NCBI GenBank assembly: GCA_963705105.1 | Contig: CAVPIW010000005.1 | Coordinates: 32,001 to 96,000 of the forward strand | Reading direction: 5' to 3' | Source of the DNA: an uncultured Nitrospiraceae bacterium | GTDB lineage: Bacteria > Nitrospirota > Thermodesulfovibrionia > Thermodesulfovibrionales > Dissulfurispiraceae | DNA: 64,000 bases | In this document: positions 1-64,000 of the stretch, piece by piece | Layout of the letters: the number at the start of each line of letters is the position of its first letter | Position numbering within the stretch: position 1 is the stretch's first letter | The notes under the pieces: model-generated | What the model saw: the letters and a program-made list of their open reading frames with translations, nothing else | What the model was told of the DNA's origin: nothing | The model's database searches: none | Made by a program: the position numbers and the translations under genes

Positions 1-28
1 CTTTCGTTGCTGAGGATTTCGCGCCCAT

Positions 29-565
29 TTATCTAACCTCGAACTGTTTGTTCTTTTCTGCGACTTCGAGTACTTCCTTCCAGCCCTTCCATTCCATGGC
101 CCCAAGGTCGCTCTTGAGGGGATAATCCTTCCTGAGCGGATGCCCTTCCCAGTCATCGGGGAGAAGGATACGCCTGTGGTCGGGATGTCCCTTGAAGGTG
201 ATGCCGAACATGTCAAAGCATTCCCGCTCGTGCCAGTTCGCCCCGGCATAGACGGGCACGACGCTGTCGATGGAACAGTCGTCTTCCGGCACCTCGGCCC
301 GGACCCTCAGAAAGTGCCGGTGTTCGATCGAATACAACTGGTACGCGACCTCGAAACGGGGCTCCTTCTTGCCGAGGTAGTCGACTCCGCAGAGGTCGCG
401 CAGGAGATCGAAAGAAAGGCTCGGCGTATCGTGGAGATACCGCACGATGTCCCTGATCCTCTTCTTGCCGACGATGACGGCGATCTGGCCGTTGTATTCC
501 GCTATTTCCTTCACCTCGGAGGAAAATTGTTTCTGCAGTTGCTCAGCGATTTTTTTCGGATCCAT
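29..565 (-). CDS. nuoC: NADH-quinone oxidoreductase subunit C
   Basis: DLCGVDY, WHERECFDMFG and GHPLRKDYP motifs; ATG at 565 chosen because it lies just past the nuoB stop. Confidence 0.95.
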   Translation of the reverse strand: MDPKKIAEQLQKQFSSEVKEIAEYNGQIAVIVGKKRIRDIVRYLHDTPSLSFDLLRDLCGVDYLGKKEPRFEVAYQLYSIEHRHFLRVRAEVPEDDCSIDSVVPVYAGANWHERECFDMFGITFKGHPDHRRILLPDDWEGHPLRKDYPLKSDLGAMEWKGWKEVLEVAEKNKQFEVR

Positions 566-567
566 AC

Positions 568-1089
568 CTATCTCCACATGCTCCATTTGAAGTGTTCTTT
601 TCTGATCTTTTCCTGGAGCTTCATCATCCCTTCAAGAAATGCCTCGGGTCTGGGAGGGCATCCCGGGATGAAAACATCCACGGGCATTATCAGGTCGACT
701 CCCTGCACGGTGCTGTATGTGTCGAAGATGCCCCCGCTGCATGCACAGCTCCCCATGGCGACGACCCACCTCGGCTCCGGTATCTGGTCGTAGACCCTCC
801 GGACGATGGGGGCCATTTTTTTCGTGAGAGTCCCTGCCAGGACGATCGCGTCGGACTGTCTCGGCGACGCCCTGTAGATGATGCCGAACCTGTCAAGATC
901 ATAGTGTGACGATCCCGTCGTCATCATTTCAATGGCGCATCAAGCGAGGCCGAAGGTCAGCGGCCATAACGACGACAGCCTCCCCCAGTTGACGAGCTTG
1001 TCCACCGCCATGACGAAGACATTGGCGCCGGGGATGACCTTGACTCCCTCCTCGACTTCAACGAGAGCGGTTGTTCCGTCTATGATCAT
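568..1089 (-). CDS. nuoB: NADH-quinone oxidoreductase subunit B with in-frame TGA (940-942), candidate selenoprotein
   Basis: RBS AAGGAGGTG then ATG at 1089; frame reads [14 protein letters not shown] and continues into ORF 568..927 ([17 protein letters not shown]). Confidence 0.92.
907..923 (-). promoter_or_regulatory. Candidate bacterial SECIS hairpin in nuoB mRNA
   Basis: UGACGA-CGGGA-UCGUCA: perfect 6-bp stem with G-rich loop starting 16 nt after the UGA. Confidence 0.6.
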
Positions 1090-1111
1090 CTGCTTTCACC
1101 TCCTTTTAGAG

Positions 1112-1495
1112 CTAATCCCATGTAAATGCTTCCTTTCCCCAGGCATACACATAGCCGATGACGAGTATGAAAATGAAGACCAGCATTTCGACGAGCGCAT
1201 AGAGCCCGATCTTGTCGTAGACGACGGCCCAGGGATAGAGGAAAACGGCTTCAACATCGAATATGACAAAGAGCATGGCTATGATATAGAACTTGATGCT
1301 GAAACGATAGCGCGGTTCCCCGACAGGCTCGTTGCCTGATTCGTAGGGAAGGTTCTTTTCCTTGTAAGGTCTCCTGAGCCTGAAAAGTCTGCCGATCAGG
1401 AGGGCGCCGACGCCGAAGGCAATGGCTATCATCATGAGGACTAAGATAGGAAGATACTCCTGCGGTATGTAACTCCCTGGTGTTATTGGATCCAT
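1112..1495 (-). CDS. nuoA: NADH-quinone oxidoreductase subunit A
   Basis: PYESG, FYIIAMLFVIFDVE motifs, three TM segments; ATG at 1495 after GAGGTG. Confidence 0.95.
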   Translation of the reverse strand: MDPITPGSYIPQEYLPILVLMMIAIAFGVGALLIGRLFRLRRPYKEKNLPYESGNEPVGEPRYRFSIKFYIIAMLFVIFDVEAVFLYPWAVVYDKIGLYALVEMLVFIFILVIGYVYAWGKEAFTWD

Positions 1496-1534
1496 ATGCA
1501 CCTCGGTGGTATGAATTTTCTGCAAAGCGCATAT

Positions 1535-1564
1535 TTTATACTTCAAGCAAGGGGTAATTGTCAA
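1535..1564 (-). promoter_or_regulatory. Putative sigma-70 promoter of the nuo operon
   Basis: TTGACA-N18-TATAAA on the minus strand upstream of nuoA. Confidence 0.5.
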
Positions 1565-1773
1565 GCAAAAAAAGGTTCAGGCAGGAGAATTTCGCCCGCA
1601 AAATAGGCCTTTTTGTGAGATCGGACGGGAATCCATGAAGCGGGATCAGCGGAAACGGTGACCGGTTAAGAACCGGGGCGGCCTGACGCCGCCCGGTCAT
1701 CATCGGGAAGACGGCCTATCTCGCCGTGACGTTCGTCTCTCTGGAGTCACTGGAATTGAGGGCCTTCCGACGG

Positions 1774-3050
1774 CTACGGCACGATATCTATATTTATCGT
1801 CATGTAGTCCAGGTAGATCTCGTCGTAATCGACGATACCGTTGACGTTTGTGTCGACGCCGAAATAGACGACATACGTCCCTGCGGACAGCCCTCCGGCT
1901 ATCTCGAGGACCTTGATCGGGGAACGGTTGAAGAGAGGCCCCTGATAGGCGGGGCGAATTGACTCCAGCGACGGGGTATAGTGCCACATATCGGGATGCA
2001 CGTAATAGAACCAGCCATAGGGCGCATAGGCCACAACCCACCAGTCGGCGTTTCTTCCCGACATCTCTCCCGGATCGAGGCTCACGGTCACAGAGAAGGA
2101 CTCACTCGACCTCAGGGTGATATGCGGATACGAGTTGTTTACCCTTATCGCAGGGGCTGCACGAGAGGGGCCGGACTGAAGGATCGTGCCTTCCTGCCCG
2201 ACGGTAACGAAGGTGTCATTGCCTGAGGCTATTCCGTAAAGGGTCGCCGTCGTCCCAGAGGGCCTCACGGTCCAGGAGGTCCCGTCGGAAGAGGTCGCGG
2301 TCGCCCCCCGCTCTCCCACTGCAATGAAATGTCCATCCTCAAAGATCACCCTTCTGAGGGGGCCAGCAGTTCCCGGATTCACCGACCTCCATTCCAGACC
2401 GTTCCGGGAGGTCAGGACCATGCCGCTCGGGGACGCCGCAACGAACAGCCCGTTGCCATAGGCAATCCCGGTGACCGGCCCGGGGGTGCCAAAGGGCGCC
2501 ACCGTCCACGAGACCCCATCGGAAGAGGTGAGGATTGTGTTTCCGGCTCCGGTAGCGATGAACGTGCCGTTTCCATAGGCGACTGCCTGAAGATTAGCGT
2601 CCGTGCCCGACAGCCTGTTCGCCCAGTTGACGCCGTTACCGGATGTCAGGATCGCCCCCCGCTCTCCCACGGCGACGAAGGCGCCATTGCCATAGGTGAT
2701 GCCGCGCAGAGCGGCGGATGTCCCTGAGAACGCCCCTGCCCAGGAAAGACCGTCCGAAGAGGTGATAATTGAGCCGCCGCTACCGACACTCACAAAAAGG
2801 CCGTTCCCGAATACCACATCGCTGAGATCGGCCTGGATGCTCCCGCTGTTCCTGACGGTCCAGGATAGCCCATCGCTCGATGTGAGGCTCACACCCCCGA
2901 TTCCCAGCGCGGTGAACAGGCCATTGCCGTACGCAACGGATTGAAGGTCATTCGTCGTTCCCGATGCTCTCCTCGTCCAGGTGACGAGGTCGGGGAGAGC
3001 CGATGATTGCCGGGACGGCGTGACAAGGCCGTCCGTATCATGTTCCTCAT
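1774..3050 (-). pseudogene. BNR/WD40-YVTN-like beta-propeller repeat protein with disrupted 5' end
   Basis: Repeated TSxDGxxW / AYGNGxFVAVG units; the repeat frame extends upstream of 2892 with no start codon, and the RBS-preceded ATG near 3050 is in another frame. Confidence 0.6.
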
Positions 3051-3078
3051 TCTCCCGTTGCCTGCCCTACAATCACCT

Positions 3079-3855
3079 ATGGACATCCTGAAAAAGATCA
3101 TCGCCGCAAAGGCCGGCCGTCTGGCCGAGGCAAAGAGGGCAGTCCCGCTCAATGATCTGCGGTCCCGGGTGCGCGATCTGCCTGAACCGCGGAATTTCAG
3201 GAATGCCATTGCGAGGGGATCGGGCAGGATCAGGCTGATCGCGGAGATCAAGAAGGCATCGCCGTCGCGGGGTCTCATCCGCCCTGATTTCGATCTTGCT
3301 TCGATCATCGATGTATACAATGAGAAAGCGCATGCCGTCTCGGTGCTGACGGAGGAGGACTATTTCCAGGGCCGTCTGTCCTACATCAGAGAAGTGAAGG
3401 ACAGGTCCTCCCTGCCCGTTCTCCGGAAAGATTTCATCATCGATGAGTATCAGATCTTCGAATCGAGGGTCCACCACGCCGATGCGATCCTGCTGATCGG
3501 GGCAGCCCTCGAGCCGGCCCAGGCCCGCGACTTCCTTTACCTTGCCGGGGAACTGGGTCTTGCCGTGCTCTTCGAGGTCCATGACGAGCGGGAACTCGAC
3601 GGTGCACTCGGGACCGGCGCCGGCATCATCGGTATCAACAACAGAAATCTCAGGACCCTCGACATAGACCTGGCGACGACCTTCAGGCTCAGGCCGCAGG
3701 TCCCGTCAGGCAAGGTCGTCGTGAGCGAGAGCGGCATCAAGTCGAGAGAGGATGTGCGTTCTCTTGAAGAGGCCGGTGTCGACGCGATGCTCGTCGGCAC
3801 GTCCCTCATGTCGTCGGCAGACATTGGAAAGGCGATTGATGAGCTTATGGGCTGA
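3079..3855 (+). CDS. trpC: Indole-3-glycerol phosphate synthase
   Basis: IAEIKKASPS, LRKDFI, IGINNRNL, VSESGI motifs. Confidence 0.96.
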   Translation: MDILKKIIAAKAGRLAEAKRAVPLNDLRSRVRDLPEPRNFRNAIARGSGRIRLIAEIKKASPSRGLIRPDFDLASIIDVYNEKAHAVSVLTEEDYFQGRLSYIREVKDRSSLPVLRKDFIIDEYQIFESRVHHADAILLIGAALEPAQARDFLYLAGELGLAVLFEVHDERELDGALGTGAGIIGINNRNLRTLDIDLATTFRLRPQVPSGKVVVSESGIKSREDVRSLEEAGVDAMLVGTSLMSSADIGKAIDELMG

Positions 3856-3963
3856 GTTAAATATTGAAACAAACCGTTTAGTTGCGCGGAAAGGCGGTGC
3901 ATACACCCAGCCTTGCCGGAGAGTTGTGCAATGACATTGAAACCATTTGCAGGGAGGTGACCG

Positions 3964-4380
3964 ATGATCAGGGTGATGTTTCTCTGCACCGCCAATTCCT
4001 GCAGGAGCCAGATGGCCGAGGGTCTGGCGCGGGAACTCGGCAGGGGAAAGATAGAGGCTTACAGCGCCGGGCTCATGCCCGTTGACGTGCAGCCCCGGGC
4101 GATTTCCGTCATGAAGGAGATCGGCATCGACATCTCGATGCAGCGCCCGAAAGTGATCGATGACAGGACGCTCGGCACAATGGACCTGGTCATCACCCTT
4201 TGCGACCTGGCGGACCATTACTGCCCCGTCACCCCGGCGGGCGTCCGGCGTCTGCACTGGCCCATACGGGACCCTGTCGGGACGAGGGGGCCGGAAGAAA
4301 AGGTGATGGCGGATTTCAGGAGGGCCAGGGATGAGATCCGCGAAAAGATCGTCGCCCTGATTGAGTCATTAAGTCATTAA
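3964..4380 (+). CDS. arsC: Thioredoxin-dependent arsenate reductase (LMW-PTP fold)
   Basis: FLCTANSCRSQMAEG P-loop, TLC...CP, HW..DP. Confidence 0.88.
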   Translation: MIRVMFLCTANSCRSQMAEGLARELGRGKIEAYSAGLMPVDVQPRAISVMKEIGIDISMQRPKVIDDRTLGTMDLVITLCDLADHYCPVTPAGVRRLHWPIRDPVGTRGPEEKVMADFRRARDEIREKIVALIESLSH

Positions 4381-4390
4381 GCAAATTACT

Positions 4391-4756
4391 TTACTCTTCG
4401 TCGCGGCTGCCGGCAAGGCGCGTGACGTATTCCTCCCACTCGAAGGGGAGCATGTGTTTCTTCCTGTTATTGCATTCCTTGCAGGCTGCGACGAGGTTGG
4501 CCTTCAATGACCTCCCGCCCCTGGTGAGCGGGATGAGATGATCCATGGTGAGTTCCCCGGGATTGACGACAGCCCCGCAGTAATAACATCTGCCGCTGCC
4601 GCACTTCCTCTTCCACCATGCGCTGCTGCGCAGTCTCCGTGCGGCCGCCCGTTCCTTCCGGACCTCTTCGTCGGGCAGGCCGGTGTGGAAGGGCTCTATT
4701 TTCTTCCCCTCCGCACTTCTTCTTCCTCGAAGTATTTCCTGTACATCACGTCCCAC
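4391..4756 (-). CDS. HNH endonuclease family protein (start uncertain)
   Basis: CYYC...TMDHLIPLTRGG...NLVAACKECN. Confidence 0.85.
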   Translation of the reverse strand: MGRDVQEILRGRRSAEGKKIEPFHTGLPDEEVRKERAAARRLRSSAWWKRKCGSGRCYYCGAVVNPGELTMDHLIPLTRGGRSLKANLVAACKECNNRKKHMLPFEWEEYVTRLAGSRDEE

Positions 4757-4974
4757 TCCTGGCTGCCCTCGACAGGCCTTTTCGAGAGCGACTGCAGCTT
4801 TTTCTTCACCGCCAGGTCCATGTCCTCGCCGATTTTGAGCTCGTTCAGGATCGTGCGTTTGATCTCTCTCCTCAGTATGCTGTCATCGGCTTTGAGCCTG
4901 ATCGCGCCCCTTTCGATGAGCCCGTTCAGGAGGACATGGGTAAGGTGGGTGATCTTGTCGTCCGAGAGCATCAC
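4696..4974 (-). CDS. DUF507-family protein
   Basis: Second of a tandem pair; ..EGSQEWDVMYRKYFEEE C-terminus. Confidence 0.75.
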   Translation of the reverse strand: MMLSDDKITHLTHVLLNGLIERGAIRLKADDSILRREIKRTILNELKIGEDMDLAVKKKLQSLSKRPVEGSQEWDVMYRKYFEEEEVRRGRK

Positions 4975-5252
4975 AGGATGACGTTTCTCTCCCTTACCAT
5001 CTTCTGTTTCGTCATATCGAAGAGCTTCCGGTAGTCGAGGCGGCCTTTCTCTATCTCGGACTCGTACTTCCTGAGCAGCTGGTGGACCTCGTCATTCAGG
5101 CGGTCCTCGACGAGCAGCTCATCCAAAATAAGCCTTTCCACCTCTTCGAGCAGTTCCGGGACCGGGATTGCCGGTTCTATGAGGTCCCTCGCGACGAGAT
5201 GATCGACGATCTTCTTCGCCAGGATGGGAACCCAGCTCTTCGGGACGCGCAT
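4971..5252 (-). CDS. DUF507-family protein
   Basis: EDRLNDEV..LL...DYRKLF..K pattern; coupled to neighbour. Confidence 0.78.
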   Translation of the reverse strand: MRVPKSWVPILAKKIVDHLVARDLIEPAIPVPELLEEVERLILDELLVEDRLNDEVHQLLRKYESEIEKGRLDYRKLFDMTKQKMVRERNVIL

Positions 5253-5253
5253 G

Positions 5254-5478
5254 CTATCTTTCCATGAAGGGGAGAAGAGCGATCGTCCTGGCCCTCTTGA
5301 TCGCGACGGTCAGCTCTCTCTGGTGGAGCGAGCAGGTCCCCATCATTTTTCTCGAGAGGATCTTCCCGCGCTCCGTCATATAATTCCTGAGGGTCTTGAG
5401 GTCCTTGTAGTCGATAAAGAGTACTTTATCCGCGCAGAACCTGCAGAATTTCCTCCGCTGAAATCTCTTTTGCTGCAT
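5254..5478 (-). CDS. rpsR: 30S ribosomal protein S18
   Basis: CRFC, IDYKD, ERGKI, AIKRAR motifs. Confidence 0.97.
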
Positions 5479-5527
5479 TTTTTCTCCTTTCACGTTCTAT
5501 CTTGTTGTTCCGTCTCCCGTCCGGACA

Positions 5528-5926
5528 TCAGAACGGCTCGAGATCCGTTGTTTCTTCCGGCGGCGGCATGTCCGATGATTCCTCGTCGCCGCGGAGAGGC
5601 CGCTGCTCCCGGCGGGGCAGGAACCGGACCGTATTCGCGAGGACCTCAAACTTGCTCTTCTGAACACCCTCGGTCTCCCATTTCCTCTCGCGGAGCCTTC
5701 CCTCGACGAGAACGGGATTGCCTTTGTTCAGGTACTGTCCGCACACCTCAGCCTGTTTTCCGAAAGTCACCACATCGATGAAGAGCGTCTCTTCCTTCTG
5801 CTCATCGGCCTGTCTGAACTTCGATGACACGGCAATCCTGATCGTGGCGACGGCCGTGCCGGCGGCGGTGTAGCGGACGTCGGGGTCCTTTGTGAGATTG
5901 CCGATCAGGATGACACGGTTGAACAT
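5528..5926 (-). CDS. ssb: Single-stranded DNA-binding protein
   Basis: NRVILIGNLTKDP, VEGRL, acidic tail ending PF. Confidence 0.97.
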   Translation of the reverse strand: MFNRVILIGNLTKDPDVRYTAAGTAVATIRIAVSSKFRQADEQKEETLFIDVVTFGKQAEVCGQYLNKGNPVLVEGRLRERKWETEGVQKSKFEVLANTVRFLPRREQRPLRGDEESSDMPPPEETTDLEPF

Positions 5927-6303
5927 TACGCCTCGATGGCAGGCTCGGCAGGCGCTGACAGTTCCTGCGGTGTCACGGGAATGCCGAGGATGTCCTTAGG
6001 GAGGGCGGCAATCTGGTCTTTCCCGAGCCTGATGATTATGAACTTCATGATGAGGTCCATAAGCTTGTAGTTTTCCTCGAGTTTCCTGACCGTCGAATTG
6101 GGCGCTTTGAAGAGGAAAAGCACGTAGATGCCCACTCTCTGTTTCTGGAGCTCATAGGCGAGCCTCCTCTTGCCCCAGATATCGACCTTGAGGAGTTCCC
6201 CGCCGGCGTTCCTGATGTGAGCCGATATCTTTTCTATACCGGCCTTGATCTCGTCGTCGCTTAACGACGCACTGAAAATCACGAAGTTTTCGTATATATT
6301 CAT
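5926..6303 (-). CDS. rpsF: 30S ribosomal protein S6
   Basis: YE, WGKRRLAY motifs; rpsF-ssb-rpsR synteny. Confidence 0.95.
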   Translation of the reverse strand: MNIYENFVIFSASLSDDEIKAGIEKISAHIRNAGGELLKVDIWGKRRLAYELQKQRVGIYVLFLFKAPNSTVRKLEENYKLMDLIMKFIIIRLGKDQIAALPKDILGIPVTPQELSAPAEPAIEA

Positions 6304-6382
6304 GCAGTCCTCCATATGGATATAAAGCCCTTCATGAAAAGGGCATGGAGCTTTTATATATATCACAGAATGGCTTGATTTA

Positions 6383-7774
6383 TCAAATAAGCTTGTACGC
6401 CCTCAGCTTCTTGCTCAGCGTGTTCCTGTTGACGCCCAGGATCTTCGCCGTTTTGCACTGGTTTCCACCCGCCTCCTTCAGCACGATGCTGAAAAGGGCC
6501 TTTTCGACCTCCCCGATGATCGTATCGTACAGGTCCGAGTGATCGATCCTCGTCATCTTGCCGAGAAAACCGTTCAGCTTCGTTTCGAAGAATTCCTTTA
6601 TGGAGCACTGTGCATAGTCGTCGGCAAATATGTCCTTCCGTTCGATCAGACTCCCCTTCGAGAGGATGCACGCCCTTTTGACGGTGTTCTCGAGCTCCCT
6701 CACGTTTCCCGGCCAATCGTATTCCGTGAGGGCCTTTTCTGCGTCCTTCGAGAATTCCTTGGGAACAATTTCGAAGACCCTCAGCGATTCCCTGAGAAAA
6801 TGGTGCGCCAGCGGAAGAATATCCTCCCGCCTATCCCTGAGGGGGGGAAGGTGTATCTCGATGACGTTGAAACGGTAGTAGAGGTCTTCCCGGAACTGCC
6901 CGCTCCGGATGCACTCCCTGAGGTCCCGGTTCGTCGCTCCGATGATCCGCACATTGGCCGTGATGAACCGGCTGCTGCCGAGGGGGCTGTACTCCCTGTC
7001 CTGGAGGAAGCGGAGCAGTTTCGCCTGCAGATTGATGTCGAGCTCGGAGATTTCGTCGAGGAAAAGGGTGCCGCCGTCAGCGGCCTGTATCTTCCCGGTC
7101 GTCTTGTCCGCGGCGCCGGTGAAGGCGCCCTTTTCCCACCCGAAGAGCTCGGCCTCCAGAAGCTCCCGGGGTATGGACGCTGAATTGATGGCGACGAAGG
7201 GCGCCGACTTTCTCCTGCTGTTGTTGTGAATCGCCCGTGCAATAAGCTCTTTGCCCGTCCCGCTCTCACCGGAAATGAGGACCGTTACATCCTTCGGCGC
7301 CACCTTTCCGGTCTCCTTGAATATTCTCAGCATGCTTTTGCTCTTTGCGACGATCTGGAAAGGCCTGGCCTCCTCCTTCCCCTGCCTCAGGCTGCGGAGT
7401 TCCTCTCTCAGGGAGATGTCACCAAAGGCTTTCTCGACGACGATCTTCAGCTCCTCGATGTCGAATGGTTTCTCAAGATAATCATAGGCGCCTTCCTTCA
7501 TCGCGTCGATGGCGCTCTCCATGCGGCCGTGGGCGGTGATGATGATGACGAGGGCATCGGGATTCAGGCTGCGTATCTCCTTGAGTGCCTCGATCCCGTT
7601 GCCGTCGGGAAGGATAAGGTCGAGCAGGATCAGCTTGACCTGGTGAACGGACCTGAGGGCCGGTTGGATGGAGTTTCTCGCCTCAACGGCATAGCCGAGG
7701 GGCTCAAGTGTCTTCCTGACAACCCAGAGGACGCTCTCGTCATCGTCTATGACAAGGATCTTCCTTTTCTCCAT
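6383..7774 (-). CDS. Sigma-54-dependent response regulator (NtrC family)
   Basis: REC domain, GESGTGKE, GAFTGA, Fis-type HTH. Confidence 0.95.
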   Translation of the reverse strand: MEKRKILVIDDDESVLWVVRKTLEPLGYAVEARNSIQPALRSVHQVKLILLDLILPDGNGIEALKEIRSLNPDALVIIITAHGRMESAIDAMKEGAYDYLEKPFDIEELKIVVEKAFGDISLREELRSLRQGKEEARPFQIVAKSKSMLRIFKETGKVAPKDVTVLISGESGTGKELIARAIHNNSRRKSAPFVAINSASIPRELLEAELFGWEKGAFTGAADKTTGKIQAADGGTLFLDEISELDINLQAKLLRFLQDREYSPLGSSRFITANVRIIGATNRDLRECIRSGQFREDLYYRFNVIEIHLPPLRDRREDILPLAHHFLRESLRVFEIVPKEFSKDAEKALTEYDWPGNVRELENTVKRACILSKGSLIERKDIFADDYAQCSIKEFFETKLNGFLGKMTRIDHSDLYDTIIGEVEKALFSIVLKEAGGNQCKTAKILGVNRNTLSKKLRAYKLI

Positions 7775-7826
7775 TTCCTCTTCCGGTGCCGGGATTATAC
7801 AGCATATCCGTCGAGAAGATCACCTC

Positions 7827-8012
7827 ATGCAATCGGACCTCCGGAAAGGCGGGGCGTATGCGCCGACAAGCCTCGGTGCTGCGAAACATTTGCCTTCCCA
7901 TAAAGACGCTATCAGGCTGACGGCTGAAAAGAGGTGAACCTTTTGCTGACACTCACACTGACACTGACACTGTTCTTCAGAGCGCGTCGCCCCGCCTTTC
8001 GGTGAAACTGGA
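7827..8012. repeat. Dispersed inverted-repeat element (family A)
   Basis: Arms GGAAAGGCGGGGCG ... CGCCCCGCCTTTC; closely similar inverted copy at 42224-42412. Confidence 0.85.
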
Positions 8013-8016
8013 AGGA

Positions 8017-9093
8017 TCACTTCTGAAGGGGGAGGCAGACGCTGAACGTCGCACCCATGCCCCTTTCGCTCTTCACCCGTATCAGCCCCCCGTGGTCTTT
8101 CACGATTTTCTTGGAAAGCGCCAGGCCGAGTCCGCTGCCGCCGGCCTTCATGGTGTAAAAGGGCAGAAAGACCCTTTTCATCTCATCCCGTGGAATGCCT
8201 TTTCCGGAGTCCTGGACTGTAACGACGACCCATCGTTGCTTCTTCCCTTTCGGCGGCTTCCGGTCGGCTTCAGTGCCTTCATAGATGACCATATACTCAT
8301 TAGAAAGCCTCGTCGATACGGACACTTCCTTCTTCCTGGCGCCCTCGACCGCCTCAAGGGCGTTCTTCAGGAGGTTGATGAACACCTGCAGAAGCTTGCT
8401 CTCGTCACCGCGGATATTGGGGAGACTGGGATCATATGACTTCGTAATGCGAACGGTCTTCCCCTTCAGCGGGAATTCCGTCACTTTCAGTGCATGCTCT
8501 ATGACCTCGTGGATGTTGACGTCATGGAAAACAGGACGCCGCGTCATGGTCAGATAACTGTTGAGAACGGCATTGAGCCGGTCCGTCTCCCTGAGCAGGA
8601 GGTCGACGCATTCCTGCGCCTCGGCGTCCCGGGCGCTGCGCCCGAGGATCTGGGCCGCACCCCTGATGCCGCTGAGGGGGTTCTTGATCTCATGGGCGAT
8701 GGATCCGATAAGGTAGAGCAGGGAATCGAACTGGAGGTCCTCCCTGTCCGTGAGGGCCAGGTTTTCGCGAAGGCAGAGAATGGCGCCGTCGAGGCTGTTG
8801 TCTGCATAGTGCGGACAGGCATGGAGGTCCACACTCAGGATACCGGCTACATCCGTCTCGAGCTCCTTGTCACGCCAGTTGAACGACCGCCCCTCGGCGA
8901 GGGTCTTTCCGATGAGAAGAGAGATGTCACGGGAGCCACCGAAGATCTCGCTGCAGTGTTTGTCCCCGATCTCCCTGAAGCTCCGCCCCAGCAGCTCCTC
9001 GGCCGCCTTGTTCATGAAAAGGAGTCTCTCCCGCCTGTCAAAGAGGAGTATCGCTTCATCGAGATTGCCGATGATGGAATCCGACAGCATCAT
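8017..9093 (-). CDS. PAS sensor histidine kinase (NtrB-like)
   Basis: AHEIKNPL H-box, NLLKNA, DSGKG, GSGLGL. Confidence 0.93.
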   Translation of the reverse strand: MMLSDSIIGNLDEAILLFDRRERLLFMNKAAEELLGRSFREIGDKHCSEIFGGSRDISLLIGKTLAEGRSFNWRDKELETDVAGILSVDLHACPHYADNSLDGAILCLRENLALTDREDLQFDSLLYLIGSIAHEIKNPLSGIRGAAQILGRSARDAEAQECVDLLLRETDRLNAVLNSYLTMTRRPVFHDVNIHEVIEHALKVTEFPLKGKTVRITKSYDPSLPNIRGDESKLLQVFINLLKNALEAVEGARKKEVSVSTRLSNEYMVIYEGTEADRKPPKGKKQRWVVVTVQDSGKGIPRDEMKRVFLPFYTMKAGGSGLGLALSKKIVKDHGGLIRVKSERGMGATFSVCLPLQK

Positions 9094-9110
9094 GACCCTG
9101 TGCGCCGCTA

Positions 9111-9815
9111 TCAGCGCTGCATATAGAGAGCGTGCGCCGCAATGTATCGTATAACCTTGTCGGGCACGAGATACCGGACGCTCCTTCCTTCCCGGAGGAG
9201 GGCCCGGATCGCCGTCGATGAGATGTCCAGCGGTGTCACAGCGACGGGGTGGACCTTTTTGCCGCTCCTGAACCGGAGGTCCCGCAGCAGCCCCGGTCCG
9301 GCCTGTCCGGGCAGACCTCCCTGAGCGGGCCCCGCCGCTTCTTCAGGGACACCTTCACCGGTCTGAGCCGGCGTTTGATCGATATAGGAAGAGTGATACA
9401 TGTCCCCGAGGCGGAATCCCGGCCGCGTCACGACAATGAAGTCCGCAAGGCCGGTGAGCCGCTCCGGCATCCACCAGTTGGGCAAATCAAGAAAGGCATC
9501 GAGGCCGACGATGAAAAAGGTGTCCCCGTCAGGATACTGTTCCCTGAATGTCTCGAGCGTGGAGACGGTGAAGGACTTTTCAGGCCGCTGCAGCTCCAGG
9601 TCGGACACGGCGAAAGCGTCGTTCCCCGCTGTCGCCAGTTCCGTCATGGCATAACGGTGAGATGGTCCGATCACGTCCTCGTGCTTGAGGGGAGGGGTGC
9701 CGGACGGCATGAATATGACGCGGTCAAGGTTCATGAGCTCCCTGACCTCTTCGGCAGCCCTCAAATGACCATGGTGAATGGGATTGAAGGTCCCCCCGAA
9801 AACGCCGAGTCGCAA
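9111..9815 (-). CDS. nadD: Nicotinate-nucleotide adenylyltransferase
   Basis: GGTFNPIHHGH, ISSTAIR motifs. Confidence 0.96.
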   Translation of the reverse strand: MRLGVFGGTFNPIHHGHLRAAEEVRELMNLDRVIFMPSGTPPLKHEDVIGPSHRYAMTELATAGNDAFAVSDLELQRPEKSFTVSTLETFREQYPDGDTFFIVGLDAFLDLPNWWMPERLTGLADFIVVTRPGFRLGDMYHSSYIDQTPAQTGEGVPEEAAGPAQGGLPGQAGPGLLRDLRFRSGKKVHPVAVTPLDISSTAIRALLREGRSVRYLVPDKVIRYIAAHALYMQR

Positions 9816-9823
9816 AAGAAGCC

Positions 9824-10102
9824 CTAAAGCCCCATCTTTTTGAGTGCTTCGTCAGCCTGGCTCTTGACTGTGGGGGCATCCTCAATCAGGTAAAGCATGA
9901 CTCCTCCCCGCACCGGGCGGATGACGATTTTCCCCTCCTGGGAAAGCTGTGTCGTGATCTTGACGGGATCTTCGCCCTCGAAATACCGCTTGAACGCTTC
10001 GTTGAACCCCGAGTACACGGTATGAATGCCCTTGTAGCCTTCTTTCCTCAGGCTCACGATCGCCTTCTTCACGAACTCCTCATAACTCAGTTTTTCGGAC
10101 AT
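9824..10102 (-). CDS. Conserved hypothetical protein
   Basis: Clean ORF with RBS GGAGA, within the proA-nadD run. Confidence 0.8.
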   Translation of the reverse strand: MSEKLSYEEFVKKAIVSLRKEGYKGIHTVYSGFNEAFKRYFEGEDPVKITTQLSQEGKIVIRPVRGGVMLYLIEDAPTVKSQADEALKKMGL

Positions 10103-10135
10103 ATCTCATCTCCCTGCGTGTGATATTGGTTTTTG

Positions 10136-11392
10136 TTATTCTCTCACCTGACCGCTTCCGACAACGATGAATTTCGTGCACGTCAGTTCTTCCAGGCCCA
10201 TGGGGCCGCGTGCATGAATCTTGTCCGTCGAAATCCCTATCTCTGCGCCGAGCCCGAACTGGAACCCGTCATTGAGTCTCGTCGAGGCATTGACGAATAC
10301 CGCTGATGAATCGACCTCCCTGAGAAACCTCCATGCCTTGTCGCAGTTCATCGTCACGATGCTGTCGGAATGAGAGGACCCGTATTTCCCGATGTGTGTC
10401 ATGGCATCCTCCATGGATGACACGACCTTCACATTCAGGATCAGGTCGAGGTATTCCCTGAAGTAGTCCTCATCATGCACTTCCGCGATATTGGGGTAGA
10501 TTGACAGGGTCTTCGGACATCCTCTCAGCTCCACGCCGGCGCTTTCGAACCTCCTGAGCATCACGGGCAGAAAGCCCTCCGCGATGGCCTCGTCGACAAG
10601 CATCGTCTCCATGGCATTGCATGTGGCAGGCCTCTGGACCTTCGCATTGAAGCAAATCTCTTCCGCCATGATGAGATCCGCGTCGCGGTCCACAAAGACG
10701 TGACATACACCTTTATAATGTTTCAGCACGGGGATCCGCGAGTTTTCCGTCACCGTCCTGATCAGCCCCTCTCCGCCTCTCGGAATGATGAGATCGATCG
10801 TCCCCTCCAGTTTCAGCATCTCCATGACGGCTTCCCTGTCGGCACTGTCGATAAAAGTGATTGCGCCCTCATGGATCCCCTCCTGCTTCGCCGCTTCCCG
10901 CAAAACACCGACGATCGCCCTGTTGGAGCGGATCGCTTCGGATCCTCCGCGGAGGATGACTGCATTGCCCGTCTTGAGGCAGAGGCTCGTCGCATCGGCG
11001 GTGACGTTCGGCCTCGCCTCGTATATGATCCCGATAACGCCGATGGGGACACGCATCCGTCCAACCGTCATCCCGTTCGGTCTCTGCCACATCTTCGTGA
11101 TCTCGCCGACGGGATCGGGCAGTTGAGCGACTTCCCTCAACCCCTGCGCCATTTCTGCGATGCGCTTCTTGTTCAGGGTCAGCCTGTCGATCATGGCCTT
11201 CGACAACCCGCGCTCCTGAGCCTGTAAGACATCCTTGCCGTTCTCCGCGATCAGGGTGTCTGCGGATGCGGTCAGGGCCCCCGCCATCCTGATGAGTACA
11301 TCGTTCTTCTTTTTCGACGAGGCCCGGGCCAGACTTGCCGCTCCCCGCCTCGCCTCTTCCGCCTTATTTCTGACAAACTGTTTGATATCCAT
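10136..11392 (-). CDS. proA: Gamma-glutamyl phosphate reductase
   Basis: IYEARPNVT, CNAMET, GAEIGIST..HARGP. Confidence 0.97.
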   Translation of the reverse strand: MDIKQFVRNKAEEARRGAASLARASSKKKNDVLIRMAGALTASADTLIAENGKDVLQAQERGLSKAMIDRLTLNKKRIAEMAQGLREVAQLPDPVGEITKMWQRPNGMTVGRMRVPIGVIGIIYEARPNVTADATSLCLKTGNAVILRGGSEAIRSNRAIVGVLREAAKQEGIHEGAITFIDSADREAVMEMLKLEGTIDLIIPRGGEGLIRTVTENSRIPVLKHYKGVCHVFVDRDADLIMAEEICFNAKVQRPATCNAMETMLVDEAIAEGFLPVMLRRFESAGVELRGCPKTLSIYPNIAEVHDEDYFREYLDLILNVKVVSSMEDAMTHIGKYGSSHSDSIVTMNCDKAWRFLREVDSSAVFVNASTRLNDGFQFGLGAEIGISTDKIHARGPMGLEELTCTKFIVVGSGQVRE

Positions 11393-11702
11393 AAGAATCC
11401 TCCGCTCATCCTCTTCCCGTACCGGCGGGCAGGAGTCGGTCACTGCCTGCCGGGGCCGAAGAAACGCATCCTATATATAATACATGTCTACACTATATAT
11501 TTGTAGAGATTTTTTTGGCCCCTGCAAAAAACACCGTGCCGGCAACCGGAGGCCTGGAGGTGTTTTGTAACCTGTTGATAATAAATAATATCATAAGATG
11601 AAGTTTGTAGATACATGTCTGAATCGGGACATTGAGACGAGACTTGTTTTTTGTTGTTTTTCTGGTATAATAAAATCCAAAATTCTGTGAGGAGGTTTTT
11701 CA

Positions 11703-11888
11703 ATGGCGATACCGGTTGTTGATTACGATGAGTGCATCGGCTGCGGATCCTGCGCCGAACTCTGCCCCGAGGTCTTCGAGATGAGGGACGACGAGAAGGC
11801 GTATGTCATCGGCGCGGACAAGTGCAACACCTGTGATTGCGAAGAAGCAGCAAGCGCCTGCCCTTCTGAAGCAATAAAATTCGAGTAA
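11703..11888 (+). CDS. Monocluster ferredoxin
   Basis: CIGCGSC...CP and ACPSEAI; RBS GGAGG; TGGTATAAT at 11663. Confidence 0.93.
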   Translation: MAIPVVDYDECIGCGSCAELCPEVFEMRDDEKAYVIGADKCNTCDCEEAASACPSEAIKFE

Positions 11889-11939
11889 GACAGGTCATTC
11901 CCGCAAGAATTTTCCCCTGTGGAAATTCTTGCGGGACTC

Positions 11940-12497
11940 TCATCTTTCCCTTCTCCCCATTTCAAAGAAACCGTAGATCTTCGGATCCACAAGGTCGCCG
12001 TTGCGTTCCATGAACCTCACCGTTTCATAGAACCGTGAACCTTCAACCCTGACCACGTCGATTGATTCGGTTTCCTCCGCCCTGAAGCGCTTCATCACAT
12101 CCCCTGACGCCGGCGTGACATCCAGGGCAAGATAGACCTCGAGCATCTCCGTCGTCATCCCCGACGAAAGGGGTCCCTTAAGAAGGAACCTTATGTGCGC
12201 CGGCATGTATCCCGTCTCCTCGATGAGTTCCCTGCGGGCGGCGTCGGCAGGCGACTCCCCGCACTCGACCAGCCCCGCGGGAAATTCCAGGACCGGGCCG
12301 TCGAACAGCGGCCTGTATTGCCGCACGAGGATGACATCCCCCTCGGGGGTGAACGGTACGATCACAACGACGCCCCCGCAGTTGACACGTGCGACGCCCT
12401 CCCAGGTCCTCATCGCGCCCTTTTCGTCTTCATAGCTGAGGATAAAGGCGTTAAGGAACGCGCCCTGCCAGCACTGCTCGGTTCCCCGCTTCTTCAT
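11940..12497 (-). CDS. NUDIX hydrolase (ADP-ribose pyrophosphatase-like)
   Basis: EFPAG...AARRELIEETG Nudix box. Confidence 0.9.
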   Translation of the reverse strand: MKKRGTEQCWQGAFLNAFILSYEDEKGAMRTWEGVARVNCGGVVVIVPFTPEGDVILVRQYRPLFDGPVLEFPAGLVECGESPADAARRELIEETGYMPAHIRFLLKGPLSSGMTTEMLEVYLALDVTPASGDVMKRFRAEETESIDVVRVEGSRFYETVRFMERNGDLVDPKIYGFFEMGRRER

Positions 12498-12535
12498 GGC
12501 AGACTCATCTCCGCGAACTCCCATTGATAACCTTA

Positions 12536-12736
12536 TCGGAACCAGACCGGTTAGACCCGGCCGGGAAGGCTGATGTGGCGAAAAGCCTTTCCGCGAAGAT
12601 ACCTTACTCATCACCGGATCACACCTTGCCGTGTCCATCGATACCGAAAGCCCGTCAGGCAACAGGCGCTGAACACCTTAGAGATGTCTCATCATCGCAT
12701 TGGAAAGGCTTTGAACCATATCTGCCTTCCCGGCGG
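12536..12736. repeat. MITE-like element (family B), copy 1
   Basis: ~32-bp imperfect terminal inverted repeats; similar copy at 36791-36990. Confidence 0.8.
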
Positions 12737-12745
12737 AACAGCACT

Positions 12746-12904
12746 CCGGAAAGGCGAGCGTATGCGCCGAAAAGCCTTGGTGCGGCGACTCCTGTATCGT
12801 CACAGAAGACGAGGCATACGCCGATGTCAGGAGAATTGGACATCTTTTCCGACACTGACACTCACACTGTTTTCAGAGTGCTTCGCCCGGCCTTTCCACG
12901 CAAC
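12746..12904. repeat. Dispersed inverted-repeat element (family A)
   Basis: GGAAAGGCGAGCGTATGCGCC ... CTTCGCCCGGCCTTTCCACGCAAC. Confidence 0.75.
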
Positions 12905-13249
12905 CTACCCGAAGGGAGACCGCATCTGCCGTCCGCCCATGAGGTGAAAGTGGAGGTGAAAGACGATCTGTCCTCCCTCGGGGTTGCAGTTCGTCAGCAG
13001 GCGGTATCCCCGCTCGGCAATCCCCCTGTCGACGGCGATCTTTTTGGCAGCCTGAAAGATACGGCCGAGAAGCTCCCCGTCCTCTTCCTTCAGGTCAAGG
13101 GGGGTTGAAATGTGCCTCTTCGGGATGATGAGCGTGTGAACAGGCGACTGGGGATTGATGTCCTCGAAGGCGAGCACGTGGTCGTCTTCGTAAACGACTG
13201 TCGACGGTATTTTTTTCTCGGCGATTTTGCAGAAAATACAATCACTCAT
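12905..13249 (-). CDS. Histidine triad (HIT) nucleotide-binding protein
   Basis: CIFC, HLHFHL triad. Confidence 0.94.
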   Translation of the reverse strand: MSDCIFCKIAEKKIPSTVVYEDDHVLAFEDINPQSPVHTLIIPKRHISTPLDLKEEDGELLGRIFQAAKKIAVDRGIAERGYRLLTNCNPEGGQIVFHLHFHLMGGRQMRSPFG

Positions 13250-13352
13250 AGTGTGGCACCTCCCGGCCGGTTAATTGTCCCCTGGGTTGTAAGAAAAGGC
13301 GGAGGCGACGCGCCTCAAAGCTGTCTATTGTCTACCGCCTCCTGTCTATTTT

Positions 13353-13703
13353 CTACTGTTTTTGGTCTGCTGTCTTCTCTTTCATTTCAATGGCACGGTA
13401 GAAACACGTCCTGTTCCCTGTATGGCAGGCCCCGCCGCCGTGCTGTTTCACCTTAACGAGGAGTGTGTCGAGGTCGCAGTCGTAGAGGATTTCCTTCACC
13501 TCCTGGACGCTCCCCGATGTCTCTCCTTTCTTCCAGAACTTCTGCCTCGACCGCGACCAGAAGTGCGTATACCCCGATTCGAGGGTCATCATGAGCGAAG
13601 CCTCGTTCATATAGGCCATCATGAGCACCTCTCCGCTCGCCATATCCTGAACGATCGCGGGGATGAGTCCCTTCTCATCATATTTGAGCGATTTTACATC
13701 CAT
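13353..13703 (-). CDS. hisI: Phosphoribosyl-AMP cyclohydrolase
   Basis: FWSRSR, KGETSG, DCDLD, ACHTG..TCF. Confidence 0.95.
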
Positions 13704-13716
13704 GCACAACCCCTTT

Positions 13717-14199
13717 CTATCTTTTGTACCCGATCTTCCTGAGGAAATCTCTCCGGTTCTTTTTATCCTCCTCCGTCTCAACGCCCTTCGGGGACGAGCC
13801 GTCGACAACGCCGATGATGCCCCTGCCCTGCTCCGTCCGGGCCACGACGACTTCCAGAGGATTGGCCGTCGCGCAGAAGATCCTGCACACCTCCGGGCAG
13901 TTTTTGACAGCATTGAGCACATTGATCGGATACGCGTCCTGCAGCAAAATGCAAAAGACGTGTCCGGCCCCGATGTCCTGCAGGTTTTGCACACAGAGGG
14001 CAACAAGCTCGTCGCTGTTCCCCTCTGTCCTGATCAGGCAGGGCCCGGATGCCTCGGCAAAGGCGATGCCGAACCGGGCCTGGGGCACCGTCGTGACGAT
14101 GATTTCGTACAGGTCTTCCGCCGTCTTGATGAAATGAGTCTGCCCGATGATGATGTTGCACCCTTCCGGGATCTCTACCCTGACTGTGCTGATATCCAT
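13717..14199 (-). CDS. Adenosine-specific kinase family (DUF355) protein
   Basis: [30 protein letters not shown] motifs. Confidence 0.88.
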
Positions 14200-14362
14200 G
14201 GAATCCTCCTTGCCTGTCCCTGTCCGGAATAAAATATTATCTCACGCACCCAAAAAACGCAAAGAAAGAAAATGTTTTCTGTCATGCATCGGGCCGTTCG
14301 GGGAACGGCCCCCACAATTACTAAGGAGTTTAGTGATAAGGTGACATGATTCAATCCGTATT

Positions 14363-14638
14363 TGTCATCCCGGCTCGTCCGGGATCCTTCTTAAAGAAAC
14401 CATTCTGTTGCATGAAAAGGCGGGGCGAAGCGCCTCAAAGCCTTGCTGAAGGCGACGATACGCCTCGTCAGCTTCGTGTTTCAGGATTCCACTCTTTGTG
14501 CATCGACCATTGGCGTATAGTTCATCTCTCGTTTTGATACAGGTGTCGCCGCAGCAAGGTTTTCGGCGCATACTCCCCGCCTTTCCCGTGAGTGTATTGT
14601 AACGATAAGGGAAAGATTCCCGACAAGCGGGAATGACG
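14363..14638. repeat. REP-like palindrome pair enclosing a family A element; empty IS110 target variant
   Basis: TGTCATCCCGGCTCGTCCGGGATC ... GATTCCCGACAAGCGGGAATGAC around ~200 bp matching 28788-28986 inverted. Confidence 0.85.
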
Positions 14639-14707
14639 CGGATGTCGTTCTGCTTAGTTTCTCCTTAATACCTCGACGGCAGGTGAGCCTCTGACGTCTA
14701 TGGTATA

Positions 14708-15394
14708 ATGAAAATACATTTTCCCTCGCATGTCAAGATGAAAAGAGGCCCTCACAGCGACATCGGATCACGGGCGGCATTCAGCGGAGAGGCAGACCAT
14801 CATTCACCCCAGCGACTCAAGACCGGCGTTCCTTTGTATCGGGCGATTCTTCTGACCGCGGTCCTGCTCGTCCTCTCTTCGCCGGCGAAGGCGGCGGAGC
14901 TCTCCCCCGTCTCCGTCACGATCCTCAACGGAGAAATCCGTGCCGGCTCCTCCGTCAGCCTCGATCCCCGCATGGTCGAAGAGATCAGGGAGGGACTGTC
15001 AAAGGAGTTCATCTATTATATCGACCTTTTCAGGGTCTGGGACGTCTGGCCTAATGAATTCATCGCGGGCAGGAAAATCGTCAAGGAGATCAAGAGCGAT
15101 CCGATCAAGCGTCAGCACATCGCCGTTTCCAACGACGGGGCCGTCCGGATCGAAAAACGGTTCAAAGACGCCGAATCGATGATCGCCTGGACGATGACGA
15201 TCGGCGACATCGGCCTGGCATCGGTGAATAACCTGGACAGGGGGAGCTATTTCGTCAAGGTGACCGTGGAATCGAAAATCAGGAAGCTCCCTCCTGTCAT
15301 CGGATATCTGCTCTTTTTCGTCCCTGAGAAGGAATTCTCCATGAGCCGGAATTCCCAGGTGTTTCATGTGCAGGGCAAGAGGGAAGGGAAATGA
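14708..15394 (+). CDS. DUF4390-like exported protein (start uncertain)
   Basis: Signal-like segment, KLPP..YLLFF C-terminus, coupled to ntrY-like kinase. Confidence 0.75.
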   Translation: MKIHFPSHVKMKRGPHSDIGSRAAFSGEADHHSPQRLKTGVPLYRAILLTAVLLVLSSPAKAAELSPVSVTILNGEIRAGSSVSLDPRMVEEIREGLSKEFIYYIDLFRVWDVWPNEFIAGRKIVKEIKSDPIKRQHIAVSNDGAVRIEKRFKDAESMIAWTMTIGDIGLASVNNLDRGSYFVKVTVESKIRKLPPVIGYLLFFVPEKEFSMSRNSQVFHVQGKREGK

Positions 15395-17412
15395 GACTGT
15401 CCCGGTCCTCCGCCGCCATCCTCATTACAACCGTCTTTGTCATTATCGCCACGATGCTCGAAATCTATTTCATCCAGGTGCCGACCCTGAGCATTGTGAC
15501 GAGACTGATACTCGTCGCTCTTCTGAGCATCAATTTTCTCGCCCTCCTCATCCTCGTCTTTCTCGTGGCGAAGAACCTCTTCAAGCTTTATCTGGAGAGA
15601 AAAAACCGCGTCCTCGGGTATCGATTCAGGACCCGGCTCATGACCATCTTCGTCATCCTGACCCTCATCCCGGCAGCCTTTCTCTTCTTCGCCGCCAGCG
15701 GCCTGGCGTCGAACTACATCAACCGCTTTTTCTCCCCCCAGTTGAAGGAACCCCTCAAACTCTCGATCGAGTTTGCCCGTGCGGTCTATGACTTCGAACG
15801 GGAACGGGTCCTCTCGGCGGGACGCCGGGTTTCGGAAGGCGAAACGGGCACGTCGGGCGGCCTTTCTGTCATGAGACACGAGACCTTGCCGCCGAACGCC
15901 TCCGAGACACTGCGGGACGCCTTTCAGGGGATCGAGGGGACGGAGGTGGTGTCCGGGGAGAGGGGAGACATCATCCGGGCAGCCGTGCCCGACCGCCGCA
16001 GGGGAGGAGTCGTCGTGACCGAACTCATCCTGCCGAAGGAGATCACGCAGAAAATCGAGCACCTCGAACGATTGCACGAAGAGCATCTGAAACTCGCGGC
16101 CTTCAAGGCGCCGCTCAAGTTGAACTATATGCTCATACTCGGTTTTTTAACCCTCATGATGGTCTTTACGGCGCTTTGGGTTTCACTGAAGGTATCGAAG
16201 GGCATAACGACGCCCATTCAGAGCCTCGCCATGGCCACGGAGCAGGTTGCCGCGGGAGACCTGGACGTGTCGGTGTCCGCGACAAGCGAGGACGAGGTGG
16301 GGATCCTCATCTCCTCCTTCAACCAGATGGTGCGGCAGCTCAAGGAAAACAAGCAGTCTCTCGAAAATGCCTACACGGAATCGGACAAGCGGAGACTTTA
16401 TCTCGAAAACATCCTCCAGAGCATCACGTCAGGGGTGCTCTTTCTCGACCACAGCGGGAGGATCCAGGCGGTCAACAGGGCCGCCTGCTCCATCCTGTCG
16501 ATGAACCAGGAGGACGTCACCGGAAAGGACTACAAGACGCTCATCGGTCACCTCAACTCCGAGGACCTGAAACAGCTTGTGCGGAACCTGGAGGGAAGTG
16601 AGATCCGCGATATCAGCAGGGAGATCAAAGTCAACAGGGGCGGCAGGATCATCATCCTGCGGGTCCGCATCGCCGGGATACGGGAAACGCCCGAATCGAG
16701 CGCACTGGGCATGCTCGTCGTTTTTGACGATCTGACGGACATCATCAAGGCGCAGAAAGCGATGGCATGGCAGGAGGTGGCCAGGAGGATGGCCCACGAG
16801 ATCAAGAACCCGCTGACACCGATCAAGCTGTCGACGGAACGCCTTATCCGCAAGTGGACGCAGAAGGAATCAGACTTTGATGCGGTGTTTGAGAAGTCGA
16901 CGAAGACGATCATTACCGAGGTCGAAGGCCTCAGGAGGCTCGTTGACGTCTTCTCGAAATACGGCCGGATGCCGGAGGCACAGAAAGTCCCCACTGATAT
17001 GGGTGAGTTGCTTGACGGGGTCCAGCAATTGTATAAAGGGTTCGCGGACGTGACGATCGGGCTTCACATTGAGGAGAGTCTCCCGGAAATCCCTGTCGAC
17101 AGGGAGCAATTCAAACGTGTCTTCATCAATATCGTCGACAATGCGGTCAAGGCGATGAATGAGCGAGGGTCCATCGACATAACAGCGAAATCCTCGGGGC
17201 GTTATTTGGTCATCGAGATCGCCGACACCGGTCCGGGCATCCCCGATGAGGAGAAGGAAAAACTCTTCATCCCTTACTTTTCGAAGAGGAGAGACGGCAC
17301 CGGGCTGGGCCTCGCGATCGCCGACAAGATCGTGACTGACCATGGGGGGAGAGTCCTCGTCAGCGACAATGTCCCCCGGGGCAGTGTCTTCACCATTGAA
17401 ATCCCCTTCTGA
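15391..17412 (+). CDS. Membrane HAMP/PAS histidine kinase (NtrY-like)
   Basis: TM segments, HAMP, AWQEVARRMAHEIKNPLTPI. Confidence 0.92.
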   Translation: MRLSRSSAAILITTVFVIIATMLEIYFIQVPTLSIVTRLILVALLSINFLALLILVFLVAKNLFKLYLERKNRVLGYRFRTRLMTIFVILTLIPAAFLFFAASGLASNYINRFFSPQLKEPLKLSIEFARAVYDFERERVLSAGRRVSEGETGTSGGLSVMRHETLPPNASETLRDAFQGIEGTEVVSGERGDIIRAAVPDRRRGGVVVTELILPKEITQKIEHLERLHEEHLKLAAFKAPLKLNYMLILGFLTLMMVFTALWVSLKVSKGITTPIQSLAMATEQVAAGDLDVSVSATSEDEVGILISSFNQMVRQLKENKQSLENAYTESDKRRLYLENILQSITSGVLFLDHSGRIQAVNRAACSILSMNQEDVTGKDYKTLIGHLNSEDLKQLVRNLEGSEIRDISREIKVNRGGRIIILRVRIAGIRETPESSALGMLVVFDDLTDIIKAQKAMAWQEVARRMAHEIKNPLTPIKLSTERLIRKWTQKESDFDAVFEKSTKTIITEVEGLRRLVDVFSKYGRMPEAQKVPTDMGELLDGVQQLYKGFADVTIGLHIEESLPEIPVDREQFKRVFINIVDNAVKAMNERGSIDITAKSSGRYLVIEIADTGPGIPDEEKEKLFIPYFSKRRDGTGLGLAIADKIVTDHGGRVLVSDNVPRGSVFTIEIPF

Positions 17413-17531
17413 TCCTGTTAGGCTAATAGAAGGGCGTCTAAACCTTGTCGTCGCGTGTCAGGGCGGGGCGACGCGCCTTCCGGTCGGGGTATGGAACGAT
17501 AGGGTAAAATAAATTGAAACGAGGATAGGAC

Positions 17532-18902
17532 ATGCCGCGCGGTTTCTTTCTGGTTGTTGATGATGAAGAGGGTATACGGGAGAGCATCTCGGGGATCCTC
17601 GAGGACGAGGGATATGCCGTTGTCACGGCGTCGTCGGGAGAGGAGGCCCTCAGCCTCGCCAGGGAGAGTGTACCGGACGTCGTCTTTCTCGATGTGTGGC
17701 TGCCCGAGATCGACGGCATCGAGACCCTTTCGAGACTCCGGGAGATCGACGAGAATATGCCGGTGATCATGATTTCGGGGCACGCCAATATCGAACTGGC
17801 GCTCAAGGCGACCAAGCTCGGCGCCTACGACTTTCTCGAGAAACCGCTTTCCCTCGACAAGGTGGTTATCGTCGGCAAGAGGGCCTTCGAACACCGGAAG
17901 CTTGGGGAGGAGAACAGGACCCTGAAGGCCGATCTCGGAAAAAAATGGAGCCTCATCGGCGAATCGCCGCGGATGAAGACGTTGAGGCAGCAGATCGAAA
18001 TGGCGGCCCAGAGCAACAGCAGGGTCCTTATCCTCGGCGAAAGCGGCACGGGAAAGGAACTCGTCGCGCGGTTGCTCCACCGGAAGAGCCAGCGGTCGTC
18101 GGGCGCCTTCGTCGAAGTCAACTGCGCGGCAATCCCCCAGGAGCTCATCGAGAGTGAACTCTTCGGTCACGAAAAAGGGTCCTTCACCGGTGCGACGGAA
18201 AGGAAGATGGGCAAGTTCGAACTCGCCCATGAGGGCACCCTCTTTCTCGACGAAATCGGCGACATGACCCTCCAGACCCAGGCGAAGGTCCTGCGCGTTA
18301 TTGAGACCCAGGTCTTTCAGCGCGTCGGGGGCGGCAGAAACATACAGGTCGACGTGCGGATCGTCGCCGCGACGAACAAGGACCTGCCCGACGAGGTGAA
18401 CAAGGGCAATTTCAGGGAAGACCTATATTTCAGGCTGAACGTTATTCCCCTCGTTGTCCCGCCTCTCAGGGACAGGCGCGAGGACGTGCCCGAACTGCTG
18501 AAGCACTTCGCCGAATATTTCGCCCACGAGCTCGGTATGAAACCGAAGGAGTTCGACGCCGAGGCGATGAGGATACTCTGTGGCTACGACTGGCCCGGCA
18601 ATATCCGTGAGCTGAAAAACGTCGTTGAACGGCTCATGATCATGGGTCCTTCGAAGACCATCGCAAAGGGGGACATCGAGGAGCAGAGGATGCTCCAGTC
18701 CCGCCATATCGTCAGGGAATACGACTATTTCACCTACAAAACGCTGAAGGACGCCCGGGAGGCCTTTGAGAAGGACTTCATCATCAGGAAGCTTCAGGAT
18801 AACGACTGGAACATCTCCAAGACCTCTGACACCATCGCCATCGAGAGGAGCAACCTTCACAAGAAGATCAAGGCATACGGGATAACGGAGGCGAGGCCCT
18901 GA
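17532..18902 (+). CDS. Sigma-54-dependent response regulator (NtrX-like)
   Basis: REC, GESGTGKE, GSFTGA, HTH; follows NtrY-like kinase. Confidence 0.92.
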   Translation: MPRGFFLVVDDEEGIRESISGILEDEGYAVVTASSGEEALSLARESVPDVVFLDVWLPEIDGIETLSRLREIDENMPVIMISGHANIELALKATKLGAYDFLEKPLSLDKVVIVGKRAFEHRKLGEENRTLKADLGKKWSLIGESPRMKTLRQQIEMAAQSNSRVLILGESGTGKELVARLLHRKSQRSSGAFVEVNCAAIPQELIESELFGHEKGSFTGATERKMGKFELAHEGTLFLDEIGDMTLQTQAKVLRVIETQVFQRVGGGRNIQVDVRIVAATNKDLPDEVNKGNFREDLYFRLNVIPLVVPPLRDRREDVPELLKHFAEYFAHELGMKPKEFDAEAMRILCGYDWPGNIRELKNVVERLMIMGPSKTIAKGDIEEQRMLQSRHIVREYDYFTYKTLKDAREAFEKDFIIRKLQDNDWNISKTSDTIAIERSNLHKKIKAYGITEARP

Positions 18903-18907
18903 ACGGC

Positions 18908-20263
18908 ATGCGCGTACTCGCCATCGTGGGACGGCCGAACGTCGGCAAATCGACCCTCTTCAACAGGATGACCGCCACGCTCCGGCAGGACCGGCTTGCC
19001 ACGGCGATCACCGATGAAACTCCGGGTGTCACGAGGGACAGGAAATACGGGACTGCAGCCTGGGAGGACAAACGGTTTTTCGTCATCGATACGGGCGGCA
19101 TTTTCGGGGAAGTGCCGCCGGCACGACATGCCGTGGACTTCTCCGAGATCACCGAACAGGTCAAGAGGCAGACCCTCGTCGCCCTTGAAGAAGCCGATCT
19201 TGTCGTTCTTCTCCTCGACGGCAGAGACGGCCTGACAACCCCTGACAGAGAAATCGCCCAGCTGCTCAGGGAGACAGGAAAGCCCGTCATCTGCGCCGCC
19301 AACAAGATCGACACGCCTGCAAAGGAGTCCCTCACCTTCGATTTTTATTCCCTCGGTCTCGGAGACGTCATCCCCGTCTCCGCCATTTCGGGCCTCGGAT
19401 TCGACGATCTCATGGACCGCGTTGCGGAACTGCTGCCGGGCGGAAACGGTCAGGACGAAACACCGGAGCCCTCTGAGAGGATCCCGAAAATCTCCGTCGT
19501 CGGCAGGCCCAATGCGGGAAAGTCCACCCTCATCAACGCCCTCCTGAGCAAACAGCGGCTCATCGTCAGCGCGACCCCCGGCACGACAAGGGATGCGATC
19601 GACTCGCTCTGCCGTTATTACGGGCGACAATATCTCTTTATCGACACCGCCGGTATCAGGAGAAGGTCGCGGGAATCGCCCGTCGAGAGCCTTTCCGTGC
19701 TCCGTGCACTGAAAAGCATCGAGCGGTCAGATGTGGTGATTGTCCTCATCGATGCCCGGCAGGGGATCGTCGACCAGGACAAACGGATAGCGGGCATCGT
19801 GGAAGAACTGGGGAAGGGGGCCCTTTTCCTCCTCAACAAATGGGACCTCGTGGAAAAACCGGACATCGAGTACAAGCGGCTGATGGACGAGATGAAGCGC
19901 CAGTTCTGGTTCATGGAATATGTCCCCATCGTCACGGTGTCGGCCCTGACGCGCAGGAGGATCACCGGAATTTTTCCCCTCATCGACGGGATTATCCAGG
20001 AGAGGAGCAGGAGAATCCCTGACGATGAACTCAGGTCGTTCTTTCTCGACGCCCTTGCGGCCATACGCTTTCCGCCGGGAAAAGGCCCGGGGTTGAAAAT
20101 CCTGTCGATCAGGCAGACGGCGGTAGAGCCTCCCGCATTTGTCCTCTTTGTGAACAAACCGCATCTCATAACGCCTCAGCAGCTCCGCTTCACCGAGAAG
20201 ATCCTGCGAAGCCGCTTTCCCTTCACGGGGACGCCGGTACGTATTTCTGTTAAGTCTCGGTGA
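18908..20263 (+). CDS. der: Ribosome biogenesis GTPase Der (EngA)
   Basis: Tandem GRPNxGKS G domains, DTGG/DTAG, NKID/NKWD. Confidence 0.96.
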   Translation: MRVLAIVGRPNVGKSTLFNRMTATLRQDRLATAITDETPGVTRDRKYGTAAWEDKRFFVIDTGGIFGEVPPARHAVDFSEITEQVKRQTLVALEEADLVVLLLDGRDGLTTPDREIAQLLRETGKPVICAANKIDTPAKESLTFDFYSLGLGDVIPVSAISGLGFDDLMDRVAELLPGGNGQDETPEPSERIPKISVVGRPNAGKSTLINALLSKQRLIVSATPGTTRDAIDSLCRYYGRQYLFIDTAGIRRRSRESPVESLSVLRALKSIERSDVVIVLIDARQGIVDQDKRIAGIVEELGKGALFLLNKWDLVEKPDIEYKRLMDEMKRQFWFMEYVPIVTVSALTRRRITGIFPLIDGIIQERSRRIPDDELRSFFLDALAAIRFPPGKGPGLKILSIRQTAVEPPAFVLFVNKPHLITPQQLRFTEKILRSRFPFTGTPVRISVKSR

Positions 20264-20327
20264 AATATGGTAAAATAAATACTTGTTTTACCTGACATCA
20301 GCGGAAGGGAAAAGGAGAGCAGACGCT

Positions 20328-21308
20328 TTGGGATCCATCGTCGTGACAGGCTGTTGCGGATTCATCGGGTACAAGGTCACCGACCTCCTCCTGGAAAGAG
20401 GCTACGGCGTCGTCGGCATCGACATCATGAACGATTACTATGACCCGAGGCTCAAGGAGCTGCGGCTGAGCCTGCTGAGAGGGAGGGACCGCACAGGCGC
20501 TTTCCACTTTCACCGGATCGACATCTCCGACCGGTCGGAAGTGAGAACGGTCTTTTCCAATCACGCCGTTGCCGGCGTCATCAATCTCGCCGCCCGGGCG
20601 GGAGTGCGCGCCTCCGTGGAAGACCCCTGGGCCTATCTCGACACCAATGTCAAGGGCACGCTGAATCTGCTCGAATGCTGCAGGGAGCACGGCGTCGGGA
20701 AGTTTGTCCTCGCCTCGACATCGAGCGTCTACGGTGACAACACCGACATCCCTTTCAGCGTCGACGACAGGACCGACCATCCCCTTGCCCCCTATTCGGC
20801 TACGAAAAAGGGCGCCGAGGTCCTCTGTTACAGTTATCATTACCTGTACGCGACGAATATCACGATTCCGCGTTATTTCACAGTCTACGGGCCCATGGGC
20901 CGCCCTGACATGAGCATTTTCCGCTTCATCAAGAACATCGACATGGGAAAAGCCATCCCCGTCTTCGGTGACGGCAGGCAGAAAAGGGACTTCACATACA
21001 TCGACGACATCGCCGAGGGCACGATCAGGTGCCTCAAGCCTGACGGGTACAATATATTCAATCTCGGCAATGACGGGCCCGTCGAATTGATGTATGTCAT
21101 CAACCTGATTGAAGAACACCTTGGACGGAAAGCGACCATAGAGTGGCTGCCTCTCCATCCCGCGGACATCACCGCAACCTGGGCGGACATAAATTCCTCA
21201 CGGCAGACCCTTGAGTGGTCCCCGACGGTGACAATCGAGGAAGGGGTCCTGAGAACGGTCGAATGGTACAGAAAAAATAGAGAGTTTGTTCAGAATTTAA
21301 CGGATTAA
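20328..21308 (+). CDS. NAD-dependent nucleotide-sugar epimerase
   Basis: VTGCCGFIG, LAARAGVR, YSATKK; TTG start after AAGGAG. Confidence 0.9.
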   Translation: MGSIVVTGCCGFIGYKVTDLLLERGYGVVGIDIMNDYYDPRLKELRLSLLRGRDRTGAFHFHRIDISDRSEVRTVFSNHAVAGVINLAARAGVRASVEDPWAYLDTNVKGTLNLLECCREHGVGKFVLASTSSVYGDNTDIPFSVDDRTDHPLAPYSATKKGAEVLCYSYHYLYATNITIPRYFTVYGPMGRPDMSIFRFIKNIDMGKAIPVFGDGRQKRDFTYIDDIAEGTIRCLKPDGYNIFNLGNDGPVELMYVINLIEEHLGRKATIEWLPLHPADITATWADINSSRQTLEWSPTVTIEEGVLRTVEWYRKNREFVQNLTD

Positions 21309-21326
21309 CAAGCGAGGAGGAATAGC

Positions 21327-21746
21327 ATGCAAAAGATACTGGTAGCTCACGACGGTTCGAAATCGTCCGACAAGGCCCTCAAGAAGGCTGTAGAATTGTC
21401 ATTGAGCCTTAACGCCTCCCTGACCGTCCTGTCGGTCGTTCCCGAGCTTTACCTCACTGAGCTCTCAGACTCGGACAGGAGCAGGATATTTGAGGCCCTC
21501 TCGAAGGAGACGACCGATGCGATGGAAAGGATCCGCAAGTCCCTGTCGGGCAAATCGATCGAAGTCAAAACGCTCGTGAGACAGGGTGACCCTGCCGAGA
21601 AGATACTCGAGACGGCGCAGAAGATGAAGGTCGACATGGTCGTCACGGGGTCGCACGGCCGGCATGGCACGAAGAAATTCCTTCTCGGAAGCGTCTCGTC
21701 CAAGATCATCGATTACTCGAAATGCCCGGTTCTCGTTGTGAAATAG
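21327..21746 (+). CDS. Universal stress protein
   Basis: ILVAHDGS, GSHG...LLGSVS, CPVLVV. Confidence 0.95.
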   Translation: MQKILVAHDGSKSSDKALKKAVELSLSLNASLTVLSVVPELYLTELSDSDRSRIFEALSKETTDAMERIRKSLSGKSIEVKTLVRQGDPAEKILETAQKMKVDMVVTGSHGRHGTKKFLLGSVSSKIIDYSKCPVLVVK

Positions 21747-21938
21747 AGTCTGTCCATAAAGTAAGCTTCAGCTGTCATTCCCGCAACCCCGCACTTGATG
21801 CGGGGGCGTCGGGAATCCTTCTGAAACAACGATTCCGGACAAGACATAATGTATTAACCCTGTCCACAAACTTAAGTGACGTGGGTTAAGCTTAAGTGAG
21901 GGCTGAAGCTCAGAGCCACAATTAAGGAGGGACAGGGT

Positions 21939-23075
21939 ATGAAGAATTATAGCAAGTATGTCGGGCTTGATGTCCATAAGGAACGGATCCAGGTAGCGAT
22001 TGCGACGGCAGGCAGAGGCGAGCCGATGTTCTACGGTGAGATCGACAACAGGCCTGAGGCGATCAGGAGATTGGTCAAGAAGATCGCGAATGGTGGGGAC
22101 GTGTTGTATTGTTATGAGGCGGGTCCGTGCGGCTATGGGACGTATCGTCAACTGAGGGAGCTTGGCTATGCCTGCGAGGTGGTTGCGCCCTCGCTTATAC
22201 CGAGGAAGGCGGGCGATCGAGTTAAGACGGACCGCCGGGACGCGGTGAGCTTGGCAGGATTGCTGAGGGCGGGGCAACTGACGGCAGCATGGGTGCCTGA
22301 TGCTGAGCAGGAGGCGATCCGCGACTTGACGCGGATTCGTTTGGACATGAAGGCAGTGGAACGGCACTTTCGGCAGCGGCTGGGGGCGTTTCTGCTCAGA
22401 CATGGAAAGCTCTATCCGGGCAAGAGCCCGTGGACGCAGGCTCATTTTCGGTGGCTGGAGGGCCTGAAGTTTGACAGCGCTGTGCAGCAGATTGTTTTTC
22501 AGGAATATGTCGACGCTGTGGTGCAGGCAGGGCAGCGAGTCAAGGCGATTGAAGAGGAAATGCGACGGGCTCTGGAGACGTGGTCGCTGGCGCCGGTGGT
22601 CACAGCGCTGATGGCATTGCGGGGGCTGAAGATCGTGGGAGCGATGACGGTGGTGGCGGAACTCGGCGATGTGACCCGTTTCAGCAATGCGTCTCAGCTG
22701 ATGGCGTATCTCGGTCTGGTGCCCAGCGAGCATTCCAGCGGGGCGAAGCGGAGTCGAGGCGGGATCACCAAGGCAGGCAACGGGCATGCGCGGCGAATCC
22801 TGATCGAGGCTGCGTGGTGCTACCGGTTTCCCGCACGCAAGACGGCGGTGCTGCAGCGGCGGGCGGAGAAGACCTCTCCGGGGGTGCAGTCGATTGCGTG
22901 GAAGGCTCAGAAGCGGTTGTGCATGCGCTATCAACATCTCCTGCTGCGGGGAAAGCGGCCAGTGGAAGCCTGCACGGCGGTTGCCCGTGAGCTCGCTGGC
23001 TTCATCTGGGCGATTGTCTGTGAGGTCATGTCTGGCGCACCCGGACGCAGTGTGCTCGTCGCCGCAGCGAGCTGA
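21939..23075 (+). CDS. IS110-family DEDD recombinase/transposase
   Basis: YVGLDVHK, YEAG, KTDRRDA, GLVPSEHSSG. Confidence 0.96.
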   Translation: MKNYSKYVGLDVHKERIQVAIATAGRGEPMFYGEIDNRPEAIRRLVKKIANGGDVLYCYEAGPCGYGTYRQLRELGYACEVVAPSLIPRKAGDRVKTDRRDAVSLAGLLRAGQLTAAWVPDAEQEAIRDLTRIRLDMKAVERHFRQRLGAFLLRHGKLYPGKSPWTQAHFRWLEGLKFDSAVQQIVFQEYVDAVVQAGQRVKAIEEEMRRALETWSLAPVVTALMALRGLKIVGAMTVVAELGDVTRFSNASQLMAYLGLVPSEHSSGAKRSRGGITKAGNGHARRILIEAAWCYRFPARKTAVLQRRAEKTSPGVQSIAWKAQKRLCMRYQHLLLRGKRPVEACTAVARELAGFIWAIVCEVMSGAPGRSVLVAAAS

Positions 23076-23342
23076 TGGCGGTGGTTCGCCAAGGAATGGC
23101 ATGATAAAACCAGCTATAACCATGGTCATGAGATGGAACGGGCATGAGGTGTTGTCTTGGAGAATCCTCGCTTCCGGCATGAGGCTCCTAAAAGGATGAT
23201 CCTCGATACAAGACAGAGGCAACTCCGCGACGAAGACAAGTCATGCGGTAACCAACCCGCGCATATCAGCATGATCAACCGTCGCTGTGCACCTCATGCC
23301 CACACAATGCCATTAAACACACGAGCCTCACCGAGGACTCTT
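23076..23342 (+). ncRNA. Candidate bridge/seek RNA region of IS110 copy 1
   Basis: Stem-loops flanked by TTCCGGC and ACAAG (target matches) and CATATCAG (donor match). Confidence 0.65.
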
Positions 23343-23505
23343 GACAGGGTTAATACATATCAGCCGGAATGACAAATATACTGCACGTCATGAGTTTGTG
23401 GACAGACACTAAATAAGGAACCAGCGGCGTAACGACGGGGCACACAACAAGGCGCAGCATATCAGGAAGGGAAGCGGCTCAGTCATTACGAGCCGGCGAG
23501 ATACT

Positions 23506-24105
23506 TTAGAACAATTCCCTGAGGGTCTCTCGGGAAAGCTTTTCGATTTCCCGGTGAAGGCTGTTTCCGTGGGTGTCCATGGTGACGATGACCGGGAAAT
23601 CCTCGATCTCAAGCATCCACATCGCCTCGGGCTCGCCGAATTCCTCGGCCTTCCAGACATCAACGACCGCCTTTATCCTGTCCGCCAGGTAAGCGGCGGC
23701 GCCGCTGATCGTGTGGAGGTAGACGGAGCCGCACTCCATCAGGGCTTCAAGCGTTTTCTCTCCCATTCCGCCCTTCCCGATAATACCGGTTATGCCGTAT
23801 GTCCTGATGACGTCCGCCTCGTACAGTTCGACCCTCATGCTCGTCGTCGGCCCGGCGGCGATCAGCTTGTAGGAATCGTCGGTCTTCCGGATTATGGGGC
23901 CGCAGTGGTAAATGGTCCCTCCTGCAAGGTCGAAGGGAATTTCGTCCTTCCGGGGCCTTTCATGGGCGAGGAACTTGTGCACCCTGTCCCTGCCCGTGAC
24001 GATCATACCGCTCAGGAGGAGCATGTCACCCACCCGCAGCTCCCGGGCGAGCCCCTTCAACTCGTCGGTCCTGATTCTTCTCGTTCCCGCCGTGGTCATC
24101 GTCAC
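23506..24105 (-). CDS. Class I fumarate/tartrate hydratase beta subunit
   Basis: TGRD, YHCGP, AGPTTS.R, IGKGG, MDTHG. Confidence 0.92.
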   Translation of the reverse strand: MTMTTAGTRRIRTDELKGLARELRVGDMLLLSGMIVTGRDRVHKFLAHERPRKDEIPFDLAGGTIYHCGPIIRKTDDSYKLIAAGPTTSMRVELYEADVIRTYGITGIIGKGGMGEKTLEALMECGSVYLHTISGAAAYLADRIKAVVDVWKAEEFGEPEAMWMLEIEDFPVIVTMDTHGNSLHREIEKLSRETLRELF

Positions 24106-24152
24106 AGACCTCCCATCGATGCCTTGCCCGTCATTACCGTTACCTTAACCTG

Positions 24153-24349
24153 GGACCTCCGGAAAGGCGGGGCGAAGATGCCGAAAAGCCTCGGTGCTGC
24201 GAAACCTGTGCCTTCCCGTACAGATCATGTCAGGCAGATGGTGGATCACAGGAACGATGAATTCCCGGTACACCAATAATAAACGATCATTCTCGCTGTC
24301 AGCGAGGCTTTGAGGCGCTTCGTCCCGCCTTTTCATTGCAAATGGAAGG
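24153..24349. repeat. Dispersed inverted-repeat element (family A)
   Basis: Same arms; lies between hydratase alpha and beta genes. Confidence 0.8.
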
Positions 24350-24350
24350 A

Positions 24351-25214
24351 TTACCACATGAGCCTCCCTCGCCGGTGGGCCCAGCAGGAAAATGTGACGT
24401 CAACGAAGTAGGATGCGGGGTGACGGTGGGCAAAGTCGACCTTTACGCCGATCGAAGTCGTCACGCCGCCGAACCCTGCAACACCGATACCGAGCGCGTT
24501 GACCTCCCTGAGCACCTGCTGCTCGAAGGCGGCGATCCGGGGGTCGGGATGGGCGTCGTGAAGTCTCCGCAGGAGCTGCCTCTTGGAAAGGCTTGTCACC
24601 TGATCCTTGGCGCCGCCGACGGTCACCGCGATGGTGTATGGGGGGCACCCTTTCCCCTGGGCCTTCAGCACCGCGTCGAGCACGCACATGCGGACACCGT
24701 TCAGATCCCTCTCGGCGACGTGACCGGCCTCTCCGAAGCTGTCGACGGACGCAGGGAGTTTGTAGATCTGGCCGAGGTTCTCGGACCCTCCCCCCTTCAG
24801 CATCAGGTCCACGGTGAGGGTACTGTCGACCGTCTCCTCCACATGGATGATCGGGAAATGATTGCCCACATTGTCGCCGCTGTTCGTGTCGGAGACGATA
24901 TCGACGGCGTTCGCCCGAAGCGGTATTTTTCGCGTTGCCAGTCGGGTGGCGTCGATGATGATGTCACGGATATGCTGATGCCCCAGTCCCGGGGGCACTT
25001 TCACGTAAAATACCGGGAATCCGGTGTCCTGGCAGATGGGCCGCGAGGTCGTTCTTGCAAGGGATACGTTCTGGAGCATAATGCTCAAAGACTTCTGCGC
25101 GAGCTCATTCGTCTCGTTCTCGTAGGCCTGCTTCAGGGCCTTTTCAACGTCGTTCGGGATCGACGTGGCAACCTTCCTGTACAACTCGACGATTCCTTCC
25201 CGCAGCTTCAGCAA
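24351..25214 (-). CDS. Class I fumarate/tartrate hydratase alpha subunit
   Basis: PICQDTG, KGGGSEN, GCPP, HPAS, CWAHR. Confidence 0.93.
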   Translation of the reverse strand: MLKLREGIVELYRKVATSIPNDVEKALKQAYENETNELAQKSLSIMLQNVSLARTTSRPICQDTGFPVFYVKVPPGLGHQHIRDIIIDATRLATRKIPLRANAVDIVSDTNSGDNVGNHFPIIHVEETVDSTLTVDLMLKGGGSENLGQIYKLPASVDSFGEAGHVAERDLNGVRMCVLDAVLKAQGKGCPPYTIAVTVGGAKDQVTSLSKRQLLRRLHDAHPDPRIAAFEQQVLREVNALGIGVAGFGGVTTSIGVKVDFAHRHPASYFVDVTFSCWAHRRGRLMW

Positions 25215-25321
25215 CGTCCCATCTCCATCCTTCCTGAGTGGTTTTCCCTTGCAGTTGCATCAAAAGGCAGGGCAGGCGCGACCGATAAGTCCGCGCTTGT
25301 TCATTATACCACAGAACCTGT

Positions 25322-25747
25322 TCACCTGGCCGGGCGCTGCTCGCCCCCCCTCGCAGGCATTCTGCGACCATGCCAGAGGGGCCGGTACTGCTTGTCGCGC
25401 ATCACCGTCACCCTGCCGCCCGGCATGTCCCGTATCTCCTTGGCCAGAAGATACACGTTGCCGTCATTGCCGAAATACTTGGACCCCCTCGCCTCGATTT
25501 CCATCCCCTTCCCGTAAAGGGCCGACTCCTGCATGAGGTACCAGGGCGGCGCCGTCACGATGAGGTAGGTCCTGCCTGCATGCTGCACCCTCAGGATCAG
25601 GGGGCCCCTCGTTTCCCTGCCGGCATCCATGATGACGCCACGTACCGTTATCTCGGTATTTTCGTCATACCCTTCGGTGAAGTCTCCTTCCGCCCAAAGG
25701 GGAGTCGCAAACAGCAGGAGTGAAAAGACTAGTCCGAAACACCCCAT
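25322..25747 (-). CDS. Exported hypothetical protein
   Basis: Signal peptide-like N-terminus, APPWY, G.PLW-like motif. Confidence 0.7.
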   Translation of the reverse strand: MGCFGLVFSLLLFATPLWAEGDFTEGYDENTEITVRGVIMDAGRETRGPLILRVQHAGRTYLIVTAPPWYLMQESALYGKGMEIEARGSKYFGNDGNVYLLAKEIRDMPGGRVTVMRDKQYRPLWHGRRMPARGGEQRPAR

Positions 25748-25785
25748 GACCAGAGGAACGTCGTCTCCCGGACGACAACATTCCT

Positions 25786-25819
25786 GCAAATTTTGCATAA
25801 TCTGCGCAAACTTTGCATA
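25786..25819. promoter_or_regulatory. Tandem palindromic sites, candidate enhancer for a sigma-54 activator
   Basis: GCAAATTTTGCATA and GCAAACTTTGCATA, 20 bp apart start to start. Confidence 0.5.
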
Positions 25820-25836
25820 TCCGCTACAATCGTTTC

Positions 25837-27177
25837 TCAAAGGTCGATCCCGTATTCCTTTATCTTGTATTGAAGCGCTCTCACCGATATGCCGAGGAGC
25901 TCCGCTGCACCCCTCCGGTTTCCCCTTGTCGTTCTGAGGGCCTTTTCTATGGCCGCCTTTTCCATGGTCTTCAGATCGATAAGCATGTTCGGTGCCACTT
26001 CCGGTTCCGGGGCCCGGATCTCCAGCGCAGGCAGAACGATCTCCCTTCCCCTGCTCACGATTATGGCGCGCTCCAGCACGTTCTCCAGTTCACGAATGTT
26101 CCCCGGCCAGTGATAATGCATCAGCCTGTCAAGAGAATCAGCGGAAAGCGTCACCCCTTCCTTTCCCAGCCTCGCCGACAGCTTCTGCAGGAGGAAATGC
26201 GCGACCGTGGCGATGTGATCCCTTCGTTCCCTTAACGGCGGTATATGGACAGGGAAGACATTGAGCCGGTAGTAAAGATCCTCCCTGAACGTGTGATCTT
26301 CGACCATCGATCTCAAATCCCTGTTCGTCGCGGCGATGACCCGCGCATTCGTTCTGATCGGCGTGAGCGACCCGAGACGCTCGAAAGTCCTCTCCTGGAG
26401 TACCCTGAGGAATTTCGCCTGCACGGACAGGCTCATCTCCGTCACCTCATCAAGAAAGACAGTGCCGTCCTGGGCGATCTCGAAACGGCCCTGTTTGCGC
26501 GAAAGGGCGCCCGTAAAGGCCCCGCGTTCATGACCGAAAAGCTCCGATTCGAGGAGGCTTTCAGGGATAGCCGCGCAGTTGATCTCTATGAAGGGACCTT
26601 TTCTGCCGCTCAGGTGGTGGATGACCCGCGCAACGAGGCTCTTGCCTGTGCCCGTCTCCCCGGAAAGGATGACCGTCGCATCCGTCGTCGCGACTTCCCT
26701 GATCTCTCCGAGCGTCTCCTCCATACCCACAAAGACAATGTCGAGGGGAGGCGTATCTCCGAGGGCGTCCGATTTCAGGAACCGGTTCTCCGCCGTCAGG
26801 CGCTGCCTTTCATAGATCCTCAGGACTGTGATCCGGAGCTGCTCAGGATCGCGGAGCGGCTTCGTGATATAGTCGGCGGCGCCCATCTTCATCGCCGATA
26901 CAGCCGTCTCGACGGTGGCAAAGGCCGTCATCATGATGACGTCGCATTCGGCATTCCTCTTCTTGACCTCCTCCATGAAGCGGATCCCGTCCATGCCCGG
27001 CATTTTGAGATCAGTGATGACGAGGTTCGGATTGAACTGTTCTAAGGTCCTGAGGGCCGCCACGGCATCGGTCATTCCCTCCACGTGGTACCCCTCATCC
27101 TCGAGGACGCTCCTGAGGAGAGTGACGAAGGCCCTCTCGTCATCGACGATGAGTATCCGGAAGCTCTCTCTGCTCAT
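25837..27177 (-). CDS. Sigma-54-dependent response regulator (ZraR/AtoC-like)
   Basis: REC, GETGTGKS, GAFTGA, HTH. Confidence 0.94.
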   Translation of the reverse strand: MSRESFRILIVDDERAFVTLLRSVLEDEGYHVEGMTDAVAALRTLEQFNPNLVITDLKMPGMDGIRFMEEVKKRNAECDVIMMTAFATVETAVSAMKMGAADYITKPLRDPEQLRITVLRIYERQRLTAENRFLKSDALGDTPPLDIVFVGMEETLGEIREVATTDATVILSGETGTGKSLVARVIHHLSGRKGPFIEINCAAIPESLLESELFGHERGAFTGALSRKQGRFEIAQDGTVFLDEVTEMSLSVQAKFLRVLQERTFERLGSLTPIRTNARVIAATNRDLRSMVEDHTFREDLYYRLNVFPVHIPPLRERRDHIATVAHFLLQKLSARLGKEGVTLSADSLDRLMHYHWPGNIRELENVLERAIIVSRGREIVLPALEIRAPEPEVAPNMLIDLKTMEKAAIEKALRTTRGNRRGAAELLGISVRALQYKIKEYGIDL

Positions 27178-27239
27178 GTCGTTATTATTGGCGCAGTCGT
27201 TTGTAAAGACTCAATCGATATGTGATTCTGTCATTCCGG

Positions 27240-28761
27240 CTGATATGTATTAACCCTGTCAAGAGTCCTCGGTGAGGCTCGTGTGTTTAATGGCATTGTG
27301 TGGGCATGAGGTGCACAGCGACGGTTGATCATGCTGATATGCGCGGGTTGGTTACCGCATGACTTGTCTTCGTCGCGGAGCTGCCTCTGTCTTGTATCGA
27401 GGATCATCCTTTTAGGAGCCTCATGCCGGAAGCGAGGATTCTCCAAGACAACACCTCATGCCCGTTCCATCTCATGACCATGGTTATAGCTGGTTTTATC
27501 ATGCCATTCCTTGGCGAACCACCGCCATCAACTCGCTGCGGCGACGAGCACACTGCGTCCGGGTGCGCCAGACATGACCTCACAGACAATCGCCCAGATG
27601 AAGCCAGCGAGCTCACGGGCAACCGCCGTGCAGGCTTCCACTGGCCGCTTTCCCCGCAGCAGGAGATGTTGATAGCGCATGCACAACCGCTTCTGAGCCT
27701 TCCACGCAATCGACTGCACCCCCGGAGAGGTCTTCTCCGCCCGCCGCTGCAGCACCGCCGTCTTGCGTGCGGGAAACCGGTAGCACCACGCAGCCTCGAT
27801 CAGGATTCGCCGCGCATGCCCGTTGCCTGCCTTGGTGATCCCGCCTCGACTCCGCTTCGCCCCGCTGGAATGCTCGCTGGGCACCAGACCGAGATACGCC
27901 ATCAGCTGAGACGCATTGCTGAAACGGGTCACATCGCCGAGTTCCGCCACCACCGTCATCGCTCCCACGATCTTCAGCCCCCGCAATGCCATCAGCGCTG
28001 TGACCACCGGCGCCAGCGACCACGTCTCCAGAGCCCGCCGCATTTCCTCTTCAATCGCCTTGACTCGCTGCCCTGCCTGCACCACAGCGTCGACATATTC
28101 CTGAAAAACAATCTGCTGCACAGCGCTGTCAAACTTCAGGCCCTCCAGCCACCGAAAATGAGCCTGCGTCCACGGGCTCTTGCCCGGATAGAGCTTTCCA
28201 TGTCTGAGCAGAAACGCCCCCAGCCGCTGCCGAAAGTGCCGTTCCGCTGCCTTCATGTCCAAACGAATCCGCGTCAAGTCGCGGATCGCCTCCTGCTCAG
28301 CATCAGGCACCCATGCTGCCGTCAGTTGCCCCGCCCTCAGCAATCCTGCCAAGCTCACCGCGTCCCGGCGGTCCGTCTTAACTCGATCGCCCGCTTTCCT
28401 CGGTATAAGCGAGGGCGCAACCACCTCGCAGGCATAGCCAAGCTCCCTCAGTTGACGATACGTCCCATAGCCGCACGGACCCGCCTCATAACAATACAAC
28501 ACGTCCCCACCATTCGCGATCTTCTTGACCAATCTCCTGATCGCCTCAGGCCTGTTGTCGATCTCACCGTAGAACATCGGCTCGCCTCTGCCTGCCGTCG
28601 CAATCGCTACCTGGATCCGTTCCTTATGGACATCAAGCCCGACATACTTGCTATAATTCTTCATACCCTGTCCCTCCTTAATTGTGGCTCTGAGCTTCAG
28701 CCCTCACTTAAGCTTAACCCACGTCACTTAAGTTTGTGGACAGGGTTAATACATTATGTCT
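27240..28761 (-). mobile_element. IS110-family (IS1111-type) insertion sequence, copy 2, 1522 bp
   Basis: Near-identical inverted copy of 21842-23363; same REP target GTCATTCCGG[CT]TGTCCGGAATC. Confidence 0.93.
27528..28664 (-). CDS. IS110-family DEDD recombinase/transposase
   Basis: Matches copy 1 except V->A in MKA(V/A)ERH. Confidence 0.96.
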   Translation of the reverse strand: MKNYSKYVGLDVHKERIQVAIATAGRGEPMFYGEIDNRPEAIRRLVKKIANGGDVLYCYEAGPCGYGTYRQLRELGYACEVVAPSLIPRKAGDRVKTDRRDAVSLAGLLRAGQLTAAWVPDAEQEAIRDLTRIRLDMKAAERHFRQRLGAFLLRHGKLYPGKSPWTQAHFRWLEGLKFDSAVQQIVFQEYVDAVVQAGQRVKAIEEEMRRALETWSLAPVVTALMALRGLKIVGAMTVVAELGDVTRFSNASQLMAYLGLVPSEHSSGAKRSRGGITKAGNGHARRILIEAAWCYRFPARKTAVLQRRAEKTSPGVQSIAWKAQKRLCMRYQHLLLRGKRPVEACTAVARELAGFIWAIVCEVMSGAPGRSVLVAAAS

Positions 28762-29050
28762 TGTCCGGAATCTTTCTTAACCTTAATGTTGCATACGCCG
28801 GACCGGAAAGGCGGGGCGTATGCGCCGAAAACCTTGCTGCGGCGACACCTATATCAAAACGCATGCTGAACTATACTTTCATAGTCGATAACACAAAGAG
28901 TGGAATCCTGAAACACGAACCTGACGAGGCGTATCGTCGCCTTCAGCAAGGCTTTGAGGCGTTTCGCCCCGCCTTTCTATGTAACGACAAAGTTAAGGTT
29001 CAAAAGGATTCCCGACGCCCCCGCTCAGTGGCGGGGTTGCGGGAATGACG
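28762..29050. repeat. REP-like palindrome pair enclosing a family A element
   Basis: GTTGCATAC..GGAAAGGCGGGGCG ... CGCCCCGCCTTTCTATGTAAC, then GGATTCCCGAC...GCGGGAATGAC. Confidence 0.85.
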
Positions 29051-29080
29051 AACTGTGTGGCCTTGCTTGAAATCTCTTCA

Positions 29081-30421
29081 TTATACCCCACCGGAACTCT
29101 TCGGCAACACGATAGTGACAGTCGTCCCTTTCCCGGGCGTGCTGTCAATCCCGATCTCTCCCCCCAGTACCGAGATGAGCCTGTCGACGATGGCGAGCCC
29201 CAGGCCCGTCCCCTTCGTCTTGGTCGTGAAAAAAGGCTGGAAAATTTTACTCATCGTCTCACTGTCCATTCCACAGCCGTTGTCCCGCACGGAAAGCCGT
29301 ATCAACCGGTTTTCCTCCCCCGCATCGACGGTGATATGCCCTTCAGCGCCCACGGCATCGACGGCATTCTGGAGGACATTGACGAGGACCTGTTTGAGCT
29401 TGTCGCCGTCCGTCATCACCTGCAGGCCGGGTGGGATCATGGTCTCGATCATGACGGACGGGCCCCTCTCTTCATCGCGTTCCAGGGCCTTCAGACTCTC
29501 CGAAACGGCTTCAAGGAGATTTATCGGCCGCACGCGCACCTCTTCAGGCCTTGCGAAAAGAAGGAGGTCCCTCGTCAGCGTCTCGAGCCTCACCGATTCG
29601 TCGATGATGATGCCCAGGAACTCGCGGGCACGGGCTGCTCCTGCCCCCGCCCTGTTATCCCCGCCCATCTCCGGCCCCTGTTCCCTGCCGGTCCTTTCCA
29701 CCTGCTCGAGGATGTACTGGGCGAACCCCTTGATGCTCCCCAGGGGATTCCGTATCTCATGGGCGAGCACCGAGGCCATTTCTCCCATAATGGCGAACCT
29801 CTCCCGGGCCTCCATCCTTTTTTTCATTTCCTCCGCATTTCGCAAAGCCCTCATAAAGAAATACCCGATGAGCCAGAGGAGGCTGAGGAGGATCATCACG
29901 GTGACGACCTGCACCCTCGCCTGCCGCACAATCTCCTCGACGGGATAGGTATGCAGGGAAACTCTCAGGATCATGGCGGCGTTTTCCGGAGAGACGGGAT
30001 AATCGAGAACGAAGACCCTCTCACCCGTTCCGAGGGTCATATAGGAGACAACGGGATCACCCTTTCCGACCGTCTCAGTGAAACCTTTGTCTGTGATCTT
30101 TCTGCCGACGAGGTTCTCGTTGGAGTGAAGGACCGTCAATCCCCGATCGTCATAGAGGGCGACAAAGCCGATACCGGCCCAGGTGCCTTTGCGGAGGATG
30201 TCGCTGAAGATGTTGTCACGGTCCCTGATCGCCCTTCCCAGCGACGGTTCGAGACTCGCCGCCACGGCGAGGGCCTGCAGCCTGAGGGCCTCCTCTGCGG
30301 CCTTCCGCGCGTTTGTATATGTGAAAAGAGTGTTCAGGATCGTCACGACCGAGGCGGCTGTCACGATCACCAGGAGATAGCCGCGGCTTCCCGCCGAAAA
30401 TGACTCCTTCAGGCTCTTCAT
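29081..30421 (-). CDS. Membrane sensor histidine kinase (ZraS-like)
   Basis: Two TM segments, LAHEIRNPL, DNGCG, GTGLGL. Confidence 0.92.
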   Translation of the reverse strand: MKSLKESFSAGSRGYLLVIVTAASVVTILNTLFTYTNARKAAEEALRLQALAVAASLEPSLGRAIRDRDNIFSDILRKGTWAGIGFVALYDDRGLTVLHSNENLVGRKITDKGFTETVGKGDPVVSYMTLGTGERVFVLDYPVSPENAAMILRVSLHTYPVEEIVRQARVQVVTVMILLSLLWLIGYFFMRALRNAEEMKKRMEARERFAIMGEMASVLAHEIRNPLGSIKGFAQYILEQVERTGREQGPEMGGDNRAGAGAARAREFLGIIIDESVRLETLTRDLLLFARPEEVRVRPINLLEAVSESLKALERDEERGPSVMIETMIPPGLQVMTDGDKLKQVLVNVLQNAVDAVGAEGHITVDAGEENRLIRLSVRDNGCGMDSETMSKIFQPFFTTKTKGTGLGLAIVDRLISVLGGEIGIDSTPGKGTTVTIVLPKSSGGV

Positions 30422-30480
30422 ACCTGATTATACCGTATCGGGATCTGTGATGACGTGAAAGCGCCCTGACGGACGCACCG

Positions 30481-30511
30481 AAAAAAAAGGCGGCTGCCAT
30501 CGGCAGCCGCC
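30481..30511 (-). terminator. Rho-independent terminator after porin-like gene
   Basis: GGCGGCTGCC-GAT-GGCAGCCGCC followed by T8. Confidence 0.9.
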
Positions 30512-30536
30512 TGTGTTTCAGGTTTCCCTGATGGTC

Positions 30537-31919
30537 TTAGAAGTTGAGCTGGATACCGTGCCTGATGGCATAGGCATCATCCGGATCGTTGGCGTCTCCG
30601 GTGACGGCCTTCCAGAACTTGCCGGCAAAGAGGTAGCCGCCCTCAACCCAGTACTTCAGGTTCCTGTCGATCTGGTAGGTGAACTTTGCGTCGAGTTCCG
30701 TTCCGATCGACCTGCTGTCCGTGGTGTTCGCGAACCCGTACGGGTTGTTCGTGTCGATCTTCTTCACGGCCTGGATGTAGAAGAGGCCGAGGTCCATGTT
30801 GAGGTTCTTCATCAGGTCGGCGTTGACGCCGAGCTTTCCGTACCACGCATTCGTGAGACCGCCGAAATTCTCGTTCGCGGCGTTCCTCGTGCGGTACTCA
30901 TACACGTAGGTGAAGTGCGGGTCTGCGCCGAGGCTGGTGATGAAGCTCTTGTTCTCGTCGTCGGTCGCGTTGCTATCACCACTGCCGTAGGCGAAGTCGA
31001 TGCTGATTTTCACCGGTGCGATGGTGAAGAATGCGCCGATCATGCCGCCGTAGCCTTTGAAGTCCGTCGTCCTGCCGTCGGGGGCCTCGTCCTCACCCAT
31101 CTGGAAGTTGATGTCGCCCTTGAACCCGATGCCGGAAATGTTGACGCCGCCGTTCAGGCCGAAGTTCCAAAGGTCTGCGCTCCTGCCGGCAACGCCTGCG
31201 AACCTGCTGTCATTGACATAGGACACGTTCAAATTGGCGTTCCACTCTTTGTCCTTGTAGCCCGCATAAAACAGATAGGCGTCTGCGTCATCGGAGAAGT
31301 TCGCGTTGTTCTCGGCAAGCTTCACGGTGAGGGCGCCGATCTCAAGGTTCTTCATCGGCTCGATGAAGAGCAGGAGAGCGTCGTCACCGAATTTCCGGTG
31401 ATCATAGAAGAGACCCATCGCCTGGATGACGGGCATGTGACCGACCTTGAGGCCGGCGGGAATGCCGAAGAGACCCGAGCCCTTGTGCTGAATCCAGGCC
31501 TCGAGGATGTTCAGGCTGGTGGCCTTCTGATTGCCTGCCTTGTACTCGCCCGTGGCGCGGCTGGTGTTGCTGCCCCAGGTGTAAAGGTCCTGTGAAAGAG
31601 AGTCGAGGTTGTTGTTCACAGACTCGAGGTGGATCCTGCCGGATGTGTTCGGCGTCACCTGTGCGTCGATCTGGAGCCTTACCCTCTGGTCCCAGGCTGC
31701 GTTGTGGTCGTCGCCGGCCGGTCCGTCATCCTGGAAATCACCGTTATTGCTCCTGTACTCACCCCTTGTCCTGATCTCACCACCGATGGTGATCTGTGTC
31801 TGCCCCTTTGCGACGACTGCCTGAGTCTCCGACGGGATCTCGGCATGGATCGCGAAGGCGCTGGCCGCAAAGCCGAAGACCAGCAACATCCCTAAGACTA
31901 CTGCCAATGATTTTTTCAC
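30537..31919 (-). CDS. Outer-membrane beta-barrel protein (alginate-export/porin-like)
   Basis: Signal peptide ending AFA, amphipathic strands, IGTELD, C-terminal Phe. Confidence 0.85.
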   Translation of the reverse strand: MKKSLAVVLGMLLVFGFAASAFAIHAEIPSETQAVVAKGQTQITIGGEIRTRGEYRSNNGDFQDDGPAGDDHNAAWDQRVRLQIDAQVTPNTSGRIHLESVNNNLDSLSQDLYTWGSNTSRATGEYKAGNQKATSLNILEAWIQHKGSGLFGIPAGLKVGHMPVIQAMGLFYDHRKFGDDALLLFIEPMKNLEIGALTVKLAENNANFSDDADAYLFYAGYKDKEWNANLNVSYVNDSRFAGVAGRSADLWNFGLNGGVNISGIGFKGDINFQMGEDEAPDGRTTDFKGYGGMIGAFFTIAPVKISIDFAYGSGDSNATDDENKSFITSLGADPHFTYVYEYRTRNAANENFGGLTNAWYGKLGVNADLMKNLNMDLGLFYIQAVKKIDTNNPYGFANTTDSRSIGTELDAKFTYQIDRNLKYWVEGGYLFAGKFWKAVTGDANDPDDAYAIRHGIQLNF

Positions 31920-32065
31920 TTCCTAACCCTCCTTGAGTTAGTTCAGCATTAATCCGCCAAGGGCGGACTGAGAATCGTGCCCTGTTTTATAGCACGACGC
32001 CTCTCATTTGTCAAGCGGAAAATGGCCATCCTCATCGGCATGGCTCTTTTCACAATTTTAAATTG

Positions 32066-32081
32066 AGCAAGTTCCTTGCCA
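32066..32081 (-). promoter_or_regulatory. Sigma-54 (-24/-12) promoter of porin-like gene
   Basis: TGGCAA-GGAAC-TTGCT on the minus strand ~150 bp upstream of the start. Confidence 0.65.
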
Positions 32082-32183
32082 ATGGCAAATAGCCGACAAT
32101 TCAATGAGTTCTTATTTCCGCTTCCGCAGCTTCCTGTGGCTGTTCTGCAACAGGTGTGAATAAGAGTAACAGTCGTCTTCCTC

Positions 32184-33485
32184 CTATCCCCTGCCCACGG
32201 CGACGTACCGGAACCCCCTGGCCTTCATCCTTTCGGGGTCATAGATGTTCCTGAGATCGAAGAAGCAGGGCTGCCGCAGGAGGGAGAGGACCCTGTCAAG
32301 GTCAAGATTCCTGAACTGGTTCCATTCCGTGACGATGACCACGGCATCGGCGGACGTGCAGGCGTCATAGGCATCGGCACAGTACATTATATCCGGGAGG
32401 ACCGCCTTCGTGTTCTCCATCGCCACGGGGTCGTAGGCCCTGATCAATGCCCCTTCCCTCGTGAGTTGCTCGATGATCGACAGAGCCGGCGCCTCCCGGA
32501 TGTCGTCGGTGTTGGGCTTGAAAGAAAGACCCAGGACAGCCAGCGTCAGCCCCCTGAGTTCACCCAGAGACTGCCCTATCTTGCCGACCACCCAGGCGAT
32601 CTGACGTTCGTTCGCCGCGATGGCCGCCTGCACCACGCCGAGTTCCACGCCGTGATCATGGCCGATGCTCACAAGGGCGCGCGTGTCCTTGGGAAAGCAG
32701 GACCCGCCGAAACCAGGGCCGGCGTGGAGGAATTTCGAGCCGATCCTGTTGTCGAGTCCCATCCCCCTGGCGACGAGTTTCACGTCGGCGCCGACCTTTT
32801 CACAGAGGACCGCCATCTCGTTGATGAACGATACCTTCGTCGCCAGAAAGGAATTGGAGGCGTATTTGATCAGCTCCGACGTCTCGATGTTCGTGATGAC
32901 AAAAGGCGTCTCGATGAGGTAGAGCGGCCGGTACAGGTCCCTCATGATCGCCACGGCCTGCTGGCTTCGCGCGCCGATGACGACCCGGTTGGGCCGCATG
33001 AAGTCCTCGATCGCCGATCCTTCCCGGAGGAATTCGGGGTTCGAAACGATGTCGAAATCAGCCTCTTCGACCCGCTGTTCGGCGATGATGGACCGTATCT
33101 TCTCCCCCGTTCCCACGGGCACGGTGCTCTTCGTGACGATGACCTTGTATTCATGCATGTGGTGAGCGATCTCGCGGGCCACGCCTTCCACATAGGCAAG
33201 ATCGGCCGACCCGTCGCCCCGTGGGGGTGTCCCGACGGCGATGAAGATGACGAGGGACTCACTGACGGCCTCCCCGATGTTGGTGGTGAATTTGAGCCGT
33301 CCCTCCCGGACATTCCTCATGACGATCTCCGACAGGCCCGGCTCGTAGAAGGGGATGACGCCGTTTTTCAGGCTTTCGATCTTGGCGGCGTCCCTGTCGA
33401 CGCAGGTGACGAAGACGCCGAATTCGGCAAAACAGGCCCCGGTGACAAGCCCCACGTATCCTGATCCGATAATGGCGATATGCAC
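32184..33485 (-). CDS. ugd: UDP-glucose 6-dehydrogenase
   Basis: GSGYVG, KSTVP, NPEFLREG, GGSCFPKD. Confidence 0.95.
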   Translation of the reverse strand: MHIAIIGSGYVGLVTGACFAEFGVFVTCVDRDAAKIESLKNGVIPFYEPGLSEIVMRNVREGRLKFTTNIGEAVSESLVIFIAVGTPPRGDGSADLAYVEGVAREIAHHMHEYKVIVTKSTVPVGTGEKIRSIIAEQRVEEADFDIVSNPEFLREGSAIEDFMRPNRVVIGARSQQAVAIMRDLYRPLYLIETPFVITNIETSELIKYASNSFLATKVSFINEMAVLCEKVGADVKLVARGMGLDNRIGSKFLHAGPGFGGSCFPKDTRALVSIGHDHGVELGVVQAAIAANERQIAWVVGKIGQSLGELRGLTLAVLGLSFKPNTDDIREAPALSIIEQLTREGALIRAYDPVAMENTKAVLPDIMYCADAYDACTSADAVVIVTEWNQFRNLDLDRVLSLLRQPCFFDLRNIYDPERMKARGFRYVAVGRG

Positions 33486-33593
33486 GTAAAACCTCCTTAC
33501 GGTCGTGTTTTGATGGTTACTCTGTATTCATCCAAACTTACAACGGGATCTTGAAAACGAGGATAGGATTTTGTTTCCGAGGCATAACCTTGC

Positions 33594-33714
33594 AGTTGCA
33601 CAAAAAGGCGGGGCGAAGCGCTTCAAATCCTTGCCTTCCCGGAGACGCGCCACCTTCAGCGTAGCCCTGAGGCGCATTCACCCCAACCCCGCCTTTCCGG
33701 ATGGCGTATGCAAC
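33594..33714. repeat. Short family A inverted-repeat element
   Basis: GTTGCACAAAAAGGCGGGGCG ... CCCCGCCTTTCCGGATGGCGTATGCAAC. Confidence 0.78.
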
Positions 33715-33726
33715 GAAAAGGATACT

Positions 33727-34284
33727 TCACCGACCCGCAAGGATCTCCCTGAAGCAGGGCGAGTCCCTGAGGTTGTCGTAGGTCTTCGATGTCCTGATGT
33801 ACGCCCAGTTGTTGTATCCCTTCTCGATGGCCCGTTTCAGCCACGTGCAGGCGCCCGCAACGTCTTTCCGGGCCGCGCAGAGTTCCGACATGCTGTTCAG
33901 GGCGAAGATGTTGCACGGACTGATCTCGATGGCCTTCCGTATATCCCGCTCCGCCTGCCCGTCATCGCCCATGAGGAGATGGAGAAATCCCCTGTTGTTG
34001 TATGCCATGTCGCTTTCGGGGTCGAGGTCGATGGCCCTGTTGTAATCGCTGAGCGCGAGGTCGTAGAAGCCCTTCTTCTGGTAGGCGATTCCCCTGTTGA
34101 TATAGGCAAGGGCGAACCGGGGATTCAGGCCTATAGCCTTGTTGTAGTCCGCCAGCGCCAGGTCGACGCTGCCCCTTTTCTGGTAGACATTCCCTCTGTT
34201 GTTGTACGCCCTGTAATCGAGCGGATTCGTCCTGATGATCTTCGTGTAACGGGCGATCGCCAGTTCGTCCTTGTCTCTTTTCAC
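33727..34284 (-). CDS. Tetratricopeptide repeat protein
   Basis: Repeated AYNNRG...AL.DYN.AI.L.P units. Confidence 0.9.
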   Translation of the reverse strand: MKRDKDELAIARYTKIIRTNPLDYRAYNNRGNVYQKRGSVDLALADYNKAIGLNPRFALAYINRGIAYQKKGFYDLALSDYNRAIDLDPESDMAYNNRGFLHLLMGDDGQAERDIRKAIEISPCNIFALNSMSELCAARKDVAGACTWLKRAIEKGYNNWAYIRTSKTYDNLRDSPCFREILAGR

Positions 34285-34362
34285 GGCACCGTGTCTCCAG
34301 GGATTTATTTATTCTATTTTCGCTTTTTTTTGTTTCACTTGCAAGCAACTACTGTGTTGCAG

Positions 34363-36787
34363 TTATTCGACGACGATGTCGATCGCATCCCCGCGGCCGT
34401 CGGGCCCGGCGGCGATGATGGAATGCCTTCCCCGCGTCATGGACCATAGCGTATGGAACGGAGGGCCGGCCCTCGCGATATGCTTTCCGTCAACGTACCA
34501 GTCGACATGCTCAACGGGTCTCCCGGCAACGGCTTCGAGCCTGACGGGCGGACCGGCGCCCCGGTCCGTCATGAAGCGGTCGCGGTGCAGCGGGTATGTG
34601 ATGCGCACCCCGCTGCCGGGACCGGGAACACTCCCGTGTTGAGAAAACGTTTCCTGCTAGGAGACCGGCACGACTTCGTCCCGGAGGCATTGCCTTTCCT
34701 GCGCCGCCGGCTTCCGCAGTCCGTGCGGAACTCCCTGCAAGGCGGACGTTTCCTGATGATTCGGCCGGAGAATAACCGTCTTGGAAGAGTGCGTCCAGGT
34801 CACGACCGAAACCTGCGAGGCGGTAGCTCAGCACTGATCTTTTGAGATGTTTCACCGAGAGCCACCCCGCATAGGAGACGGGCAGGTCGTGATAGAAGCG
34901 TTCGCTGTCATGAAACGAGCAGGTCCCGGCAGGTTCCGTTCCCCTGATAAAGAGTTCCCTTGTCGTGTATGAACAGGAGGCGCCGGGGAGCATGCCCGAT
35001 ATGCCGCAGACGGTCACGGTATGCACATGCGGCGGTTTCTGGCGGGCCGGAGGCGATACTCCCCGGTAGAGGAGCATCATGATGTCCTTCAGGATCGGCG
35101 CGGCTCCGGACGCGCCGCTGAGCTGTGCCGTCGGCGAGCCGTCGAAGTTCCCCACCCAGACGCCGACGGTGTATTCAGGCGTGTATCCGATCGCCCAGCC
35201 GTCACGAAATCGCGTGCTCGTGCCCGTCTTGACTGACATTCTGAAGGGAAGATCCATGGCATTGATGGTCCCGAAGGTGAGTGTCCTTGCCGAGGCATCG
35301 GAGAGAATGTCCGACACGATGTAGGCCGTCTCGGCGCTGAAGAGGAGAGCCGCATTCCCCTTTTCTTCGTCCATCAGGTAACGGAGAGGCCTGCTGACAC
35401 CACCGTTGGCGAGCACGGCATAGGCCGTCGCGAGATGTTCAAGGCTGACCTCCATGTTTCCGATGACGATGCCGAGCCCGTAGTGCTCGGGGCCCGGGTC
35501 CGTTCTTTTTATGAGGCCGATATGCCGGAGTATCTCGTAAAACCGACCGCCCTCCATCGCCTCGAGCATCTTGACGGCCGATATGTTCAGCGAGCTTCCG
35601 AGGGCGAGTCTCATCGTCACCGGGCCATACTCCCTGCGGTCGAAATTGTCGGGAGAGTAATGTCCCGCTGCAGCGGGGTATTTCCTCAGCGTGTCCTCAA
35701 GGAGGGAAGAGACGGTGAATCCTTCTTCGAGGGCCTGGGCGTACAGAAAAGGCTTGACCGTCGAACCGGCCGAACGGAAGGCTGTCGTTCCGTTGTTGAA
35801 ACCGCCGTGCCTGCTCGAATAGGAAAGGGAGCCCACCGATGCGATTACCTCCATGGTGGGATTGTGGATGATGAGGGCGGCGGCCTGGGAGGCCCCTCTC
35901 GACAGAAGCCGCCGGCCGTGGGAGGAGAGAATGCGCTCCGTCTCCTGCTGAAGACCGAGATCGACCGTTGTCACGACCGGGCCGGAGGACGGCGATCGCC
36001 GGGCCAGGAGCATGTCGATGAAATGGGGAGCATGATTGGGGAAACGCGGCTTCTCCCGGAAGGCGATCTCCTGGGCCAGGGCGTTCTTGAGACTTTCTTC
36101 ATCGAGAAAGCCCAGTTCTGCCATCCTGAAAAGGACGGCGTTCTTTTTCTGCATCAGCAGAGGCCCGTTCTTGCCGTAAGGATTGAGCATCGTCGGCGCC
36201 CTCGGCAGGGCGGCAAGGACGGCGGCCTCGGCCGCCGTCAACTCCCGTGCATGTTTGCCGAAATAGACCTGTGACGCGAGTTCGACGCCTGCTACATTGT
36301 TTCCCATGGGAATGCGGTTGAGATACTGCTCGAGGATCTCCTCTTTTGACAGCTCCGATTCGAGCTGCACGCTCCGCAGGATTTCGGCGAGCTTCGCCCC
36401 GTAGGACCTCTCCTGCGGATAGATCATGCGGACGACCTGCTGCGAGATCGTCGACGCGCCCGAGACGACCCTGCCTGCACGGAGATTGTCCCTGAGCGCC
36501 CTCATGATGGCGAGAAAGTCGAAGCCTCCGTGTCTGTAAAACCGGGCGTCCTCGGCGGCGATAAAGGCATGCTTGACCACGTCCTGGATTTCCCTTCCGG
36601 AGACCCAGATGTGCCGCTCTCCCCCTTCGCCCGGGGAAAACCGCAGGAGCCTGCCCGTGCGATCGAGGAAAATCCCGTTGTCCTGGAGACGGATTGCTTC
36701 CCTGCTGAAATCGGCCTCGCCGGCCTCAAGAAGGGAGGATCCGGGACAGAGGATCAGGGCAATAAAAAGCAGCACAGCCGCCCACAT
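34363..36787 (-). CDS. pbpC: Penicillin-binding protein 1C with frameshifted C-terminal domain
   Basis: EDARF, GASTISQQ, GSTVKP, SLN, KTGTS; C-terminal Ig-like part (34363..34608) in another frame; next to alpha-2-macroglobulin. Confidence 0.85.
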
Positions 36788-36790
36788 TGG

Positions 36791-36990
36791 TCGGAACCAG
36801 ACCACGAACACCCGGACGGGGAGGCTGATGTGGTGAAAAGCCTTTCCGCTAAGATACCTCATTCATCACCAGATCACACTTTGCCGTGTCCATCGATACC
36901 AGAAGCCCGTCAGGCAGAGGGCGCTGAACACCTGGAGATGTCTCATCATCGCATTGGAAAGGCTTTGAACCATATCTGCCTCCCCGGTGG
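36791..36990. repeat. MITE-like element (family B), copy 2
   Basis: Similar to 12536-12736, same orientation. Confidence 0.8.
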
Positions 36991-37041
36991 CGATATTATA
37001 AGTGGGGCGCTTCGCCTTGCCTTTCCATGCACCGTTGCTGT

Positions 37042-40000
37042 TCACTCCCTTGCCTTGACGACGAACTTGCCCGCCGGTGTGTATGAGACGACGTCCGGTT
37101 CGTACATGAGCTGGACCTTTGTCGGGGGCAGGACGAATTCGCCCTCGCAGACGGCGCGGGCGTAATAGGCATACTGATATGTGCCCTTCCAGGCCTGGTT
37201 CCTGAAGGCGAGCACCCGGTCGTCCCGCAGCTCGAAATGGTTCGGCATGAACCGGTAGAACCGGCCCTCGTAATCCCAGATTTCACCGGCCTGTCCTCCT
37301 TCACCTCCGTCCGGTCCGACACGCTCTTCCGTCTCGATGGCGGTGTTGATCGCCACGAGGCCCGCCGGCAGGGGGTCATCGAGGACGATGTACGGCGAGT
37401 CATCGTCTATCTCCATATCGATCTTCACCTTGACGACGTCTCCCACCCTGATCGTCGGCGAACCGTCGATCTGCTCGATCGTCTTCCGGATTTTGAAACC
37501 TTTCGTGTATCCGCTCTGCGCGTAATCGATCCTGGGGTATGAGATGGTCAGGAGGGCGAGCGCCTCCTGCTCGTCGTCGACGGTGACATGAACGGAGGGA
37601 TTCTTCAGAAAGAGCGGCCCATCAAGCTCGTGGACGAACGTCTCCTTCGGACCGATGACGGCGGACAGGTCCTCCGCGCCTGCCTGTTCAACGGTTACGC
37701 CGAAGGGTTCCCGGGCAAAACGGGCGTCCTTGAAATATTCACCGAGGGCGACGAGGGCCCATCCCGTATCGCTCGTCGACGTCCAGAACCCACGCCTGTC
37801 GAGCCCTGCAAGGAGCTGTCCCGCCGTCCTGCCCGTGACGGGGTCGTCTTTCATGAAGACGGACCCTGCGAGCAGGGCGATGGCAGGCTCACGGTAACGG
37901 GCCGAAAAGCTGGGCCTTCCCGCTTTCGTCCCCTTCTTCTCGATCAAAGCCCTCACAGGCTCCGTGAGCTGACTGTCAGGGATCTGGGAACCGTAGTGGG
38001 CGGCGAGGAGCACCAGGAGCGCGCCTTCCCGGCTCATCCCGCCGAGCCCCTTGTGGACTTCCCTGAAAAGGGGCACGTCGAGACGGCCGTTGAGGGCCAG
38101 CAGATAGAGCACATAGCCCCTGAACGTGCTGTCCTGTTTCCCCTCCTCGCGCGCAGCATACGTCAAATAATCGAGAGCCTTCATCATCCTCTCCGCCGGG
38201 ACGTCCATGCCGGACCTCTTCGCAAAGGTGAGCGCCGCCGTCGCGTAAACGGATCCCCACAGGTCCGTCTCACGGCTTCCCGGCCAGTAGCTGAAGCCGC
38301 CCCTGTCGGTCTGCATCGACAGCAGACGGTCTATCCCGGGCTTGAGGAATTTGTCAGTCTCCTGGACGGTGATATCGGGGATGTTCCCTGCCGCGATGAG
38401 ACTCCGCAGGGCCGAGAGCGGAATGATCCCCGAACTGGTCTGTTCGACGCATCCGTAGGGATAGGTGAGCAGGTACTGCAGCGCCTTCGTCATCCGCAGG
38501 AAGGGCGAGCCGGAGACGGTGAGGGTGACCTTCACATCCTCCGGGGCGGGTCTCGTCCCGGGCTTCATAACCGTTTCGGGAAAGGCATAATCCATTTGCC
38601 CTTCTCCCGTGAAGGAACGGAGGACCATGTCGCTCCAGGCCTGATACTGTGACCTGACGGGAACGGCGAGGGCGACGTCATCCCTTTCGCCGCCGAAGAC
38701 GCCGCCGAAGCGGAGGGATGCGACGCCTGTCTTCAACGCCTCTCCGTTAACCCTCACGAATTGCCTGTCCTGGGCATTCATGGTGAACCCCGTCTTCTCC
38801 GGAGAGAGTTTCGCGTGGTCGTCACCGGCTGCCGAGAATATCCCTTCTCCCGCTTTCTCCGTCTTGTTGAAGGCGGCGACGGAGAAGGCGAACCTGTCGC
38901 CCTTTGTGAGGAACCGGGGCAATCCCGGCTCGATGTAGAAATCCTTCACCACCCTCAGGCCCCTGCTGAAGGACGCGAACTGATCGGTCTTGTCACAGGC
39001 GACGACATAGACGCGATAGGTCGTCATCGTGTCGGGGAGCCTGAAGGTCACCGTCGCCCTGCCGTTTCCATCGGTCCTGAGACCGAGATTGCAGTATGCG
39101 ACGGGCCTGAAGTCCTTTCGCACCGTGTCGGCCGGCGCATCGACGCCCTCCCCTCCGCCGCCTCCGGTGAGACGCTCGTTCTTTATGAGTCGGAACGGCG
39201 TCTGCCTCAGGAGATCGGACCGCATGTCCCCCGTGAACACCGACAAGGGCGCGGAAAACTTCGTGAGCGTCTCCAGGGACGGTGTCTTGAAGCCCGTCAG
39301 GGCGAGGACGCTCTCATCGACGACACAGAGGGTCATCTCCGCCTCCCGCCCCTTCCCGGTGCTGTCAAATGCGGACACCCTCAGCGTGAATTCCCCGGAG
39401 GGTCTGGCGACAAGCTCGGGCTGGTCCTCGTTCACCTTGACGGAGAGCTGCTTCACCTGCCGCTTGATCGTCACATTGACGGCGCCGAAGAGAAATGCCG
39501 GCGCCTGCTCGTCGAACTGACCCGTGTAGGACGGGAATTCGCCCCTCGGAACGATGCCGAGAAAGGAAAGGTACACGTTGGGCTCAAACGATTTGTCCAC
39601 GGGGATCTCGACGTAGGACCTGCCGGGGGTGAGCGTCACGGTGCGGTGCTGAAGGATGCCGTCCCGTTCGACCGTCATGAGCAGGGACGAGATCTTCCGG
39701 TGCGGTTTCAGGAAGATCTTCATCGTTTCTCCCTGCCCGTACTCCGCCCTTTCCGCCGCAACTGCGAGCCGTTCGAAGGTCCTTTCCCTGCTCTCGTACT
39801 CGTACCCGTAAAAGTATCCTTCCACATTGAAAGGGGTGCTCGACGAGTAGAGCCGCCCGTCCTTGTCCTTATAGATAAACTTGACGAGATAGGCGCCGCC
39901 GTTCATGAAGTCGAATTCGAACGTCGCCGTGCCGCCTTCCACGGAAACGACCGATGACAGCTGCATCTGGTAGACTTCCCGGTCGTCCCAGTAGACATTG

Positions 40001-42171
40001 CCGTCGTCGTTCCTTTTCCTGACGTAGACATATTCCTGCCTCATGACCTGCACATCCAGCGAACCCCGCTCGATCCTTCGGCCGTTCCTGTCGACGACGA
40101 TGACACGGAGGACCTGCGACTCTCCGGCCTTGACGGACGAATCGTGGCCGCTGATGCCCACCAGATAGTCCGGTTCCGTCTGATAGACCGACGTCCGTGT
40201 TGCCGCCCGCCCGTCGAAATCGACGACCGTCGCGACAAACTCGATGCCGTAGACACCGGATGCGATCTCCCTGCCGATGGGCAGCCTGACCGTCAGGTTG
40301 CCCTTTTCGTCGAGCATCGACTCGCCGCTCTCGATCAGCTCCCTGCCCGTCTCGATGACGTTGCCGAAGGTGAAATCAGGGTATGCCGTACGGCGGAAAT
40401 CCGTGCCCGTCAGGAAGACCTTCCAGCGCGCCTTGCCCTGTTTGACGGGACCGCCGGCATAGTAGGATCCGGAAACCGTGCAGGACAGCATGTCCATTTC
40501 CCGAACGATGTTGATGTAACTCTCGTCCTTCACCCTTTCTTTCCTGAACGACAGATCGACGAAATGGCGCGGCGCCCGGAACTCCTGGACCTCGAAGGTG
40601 CCCGACGCCGATGTGCCCGCGTACTGGACCGTGATCGTATATGTGCCGAGGGGGAAATAGGACTTGAGGTCGATCGTGCCTGAGGCGGTCCCGAAGTCCG
40701 ACAGGGGGAGTGATTTCGAAAGGACTTCCTCTCCCTTTGAGTTTGTCACGGTGAAGGCCGCCTGCCCGCCCTGCGGCGGCAGGACCGACCCGTCGCGGTA
40801 TTCACGGACCGTCCCCTTGAAAAGGACCTGCTCGCCCGGCCTGTAGATGCCGCGCTCGGTGTAGACATGCGTCTTCGGGACGGGAAGCGGCTCACCCGGC
40901 GACGGGGACTGCGTGATCCAATCGGGCTTGATCGTCCCGTTCTGCCTGATCTCGACATATGTTGCGTCATCAGGCGAGGCGGCGACGATCAGTTCGATCT
41001 CACCGATCGACACGGGAGCGACGGTCACGCCGGAGCCGGTGATAGACGTCATGATCTTCGGCTCCTCGTTGTTGAGAAGCAAGAGGCCCTCTTCATCCGT
41101 GCTGCCCAGGGGAATAACGGACCCGTTTTTCAGGAAGGCGAAGAGCGGCACATCGCCCATCGCTTCACCGCTCCGCAGCGATGTCAGCCAGATGAGCAGG
41201 GAGTCACGGGAAACCTTGTACGTCATGGCCATGTCGGTTATCCTGAAGAGACGGACCGGCCCCTGGATTGCCCGGCCCTGCTCAAGGCCGCTGAGGGAAA
41301 CGATCCCGACGGCGCCCTTTTCCTTGCCGGAACGGAAACCCAGGGGGACCGAGAATTTCTGGACGACATTCTTTTTACGCTCCGGGAAGAAGACCTGCCC
41401 GTCCTCGGCAAAGTCGGTCAGGAGAGCAGGGAAGGATTCGTCGATCTCGGCGAGACTCTTGCCCACGGTCTTCACGTATTCCCCCTTCAGCGATTCCCGG
41501 AGCCTGTCGAAGGTGAGTCCGGCCTTCATTTTGGCGATGGAGGAATGGATCAGGAGAGGCGGAATCCTGAAGGCCTTGACGCGCAGTTCGGCCACGTTCG
41601 TCACGTTGACATGGAGCATCTGCATGCTGTCCCTTTCGATGACGCTCTCCTTTTCCGCGAAGGCGACTTCCGGCGAGAGGTCGGGCATGACAAAGGAGTT
41701 CTTCGTTTTCCTATAGGGGTGGCCGCTGCAGACGGCCGAATCAGGCAGATTCACCGTATACTCCGTGGCTGCACGGAAATCACCCTTGATGACCGCCATG
41801 TTCCGCTGCGGCACATCCTCCAGCCACTGCATTCTCACGGGGGGGAATATCTTCAGCGAACTCCTCAGATCAGAGGCGGTGCAGGACGGGGAAAAGGTGA
41901 TGGTCACCTTTTTTTCCTTGAAATCGGGCTGTATGCCCTCTATGGTGAAGGGCTCCCGGGTCGCCTCCTTTTGGACCTTCGGCTGCGGCGCCGGGGCCTT
42001 CGGCGTTTCTGCCTGGTTCTGCGAGACCGCCGGGGGAGGACTGACGAACTCAAAAAGGGCGGCCCGGGCACCTGCGGGCAGGAGAAACAGAAGAGACAGA
42101 GCAATAATCGTCGCGATCATGAACGTATCCGGCCAGACCCTGGCGATCCGGCATCCTGTTTCACATCTCAT
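37042..42171 (-). CDS. Bacterial alpha-2-macroglobulin
   Basis: TERGIYRPGE, VDESVL, RKDF, YPYGCVEQ thioester motif, MYEP. Confidence 0.95.
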   Translation of the reverse strand: MRCETGCRIARVWPDTFMIATIIALSLLFLLPAGARAALFEFVSPPPAVSQNQAETPKAPAPQPKVQKEATREPFTIEGIQPDFKEKKVTITFSPSCTASDLRSSLKIFPPVRMQWLEDVPQRNMAVIKGDFRAATEYTVNLPDSAVCSGHPYRKTKNSFVMPDLSPEVAFAEKESVIERDSMQMLHVNVTNVAELRVKAFRIPPLLIHSSIAKMKAGLTFDRLRESLKGEYVKTVGKSLAEIDESFPALLTDFAEDGQVFFPERKKNVVQKFSVPLGFRSGKEKGAVGIVSLSGLEQGRAIQGPVRLFRITDMAMTYKVSRDSLLIWLTSLRSGEAMGDVPLFAFLKNGSVIPLGSTDEEGLLLLNNEEPKIMTSITGSGVTVAPVSIGEIELIVAASPDDATYVEIRQNGTIKPDWITQSPSPGEPLPVPKTHVYTERGIYRPGEQVLFKGTVREYRDGSVLPPQGGQAAFTVTNSKGEEVLSKSLPLSDFGTASGTIDLKSYFPLGTYTITVQYAGTSASGTFEVQEFRAPRHFVDLSFRKERVKDESYINIVREMDMLSCTVSGSYYAGGPVKQGKARWKVFLTGTDFRRTAYPDFTFGNVIETGRELIESGESMLDEKGNLTVRLPIGREIASGVYGIEFVATVVDFDGRAATRTSVYQTEPDYLVGISGHDSSVKAGESQVLRVIVVDRNGRRIERGSLDVQVMRQEYVYVRKRNDDGNVYWDDREVYQMQLSSVVSVEGGTATFEFDFMNGGAYLVKFIYKDKDGRLYSSSTPFNVEGYFYGYEYESRERTFERLAVAAERAEYGQGETMKIFLKPHRKISSLLMTVERDGILQHRTVTLTPGRSYVEIPVDKSFEPNVYLSFLGIVPRGEFPSYTGQFDEQAPAFLFGAVNVTIKRQVKQLSVKVNEDQPELVARPSGEFTLRVSAFDSTGKGREAEMTLCVVDESVLALTGFKTPSLETLTKFSAPLSVFTGDMRSDLLRQTPFRLIKNERLTGGGGGEGVDAPADTVRKDFRPVAYCNLGLRTDGNGRATVTFRLPDTMTTYRVYVVACDKTDQFASFSRGLRVVKDFYIEPGLPRFLTKGDRFAFSVAAFNKTEKAGEGIFSAAGDDHAKLSPEKTGFTMNAQDRQFVRVNGEALKTGVASLRFGGVFGGERDDVALAVPVRSQYQAWSDMVLRSFTGEGQMDYAFPETVMKPGTRPAPEDVKVTLTVSGSPFLRMTKALQYLLTYPYGCVEQTSSGIIPLSALRSLIAAGNIPDITVQETDKFLKPGIDRLLSMQTDRGGFSYWPGSRETDLWGSVYATAALTFAKRSGMDVPAERMMKALDYLTYAAREEGKQDSTFRGYVLYLLALNGRLDVPLFREVHKGLGGMSREGALLVLLAAHYGSQIPDSQLTEPVRALIEKKGTKAGRPSFSARYREPAIALLAGSVFMKDDPVTGRTAGQLLAGLDRRGFWTSTSDTGWALVALGEYFKDARFAREPFGVTVEQAGAEDLSAVIGPKETFVHELDGPLFLKNPSVHVTVDDEQEALALLTISYPRIDYAQSGYTKGFKIRKTIEQIDGSPTIRVGDVVKVKIDMEIDDDSPYIVLDDPLPAGLVAINTAIETEERVGPDGGEGGQAGEIWDYEGRFYRFMPNHFELRDDRVLAFRNQAWKGTYQYAYYARAVCEGEFVLPPTKVQLMYEPDVVSYTPAGKFVVKARE

Positions 42172-42223
42172 TCTTTCCTCCTCCTGTTCCCGGTTATTCC
42201 GGCATGCATGCATTATGCCTGCT

Positions 42224-42412
42224 TTCCAGTTGCAATGGAAGGGCAGGGCGAAGCGCTCTGAAAAACAGTTTCAGTGTCAGTGTGAGTGTCAGCAAAAGGT
42301 TCACCTTTTTTTCAGCCGTCAGCCTGATAGTGTCTTTATGGGAAGACAAAGGGTTCGCAGCACCGAGGCTTGTCGGCGCATACGCCCCGCCTTTCCGTAG
42401 GTTCGACTGCAT
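42224..42412. repeat. Dispersed inverted-repeat element (family A)
   Basis: Inverted close match to 7827-8012, including CAGTGT tandem units. Confidence 0.85.
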
Positions 42413-42417
42413 CGTGA

Positions 42418-42723
42418 CGATTTATCATTCGGAACGCAAATGATGGCATATGCTATAACATGTGCAGTCAGGCGGTCAACGGAAAAAGATGGCAGATTCA
42501 GGTTTTCGGGAACAAGCGGGATACCTTTTCCTGTGCCGCATGCGGAAAGAGTTTCACCGTCGCCTGTCCTCATTGCAGTGCCGCAGTCACCAGGCGGCAG
42601 ATCGTCCTGAGTGATTTTCTGATCGGAGCCCATGCCGTCACATATGCCGATTGCCTGTTAACCCGGGACCTCGGAGTTTACAGGAGCAATTTCCCTGAAC
42701 TCAAAATCGTGAACTCCGCATGA
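42418..42723 (+). pseudogene. Small Cys-rich (zinc-ribbon-like) ORF, possibly 5'-truncated
   Basis: CYNMC...CAAC...CPHC; frame is open back to the edge of the repeat element. Confidence 0.4.
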
Positions 42724-42742
42724 TCCCGAATGCTTAATCTGA

Positions 42743-43867
42743 TCACGCCCATTGAATTTCTATCGTGTTGTCTTCGTTTATCGCCGCCCCTGTTCCGAAT
42801 CGCCCGCCTTCCCTGTCCAGAAGGTCCCTGAGCCAGAGGGCGTCTTTGCGTGACGCGCGGGTGATCCGGAAACGTTTCATCTGCGTCGGCGTCATTCCGA
42901 GCCTCAGCAGTTTGCCGGTCGATGGGTCGATCGCGGCAAAGTACATGAGGCCGAGGTCGCTCCGAAACGCCTCGTAGCCGCTTATGCCTTCGTAGTCCGT
43001 GAGCAGGTCTCCGCACCCGTACAGGACGAGTTTCCCCCTGTACACCTCTATGCCCTTCACATGGTGTGACGAATGACCGTGAACGACATCGATGCCTGCT
43101 TCGTCGATGATCCTGTGTGCGAACTCGACATGTTCACGGGGGATTTCATAGTCCCAGTTGCCACCCCAGTGAACGGAAAAGACGACGACGTCACCAGGAT
43201 GCTTTATCTTCGTCACCTGCCCTTCGATCAAAGGTACCGTGTCTCTGGAAAGGTACTGCAGCAGGTTGACACCCGGCCTCGTCCCCGTGGCGGCCCAGCT
43301 TCGCGGTATGCCGCTCGTCGGCGATCCGAAAGAAAAGACGATCACCCTGCCTTTGCCGGAGAGGTCGACCACTGCGGGAGCGGCGGCATCTTTGAGGGTT
43401 TTTCCAGCCCCCGCAGTCTTCAGGCCTGCCTCTTTCAGCGTTTCGACGGTCTCTGCCAGGCCCTTTTCACCCCAGTCAAGAACGTGGTTGTTTGCGAGCA
43501 CACAGACATCAATCCCGGCTGCCGTCATTGCAGGGATGTTTGCGGGACTCATCCTGTAATTTATCCCCTTGTCCGAATAGTCTTCGCTCGTCGTCACCGC
43601 GGTTTCGAGATTGATTATCCTGACATCAGGCTTCATCCTCCCGAATTCATCGAGGGCGTCACCCCAGATGTAGGAGAAATCGACCGGCTTGGGTATGGGG
43701 CCGTTCACCTCTTCCGCGAGATCCACGTAACCGCCGGCGCTTCTCATGTACCATTCATGAATGACGGGGTTGCCGGGATGGGGTAGCACCTGATCAATCC
43801 CCCTGCCCGTCATGACGTCGCCGCACATGAAGAGGGTGATGTGCCTCGGTTTCTCGGGGTCCGCCAC
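42743..43867 (-). CDS. CapA-family (PGA_cap) metallophosphoesterase
   Basis: GDVM, NLET, LANNH..DWG, HWG, GHSSH. Confidence 0.92.
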   Translation of the reverse strand: MADPEKPRHITLFMCGDVMTGRGIDQVLPHPGNPVIHEWYMRSAGGYVDLAEEVNGPIPKPVDFSYIWGDALDEFGRMKPDVRIINLETAVTTSEDYSDKGINYRMSPANIPAMTAAGIDVCVLANNHVLDWGEKGLAETVETLKEAGLKTAGAGKTLKDAAAPAVVDLSGKGRVIVFSFGSPTSGIPRSWAATGTRPGVNLLQYLSRDTVPLIEGQVTKIKHPGDVVVFSVHWGGNWDYEIPREHVEFAHRIIDEAGIDVVHGHSSHHVKGIEVYRGKLVLYGCGDLLTDYEGISGYEAFRSDLGLMYFAAIDPSTGKLLRLGMTPTQMKRFRITRASRKDALWLRDLLDREGGRFGTGAAINEDNTIEIQWA

Positions 43868-43923
43868 AGTATATAGCCGCTTGCTTTCATCGCCGAGAAT
43901 GACTTCTGCCTCCTTCCTCCCGG

Positions 43924-46290
43924 TCAGTACTCCCTGTCAACATCCTGAATTGAATATCCTATCGCTTTATAGCCTTTAAGTCTCTTCTCGTACATACGCA
44001 CGAGCATGGAGATATTTGCGTCCACATAGTCGTAAATCCGGACGACCTTCTTGTTATTATGAAGGCGGTGAAGGCGTCCGGCATATTGCTGGAGCGTTCC
44101 CCGCCATGAAATCGGCATGGTCAAAAAGAGTGTGTCCAAACGGGCATCATCAAAGCCCTCGCCTATATACCTACCGGTGGCGATGAGCACCCTTTCTTCC
44201 CCCTCGGGAATCGAGGCCATCCGTTCGGCCAATGCCCTTCGCTGCTTCTTCCCTGCGCCGCCTTTAAGCACAAGGACGTTCCTGGCGAAACCTTTGAGTC
44301 GCTCTGCAAACTCATCAACGTGTTCCGTCCTCTCTGTAAGAAGAAGCGGTGAGCGTCTTTCCTCAAGAACACTAATAAGATCCTTAAAAATAAAGTCATT
44401 TCTTTGTTTATCCCGCATCATTGCCGCATAGACCGGCTGTATGCCGCCCTCGGCCGCGTCGGGCAGCCTGAAAGCCGTACGTCGCGGAATGACCACGTGT
44501 TCAAAGGGCCTTTCAAGTGCCTGACGCCTGTCATCCACCCGAAAGCGGATGGCCCCGCATTGCATTATGATGATGGGATGATGACCATCTTTCCTGATAG
44601 GGGTAGCCGTCAGTCCAATGACATATTTTGCCTTCATCTGCTTTAACACTTGCTCGAAGCTGAAAGCCGAAACATGATGACATTCGTCGACTATTACCTG
44701 ACCATATTCGGCGACAAGGTCTTTGACCACACCCTTATTGTTCAGGCTTTGAATCATCCCCACATCGATAAAACCGGTCCTTTTATCTCGTCCGCCTCCT
44801 ATCCTGCCTATGGAATCCACACTCAAGAATGTCTTCAGCCGCTCATGCCACTGGTCCATAAGGAGCCTTCTGTGAACAAGAACGAGCGTGTTTACCTTTC
44901 GCTCCGCAATAATGCATGCGGCCATTATCGTCTTGCCGAAGGCCGTGGGTGCGCTCAATACACCGATTTCGTGCTTCAAGAGCTCAGAGACTGCTTCCTC
45001 TTGCGTTGGGCGAAGCCGACCATTGAAACCTACCGCAATCGATATCCCCGAAAATCGCTCATCCCTGATATCAGCCCTGATACCGTGACACTTCAAAAGC
45101 TCAAGCACCTCATCGAAACACCCTCGGGGAAGCCCTATGTATCTGTCGAAATCTTCGGCGCAGGATATTATCCTCGGCTTGCCATAAGTCGACAGACGCA
45201 TGGCCTGAGTCTTGTAGAAATCAGGGTTCTGGAAGGCGGCCAGACGTATAAGTTTGTTGATCATGCCTGCAGGCAGGTCTCCTTTTTCGATATAGACCAT
45301 GTTTCCTATAATGACATCGATCTTCTCGGGGAAAGGTCCCTCAATTGTCTTTTCCACCTTTCTCCGCGATGGCGGAAGTGTCCATGGGTCTTCATTTCCG
45401 TCTTCAGTGAGGCTCATTCGGACACCGAGAATTTTCCCCTTACGCTGCGCTTCGTGCACAACGGCCTCAATCTCTTGTTTTGTCATTTTCCTGATGCCGG
45501 AAAGAAAAGCCCACTGATCGGGATAAGGATTGAAATCCTTATCGAGAAAAAGAGTGTTCCCCTTGTCTCTCGGTATTCTTTGGAGCGGAAGAGCGATAAG
45601 ACTGCCAAAACCCCCTTTCGGCATTGTATCCTGACTTGGGAAGAACCTGTCATAAGAATCGAGGCCCAACCCGGGATGTTTTTCCATCGTATATGTCAGG
45701 ATAGACGAACCAAGTTTCCGGGCCAGAACAGCCTGAATAGGGGAATCAAAGAATATCCAGGCATGTCCTCCGTTTCCAGAACGCGAGCTCTCAAACGCCG
45801 CCGGAACACCCATCGCCTCACAGGTCTGAAGAAAAGCCGCAGCGTCCGCCTTCCATGTGGTTTTGTCAAAATCTGAGGCCAGCAACCAGCAGGCTTCATC
45901 AGGAAGGAGGGGATAGACACCGATGGTGTGCTTCCCAGTCAGGTGATCTTGAATGACGTCGTTTGTTACAGGGAGAAGATCCCGGTTTTCGCAATCTGAG
46001 CACTTTATGTTCGGCTTGAGGCAGAGCGGTCGTTTCCACTCGTTAGCGCAGGCAGGAGAATAACCTGTTTTCCCGGTTCTTGCTTCCCATCTTACGGGAT
46101 AAACGTCTTCCCGCCCACGGAAGAGACTGCGAAATAAAGTAATTTTATCGGCCGGCGATAGGATGTGCGTCGGAGGGACGTGAGGCTTCGCGGCCAGTCC
46201 CAAGAGTGACTTAAGCCTTTTGTTTTCTTCTCTGAGACGCGAGCATTCCTCAAGAGCCGTCTTCAGTTGTTTTGCGATGTCATCAGACAC
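43924..46290 (-). CDS. AEP primase-like domain (TOTE-type) fused to SF2 DExH helicase
   Basis: FRGREDVY, Cys cluster, SDFD, SRSGNGGH, IALPLQ; APTAFGKT, DECHH, TAT, QYAGRLHR. Confidence 0.85.
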   Translation of the reverse strand: MSDDIAKQLKTALEECSRLREENKRLKSLLGLAAKPHVPPTHILSPADKITLFRSLFRGREDVYPVRWEARTGKTGYSPACANEWKRPLCLKPNIKCSDCENRDLLPVTNDVIQDHLTGKHTIGVYPLLPDEACWLLASDFDKTTWKADAAAFLQTCEAMGVPAAFESSRSGNGGHAWIFFDSPIQAVLARKLGSSILTYTMEKHPGLGLDSYDRFFPSQDTMPKGGFGSLIALPLQRIPRDKGNTLFLDKDFNPYPDQWAFLSGIRKMTKQEIEAVVHEAQRKGKILGVRMSLTEDGNEDPWTLPPSRRKVEKTIEGPFPEKIDVIIGNMVYIEKGDLPAGMINKLIRLAAFQNPDFYKTQAMRLSTYGKPRIISCAEDFDRYIGLPRGCFDEVLELLKCHGIRADIRDERFSGISIAVGFNGRLRPTQEEAVSELLKHEIGVLSAPTAFGKTIMAACIIAERKVNTLVLVHRRLLMDQWHERLKTFLSVDSIGRIGGGRDKRTGFIDVGMIQSLNNKGVVKDLVAEYGQVIVDECHHVSAFSFEQVLKQMKAKYVIGLTATPIRKDGHHPIIIMQCGAIRFRVDDRRQALERPFEHVVIPRRTAFRLPDAAEGGIQPVYAAMMRDKQRNDFIFKDLISVLEERRSPLLLTERTEHVDEFAERLKGFARNVLVLKGGAGKKQRRALAERMASIPEGEERVLIATGRYIGEGFDDARLDTLFLTMPISWRGTLQQYAGRLHRLHNNKKVVRIYDYVDANISMLVRMYEKRLKGYKAIGYSIQDVDREY

Positions 46291-46322
46291 AATCGTTTTT
46301 TAAAACACGGGAATTCAAAATG

Positions 46323-46811
46323 CTACTCACCGACCTTGAGGCAAATTTCCCTTACAAACTCTTGCGACAGCCACAGTCCGGCATTTTGAAGCTTAATGAG
46401 GCTCTCCTTTACCGAGCTGATAATTCCTCTTTTCTTCGCAAGAAGGATCACGCCGACAGTACCGGTAAAAAGGCAACCAAGCGTTACAGCGCACTTCCTT
46501 GCCTCACGATCGTCGATAACTGCCCAGTGTTCAGACTGCTTCAACGCACAAGACAGCACAGAGCTCTCGCCGGCGCCAAGATCCCAAGCTATGACGGATG
46601 GCGGGATGACAATATCGGCTTCTACTTTCACACTCTGATGAGCGAGAAAAGGAGCGCAGGCCTGCGCGATATCATCTCTTGCGGTGATCTCTTTGATAAC
46701 TGCGGCGGGCACGACAATGTCGGTGAATAATGCAGGAAGAATTCCTATAAGTCCGCTTTTGCCGAGGCAGATAATTGGAGAAGCATTGACGACAATGCGT
46801 TCAATCCGCAT
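46323..46811 (-). CDS. DUF3368-type PIN-domain toxin
   Basis: VVNASPII, LGAGES, IDDREAR, GTVGVIL.AK. Confidence 0.88.
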   Translation of the reverse strand: MRIERIVVNASPIICLGKSGLIGILPALFTDIVVPAAVIKEITARDDIAQACAPFLAHQSVKVEADIVIPPSVIAWDLGAGESSVLSCALKQSEHWAVIDDREARKCAVTLGCLFTGTVGVILLAKKRGIISSVKESLIKLQNAGLWLSQEFVREICLKVGE

Positions 46812-47058
46812 TACTGAGTTCTTTTTCCACTTCTTCAGCCGAGTATTGGAAAGGTGATACATTAAAACGTGCCAGCGAGAATATGAAATCAGCGCGATTG
46901 AGGCCCGCTATCTCGGCAGCCTTCTCCTGTGACACCATACCCAACTCGTACCACTTGATTGCTGCTGCCAAGCGCAGTTCCTTCGTAAATTCGGTCGGAT
47001 CTTTACGAAGAGCGGAGAATGCGCCTTCAGGCATATCGAGTTTCAATTCAACCGTCAT
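46801..47058 (-). CDS. UPF0175-family antitoxin
   Basis: AIKWYE.G.VS.EKAAEIAGL.R..F; overlaps PIN gene. Confidence 0.88.
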   Translation of the reverse strand: MTVELKLDMPEGAFSALRKDPTEFTKELRLAAAIKWYELGMVSQEKAAEIAGLNRADFIFSLARFNVSPFQYSAEEVEKELSNAD

Positions 47059-47243
47059 AATTACCTCCCCTAAGGTCCAGCCCTTCTTTACACAGTATAG
47101 CAAAATATCTCAACTCTCAACCTGACCAAACCCTGCTTCTGATCGCCCGAGATTGCATACCCCTTAAGACGGAATCTTGCAGGCAATTATCTTCAAAACC
47201 CGGAACCACTGCCCGCCGTTACGTTCCATAGAAACTTTGCGTC

Positions 47244-47663
47244 TCACAGGTGCACCACCGTGACGCCCTCGACGTTCTTGAAATGCTTCCTGTCAAAGGT
47301 ATGGATCTCGTGCGCTCCCTTTTCCCGGGCGAATGAAGCGATCCAGGCATCCACAAGATCGACTCTCTCGGTCCTGTACCGCTTCAGGGCTGAACGGACG
47401 ATCGCATCATCAGGGACTGTGAGACCGGGGGTATTCAGAATCGACTCGACGAGATCGGCGGTCTCCCCCGCCTCCATCCTATAGAAGCTCTCAAGCACCC
47501 AGACGAGTTCAGCGATGACAACAGAGGGAATTAAAATCTGGACTTCTCCTCTCCCGGCCTTTTTCAGGAGCGCATCAACAACCTGCGCCTTTCGCTCATC
47601 GTCATTGACAAGGTACCTGATGAGCAGGTTTGTGTCGATAACGATCCGTTTCGCCTTATCCAC
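47244..47663 (-). CDS. VapC-family PIN toxin
   Basis: IDTNLLIRYL, E.VWVL, D, TFD. Confidence 0.9.
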   Translation of the reverse strand: MDKAKRIVIDTNLLIRYLVNDDERKAQVVDALLKKAGRGEVQILIPSVVIAELVWVLESFYRMEAGETADLVESILNTPGLTVPDDAIVRSALKRYRTERVDLVDAWIASFAREKGAHEIHTFDRKHFKNVEGVTVVHL

Positions 47664-47907
47664 TCTGAGCGCTCTTTTTCCCGACGTGTTGTTTTGCCGT
47701 CTTTCTCATTTCTTCGAAGTCAGCACCCCTCTGCCTGTCTTTCAGAACTCCCTTAAAATCCTGAAGTGTCTTCGCCGTCTTCACAACGATTTTCTCGTCT
47801 TCCTTCTCGAAGATTACAATGCTTCCGGTCTCGATGTGGAGCAAGTCCCTCACCTCTTTCGGCAGAGTGATCTGTCCTTTGGATGTAACCTTGGCAAGCG
47901 CTGTCAT
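47656..47907 (-). CDS. AbrB/MazE-family antitoxin
   Basis: KVTSKGQITLPKEVR. Confidence 0.93.
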   Translation of the reverse strand: MTALAKVTSKGQITLPKEVRDLLHIETGSIVIFEKEDEKIVVKTAKTLQDFKGVLKDRQRGADFEEMRKTAKQHVGKKSAQSG

Positions 47908-47928
47908 CTCTTCTCCTTACTATATTAT

Positions 47929-47960
47929 ATCGCCTTACATATAATTATATGAAAGGCGAT
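47929..47960. promoter_or_regulatory. Operator palindrome of AbrB-VapC operon
   Basis: ATCGCCTTACATATAATTATATGAAAGGCGAT, 32 bp with one mismatched pair. Confidence 0.7.
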
Positions 47961-48056
47961 TATGAAAGGCAAGCGATTTGACAGGAAGCCCATCTCACCA
48001 CCCCTTCAGTTGTGCAGATGCAATTTTCGGGTGCCGACATTTACGGCATCGGCAAA

Positions 48057-48482
48057 TCAGGGCCCTTTCGGTGCATTCTTCTTCGGATCACTGCCCGGGA
48101 GAATTCCGCCCTCCATCACGTCGCAATCGATGAGGACGATGTCGGGCAGATCAGGGTCGTCTTTGAAGTGATAGTTTATTGCCACCCGGGCATAGCCGAG
48201 GTGTCTCCAGAGACTCCCCTGCCCCCTGTCCACCCATTTCCCGCCTCTCTTCATCTCCTGGTCGGTGCGAAGATTCACGATCTTGTACCGTTTCGTCTTT
48301 CCTGCCGTCTTGCCCCCCAGCACGAGGTTGCAGAGCCTGAAGATTTCCTGACTGAGTCCGCTCACATCCGGACATTCTCTCCGAACGGCATCGGCACAGG
48401 CATGGATCTTTTCGATGATGCCCGTCACAGTGTCTTCAGGATGCTTCTCGTAGGTCCCGTCTGAGTAATTGGGAATGTTCAT
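48057..48482 (-). CDS. Hypothetical protein
   Basis: RBS GGAGGAG before ATG; no family recognised. Confidence 0.6.
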   Translation of the reverse strand: MNIPNYSDGTYEKHPEDTVTGIIEKIHACADAVRRECPDVSGLSQEIFRLCNLVLGGKTAGKTKRYKIVNLRTDQEMKRGGKWVDRGQGSLWRHLGYARVAINYHFKDDPDLPDIVLIDCDVMEGGILPGSDPKKNAPKGP

Positions 48483-48496
48483 TTCTCCTCCATCTC

Positions 48497-48878
48497 GTTG
48501 CCCCCCCGAAAAAGGCGGGGCTGGGGTGAATGCGCCGGAAACCTTGCTGCGGCGACACCTTCATCGTGACGTAAAACAGGGCATAAGCCGACGGTCGATG
48601 ACACGAAGACGACAACCCCTGACCAAAATATTGTGCAGCCGGACTTTGTGGTGCAGCGATTTTGATATTGGGAAATCTCTTCTCTCTAATTTTATGAAAG
48701 GAAATTGTGAAAGGCAAGCAGGCTTTCGGGGGAAATATAATCCTTCCGTTACAGAAGACGACTTTTTAAGCTGATGGTCGACGACACAAAGAGTGGTCTC
48801 CTGAAAGACGAACCTGACAATGCTCATCGTCGCCTTCAGCAAGGCTTTGAGTCGCGTCGCCCCGCCATTCCATGCAAC
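48497..48878. repeat. Long family A element with expanded AT-richer core
   Basis: Arms and internal modules match 28788-28986, with extra sequence in the middle. Confidence 0.75.
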
Positions 48879-48946
48879 TGTGAGGGTACTATATTCATAA
48901 AAGGGGCCTACCCATGCTGTCATGTTGTTTTCTTCTTTCCCGGAAC

Positions 48947-48972
48947 ATGGTGTATTATAAGTGTAACACCAT
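48947..48972. promoter_or_regulatory. Operator palindrome of antitoxin-RelE operon
   Basis: ATGGTGT-N12-ACACCAT. Confidence 0.6.
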
Positions 48973-48988
48973 AAAAGTGAGGATCTCT

Positions 48989-49213
48989 ATGCCGACAAAG
49001 AATCCGAGGATTAATGTAGTGCTTGAAAAGCCCCTTTATAAGAACGTTGAGCGCATTGCCAGGAGAGACGGCGTGTCTCTATCCCTGAAGGTGCGGGATC
49101 TCGTGAAGGAAGCCCTTGAGATGGAGGAGGACATCGCCCTCGCATCCATTGCCGGGGAGAGGGAAAAGACCTTCACCAGAAAGAAAGCCCTTTCTCATGA
49201 TGAGGTCTGGTAG
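48989..49213 (+). CDS. RHH/CopG-like antitoxin
   Basis: NPRINVVL...SLS..VRDL, EED, LSHDEVW. Confidence 0.85.
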   Translation: MPTKNPRINVVLEKPLYKNVERIARRDGVSLSLKVRDLVKEALEMEEDIALASIAGEREKTFTRKKALSHDEVW

Positions 49214-49497
49214 TGCCCTTTGAGCTGCGGTACCATCCTGACGTGAAGGATGTTGATATTCCTGCCCTCACTGCCAGCGCACGGGCCCGTATCAAACGGG
49301 CGATCGGGACACGACTGGCTGCCGCGCCGCATCAGTATGGAGAACCTCTCAGAAAGACCCTCAAGGGGTATTGGAAATTGAGGGTGGGTGACTACCGTGT
49401 GGTTTTCAGGATTGCCGGAAACGAAGTATGGATTCTGGGGATCATGGACAGGAAAGAAGTCTATGAAAAGATTGGCACGAGAAAGCCGCAGGGTTGA
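49213..49497 (+). CDS. RelE/ParE-family toxin
   Basis: GEPLR..LKGYWKLRVGDYRVVF, RKEVY. Confidence 0.92.
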   Translation: MPFELRYHPDVKDVDIPALTASARARIKRAIGTRLAAAPHQYGEPLRKTLKGYWKLRVGDYRVVFRIAGNEVWILGIMDRKEVYEKIGTRKPQG

Positions 49498-49644
49498 CGC
49501 AGGAAGAACCCGCCCGGCGGCTCAAGACAAAGAAGACAGCTATCTCACGGATCGAAAACCATGCCGGGGATATCAAGATCTCGACACTGGAGAAAGTGGC
49601 CCATGCCCTCGGAAAACGTCTCGAAGTAAAAATCGCCTGAAACG
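49488..49644 (+). pseudogene. 5'-truncated duplicate of the HTH antitoxin at 50971-51246
   Basis: Close direct repeat of 51094-51250. Confidence 0.85.
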
Positions 49645-49668
49645 GCCATGCCTAAGGTATAATTCACT

Positions 49669-49919
49669 ATGAAGGAGGCAGCGGTTTTTTTGACTGCATC
49701 AAGACCGTGACAAAGAAAGAGCGGGATATATTTCTCTCTGAAGTCATGAAGGACAAAAAACTCAGGGAGGATCTGATAGACATCGCCATCGCTGAGGGCA
49801 GGTCAAAGGACAGAAGCAGGTCATTCAGGGATTTCCTCAAAACGCAGAAATAGGGAATGGCCATATATTCTGTCGGGATCGTTTTAGGCCACCGCAAAGA
49901 AATCTACAGTTCATTATGA
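49669..49919 (+). pseudogene. Decayed TA pair: frameshifted antitoxin and internally deleted RelE-like toxin
   Basis: MKEAAVFLTA/KTVTKKERD..LREDLID split by a frameshift; then MAIYSVGIVLGHRKEIY. Confidence 0.6.
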
Positions 49920-50515
49920 CAAAGAAGTTCGATAACGTATATCAGTTCCGGATAGAACTGCAGGAGATAAAACCTCCCGTTTGGCGGAGAATCCAGGTTC
50001 CTGAGACGTATACCTTTTGGGATTTGCATGTCGCCATTCAGGACTCCATGGGGTGGACGGATTCACACCTGCATGAATTTGCGATCAGGAATCCGAAGAC
50101 CCGGCGTATGATAAACATCGGCTTCCCTGACGAGGATTTCGGACGAAAGGTTTCAAAGGGGTGGAAGAAATTAATAGCTGACTTCTTCAGTCCGCAAAAT
50201 CCGGAAGCCGGATATACCTATGACTTCGGGGATGACTGGCAGCATATCGTAATATTGGAAGCGATCCTGCCCCGGCAGGCGGGCGTCAAATATCCGCTGT
50301 GTTTGGCTGGTGAGCGCTCCTGTCCCCCCGAGGACTGTGGCGGCATTCACGGCTATGAGGATTTCCTTGAGATTATCATGGACCCGAAACATGAGGAGCA
50401 TGATTCGATGCTTGAGTGGGTTGGAGGAGAGTTCAGCCCTGAGCATTTCGATTGCTCCGGGGTCGTATTCGATGACCCGGCTGAAAGGCTGAAGAGCCTG
50501 GATGAAGATTTTTAA
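49916..50515 (+). CDS. Plasmid pRiA4b ORF-3 family protein
   Basis: PPVWRRIQVP, HLHEF, YDFGDDW.H, CPPEDCGG. Confidence 0.92.
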   Translation: MTKKFDNVYQFRIELQEIKPPVWRRIQVPETYTFWDLHVAIQDSMGWTDSHLHEFAIRNPKTRRMINIGFPDEDFGRKVSKGWKKLIADFFSPQNPEAGYTYDFGDDWQHIVILEAILPRQAGVKYPLCLAGERSCPPEDCGGIHGYEDFLEIIMDPKHEEHDSMLEWVGGEFSPEHFDCSGVVFDDPAERLKSLDEDF

Positions 50516-50582
50516 GATTTTCTGAAGTGTGTAGACTGCCCCTCATGCCTCGCTCTCCTTAGACCTTTATGTGCACTTCCGC

Positions 50583-50611
50583 TTGACAAGGGTTAACGTG
50601 TAGGTTAACAT
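50583..50611 (+). promoter_or_regulatory. Sigma-70 promoter with overlapping operator
   Basis: TTGACA-N17-TAACAT with GTTAAC-N6-GTTAAC; GTG start 6 nt downstream (likely leaderless). Confidence 0.7.
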
Positions 50612-50617
50612 AGTCTC

Positions 50618-50974
50618 GTGGGCAAAAAAGCAATCTTCTACCGTACCGCTGATGGTAAATGCCCAGTGCGGGACTTTCTTGATTCGCTGCCGGGAAAAGC
50701 GGCGCAGAAAGCAACCTGGGTATTGAATCTGGTTGAGGACCTCGACGTTGTGCCGTCGACGTACTTTAAGAAGCTTGTCAGCACCGAGGAGATCTGGGAG
50801 TGCAGGATTCAGCTTGGCTCTAACGCCTACCGGATATTCTGCTTCTTTGACGGTCATTCCGTCGTAGTACTGACTCACGGATTGATCAAGAAAACCCGGA
50901 AAACGCCGCAGGGGGAGATCGAGAGAGCCGAGGCTTACAGAATGGATTATTTTCAGAGGAAGGTAGAGAAATGA
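50618..50974 (+). CDS. HigB/Gp49-type RelE-superfamily toxin
   Basis: G.CPV.DFL, IWECR, YRIF, LTHG..KKT.KTP..EI..A. Confidence 0.9.
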   Translation: MGKKAIFYRTADGKCPVRDFLDSLPGKAAQKATWVLNLVEDLDVVPSTYFKKLVSTEEIWECRIQLGSNAYRIFCFFDGHSVVVLTHGLIKKTRKTPQGEIERAEAYRMDYFQRKVEK

Positions 50975-51246
50975 GTGACCTTAAGAAATATGTTCAGGAG
51001 AGAAAGAAGAGGGACAGGGCCTTTGCCGAAGGGTATGACGAGGGCTACGAGCAGTTCAAGATCGGTGCGGTACTGAAGCAGGCCCGGGAGCAAGCAGGCC
51101 TGACCCAGGAAGAACTCGCCCGGCGGCTCAAGACGAAGAAGACAGCTATCTCACGGATCGAAAATCATGCCGAGGATATCAAAATCTCGACACTGGAGAA
51201 AGTGGCCCATGCCCTCGGAAAACGTCTCGAAGTAAAAATCGCCTGA
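50971..51246 (+). CDS. HigA-type Xre HTH antitoxin
   Basis: AR..AGLTQEELA..L.T...ISRIE. Confidence 0.92.
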   Translation: MSDLKKYVQERKKRDRAFAEGYDEGYEQFKIGAVLKQAREQAGLTQEELARRLKTKKTAISRIENHAEDIKISTLEKVAHALGKRLEVKIA

Positions 51247-51308
51247 AACGACGCCGATAAGGAGTGTCACGCGGCTGGAAAACGCCCAATTCAATAGGCC
51301 TTTGGGTC

Positions 51309-51352
51309 TTGACATTAAGTATAATCCAAATTATACTAATCGTGATTATACT
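51309..51352 (+). promoter_or_regulatory. Sigma-70 promoter with AGTATAAT/ATTATACT repeats
   Basis: TTGACA-N17-TATACT; inverted AGTATAAT-N4-ATTATACT plus a third half-site. Confidence 0.7.
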
Positions 51353-51366
51353 CTTTTAGGGGCGGG

Positions 51367-52749
51367 ATGAGATTCGTTAACAGAAAAGAAGAGCTTGAGA
51401 TCCTGGAGAGGTTTTACAGGGAAGACAAATTCCATTTCATCCCGATCTATGGAAGAAGGAGGATCGGAAAGACAAGACTCGTCCAGGAATTCATCAGGGA
51501 CAAGCCCGCCCTATACTTTCTTGCCGATAGCGTTGCCGAGCAGGAGCAGTTGAGAAACCTCGGCAGGGAAGCCGGTGCCTTCTTCGAAGATATCCTCGCC
51601 CGGCGGGGGTTTGATGACTGGCACCAGTTCTTCGACTACCTGAAGAGGAAGATCAACAAAAGGACGATCCTTGTCATAGACGAGTTCCCCTATCTCGTAA
51701 ATTCAAACAAGGGCATTTCCTCCATTTTTCAGAAGGGCATTGACGAGCATCTTAAGGACACAAAGCTCTTTCTTATACTGATGGGGTCAGGCGTGGGGAT
51801 GATGGAAAAAGAGGTGCTTTTCTATAAGGCCCCGCTTTACGGAAGAAGAACGGGCTCTCTCGAAATGAAGGAGATGGCATTCGACTGCCTGAAGGACTTT
51901 TTCCCCCAAAAGGACATGGATGAACTTGTGTCCATCTATGGCGTAACAGGGACGATACCGGCCTATCTTGAGAAGCTCGACCCCGAAAAGGATATATTCC
52001 ACAATATCGAGGAGCAAATATTGAACAGGGGGACATTTCTCTATAACGAGGTCGAATACCTCCTCCGTGAGGAGTTGAGGGAGCCCCGGAACTATTTTGT
52101 GATTCTCAGGGCCATAGCACAGGGAAAGCGGAAGCTCTCCGAGATCATCAACGACACGGCATTTGAAAAGAGCCTTCTTTCACGGTACCTCGAAATACTC
52201 CGGAGCCTCCGGTTCATAGAGAAGGAAGTGCCGGTTACCGAGAAATACCCTGACAAAAGTAAGCTCGGACTCTATAGAATTCATGACCGGTTCTTTGAGT
52301 TCTGGTTCAAATATGTTTTCCCCAACAGAAGCAGGCTTGAGATTGGAAAAAGCGGGGAAGTGCTTCGGATGATAAAGGAGACCTTCGCCCGGCATCTCTC
52401 GTTCGCATTCGAGGATGTCTGCAAGCAGCACTGCCTTCAACTTATGCGGCAGGACAGGATCCGGTTTTCCTCGATAGGCAGGTGGTGGCAGAAGAACGAG
52501 GAGATAGACATCGTCGCCCTCGACGAGGAAAACAAGGAGATATATTTCGCTGAGGCCAAGTGGAGCAGGAAGCCCGTGGGCGTCGATATCCTGGATGATC
52601 TGAAGAGGAAGGCAGCCCTTGTCGAATGGAACAGAGAGAGACGGAAGGAGCATTTCATGCTCTTTTCAAGGTCCGGCTTTACTGATTCGATGACTAAGGC
52701 CGCCTCCAAGGAAGGCGTTATCCTGTTCAAGGGCGAGGAAGTTTTATAG
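51367..52749 (+). CDS. Archaeal-type ATPase with wHTH and DUF234 / PD-(D/E)XK C-terminus
   Basis: FVNR.EEL, GRRRIGKT, IDEFPYL, GRWW..EIDIV..EAKW. Confidence 0.9.
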   Translation: MRFVNRKEELEILERFYREDKFHFIPIYGRRRIGKTRLVQEFIRDKPALYFLADSVAEQEQLRNLGREAGAFFEDILARRGFDDWHQFFDYLKRKINKRTILVIDEFPYLVNSNKGISSIFQKGIDEHLKDTKLFLILMGSGVGMMEKEVLFYKAPLYGRRTGSLEMKEMAFDCLKDFFPQKDMDELVSIYGVTGTIPAYLEKLDPEKDIFHNIEEQILNRGTFLYNEVEYLLREELREPRNYFVILRAIAQGKRKLSEIINDTAFEKSLLSRYLEILRSLRFIEKEVPVTEKYPDKSKLGLYRIHDRFFEFWFKYVFPNRSRLEIGKSGEVLRMIKETFARHLSFAFEDVCKQHCLQLMRQDRIRFSSIGRWWQKNEEIDIVALDEENKEIYFAEAKWSRKPVGVDILDDLKRKAALVEWNRERRKEHFMLFSRSGFTDSMTKAASKEGVILFKGEEVL

Positions 52750-52996
52750 GTTGACCTGAAATCAGAAGTGATAGGCGAAACTGTGGGAATATCAAACGCA
52801 GTAGACGAGAATTGTGTTGACAATCGGTCTTCCGGGTAAGCTGTTCATAGTATACTACGCGGCCACCCGCTCTTCAAAATCCTCGAAGACATATCGTTGA
52901 TACAAGGGCAGCCCATCGACAAGACGGACTTTTCCCCTTCATTCGTCGCTCATCACTTCTCATGTCCCCGTTATGGACATGCCTGTCCGCAGGCTG

Positions 52997-53130
52997 TCAC
53001 TTCCACATCTTCTCGTCTATCTTTTTAAAGTCCTCAACATTCTTCCGGAATTCAGCGAAATCCTTCCTGTCCCAGGTGCCGGCGAGGTGGTCCAGATCAT
53101 GATAAATAACGGGGTACCTCTTCTTCTCAA
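52997..53130 (-). pseudogene. C-terminal remnant of an antitoxin
   Basis: YHDLDHLAGTWDRKDFAEF...IDEKMWK* with no proper start. Confidence 0.55.
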
Positions 53131-53183
53131 TGGCCGGTTATTACCTAAATCATTACCCATTTGACTGGATATTACCTAATTCA

Positions 53184-53350
53184 TTATTTTTCTATCTTCT
53201 GCCAGCGGGCATTCTGTCCGCGTCCAAGACATTGTATCTTTTCAGCTGCCTGCATGTCTTTGAGTACATGCCGGATCATATCCATGCTTACTCCGGGACA
53301 TTCCCTCTGAATATCAGCAACATGAAATGAACCAACGGCACGCATAATAG
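53184..53350 (-). pseudogene. C-terminal wHTH remnant of a Fic-family protein
   Basis: F.VADIQRECPGVS.DMIR.VL...CLGRG..ARW. Confidence 0.55.
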
Positions 53351-53491
53351 CGCCCGTATCCCGCCTGACGTCCCTGGAGGATGGTCTTCTCGTTGAAATC
53401 ATATAGAATTATAACAGGAAAAGACAGACACGCTGAATCTTGCTGGAAACAAGACAGAATTTGACCGTCTTGCGGGGCTTTGCTGGAAAGG

Positions 53492-53929
53492 TGTTGGGGC
53501 CGAGAAAAAAGAGCCATATCTGGCGGACCAAAACAGTCGACATAAAGGAGCCGAATATGGCGAAATATGGTTGCCATCTCCCAGCATCTGGTGATCATCG
53601 CTATTTGCCTTCCTACAGCTCACATTTTTATAGTGCCTTCATGATAAAATGTGCTGCCATGCCTGATGAAGAATCGATATCGTCGAGACAGTGGCAGCTT
53701 CGGCCGTCATCATTGATTGGTTCATCATTAATGGATATTTCTACCCTTCCAAGGGATCTTCTATCGACAGAGAGTGTGACGCTTCATTAGAATGAGCATT
53801 CTTTTCCCGGTGGTCACTGCCGTTTCAAGGGCAGTTTTGCAGCTATACTTTCATGCTGTAAAGGGAACCATTCTCGCCATATACGGTTCCTCCATCGCCG
53901 GATTCGGTTCCTTTCCCGCGGCGCTAACA
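53492..53929. mobile_element. 438-bp non-autonomous IS21-like element (MITE), copy 1
   Basis: TGTT...AACA ends, imperfect TIR, TSD AAAGG (53487-91 / 53930-34). Confidence 0.88.
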
Positions 53930-53967
53930 AAAGGCGCTGCGCCGATATGCGCAACCTTTGATGTGAA

Positions 53968-54013
53968 TGGTGGAGCTGAACGGGATCGAACCGTCGACCT
54001 CTTGAATGCCATT
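53968..54013 (-). pseudogene. 3' half of tRNA-Ala(GGC), att site of an integrated element
   Basis: AATGGCATTCAAGAGGTCGACGGTTCGATCCCGTTCAGCTCCACCA: anticodon loop to CCA, no 5' half. Confidence 0.88.
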
Positions 54014-54211
54014 TATTTTCAATCCGTTGTTAGATTTCAGCCAATGACCGACAATGCTTGATACTGCTTGAAAGAAACAATTAAGAAGGGATAACATCTT
54101 CGACGGTGTTATCCCTTCTTTTACCCTGTCAGGTATACAATAACTATACAAATTATATTAGCGATCAGTTTGCTCTTGATGTGCCTAATTGGTGATGAGT
54201 TTATTGACGAG

Positions 54212-54964
54212 TTAATCAGTGATATTGAGAAATTCTTTACATTCTTCATAAGATATCGCAAAGCTCCAATCGGTTATTTCATTCAGTCGCCGTGCTCCCC
54301 CTGGTAACATTCTGCCATTTCTTGTCTTGAAAGTCACATTAACGACACGTTTGCCTCTATCTTTTACATATTGAACGGCAGGGACATAATCTTGATCCCC
54401 GGACACAATAATCGCAGTATCATATATCTCTGTAAGCGTAATTAGATCGGTTGCAAACTTCACGTCTACCGCTTTTTCAGTTCCAAAACAATTGGTAAAC
54501 AGATCATAACGAATAGCGCCTGCACGTCTAAATTCCACAGCATCGTGTTCTAGTGCGATTTCATTTTGTATTTTGTCCCAACCTTTAAACCGGGTCGTCA
54601 TTTGGGCTTCCTTTTTCTTTAATGCCTCAGTCAATTCTTTCATTTTGTCCTTTCTATCTTCAGCTTCTAAGTCATCTAATATGTTCTTAAAAGGATCGTG
54701 TTTTGATAATATCTTATATAACATATCCGTCTTCTTCTCGGCATCCGGAAACTTGTAGGGGAAAAAATCAATATGTTGAACTACATACCAGTATGTTCTG
54801 ATTCTTTCTCCATCATCGTGAACTTTTTTCACCAAGAAATCAAAAAAATCTTTCCATTTGGCTTTATGGGGCAAGTAATCACTTTTATTGAACCTTTCAA
54901 ATAAGTCACAGATTGAATGCCGCAAATTTTCACCGTCAACAAATACGCAAACTCTTTTTCTCAC
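54212..54964 (-). CDS. NYN-domain (LabA/PIN-fold) nuclease
   Basis: VFVDGENL, EKAVDV, SGDQDYVP. Confidence 0.92.
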   Translation of the reverse strand: MRKRVCVFVDGENLRHSICDLFERFNKSDYLPHKAKWKDFFDFLVKKVHDDGERIRTYWYVVQHIDFFPYKFPDAEKKTDMLYKILSKHDPFKNILDDLEAEDRKDKMKELTEALKKKEAQMTTRFKGWDKIQNEIALEHDAVEFRRAGAIRYDLFTNCFGTEKAVDVKFATDLITLTEIYDTAIIVSGDQDYVPAVQYVKDRGKRVVNVTFKTRNGRMLPGGARRLNEITDWSFAISYEECKEFLNITD

Positions 54965-54978
54965 TAAATATCCCCCAT

Positions 54979-55057
54979 AAAATGAAAAGGCGAGAAGCAA
55001 GCAGCCTCTCGCCCAATAAATGGGTTGAAGACGCGCTCCAACCCCCTGATATCTTTT
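54979..55057 (-). ncRNA. Candidate two-hairpin leader / small RNA ending in a terminator
   Basis: 9-bp and 10-bp stems with G-U pairs on the minus strand, then UUUUCAUUUU; TTGACT-N18-TAGAAT upstream (55064-55093). Confidence 0.55.
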
Positions 55058-55266
55058 CACGTTATTCTAAAATTAAACCGCCTTTGTAGTCAAGATATTT
55101 TTTCTCCTCGTGCCTCTTCTCCTTGACTGCCTTCCCTTCTTCGGTTATGATTTGTAGATGAAAAGGAGAAGACCATGTGCATTAATTTGAACTGGAAGAT
55201 ACGATCAAAAGTAAAACCGGTGTCGACGGGCTTGAATAATTCACCAATTCCAGTTGAGATACGCCC

Positions 55267-55896
55267 ATGAAAACAAGGATTAGTCTCCATTGGTTGGACA
55301 TCACCATAATCGTTTTCTTGTTACTCATTGTTATGCCCCAAGCTCAAGCAGAAACATATAAAGGTATTGGCCCACTAGATTCTTTATCTGATTTGAAGGC
55401 CAAGTTTCCAGGTGCAACCTTCAAAAGAGAACATCCTGCATGGGCACAAGAGAATGACGTGATGTACTCAATTACCGGAGAAGGTATGAGTGGTACAATA
55501 GTCGTCAACTTTTATGATGATCGTCCTTATTGGCGTCAGCTTTTATCAGAAGAGCAAGATGAAACAAAGAAGGAGGCATTAAGGTCTCTGGCAAACACAC
55601 CCGACGATGAAATCACAGTTTCAACGGTTCGTTGGGTTCCTGATTATCCATTTCCAGTGTCACGATTAATCACAAAATATGGCAAGCCTGACAGGAGTGA
55701 TTTTTCAGAGGACAATTACCAGGCCTACAAGGAATGGACATCGAGAAGAATGCGAGCCTATCTGACGGATGATGCAAAAAATGTCATGCGTATAGACTTC
55801 GGTTTTACCGACAAAGAAAGGCAGGATGCATGGAAGAAGAAGTTCGGCTTTGTTCCGAATTCTTTATCAAAAGAGAAGAAAGGGAAGAAGAAATAG
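55267..55896 (+). CDS. Exported hypothetical protein
   Basis: Signal peptide ending AQA; 209-aa ORF in AT-rich DNA. Confidence 0.75.
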   Translation: MKTRISLHWLDITIIVFLLLIVMPQAQAETYKGIGPLDSLSDLKAKFPGATFKREHPAWAQENDVMYSITGEGMSGTIVVNFYDDRPYWRQLLSEEQDETKKEALRSLANTPDDEITVSTVRWVPDYPFPVSRLITKYGKPDRSDFSEDNYQAYKEWTSRRMRAYLTDDAKNVMRIDFGFTDKERQDAWKKKFGFVPNSLSKEKKGKKK

Positions 55897-56155
55897 AATC
55901 CATCAGTATATACACTTTTCACGTTCATCTATAGGAGACTTTTGTGCCAACCCAGAACAGGACGTGTATCAGTGGTGGCAAGGGTTTTTCATAGTTTCAT
56001 ACTGACTAATTGCGAAGTCAGTCAAAAAGTCGCCCTAATCGTGCGAGGCCTTTCTCTATCTTTCTTTTTATCTTCACTCAAATATCGCCATGCTTGTCGG
56101 AAGTTTAATTCGGGTCGTCGCTTTATAAATATAGATTTCTTAATAAGGAGGGGAC

Positions 56156-56389
56156 ATGGAGAGTTGGTGGTGGAAAATACCTTTCGTCTTGGTTGCCGGC
56201 ATAGAGTTGCTTCGACTTTTTCATAGGAAAGCCGTGGAGGCAGAGTTTGAGAGAAACGAGAAGTTTGCACCACCCTCAGCGCGACAATTACGGTGGCATA
56301 TTCGTCATACGAGAGAGGACATAATGGTATTGGTAAAACTTGGTTACATAAATGCTGTTCTTTTACTCGGTATACTATTGGGTTCATAG
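56156..56389 (+). CDS. Small membrane hypothetical protein
   Basis: RBS AAGGAGG; hydrophobic ends. Confidence 0.6.
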   Translation: MESWWWKIPFVLVAGIELLRLFHRKAVEAEFERNEKFAPPSARQLRWHIRHTREDIMVLVKLGYINAVLLLGILLGS

Positions 56390-56505
56390 GGTTGCGAACT
56401 GATTGCCCGTGACCAGGTAATGCATGAACAAGAAACCCGAAATCTGATGCAAGTTGCGAATGTAATGAACAATTCAGAAATCTTTTTTCTATGGAGTAAT
56501 GACTA

Positions 56506-56925
56506 ATGAAAATAGCAATGTTGACTTTAATATTCCTGACTATTGCCACTCCTCTTTTTTCAAAAGAAATTATTATTTTCACGGGCGTGCCTGAAATCAA
56601 AATAAGCGAGGGTGGACTCAATCGTGTGCCTGAAAAACTAACCAAAGACAAGGCGATCAAATTCAAATGTACTATCACAAAGATTGATGATAAATATTAT
56701 TGGACATCAAGAGAGAACGTCGAATTAATCCCTATCGACAACATGGCATTCATTACTTATTGGGCAGTCAACGGTTCCGGATATATTCGTGTCGTTAAGC
56801 CTGAAATGGGAAAAGAAGTAAAGCAAATAGGGGCTATGGCTGGGGATCCGGAGGAAAAGTTTGACTATGTGGAACATTTATTGTTAGGGCTAAAATCTGT
56901 TACCTATTATGGAAAATCTACATAG
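56506..56925 (+). CDS. Exported hypothetical protein
   Basis: RBS GGAG; signal peptide-like N-terminus. Confidence 0.7.
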   Translation: MKIAMLTLIFLTIATPLFSKEIIIFTGVPEIKISEGGLNRVPEKLTKDKAIKFKCTITKIDDKYYWTSRENVELIPIDNMAFITYWAVNGSGYIRVVKPEMGKEVKQIGAMAGDPEEKFDYVEHLLLGLKSVTYYGKST

Positions 56926-57201
56926 GGGCCTTCTAAAAATAAATGGCTATGGCATGTTGGTCCCATCAAATTACTTGACTCCCATCTCCCTATCGTCTAT
57001 GATTAGAAAAATGTTGTAGTAAGCAAATATATAATATTTGGCATCATGATCCTGAATATCCTGTTTCAAAATATTGATCCTCACATCATCTTTAGTGCTT
57101 TCGAGCACTTCCGCTATAGCTGAGTCTGAAAACAAAAGATAAAAACCCAATTTGGAAGTTAAGCATTGGCGTTAATGTGTCCATGTAGTAAAAGCAGCGC
57201 G

Positions 57202-57777
57202 ATGAGAATAACGAGGAATATCAATAGTATTAGTTATTTATTAGTATTAATGTTGACCATTCTCGCAATTCATGGTTGTTCCCATCATGAAATAGACACT
57301 TGGGAGAAATGGTGCGAGAAAATGTCTGGCGTTGATCTCGAAAAGAAATATAACAAGTGGGGATTCTTTGCAGTCAGTTATAATGCAAATGCAATACGCA
57401 ACGATTTTACAAAAAAATTTAATGACATTGTTGTTTCGGATATTGGTATTAAATATTTGGCTGGTGCGAAACCAGATTCTAAAGTCATACAAGAATTATC
57501 TCGCCTCAGAATGATTGGAGTTTGGTCTGAAGGGTATACGCTTCATATCGCCAATTCATTACTGATAAAAGATGACAAATTGGGAATAAATGAATTCAAC
57601 GAGTTTGTGACGAAATTCAAATATTATCTTGACATCAAATCTATTCGTGACAGACTTGATGACTTCCAATATTGTTTATTTGGCACAATTAATTCTTTTT
57701 TTGATACCGTCGTCTTGCATGGGCCAGATGAAAATGATCGTATTGAGATAAAAGTTGATCATTCCTTTAAGAAATAA
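57202..57777 (+). CDS. Hypothetical lipoprotein
   Basis: Hydrophobic stretch ending IHGC (lipobox-like). Confidence 0.65.
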   Translation: MRITRNINSISYLLVLMLTILAIHGCSHHEIDTWEKWCEKMSGVDLEKKYNKWGFFAVSYNANAIRNDFTKKFNDIVVSDIGIKYLAGAKPDSKVIQELSRLRMIGVWSEGYTLHIANSLLIKDDKLGINEFNEFVTKFKYYLDIKSIRDRLDDFQYCLFGTINSFFDTVVLHGPDENDRIEIKVDHSFKK

Positions 57778-58020
57778 CATTTAGGATTTATATTTTTTTC
57801 TGACATTCCAATAATATGTTCCCATTGCACAAAACCAATCGAATCAGCATCACAATTCTGCTTTCATTTATATTTGTATCCTTACTCGGCTGTGCAAAAT
57901 TTAGAGAAGGAGAATGCATTCAAAATATTTCAGATGGCGGTATTTGGCGAATCACTTCAGTCAATCAGGGCGTCAAGTGACATAAGTATAAGCAATTAGT
58001 CATCACATTCAGAATTTCGC

Positions 58021-58288
58021 ATGAGAAAGAAAAAAGAGATAAAATTTGATCCCGCTGATTACGACCTTTTGGACAAGGCGCCTTTGAGAAAATACATTGC
58101 AGCAATTCTGTTACGCAATGATGCTTTTATAGAAGATTGCAAAAGAGCTGAAAGCATGTCAGGAAAAGAAAAGTATCAGTACGAAATAGATTTTTATAGG
58201 AAATATAAAGTCTATAGTCCGTCATTAATTAATTTACAAGAAAACCACAACTTATTTATGAATACTGGAGTTAGTGCATATCGCATTT
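58021..58288 (+). pseudogene. Hypothetical gene truncated by IS3; possible 3' remnant at 60517-60575
   Basis: ORF runs into the IS end at 58289. Confidence 0.65.
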
Positions 58289-58322
58289 TGGGGTCGGTTG
58301 TCAATAGTGGACACCAAACCTC

Positions 58323-59186
58323 TCATGCTGCCTGTGCATTCATATGGTATGCTTTTTCAAAAGCAGCAGGTGAAAGATACCCAAGTCTTGCCTGCCGCCG
58401 CTGCCGATTGTAGAACACCTCGATATACTCGGTGATCTCCCGAATCGCCTCCTGCCTCGTCTTATACCGCCTGTGATGCACAAGTTCACTTTTCAACACT
58501 CCCCAGAAACTCTCCATCGGCGCGTTGTCATAGCAGTTGCCCGTCCCGCTCATTGAGGCATTCATCTTCAAGTGTTTCAGCAGCTTCCTGTAGTCATGCG
58601 CACAATACTGACTGCCCCGGTCAGAGTGGTGTATCAGCTCTGCAGGAGGACGTTTCGCCCAGATCGCTCGTAACAACGATTCCCTGACAAGGTTCTGTGT
58701 TATCCTCTCCCCCATCGCATACCCCACAATCTCTCCCGCAAAAAGGTCCTTATGCGCTGCAAGATATAGCCACCCTTCCTCCGTCGGGATATACGTGATG
58801 TCGCTGACCCACACGCGGCCCGGTGCCGTCGCCTCAAAGTCTTGCTGTAGCAGATTGTCCGCCACAGGTAACGTATGCCGCGAGTCCGTTGTGACCTTGA
58901 ACCGCCGCTTTTGTTTGCACCGTATCCCCAATTTCCTGCGTATCCTCTTGATTCGGCTCACTCCTGCTTTCACCCCGTGGGCTGCCAAATCCTTCTGCAG
59001 ACGCTCCGGACCATACGTCCCTCGTGTGCGCTCGTGTGCCGCCTGTATCTCGACCTCCAACCGCGCCTCCTCTTTGGCATGGGCGGACGCGGGCCGACTG
59101 ACCCAGGCAAAATAACCGCTCGCCGATACATCAAAAACACGGCTCATAAACGGGATCGGATACTCGAGTCGCAATTCATTCATCAT
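58323..59186 (-). CDS. IS3 transposase OrfB (DDE)
   Basis: WVSDITYI, HHSDRGSQY, DNAPMESF. Confidence 0.95.
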   Translation of the reverse strand: MMNELRLEYPIPFMSRVFDVSASGYFAWVSRPASAHAKEEARLEVEIQAAHERTRGTYGPERLQKDLAAHGVKAGVSRIKRIRRKLGIRCKQKRRFKVTTDSRHTLPVADNLLQQDFEATAPGRVWVSDITYIPTEEGWLYLAAHKDLFAGEIVGYAMGERITQNLVRESLLRAIWAKRPPAELIHHSDRGSQYCAHDYRKLLKHLKMNASMSGTGNCYDNAPMESFWGVLKSELVHHRRYKTRQEAIREITEYIEVFYNRQRRQARLGYLSPAAFEKAYHMNAQAA

Positions 59187-59497
59187 CGCGTACCTGGCTG
59201 CGACTCCCTCGCAAAGTACGCGGCCGCTTTTTTTAACAGGTCCCGCTCCATCCTCGTCTCTATAAGCTCTTTCTTGACTCTTGCCAGTTCCATCTCTATC
59301 TCGGTGAGGGGCCGATAGTTCTTGCCGATGTCCTTGAGTTTGCCGGCCTTATACGCCTTGACCCAGTTGCCCAACGTAGATGGCGGCAACGACAACCGAT
59401 GGGCCACTTCAGGTAATGACATGCCTGTCTCCACAATCATCTTCACTGCTTCCTCTCGAAATTCCTTCGTGTACCGTCCTTGCGGAATCCCTTTCAT
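59183..59497 (-). CDS. IS3 transposase OrfA (HTH)
   Basis: YTKEFREEAV, LKKAAAYF with A7G slippery run; ATGA overlap with orfB. Confidence 0.95.
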   Translation of the reverse strand: MKGIPQGRYTKEFREEAVKMIVETGMSLPEVAHRLSLPPSTLGNWVKAYKAGKLKDIGKNYRPLTEIEMELARVKKELIETRMERDLLKKAAAYFARESQPGTR

Positions 59498-59559
59498 TCT
59501 GACACCTCCGTCTTTCTTAGTTTACCGACTTTGGTGTCCACTTTTTCCATCCTACCTCA

Positions 59560-60516
59560 CAATACTGACTGCCCCGGTCAGAGTGGTGTATCAGCTCTGC
59601 AGGAGGACGTTTCGCCCAGATCGCTCGTAACAACGATTCCCTGACAAGGTTCTGTGTTATCCTCTCCCCCATCGCATACCCCACAATCTCTCCCGCAAAA
59701 AGGTCCTTATGCGCTGCAAGATATAGCCACCCTTCCTCCGTCGGGATATACGTGATGTCGCTGACCCACACGCGGCCCGGTGCCGTCGCCTCAAAGTCTT
59801 GCTGTAGCAGATTGTCCGCCACAGGTAACGTATGCCGCGAGTCCGTTGTGACCTTGAACCGCCGCTTTTGTTTGCACCGTATCCCCAATTTCCTGCGTAT
59901 CCTCTTGATTCGGCTCACTCCTGCTTTCACCCCGTGGGCTGCCAAATCCTTCTGCAGACGCTCCGGACCATACGTCCCTCGTGTGCGCTCGTGTGCCGCC
60001 TGTATCTCGACCTCCAACCGCGCCTCCTCTTTGGCATGGGCGGACGCGGGCCGACTGACCCAGGCAAAATAACCGCTCGCCGATACATCAAAAACACGGC
60101 TCATAAACGGGATCGGATACTCGAGTCGCAATTCATTCATCATCGCGTACCTGGCTGCGACTCCCTCGCAAAGTACGCGGCCGCTTTTTTTAACAGGTCC
60201 CGCTCCATCCTCGTCTCTATAAGCTCTTTCTTGACTCTTGCCAGTTCCATCTCTATCTCGGTGAGGGGCCGATAGTTCTTGCCGATGTCCTTGAGTTTGC
60301 CGGCCTTATACGCCTTGACCCAGTTGCCCAACGTAGATGGCGGCAACGACAACCGATGGGCCACTTCAGGTAATGACATGCCTGTCTCCACAATCATCTT
60401 CACTGCTTCCTCTCGAAATTCCTTCGTGTACCGTCCTTGCGGAATCCCTTTCATTCTGACACCTCCGTCTTTCTTAGTTTACCGACTTTGGTGTCCACTT
60501 TTTCCATCCTACCTCA
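59560..60516 (-). mobile_element. IS3-family partial copy B (orfA 60140..60454 intact, orfB truncated)
   Basis: Matches copy A but orfB breaks after RGSQYC, abutting the end of copy A. Confidence 0.9.
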
Positions 60517-60664
60517 AGAATTATTACATGAAAGCATTGGCTCTGATTAATGGTGAGTATAAGAAATACATTTAACCCCTAAATAACTATCCCCCCTTAT
60601 TTTCTTTAAACAACCTGCTTTATCATTCGTGCCTTCCAGTATGCCCTTTGAATAAAATCAAGGC

Positions 60665-60961
60665 ATGATAAAGAACAACGAGCAATCGGAAAAGCTCTAC
60701 ACAACTTTAGATGCTTACCAAGCCGGATTCTTAACCCTCAGAGGATTTATCCCCAAGCTTATTGACCAAAACAGGAAGATCGTCTTTGTCTTCATCCAGT
60801 CAGACGACCTTTTAAGAGAACTTTCCGAATATAACTCGGGTGCAATTGTTGAAGCATCCAAGTTCGCATTTGCAGTAAAGACTTTAAAGAGCCAGATCCA
60901 TTCAATGAGAAGGGGAAAAGAAGAAGTCAATGCGAGCGAAAAATACAAAAAGTTGGATTAA
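60665..60961 (+). CDS. DUF5659-like phage protein
   Basis: T.D.Y.AGFL..G...F.F...Y...F..K.LK pattern. Confidence 0.65.
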   Translation: MIKNNEQSEKLYTTLDAYQAGFLTLRGFIPKLIDQNRKIVFVFIQSDDLLRELSEYNSGAIVEASKFAFAVKTLKSQIHSMRRGKEEVNASEKYKKLD

Positions 60962-61774
60962 AGGTGGCTTCGTTGCTATTACCTTTGAACTGATGGACAG
61001 TAAGGCATTCAGAGTCATGAATGCATCGGCCTTGAAGGCGTTTATTTTCTGCATGAGAAAGGTAAAAATTGACGATCCTATCGACAGGTGTTGGGGCCGA
61101 GAAAAAAGAGCCATATCTGGCGGACCAAAACAGTCGACATAAAGGAGCCGAATATGGCGAAATATGGTTGCCATCTCCCAGCATCTGGTGATCATCGCTA
61201 TTTGCCTTCCTACAGCTCACATTTTTATAGTGCCTTCATGATAAAATGTGCTGCCATGCCTGATGAAGAATCGATATCGTCGAGACAGTGGCAGCTTCGG
61301 CCGTCATCATTGATTGGTTCATCATTAATGGATATTTCTACCCTTCCAAGGGATCTTCTATCGACAGAGAGTGTGACGCTTCATTAGAATGAGCATTCTT
61401 TTCCCGGTGGTCACTGCCGTTTCAAGGGCAGTTTTGCAGCTATACTTTCATGCTGTAAAGGGAACCATTCTCGCCATATACGGTTCCTCCATCGCCGGAT
61501 TCGGTTCCTTTCCCGCGGCGCTAACAACAGGTTCAAATACCATTTCTCTCTTACATATCCAGAGGCGAAGAAACAGGGACTAACAGACTCTACTTTTTAC
61601 CGTGGAATGAAACAACTCCAGGAGTTGGGTTTTATTGATTGCGTGATGAAAGGCGGACTTGATAACGGCATAAAAAAGCCGACGATTTATCGATTATCTC
61701 AGAGATGGAAAGATTATGGGACTCAAGACTTCAAGAAACTGCATGACGGATATTGTGAGAAAGTACATGGCTAA
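60930..61774 (+). pseudogene. wHTH replication/regulator-like phage gene interrupted by the 438-bp MITE
   Basis: Removing the MITE and one TSD restores ...DPIDR-FKYHFSLTY...QLQELGFID...IYRLSQRW...VHG*. Confidence 0.85.
61089..61526. mobile_element. 438-bp non-autonomous IS21-like element (MITE), copy 2
   Basis: Same sequence as 53492-53929; TSD ACAGG (61084-88 / 61527-31). Confidence 0.9.
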
Positions 61775-61990
61775 GGCTCGCTCTTTTTGCATCAGCCAAA
61801 ATGAAAGTGATTTCACTTCCAGAAGAGAAGTGATTACAGAGGCACAAGAAATAATCACTGTCAAAACGAATGTGATTTTCACCCTCTTTCTTAAACTTCT
61901 GACTTCCAAAAAGAAAGACTTATCTATATTTAGCCAGACCATATATGTTTTTAGATCATGCATTTCTAAATCAGGTGGAGGTATCTGATC

Positions 61991-63618
61991 ATGCAAAAAC
62001 TGGGGTCGGTTGTCAATAGTGGACACGAAACCTCTCATGCTGCCTGTGCATTCATATGGTATGCTTTTTCAAAAGCAGCAGGTGAAAGATACCCAAGTCT
62101 TGCCTGCCGCCGCTGCCGATTGTAGAACACCTCGATATACTCGGTGATCTCCCGAATCGCCTCCTGCCTCGTCTTATACCGCCTGTGATGCACAAGTTCA
62201 CTTTTCAACACTCCCCAGAAACTCTCCATCGGCGCGTTGTCATAGCAGTTGCCCGTCCCGCTCATTGAGGCATTCATCTTCAAGTGTTTCAGCAGCTTCC
62301 TGTAGTCATGCGCACAATACTGACTGCCCCGGTCAGAGTGGTGTATCAGCTCTGCAGGAGGACGTTTCGCCCAGATCGCTCGTAACAACGATTCCCTGAC
62401 AAGGTTCTGTGTTATCCTCTCCCCCATCGCATACCCCACAATCTCTCCCGCAAAAAGGTCCTTATGCGCTGCAAGATATAGCCACCCTTCCTCCGTCGGG
62501 ATATACGTGATGTCGCTGACCCACACGCGGCCCGGTGCCGTCGCCTCAAAGTCTTGCTGTAGCAGATTGTCCGCCACAGGTAACGTATGCCGCGAGTCCG
62601 TTGTGACCTTGAACCGCCGCTTTTGTTTGCACCGTATCCCCAATTTCCTGCGTATCCTCTTGATTCGGCTCACTCCTGCTTTCACCCCGTGGGCTGCCAA
62701 ATCCTTCTGCAGACGCTCCGGACCATACGTCCCTCGTGTGCGCTCGTGTGCCGCCTGTATCTCGACCTCCAACCGCGCCTCCTCTTTGGCATGGGCGGAC
62801 GCGGGCCGACTGACCCAGGCAAAATAACCGCTCGCCGATACATCAAAAACACGGCTCATAAACGGGATCGGATACTCGAGTCGCAATTCATTCATCATCG
62901 CGTACCTGGCTGCGACTCCCTCGCAAAGTACGCGGCCGCTTTTTTTAACAGGTCCCGCTCCATCCTCGTCTCTATAAGCTCTTTCTTGACTCTTGCCAGT
63001 TCCATCTCTATCTCGGTGAGGGGCCGATAGTTCTTGCCGATGTCCTTGAGTTTGCCGGCCTTATACGCCTTGACCCAGTTGCCCAACGTAGATGGCGGCA
63101 ACGACAACCGATGGGCCACTTCAGGTAATGACATGCCTGTCTCCACAATCATCTTCACTGCTTCCTCTCGAAATTCCTTCGTGTACCGTCCTTGCGGAAT
63201 CCCTTTCATTCTGACACCTCCGTCTTTCTTAGTTTACCGACTTTGGTGTCCACTTTTTCCATCCTACCTCAAACCTACTCCATTAAAAGCAATCCGTTCA
63301 AGGTGTGTTGCCTGTTCGGGGTTTGAGTTGAAGAGAGTAAGAGAGTGTCCTTTTGACGGCATAGAAGAAAAATTCTGCCCGCTCTACCCTCTCAGAATGG
63401 GTAAGGGGTGCAGAGCAACCCTGAAACAAATCAGGGCCTATTGTCTCTGGTGTTGCCTGGATCAGAAGCATGAGGTGAGATTATGCCCTGCTGTATCGTG
63501 TCCATTACGGGAATACAGGTTTGGCAATCGTCCCAAGAAATGCGTTCCATCGCCCGAAATCTCGACGACAGACGGCATTTCAGAGGAGAACGCACCGACT
63601 TTGATAGATAGATCATGA
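61991..63618 (+). pseudogene. Cys-rich phage-type protein interrupted by IS3 copy C
   Basis: Restores to MQKPTPLKAIRSRCVAC...CPLYPLRMG...IRAYCLWC...CPLREYRFG; RBS GGAGGT. Confidence 0.82.
62001..63271 (-). mobile_element. IS3-family element, complete copy C (1271 bp)
   Basis: 3-bp TSD AAC (61998-62000 / 63272-74); orfB 62035..62898, orfA 62895..63209. Confidence 0.94.
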
Positions 63619-63632
63619 CGGGAGGTGGATTA

Positions 63633-63911
63633 ATGAAAATAGGGGCCGTTCAGAAAAACTCACAGGAAGAAATAAGGGTCACAATCCAAAACTATCAGGG
63701 CACGGATATTATCGATCTGAGAACCTACTGGCAGAATGCGGAAGGCGATTTGATACCAACGAAGAAGGGGATTTCCTTGACCTACCACGTTGTTGAGGAT
63801 GTTATTAAGCTTCTGCAGAAGGCTTTCAAGAAGATGCCGGAACCCGCAGTCGTGACCGACGATGAAAACCTCTCGATGAATGACATTCTCGGAATGCTGA
63901 ACCGGCTGTGA
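63633..63911 (+). CDS. PC4/YdbC-family ssDNA-binding protein
   Basis: EEIRV...Y.G...IDLR.Y...G...PTKKGISL; RBS GGAGGT. Confidence 0.88.
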   Translation: MKIGAVQKNSQEEIRVTIQNYQGTDIIDLRTYWQNAEGDLIPTKKGISLTYHVVEDVIKLLQKAFKKMPEPAVVTDDENLSMNDILGMLNRL

Positions 63912-64000
63912 ATATTCTTATATTCTTTTTTGGACGCAGCCACGGTTACCGGTAATGGTGATGACTGAAATATACGGCATGGATATAACCATGAAATTCA

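Follow-up and report, generated by a model that had tools for sequence, protein, structure and literature searches.

The window, by which we mean the whole 64,000-nt stretch of DNA analysed, begins on the minus strand within a complex I operon: nuoA (1112..1495), nuoB (568..1089), nuoC (29..565) and the start of nuoD (1..28) follow one another, and the operon runs on beyond the window as nuoD-H-I-J-K-L-M-N. The nuoA product matches NuoA models below their equivalog cut-offs and that of nuoC scores 149.2 bits on TIGR01961 (cut-off 122.45); the longest nuoC ORF begins at 586, but translation more likely begins at the ATG at 565, directly past the nuoB stop. The operon comprises 11 genes, nuoA-B-C-D-H-I-J-K-L-M-N, of which nuoH to nuoN were named by reading translations and gene order rather than by family scan, and it is intact apart from one TGA in nuoB. 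The nuoEFG genes are absent from the operon, and we infer that the complex encoded would be an 11-subunit complex I. Upstream of nuoA, a promoter-like arrangement of TTGACA, 18 nt and TATAAA was noticed by eye (window 1535-1564, minus strand); a consensus promoter scan returned no site, this stretch included.

The nuoB gene starts from an ATG at 1089 with a Shine-Dalgarno sequence, AGGAGGTG (1097..1104, minus strand), 7 nt upstream, as a first-pass annotation of this DNA had proposed in reading a strong ribosome-binding site there. Translation of the frame and family matching indicate an N2-binding complex I subunit of 173 aa when the TGA is counted as Sec. The same annotation had placed a TGA exactly at the first Cys of the GLACC motif, and the frame 1089-568 indeed contains a single internal stop, the TGA at 942-940, at codon 50. 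With U scored as C, the product reaches 235.4 bits on TIGR01957 (cut-off 142.7) and 244.6 bits on NF005012 (cut-off 116). Both halves of the gene had been described as intact within a nuoA-B-C run, which agrees with what we see: nuoA and nuoC flank it intact, as are the other three ligand codons. This is the sole nuoB match in a genome that is 99% complete, and its closest named homologs belong to the Thermodesulfovibrionales, Nitrospirota. A single-sequence AlphaFold model was discarded (pLDDT 38).

Alignment places the TGA at the first of the two tandem ligands of cluster N2. The offsets of the match with Yarrowia NUKM (residues 26-167 of the query on 61-203 of the chain) make codon 50 (940..942) the equivalent of C85, Cys51 (937..939), the second tandem ligand, of C86, Cys115 (745..747), the third ligand, of C150, and Cys144 (658..660), the fourth, which lies in a GCPP motif, of C180; these four Yarrowia cysteines are the N2 ligands in the available part of PMC8042128. 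Where NuoB/PSST has four ligand cysteines, three are present here (51, 115 and 144) and the first is the TGA. The ligand position is conserved and the residue changed, which would make this a variant NuoB. Matches to solved subunits are full-length (2fug_6, E 3e-59; 6gcs_K, 7e-58; 7awt_B, 3e-57). The earlier proposal that Sec replaces an N2 ligand thus stands as regards the position; the insertion of Sec and its bonding to iron we infer. NuoD retains the His, His, Arg, Arg and Tyr around N2 and the quinone site, while the redox-Bohr His (H190 in mammalian numbering) is a Thr at NuoD residue 154 (G000:C5, L051:16839-18029). This His-to-Thr change was considered as a possible Sec-linked substitution and rejected, as it occurs in Sec and Cys forms alike (20/20 TGA loci and 42/42 close Cys loci) and is a lineage trait. 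An extra cysteine, Cys117, was rejected on the same grounds, being found in 33/37 Cys forms and 89/112 TGA forms.

The Sec machinery on which the first-pass reading depended was found in full. In the genome selA (594.3 bits), selB (362.6) and selD (317.4) all score over their cut-offs, a tRNA-Sec with a TCA anticodon is present, and selD itself contains a TGA; the host thus encodes SelA, SelB, tRNA-Sec(UCA) and SelD, the set by which bacterial selenoprotein synthesis is recognized. Three of the six read-through candidates scanned, FdhA, an NF041203 rhodanese and an arsenite methyltransferase, pass their family cut-offs, and hairpins lie 3' of the TGAs in all three genes. Elsewhere TGA is a normal stop, the commonest one in fact, ending 535 of 997 long non-overlapping ORFs, and it terminates nuoK and nuoM in the operon itself. 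Further in-frame TGAs were noted in the genome (G000) at C12:54725, C11:79330, C12:101917, C14:198108, C6:758464, C6:886025 and C6:152544. The types of gene with in-frame TGAs, which are catalogued or catalogue-like, are FdhA, SelD, two rhodaneses, a DsbA-like protein, an arsenite methyltransferase and YeeE/YedE, the last assigned without a family-library scan. A de novo selenoprotein scan combining coding score and hairpin was too noisy to give more than leads (895/1452 candidates passed).

One other gene drew our attention. An RtcB RNA ligase gene (G000:C12:321721-323163, plus strand; L291, L302) has a TGA at 322015 that replaces the conserved Cys of its motif, GYDIN*GVR, a residue that we take to be a metal ligand. 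Matches to rtcB with one TGA occur in 15/41 genomes, and among 30 rtcB loci inspected the codon is TGA in 10, mostly with a long hairpin, and Cys in 20. RtcB is not among the 119 families of PMC13188914, as far as its available part goes, and a literature search returned no report; rtcB is apparently a second uncatalogued selenoprotein gene. Elsewhere in the genome, a 78-kb contig holds an array of 23 tRNA genes (G000:C4:10181-12340). Such arrays are typical of phages or integrative elements.

A hairpin just 3' of the UGA had also been proposed, and this claim fared unevenly. The structure is a SECIS-like hairpin, UGACGA-CGGGA-UCGUCA (907..923, minus strand), with a 6-bp stem and a 5-nt loop that carries G at position 2; two more pairs below a bulge lengthen it to 905-926. 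The spacer from UGA to hairpin is 16 nt, and the loop begins 22 nt past the UGA. The bSECIS model, as set out in the accessible text of PMC13188914, has a loop of 3-9 nt with G in its first two positions, 16-37 nt after the UGA, on a stem of at least 4 bp, and an energy limit of -7.5 kcal/mol. Judged by our approximation of the model rather than by bSECISearch, the CGGGA loop at 22 nt and the 6-bp stem agree with this geometry, whereas the energy of -6.5 kcal/mol falls short of the limit (the median over 36 distinct TGA windows is -8.6 kcal/mol). Nor is that energy better than chance: z is -0.86, with 36/200 shuffles equally good, and comparison with synonymous recoding was not significant (p ~0.15). 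The location of the hairpin and its conservation in TGA genes only are what remain of the claim, and it is the conservation, not the energy, that shows the hairpin to be more than a chance structure. Where the encoded peptide is T[TA]GSS, codons 57-62 of 48 distinct TGA genes show a synonymous diversity of 0.047 and the remainder of these genes one of 0.519, whereas the 10 Cys genes encoding this peptide have 0.626 at these codons and 0.572 elsewhere; for genes of at least 66% identity the corresponding values are 0.36/0.57 in 99 TGA genes and 0.70/0.62 in 37 Cys genes, and a SECIS-like fold (approximated model, energy limit omitted) is present in 59/60 TGA windows versus 11/37 Cys windows at that identity and in 7/11 versus 9/67 below it, kinship among the genes inflating all of these contrasts, in diversity as in fold counts.

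In other TGA lineages the sequences differ, and each folds into a stem of its own with a G-G or G-U loop. An RNAalifold comparison of 14 TGA hairpins of mixed types gave no shared structure, and one of 9 in similar register gave no compensatory change; we attribute the lack of a consensus to stems that occupy lineage-specific registers. The Cys-codon nuoB genes of two relatives (L032 in G005 and L063 in G035) retain the intact hairpin of their TGA kin, possibly reflecting a recent Sec-to-Cys change.

Alternation of TGA and TGY at this codon among relatives, a further expectation of the first-pass annotation, was observed. Among 41 genomes (this one and 40 kin), 17 carry TGA-nuoB and all 17 have selA; the loci in this set number 19 with TGA and 24 with TGY at codon 50. 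Two genomes (G003 and G022) hold one TGA and one Cys copy each, and a 98% complete genome without selA (G006) has a Cys nuoB. Within the order, however, the co-occurrence of TGA and selA is weak, because most relatives carry selA whatever the codon (38/41 over cut-off) and kin are not independent. In a sample of the phylum, selA was found in 49/121 genomes and, among the matches listed, TGA lies at the site in 5 genomes, all of the same order and all with selA. Two candidates were rejected as TGA cases: G109, from a family without selA, reads Cys-Cys with no stop within the aligned part, and the stop in a paralogue of G008 sits at the C-terminus.

A TGA-specific pattern scan of GTDB returned at least 119 stretches, at least 104 of which are nuoB with this single stop and with Cys codons for the remaining ligands wherever these are covered (15 hits without a NuoB match were left out); the relative, phylum and GTDB sets overlap, so that their counts are not additive. 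Among the matches listed, most belong to Nitrospirota and Thermodesulfobacteriota or 'Deltaproteobacteria'; Chloroflexota, Planctomycetota and others account for a few. Thermodesulfatator autotrophicus S606 (L142) is a named strain with TGA-nuoB, and a congener of it has a Cys copy (P0144). For 30 TGA genomes chosen for spread across phyla, selB was found in 29. One 1.6-Mb genome (G154, L124) has TGA-nuoB with a poor hairpin; both selA and selB are missing from it, and it represents either an incomplete assembly or a true nonsense allele; in another (G155) selB was found and selA was not. Each of 227 loci covering codon 50 has TGA or TGY there, in a set that includes 104 loci selected for TGA and 80 metagenome loci that lean to Cys; the metagenome search itself (80/80 Cys) was biased by its Cys-Cys seed pattern and serves as a control only, not as a frequency. 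A Gly occupies the site in one of 207 full-length homologs (P0037, a single member on a 2-kb contig), which may reflect an error or a single-base substitution of TGA. A quick NuoB tree of 156 rows, built with the site masked, requires 19 changes of the TGA/Cys label, at least 3 of them forced by well-supported branches; the tree rests on 140 columns, leaves 74/153 forks open, omits short rows and metagenome rows below 63% identity, and does not yield the direction or number of gains. Judged from these genes, the predicted Sec/Cys interchange at codon 50 is repeated.

Several other explanations of the TGA deserve consideration. UGA might be read as Cys, wholly or in part, by a tRNA-Sec-like cysteine tRNA, giving an ordinary Cys-NuoB. 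The genome does encode a second tRNA-Sec-like gene (G000:C10:176596-176691, minus strand; L301; RF01852, 55.9 bits) whose long variable arm and U73 fit the selC* tRNA-Cys class, and selC* tRNA-Cys is reported from Nitrospirae, a UCA anticodon giving opal suppression with Cys, in the available part of PMC5389517. The anticodon here is GCA, however, not UCA; only one selB scores over cut-off, and no selB- or cysS-like ORF was seen by eye within 5 kb of the gene, so that the pairing of a UCA selC* tRNA with a selB*, by which such recoding is recognized, was not found, while the canonical tRNA-Sec(UCA), selA and selD are all present. We consider this explanation very unlikely, and the selC*-like tRNA at most a back-up under selenium shortage. 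By eye, it is flanked by a rhodanese-like ORF upstream and an ORF resembling a 2-hydroxyacyl-CoA dehydratase subunit downstream. Alternatively, Sec could be inserted without ligating N2 as Cys does, for instance as a free or redox-switching selenol next to a three-ligand or rearranged cluster, perhaps paired with Cys117. In the accessible text of PMC8042128, C85 is a neighbour of the Tyr that binds quinone; of the two strained tandem ligands it moves more, and in a Yarrowia mutant structure it moves the most of all the ligands. A redox-linked release of a tandem ligand, as yet unverified, has been proposed for T. thermophilus (PMC8042128/PMC4893023, in part). Against this, the extra Cys117 is as common in Cys forms as in TGA forms, no Sec-specific change appears at the NuoD positions checked, and the free interchange of Sec and Cys argues for an identical role; we rate this possibility lower still.

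The TGA could also be a true stop, leaving a pseudogene or a split gene with separate halves of 49 and 118 aa. An ATG ATG lies 12 nt past the TGA and both pieces stand in public collections as proteins, yet neither tandem ligand would be in the 3' piece, the internal ATGs have no Shine-Dalgarno sequence ahead of them, the genome has no second nuoB, and the operon is intact; moreover, the same codon is stopped with no other lesion in at least 104 loci from several phyla, and the synonymous sites beside the TGA are frozen, making such a stop exceedingly improbable. The least probable reading of all is a sequencing or assembly error, or a genome-wide reassignment of UGA to Trp or Gly. The genome is probably a metagenome assembly, its best match being a sediment metagenome run that agrees with the window letter for letter, but long contigs of three other studies span the codon with 22, 26 and 13 differing letters, none of them listed at 940-942 or in the hairpin (contigs only, from 4 of 22 runs compared). 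One of the three is an RNA library, whose contigs carry the stretch but cannot show transcription. These independent assemblies, at contig level, bear out the TGA called in the first-pass annotation, more than 100 loci share the codon, and the ordinary use of TGA as a stop, including at the ends of nuoK and nuoM, runs against reassignment; error and reassignment are largely refuted.

The explanation we favour is that nuoB is a selenoprotein gene and that its product, Sec-NuoB, would hold N2 by one Sec and three Cys, which on the evidence of sequence we regard as highly likely. SelB with Sec-tRNA-Sec would bind the hairpin 3' of the UGA and direct Sec to codon 50, a known mechanism, SelB-SECIS decoding being established in bacteria. 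By homology, the full-length subunit would bind N2 through Sec50, Cys51, Cys115 and Cys144. Because Sec and Cys interchange among close relatives, either residue should work, and selenium would most likely act at the strained tandem site by tuning N2, in its stability or its potential, rather than by bringing new chemistry. An Fe-Se bond is longer and softer; here it would hold the cluster more firmly or shift its potential either way. With nuoB in single copy, complex I should depend on selenium supply. We lean only slightly towards the broader proposition that widespread anaerobes run complex I with Se bonded to N2 in a way that measurably alters its potential or the lability of the tandem ligation.

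The 11-subunit complex I would probably reduce menaquinone. The genome contains dsrA and two PF02621 genes; MqnE (TIGR03700) had no match and MenB was below cut-off. In the available part of PMC4893023, low N2 potentials are linked to menaquinone use and the part of the strained tandem pair in energy coupling is unsettled. N2 is the established electron donor to quinone, and its loss abolishes quinone reduction in the available part of PMC8042128. As for electron input, an unlinked NuoE/F/G-like cluster (G000:C7:332478-338127; L300:4479-10128) is a possible input module; it scores below cut-offs (NuoF 492 versus 559, NuoG 447 versus 470), and it carries a response-regulator receiver domain fused with the NuoE-like one. 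The second NuoF-domain match in the genome is the RnfC of an Rnf operon.

The N2 ligands have been treated as four invariant cysteines, and a natural Sec at the tandem pair in a named strain would provide an experimental handle: a single-atom probe, by 77Se, Se-EXAFS or Se density in cryo-EM, of the proposed detachment of the tandem ligand on reduction as a step in energy coupling. If this is correct, complex I in these bacteria would need selenium, the bacterial selenoproteome would gain a core respiratory subunit, and these sulfur-cycling anaerobes would be linked through their energy metabolism to the supply of selenium. Many genome annotations would also be wrong in splitting nuoB; truncation by gene callers had been foreseen, and the nuoB genes of the window and of T. 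autotrophicus are indeed recorded as fragments in public collections. We found no earlier account of such a protein. NuoB/PF01058 is absent from the 119-entry prokaryotic selenoprotein table published in 2026, in the available part of PMC13188914, term searches for NuoB gave nothing in PMC12013277 (text and supplements), PMC9312934 (text) or the available text of BSepDB (PMC13326102), and a literature search, made largely outside subscription papers, returned no report of selenocysteine in NuoB, NDUFS7 or the N2 site of complex I. NCBIfam has no NuoB model named as a selenoprotein, and U or X occurs in 0/207 full-length NuoB homologs in a collection that may drop U.

Comparison with known systems places this protein close to two groups. 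With Cys-type NuoB/Nqo6/PSST (NDUFS7; PF01058, TIGR01957) it shares a full-length match with the four ligand positions in register, and the nuoA-B-C-D gene order is the same; it should work as an ordinary NuoB does, and differs in the Sec codon and SECIS-like hairpin at the first tandem ligand, and nuoEFG are missing from the operon. With selenoproteins it shares the Sec/Cys pair, its UGA aligning with a conserved Cys of homologs, and its sequence has the features that can be checked for a bacterial selenoprotein, apart from the energy threshold and covariation. The catalogued Fe-S selenoproteins (MvhD/VhuD (FrhD), HdrA, radical SAM, (2Fe-2S)-binding and ferredoxin-thioredoxin reductase families; Table 1 of PMC13188914) likewise have Sec for Cys in an Fe-S protein of anaerobes, with a UGA and a 3' hairpin, but none of those in the available part of that source is a complex I subunit, and direct Sec-ligand contacts in them are there described as mostly still to be confirmed. 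Since Sec in Fe-S proteins has precedent, we regard Sec-NuoB as a variant and not a new kind of protein. A similar name is no prior report: 'NADH:ubiquinone oxidoreductase subunit E' (NqrE, COG2209, PF02508) is also a predicted selenoprotein of a respiratory NADH:quinone oxidoreductase, but belongs to the unrelated Na+-NQR/Rnf family and not to complex I. The selC* tRNA-Cys opal suppression described in the accessible part of PMC5389517 resembles the present case in that a selC*-like tRNA occurs here too, but with a GCA anticodon and no second selB found. Finally, in the parts of the sources available, the [NiFeSe] hydrogenase large subunits and Sec-FdhA offer Sec as a natural metal ligand in place of Cys. 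NuoD, as judged from its translation, lacks the NiFe Cys motifs of the former, and whereas Se in those enzymes binds Ni or Mo/W and is catalytic, in NuoB it would bind an Fe of an electron-transfer [4Fe-4S] cluster.

What the first reader, a model, noticed from the sequence alone, without database searches (positions are those of the whole stretch)
23076..23342. Readable bridge-RNA guide architecture in the IS 3' non-coding region
Seen, taking target as attccgg-CT-tgtcc and circle junction as attatgt-CT-gatatg: TTCCGGC (23172-78) matches target-left plus C; a stem-loop follows (GAGG...CCTC, 23181-23204); ACAAG (23208-12) is the reverse complement of core plus target-right. A second module has AAGTC (23238-42, weak donor-left match), stem GCGG...CCGC, then CATATCAG (23262-69), an exact reverse complement of core plus donor-right. 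Both left guides end in C-ATG. Established: bridge RNAs order guides LTG, RTG, LDG, RDG, and IS1111-type elements encode the RNA downstream of the recombinase. Inference: a reprogrammable RNA-guided recombinase. The matches are short and the donor-left one is weak.
Basis: partly seen in the sequence, partly recalled or inferred. Interest (0 to 1): 0.8.

Follow-up and report, generated by a model that had tools for sequence, protein, structure and literature searches.

The report
Bridge RNA of a REP-targeting insertion sequence
The non-coding tail of this jumping gene very probably encodes the folded guide RNA that tells its recombinase where to insert, a mechanism described in 2024, so this is a well-supported new example and not a new principle.

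Summary
The element is a 1520-bp IS110-family insertion sequence (window 21844-23363) with a second copy at 27240-28759 on the minus strand. Both sit in a genome-wide palindromic repeat at TTCCGGACA-AG-CCGGAA; 29 perfect empty sites remain.

The short matches prove little in this one sequence. The support comes from homologues.
- A covariance model finds the same about 177-nt structure just downstream of the recombinase gene in 78 of 79 related loci searched.
- 25 of its 41 base pairs show compensatory changes.
- The 5' variable segment tracks each element's right flank, with a mean longest match of 6.3 nt against 3.3 nt for foreign flanks. The 3' segment tracks the left flank, 4.7 against 3.5. 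No permutation out of 5000 reached either value.
- The right donor guide equals the element's own right end in 72 of 77 elements, including all three variant ends.

No transcript evidence was obtained.

Verdict: a real bridge/seek RNA and a new member of a known kind. This scan has reported the same kind on other DNA several times.

The parts
21833..21843 (+). Left half of the target: TTCCGGACA plus the core dinucleotide AG (21842-43), part of a REP-like palindromic repeat.
   Evidence: empty sites read TTCCGGACAAGCCGGAA, so AG occurs once in the empty site and at both junctions of the occupied one.
21844..23363 (+). Insertion sequence copy A, 1520 bp, counted with the right-hand core AG (23362-63).
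   Evidence: The ends AG|ACATnATG... and ...CATATC|AG are conserved in homologues.
21849..21866 (+). Left subterminal inverted repeat ATGTATTAACCCTGTCCA. The CATAAT at 21845-50 is the likely -10 box of the circle-junction promoter.
   Evidence: 18-nt inverted repeat with one mismatch. CATAAT picked up as a -10-like hexamer.
21939..23075 (+). Recombinase gene, 378 aa, IS110 family. D11, E60, D98, D101 and S267 are aligned to the catalytic residues of IS621.
   Evidence: ORF. (PF01548, PF02371). (NF033542, 253 bits, cut-off 140). (alignment to PDB 8wt6). Residue roles are from PMC11208158.
23133..23309 (+). Predicted bridge/seek RNA: the covariance-model match. It is closed by a 12-bp outer stem, 23140-51 with 23290-301.
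23159..23226 (+). Target-binding module. Basal stems are GGAG 23159-62 with CTCC 23223-26, and CCTC 23166-69 with GAGG 23216-19. They enclose an internal loop and a hairpin at 23181-23204.
   Evidence: helices 2-4: 98-100% of cells paired in the basal stems, 6 of 8 hairpin pairs with compensatory change. One search gives the coordinates.
23172..23178 (+). 5' target guide TTCCGGC. It is complementary to the + strand G-CCGGAA, that is core G plus the right flank (23363-69).
   Evidence: In homologues this segment equals revcomp(core + right flank).
23208..23215 (+). 3' target guide ACAAG (23208-12), which equals the left flank ACA plus core AG. It is followed by ACA (23213-15), identical to the first bases of the left end and a possible handshake guide.
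   Evidence: covariation with the left flank; the first following base is A in 63 of 63 elements, the second matches in only 13 of 63.
23227..23285 (+). Donor-binding module: stem GCGACG 23227-32 with CGTCGC 23280-85, and inner hairpin GCGG 23245-48 with CCGC 23257-60.
   Evidence: helices 5 and 6: 96.5% and 93.2% of cells paired, with compensatory changes at columns 112/172 and 133/146.
23238..23242 (+). 5' donor guide AAGTC. GTC is complementary to core G plus AC of the left end. This guide is weak.
   Evidence: 4 of 6 positions match in most elements, 5 of 6 in 4 elements. One change in the left end (ACAT to ACCT) is mirrored in 9 copies from one genome.
23262..23269 (+). 3' donor guide CATATCAG, identical to the right end plus core (23356-63).
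   Evidence:: the 7-mer is identical to the element's own right end in 72 of 77 elements, including the variants ATACCAG, ATAACAG and ATATCAA.
23341..23358 (+). Right subterminal inverted repeat TTGACAGGGTTAATACAT. Its TTGACA (23341-46) would be the -35 box of the circle-junction promoter, 18 nt from CATAAT once the ends are joined.
   Evidence: repeat. The spacing was read. The promoter role is an inference from the family (PMC11187229 section 8).
23364..23370 (+). Right half of the target, CCGGAAT.
27240..28759 (-). Insertion sequence copy B, in the same target sequence. It has 5 differences from copy A, one of them in the RNA (23222 A in copy A, G in copy B; G is the family consensus). Its RNA lies at 27294-27470.

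Best explanation
Window 23133-23309 (+) encodes the bridge RNA (seekRNA) of an IS110-family insertion sequence with IS1111-type layout.

Inferred mechanism, by homology with IS621 and ISEc11: the element excises as a circle. Joining its ends creates a TTGACA-18-CATAAT promoter, which drives the recombinase gene and, by read-through, the 3' non-coding region. The RNA is cut out of that transcript and binds the recombinase.

The RNA has a closing stem and two adjacent arms, each an internal loop capped by a hairpin.
- In the first loop, TTCCGGC pairs with the + strand of the target (core G plus CCGGAA), and ACAAG pairs with the - strand (ACA plus core AG).
- In the second loop, CATATCAG pairs with the - strand of the right end plus core, and (A)AGTC pairs weakly with the + strand of core G plus the left end.

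The recombinase then exchanges strands at the AG (CT) core. This inserts the element, without a duplication, into the REP-like repeat TTCCGGACA-AG-CCGGAA.

Shown here: the sequence anatomy, the conserved structure, and the covariation of guides with flanks and ends. Inferred: transcription, processing, protein binding and catalysis.
For: 1. Element and target. Two copies sit in the same site, and 29 perfect empty sites are present in the genome.
2. Recombinase. It matches PF01548 and PF02371 and NF033542, 'IS110 family RNA-guided transposase', at 253 bits against a cut-off of 140. Its catalytic D, E, D, D and S residues align to IS621.
3. Structure. In 33 homologues, 91.9% of pair cells form standard pairs, against 36-46% when partners are slid. 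25 of 41 pairs carry compensatory changes, and 0 of 500 shuffles reached the observed values.
4. Covariance model. It hits 78 of 79 related loci searched, always downstream of the recombinase gene on its strand, and only the two element copies in the own genome.
5. Target guides.
 - 59 distinct pairs of 5' guide and right flank: mean longest match 6.34 nt with the own flank against 3.29 with foreign flanks, 0 of 5000 permutations as high.
 - 53 pairs of 3' guide and left flank: 4.72 against 3.48, 0 of 5000.
 - 32 of 39 distinct 5' guides have a median match of 6 nt or more.
 - In the first set of 33 pairs, the other strand and flank combinations scored 3.15-3.79.
6. Donor guide. The 3' donor 7-mer equals the own right end plus core in 72 of 77 elements. 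All three variant ends (4, 3 and 1 elements) are mirrored. In L092-94 the core is AA, the 5' target guide ends TT and the donor guide ends CAA.
7. Guide order. The guide complementary to the top strand lies 5' of the one complementary to the bottom strand, with top taken as the transposase sense strand. This is the order reported for IS1111-type seekRNAs (PMC11187229 sections 9 and 12).
Against: - No transcript evidence. The public runs that hold the sequence are kept as contigs only and show no RNA ends. No + strand promoter-like site was found inside the non-coding region.
- The strand is not settled by sequence. G-U cells number 56 and A-C cells 45, and guide complementarity is symmetric between strands.
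- The 5' donor guide is weak: 4 of 6 positions in most elements, and 3 contiguous bases in the window copy.
- In this copy the 5' target guide reads ...GGC-A where most relatives read ...CT-A, so core A has no U partner and the match is shifted by one base.
- 7 of 39 distinct 5' guides match their own flank poorly, with a median of 5 nt or less.
- The recombinase is far from every tested one: 22.6-22.8% identity to IS4321/IS5075 over 78% of its length, and E about 4e-6 to IS621 and ISCro4.
- Rfam has no matching family.
Confidence: 0.88

Rival explanations
1. The conserved folded region acts as nucleic acid of the other strand, or as single-stranded DNA at the element's end, in the manner of the guide sequences of IS200/IS605. 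It would not be an RNA made in the recombinase sense.
For: Complementarity to both target strands is symmetric, so the reverse complement would pair equally well. G-U (56 cells) against A-C (45 cells) does not decide the strand. No transcript was seen.
Against: In the experimentally studied relatives the guide is an RNA that co-purifies with the recombinase and maps to the 3' non-coding region in the recombinase sense (PMC11187229 section 8). The junction promoter reads in that sense. The guide order fits the published IS1111 order only for the + strand RNA.
Confidence: 0.04
2. The region is a conserved 3' untranslated structure of the recombinase mRNA, for stability, termination or translation control. 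The flank matches would then reflect only that relatives share targets by descent.
For: It lies directly after the stop codon and folds stably: -64.1 kcal/mol, z -3.27. Related sequences share both guides and targets, so the element-site pairs are not independent.
Against: 39 distinct 5' guides follow flanks of unrelated sequence. The variable bases sit in loops between invariant stems. The donor guide changes together with the right end and the core. Foreign pairings score at background.
Confidence: 0.03
3. The RNA gene is genuine, but this copy is a weakened or inactive relic. Its 5' target guide has lost the U that pairs with core A, and copy A carries an A at a nearly invariant G (23222).
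For: The register shift is seen only in the window element, and less clearly in L044. 29 perfect target sites remain empty while only 2 are occupied. The two copies differ at 5 positions.
Against: Both copies sit exactly at the site spelled by the guides (7 + 5 nt) and have intact reading frames with the catalytic residues. The donor loop of all 63 relatives examined also lacks a U opposite core A, so this state is compatible with a working loop.
Confidence: 0.1
4. The four matches are chance.
For: TTCCGGC and the two 5-mers are common words.
Confidence: 0.01

Closest known systems
seekRNAs of IS1111-family elements ISEc11, ISPa11 and ISKpn4 (Siddiquee et al. 2024, PMC11187229; abstract and sections 6, 8, 9, 12 read)
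   Same: The RNA lies in the non-coding region downstream of the recombinase gene. Subterminal inverted repeats are present. There is no target duplication. [quoted passage not shown] ISPa11 also targets a REP sequence.
   Different: The recombinase has 378 aa, against the 330-350 aa quoted for the IS1111 family. It is only 22.6-22.8% identical to IS4321/IS5075 over 78% of its length; it was not compared with ISEc11, ISPa11 or ISKpn4. A donor-binding module is readable here, which the sections of that paper that I read do not describe.
IS621 bridge RNA (Durrant et al. 2024, PMC11208160, passages; Hiraizumi et al. 2024, PMC11208158, passages)
   Same: It has two internal loops, target-binding and donor-binding. 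In each loop a longer 5' guide and a shorter 3' guide pair with opposite strands and overlap at a dinucleotide core, CT on the strand taken as top. The donor is the joined ends of the element. The catalytic D, E, D, D and S residues are conserved. A base after the 3' target guide matches the donor, as a handshake guide does.
   Different: The RNA is at the 3' end, not the 5' end, so the CT-core strand is antisense to the recombinase gene. The two arms are enclosed by a common closing stem. The inverted repeats are long (12-18 bp). The protein similarity is very low (E 4e-6). No signal was found for a donor-loop handshake guide (8 and 9 of 46).
ISPpu9/ISPpu10 of Pseudomonas putida (PMC12288879, abstract only)
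   Same: These are IS110-family elements inserted in REP sequences. ISPpu10 forms a hybrid junction promoter.
   Different: In ISPpu9 the downstream small RNA Ssr9 was not needed for transposition and moves as a module of its own. Here the model found no solo RNA copy in the genome.

Membership tests
IS110 family (DEDD recombinase elements) | Recombinase with an N-terminal DEDD/RuvC-like domain and the C-terminal Tnp domain | tested here: met
   PF01548 E 1.3e-15 and PF02371 E 3.9e-21. NF033542 at 253 bits against a cut-off of 140.
IS110 family (DEDD recombinase elements) | Catalytic D, E, D, D and the serine of the SG motif | tested here: met
   D11, E60, D98, D101 and S267 align with the corresponding residues of IS621. 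The per-domain alignments are weak (independent E 0.42 and 0.083). The motif GL-P----SG reads GLVPSEHSSG; the motif is taken from PMC11187229 section 6.
IS110 family (DEDD recombinase elements) | Site-specific insertion at a shared core dinucleotide without target duplication | tested here: met
   The empty site has one AG and the occupied site has AG at each junction.
IS1111 group | Subterminal inverted repeats of 7-17 bp | tested here: met
   12 perfect bp, or 17 of 18, at 21849-66 and 23341-58. The criterion is from PMC11208160 section 12.
IS1111 group | The longer non-coding region, and the RNA, lie downstream of the recombinase gene | tested here: met
   95 nt upstream (21844-21938) against 288 nt downstream (23076-23363). 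The model match is downstream in 78 of 79 relatives searched.
IS1111 group | Recombinase related over its full length to that of IS1111, typically 330-350 aa | tested here: inconclusive
   378 aa. 22.6-22.8% identity to IS4321/IS5075 over residues 1-295 only. It was not compared with IS1111 itself, and no tree was built.
IS1111 group | The top-strand-complementary guide lies 5' of the bottom-strand-complementary guide | tested here: met
   set against PMC11187229 sections 9 and 12.
Bridge RNA / seekRNA | Structured RNA with guides in internal loops that covary with the target flanks | tested here: met
Bridge RNA / seekRNA | A second loop whose guides match the joined ends of the element (the donor) | tested here: inconclusive
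   The 3' donor guide is met: 72 of 77 elements, with all variant ends mirrored. The 5' donor guide is only partly met: 4 of 6 positions in most elements, with one mirrored change.
Bridge RNA / seekRNA | The RNA is transcribed and bound by the recombinase | not testable with these tools
   The runs found are contigs only and show no RNA ends.
Bridge RNA / seekRNA | Changing the guides changes the insertion site | not testable with these tools
   There is only natural variation: 39 distinct 5' guides follow their flanks.

The most novel reading that the evidence does not exclude
This is a separate, widely spread lineage of 3'-RNA bridge recombinases. Relatives at 57-72% identity carry record titles from Nitrospirota, several proteobacterial classes, Acidobacteriota, Gemmatimonadota, Latescibacterota, Chloroflexota and others. 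Its recombinase is only about 23% identical to the classical IS1111-type transposases. Its RNA has a simple IS621-like two-loop plan inside a closing stem. The base opposite core A in the 5' donor guide is never U, and the same holds for the 5' target guide in the window copy. Such a built-in unpaired core base could set the order or direction of strand exchange, and the family could serve as an orthogonal programmable recombinase.
Probability: 0.15. Interest if true: 0.45.

Novelty: new member of a known kind. Interest (0 to 1): 0.25.

Why it matters
It adds a well-resolved natural example to the bridge/seek RNA class, with 39 distinct natural target guides whose flanks can be read. The example spells out the pairing rules of this subfamily: about 6 flank bases plus the core on one side, and about 3 plus the core on the other. 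It also explains why this element sits only in one REP-like repeat of its host. For engineering it offers a recombinase distant from IS621 and ISCro4, paired with a compact RNA. It does not change the understanding of the mechanism.

Tried and rejected
- Rfam scan of 21500-23800 at E up to 10: only two noise hits to archaeal snoRNA models inside the coding region.
- Public sequencing runs and laying four of them. All are contigs, three are only guessed to be RNA, and the one true metatranscriptome covers 22569-22742 only. This says nothing about a transcript, its ends or its strand.
- Strand test by G-U against A-C cells: 56 against 45, undecided.
- Promoter scan: no + strand site in the non-coding region. 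The sites found are consensus matches only.
- Donor-loop handshake guide: the two bases after the 3' donor guide match the right flank in 8 and 9 of 46 distinct cases, which is chance level. Rejected.
- Target-loop handshake guide beyond the first base: the second base matches in only 13 of 63 elements. Kept only as an analogy for the window copy.
- E. coli plasmid relative L111 (48.6% identity). The model matches weakly (35 bits), and its 3' donor guide ATAAGAG equals the end that I read by eye. Its target guides did not match the flanks at the boundaries I guessed. I did not determine those boundaries from further copies, so it is left out of all counts.
- My first regular expression found ends in only 42 of 81 elements. 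The relaxed one found right ends in 77 and left ends in 63 of 81. Elements without a recognised end are not in the counts. For L036 and L037 the relaxed expression took the inner copy of a duplicated right end.
- In the MAFFT alignment A1 the 3' arm of the window's outer stem is shifted. The model alignment pairs it correctly.

Full report
OBSERVATION.
- TTCCGGC at 23172-78;
- a hairpin whose outer pairs are GAGG 23181-84 and CCTC 23201-04;
- ACAAG at 23208-12;
- AAGTC at 23238-42;
- GCGG 23245-48 with CCGC 23257-60;
- CATATCAG at 23262-69.
Both 5' segments are followed by ATG. Taken alone the matches are modest. CATATCAG is expected 1.41 times in both strands of the window, whereas TTCCGGC is expected 14.8 times and occurs 18 times. 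The 5-mers carry no weight.

THE ELEMENT AND ITS TARGET.
- The stretch lies after a 378-aa ORF (21939-23075). The ORF matches PF01548 and PF02371 and NCBIfam NF033542, 'IS110 family RNA-guided transposase', at 253 bits against a cut-off of 140.
- A search of the window's own genome found a second copy on the minus strand (window 27240-28759). It differs at 5 positions.
- The same search found about 48 short matches to the flanking sequence, which is a dispersed palindromic repeat.
- Both copies are flanked by ...TTCCGGACAAG | ACATAAT...CATATCAG | CCGGAAT.... Uninterrupted repeats read TTCCGGACAAGCCGGAA: 11 of the 13 sites printed, and 29 exact sites in the genome.
- The element is therefore 1520 bp (21844-23363, counting one AG). 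It inserts at an AG core (CT on the other strand) without duplication.
- It has subterminal inverted repeats at 21849-66 and 23341-58, matching at 17 of 18 positions.

HOMOLOGUES. A scan of one genome per prokaryotic species returned 249 relatives. The best 80 were kept, at 57-72% protein identity. Their record titles name many phyla. Their ends are conserved: AG|ACATnATG... and ...CATATC|AG. The flanks differ from element to element.

STRUCTURE.
- Aligning the downstream non-coding regions shows invariant blocks interrupted by two short variable blocks.
- In 33 distinct sequences (alignment A1) I specified a structure of 41 pairs: an outer stem, two basal stems and a hairpin for module 1, and one stem and a hairpin for module 2.
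- 91.9% of cells are paired, against 36-46% when partners are slid by 1-3 columns. 25 pairs carry changes on both sides. 0 of 500 shuffles reached any of the five measures. RNAalifold found nearly the same fold by itself.
- A covariance model built from this alignment matched 78 of the 79 related loci searched. L101 gave no match. L042 has only 33 nt downstream and was not searched. Every match is on the recombinase strand and just downstream of the gene.
- The model matched the own genome only at the two copies.
- It matched weakly (35 bits) at an E. coli plasmid element whose recombinase is 48.6% identical.

TARGET GUIDES COVARY WITH THE FLANKS.
- The 8 nt before the conserved ATGAGG equal the reverse complement of core plus right flank. 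The 3 nt before the conserved AGA equal the end of the left flank.
- 5' window against the own right flank: over 59 distinct guide-flank pairs, the longest common string averages 6.34 nt, against 3.29 for 3332 foreign pairings.
- 3' window against the own left flank: over 53 pairs, 4.72 nt against 3.48.
- 0 of 5000 permutations reached either mean.
- In the first set of 33 pairs, the wrong strand or flank combinations scored 3.15-3.79.
- There are 39 distinct 5' guides. 32 have a median match of 6 nt or more to their own flanks and 7 do not, so some copies sit at poorly matching sites. The pairs are not phylogenetically independent.

DONOR GUIDES.
- The 7-mer aligned to 23263-69 equals the element's own last five bases plus core in 72 of 77 elements.
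- The three variant ends are all mirrored: ATACCAG in 4 elements, ATAACAG in 1 and ATATCAA in 3.
- The 5 misses are four copies ending in CAA against a CAG guide, two of them the inner copy of a duplicated end, and L080.
- In L092-94 the core is AA, and the 5' target guide there ends TT.
- The 5' donor guide is weak. The 6-mer aligned to 23238-43 matches the reverse complement of core plus left end at 4 of 6 positions in most of 63 elements and at 5 of 6 in four. The base opposite core A is never U. One left-end change (ACAT to ACCT, 9 copies of one genome) is mirrored at one position and accompanied by a new mismatch at another.
- By eye, in L102-109 the left end reads AGAAG and the guide window contains CTCT. 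These elements are not in the counts.

PECULIARITIES OF THE WINDOW COPY.
- Most relatives read ...CT-ATG at the end of the 5' target guide. The window reads ...GGC-ATG, so the match to G-CCGGAA is 7 nt, it is shifted by one base against the family register, and core A has no U partner.
- The three bases after ACAAG (ACA, 23213-15) equal the first bases of the left end. In IS621 the bases after the right target guide pair with the donor after strand exchange, as 'handshake guides' (PMC11208158, passages).
- In this family only the first of these bases is general: A in 63 of 63 elements, invariant on both sides. The second matches in 13 of 63. This therefore remains an analogy.

COMPARISON WITH WHAT IS KNOWN.
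- Durrant et al. state that IS1111-group elements have long right ends, subterminal repeats of 7-17 bp and a predicted bridge RNA in the right end in 93% of cases. They also describe loops whose 5' side pairs with the bottom strand and whose 3' side pairs with the top strand, overlapping at the core (PMC11208160, passages of sections 6, 7 and 12).
- Siddiquee et al. show for ISEc11, ISPa11 and ISKpn4 that an RNA from the 3' non-coding region co-purifies with the transposase. It carries a top-strand-complementary segment 5' of a bottom-strand-complementary one, and no promoter other than the junction promoter was seen (PMC11187229, sections 8, 9 and 12 read whole).
- The window element fits all of this.
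- It departs in protein similarity: 22.6-22.8% identity to IS4321/IS5075 over 78% of the query. The only solved relatives, IS621 and ISCro4, match at E about 4e-6, although the catalytic D, E, D, D and S residues align.
- Its length of 378 aa is above the 330-350 aa quoted for IS1111-family transposases. I therefore file it under the IS110 family with IS1111-type layout and leave the subgroup open.
- I read only the abstracts of PMC13626964 and PMC12288879.
- I opened no supplements. Supplementary Table 5 of PMC11208160 may already list a named relative.

WHAT IS NOT SHOWN.
- Transcription, processing, protein binding and activity are not shown.
- The sequencing runs that hold the sequence are contigs and give no RNA ends.
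- The strand is inferred from the published relatives and from the junction promoter: TTGACA 23341-46, an 18-nt spacer, then CATAAT 21845-50 once the ends are joined (read; hexamer seen). Sequence asymmetry does not settle it: 56 G-U cells against 45 A-C cells.

VERDICT. This is a new member of a known kind, of low to moderate interest. The scan has reported the same kind of RNA on other genomes before. One of those earlier reports partly failed a later check. For that reason the weak donor guide and the handshake reading are marked here as unsettled.

Noticed in passing
window 21761-21843 and 23364-23375; own-genome loci L003-L030: The target belongs to a dispersed repeat of about 85 bp built of nested palindromes (tgtcattcccgc...gcgggggcgtcgggaat...TTCCGGACAAGCCGGAAtgaca). 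29 copies carry the exact 17-nt site. 14 carry ACGAG in place of ACAAG, one mismatch to the 3' guide.
   Followed up: partly
window 23207: A metagenome contig (run X2, record 16) that covers 23095-23270 has G for T at 23207. This would lengthen the 3' target guide match from ACAAG to GACAAG. It is a single contig at depth 5.85.
   Followed up: no
L032:1470-1500: In this Nitrospiraceae copy the left flank ends in ACATATC-AG, the same as the element's own right end. It may be an insertion next to a remnant end, or a donor-donor event. Its 3' target guide does not match this flank (3 nt).
   Followed up: no
L036 and L037, about 300-400 nt after the recombinase stop codon: The last 77 bp or so of the element, including the right inverted repeat, are present twice in tandem. 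The inner copy ends CATATCAA and the outer one CATATCAG.
   Followed up: no
L092-L094: Three copies in one Holophagaceae genome use core AA where the family uses AG, with matching changes in the 5' target guide and the 3' donor guide. Their upstream 260 nt are identical, so the left boundary was not found.
   Followed up: partly
window 23222 versus 27381 (copy B): Copy A has A where copy B and 31 of 33 aligned relatives have G, in the internal loop between the two basal stems of the target module (GGCAGCUCC).
   Followed up: no
window 23458-23465: A third CATATCAG lies 95 nt beyond the right end of copy A, in the flank. It is probably chance.
   Followed up: no
L111 (E. coli plasmid CP054315.1, 9012-10145): An unnamed 'IS110 family transposase' is 48.6% identical to the window's recombinase. 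It has a weak match to the RNA model directly after its stop codon, and a donor guide ATAAGAG equal to its apparent right end.
   Followed up: partly
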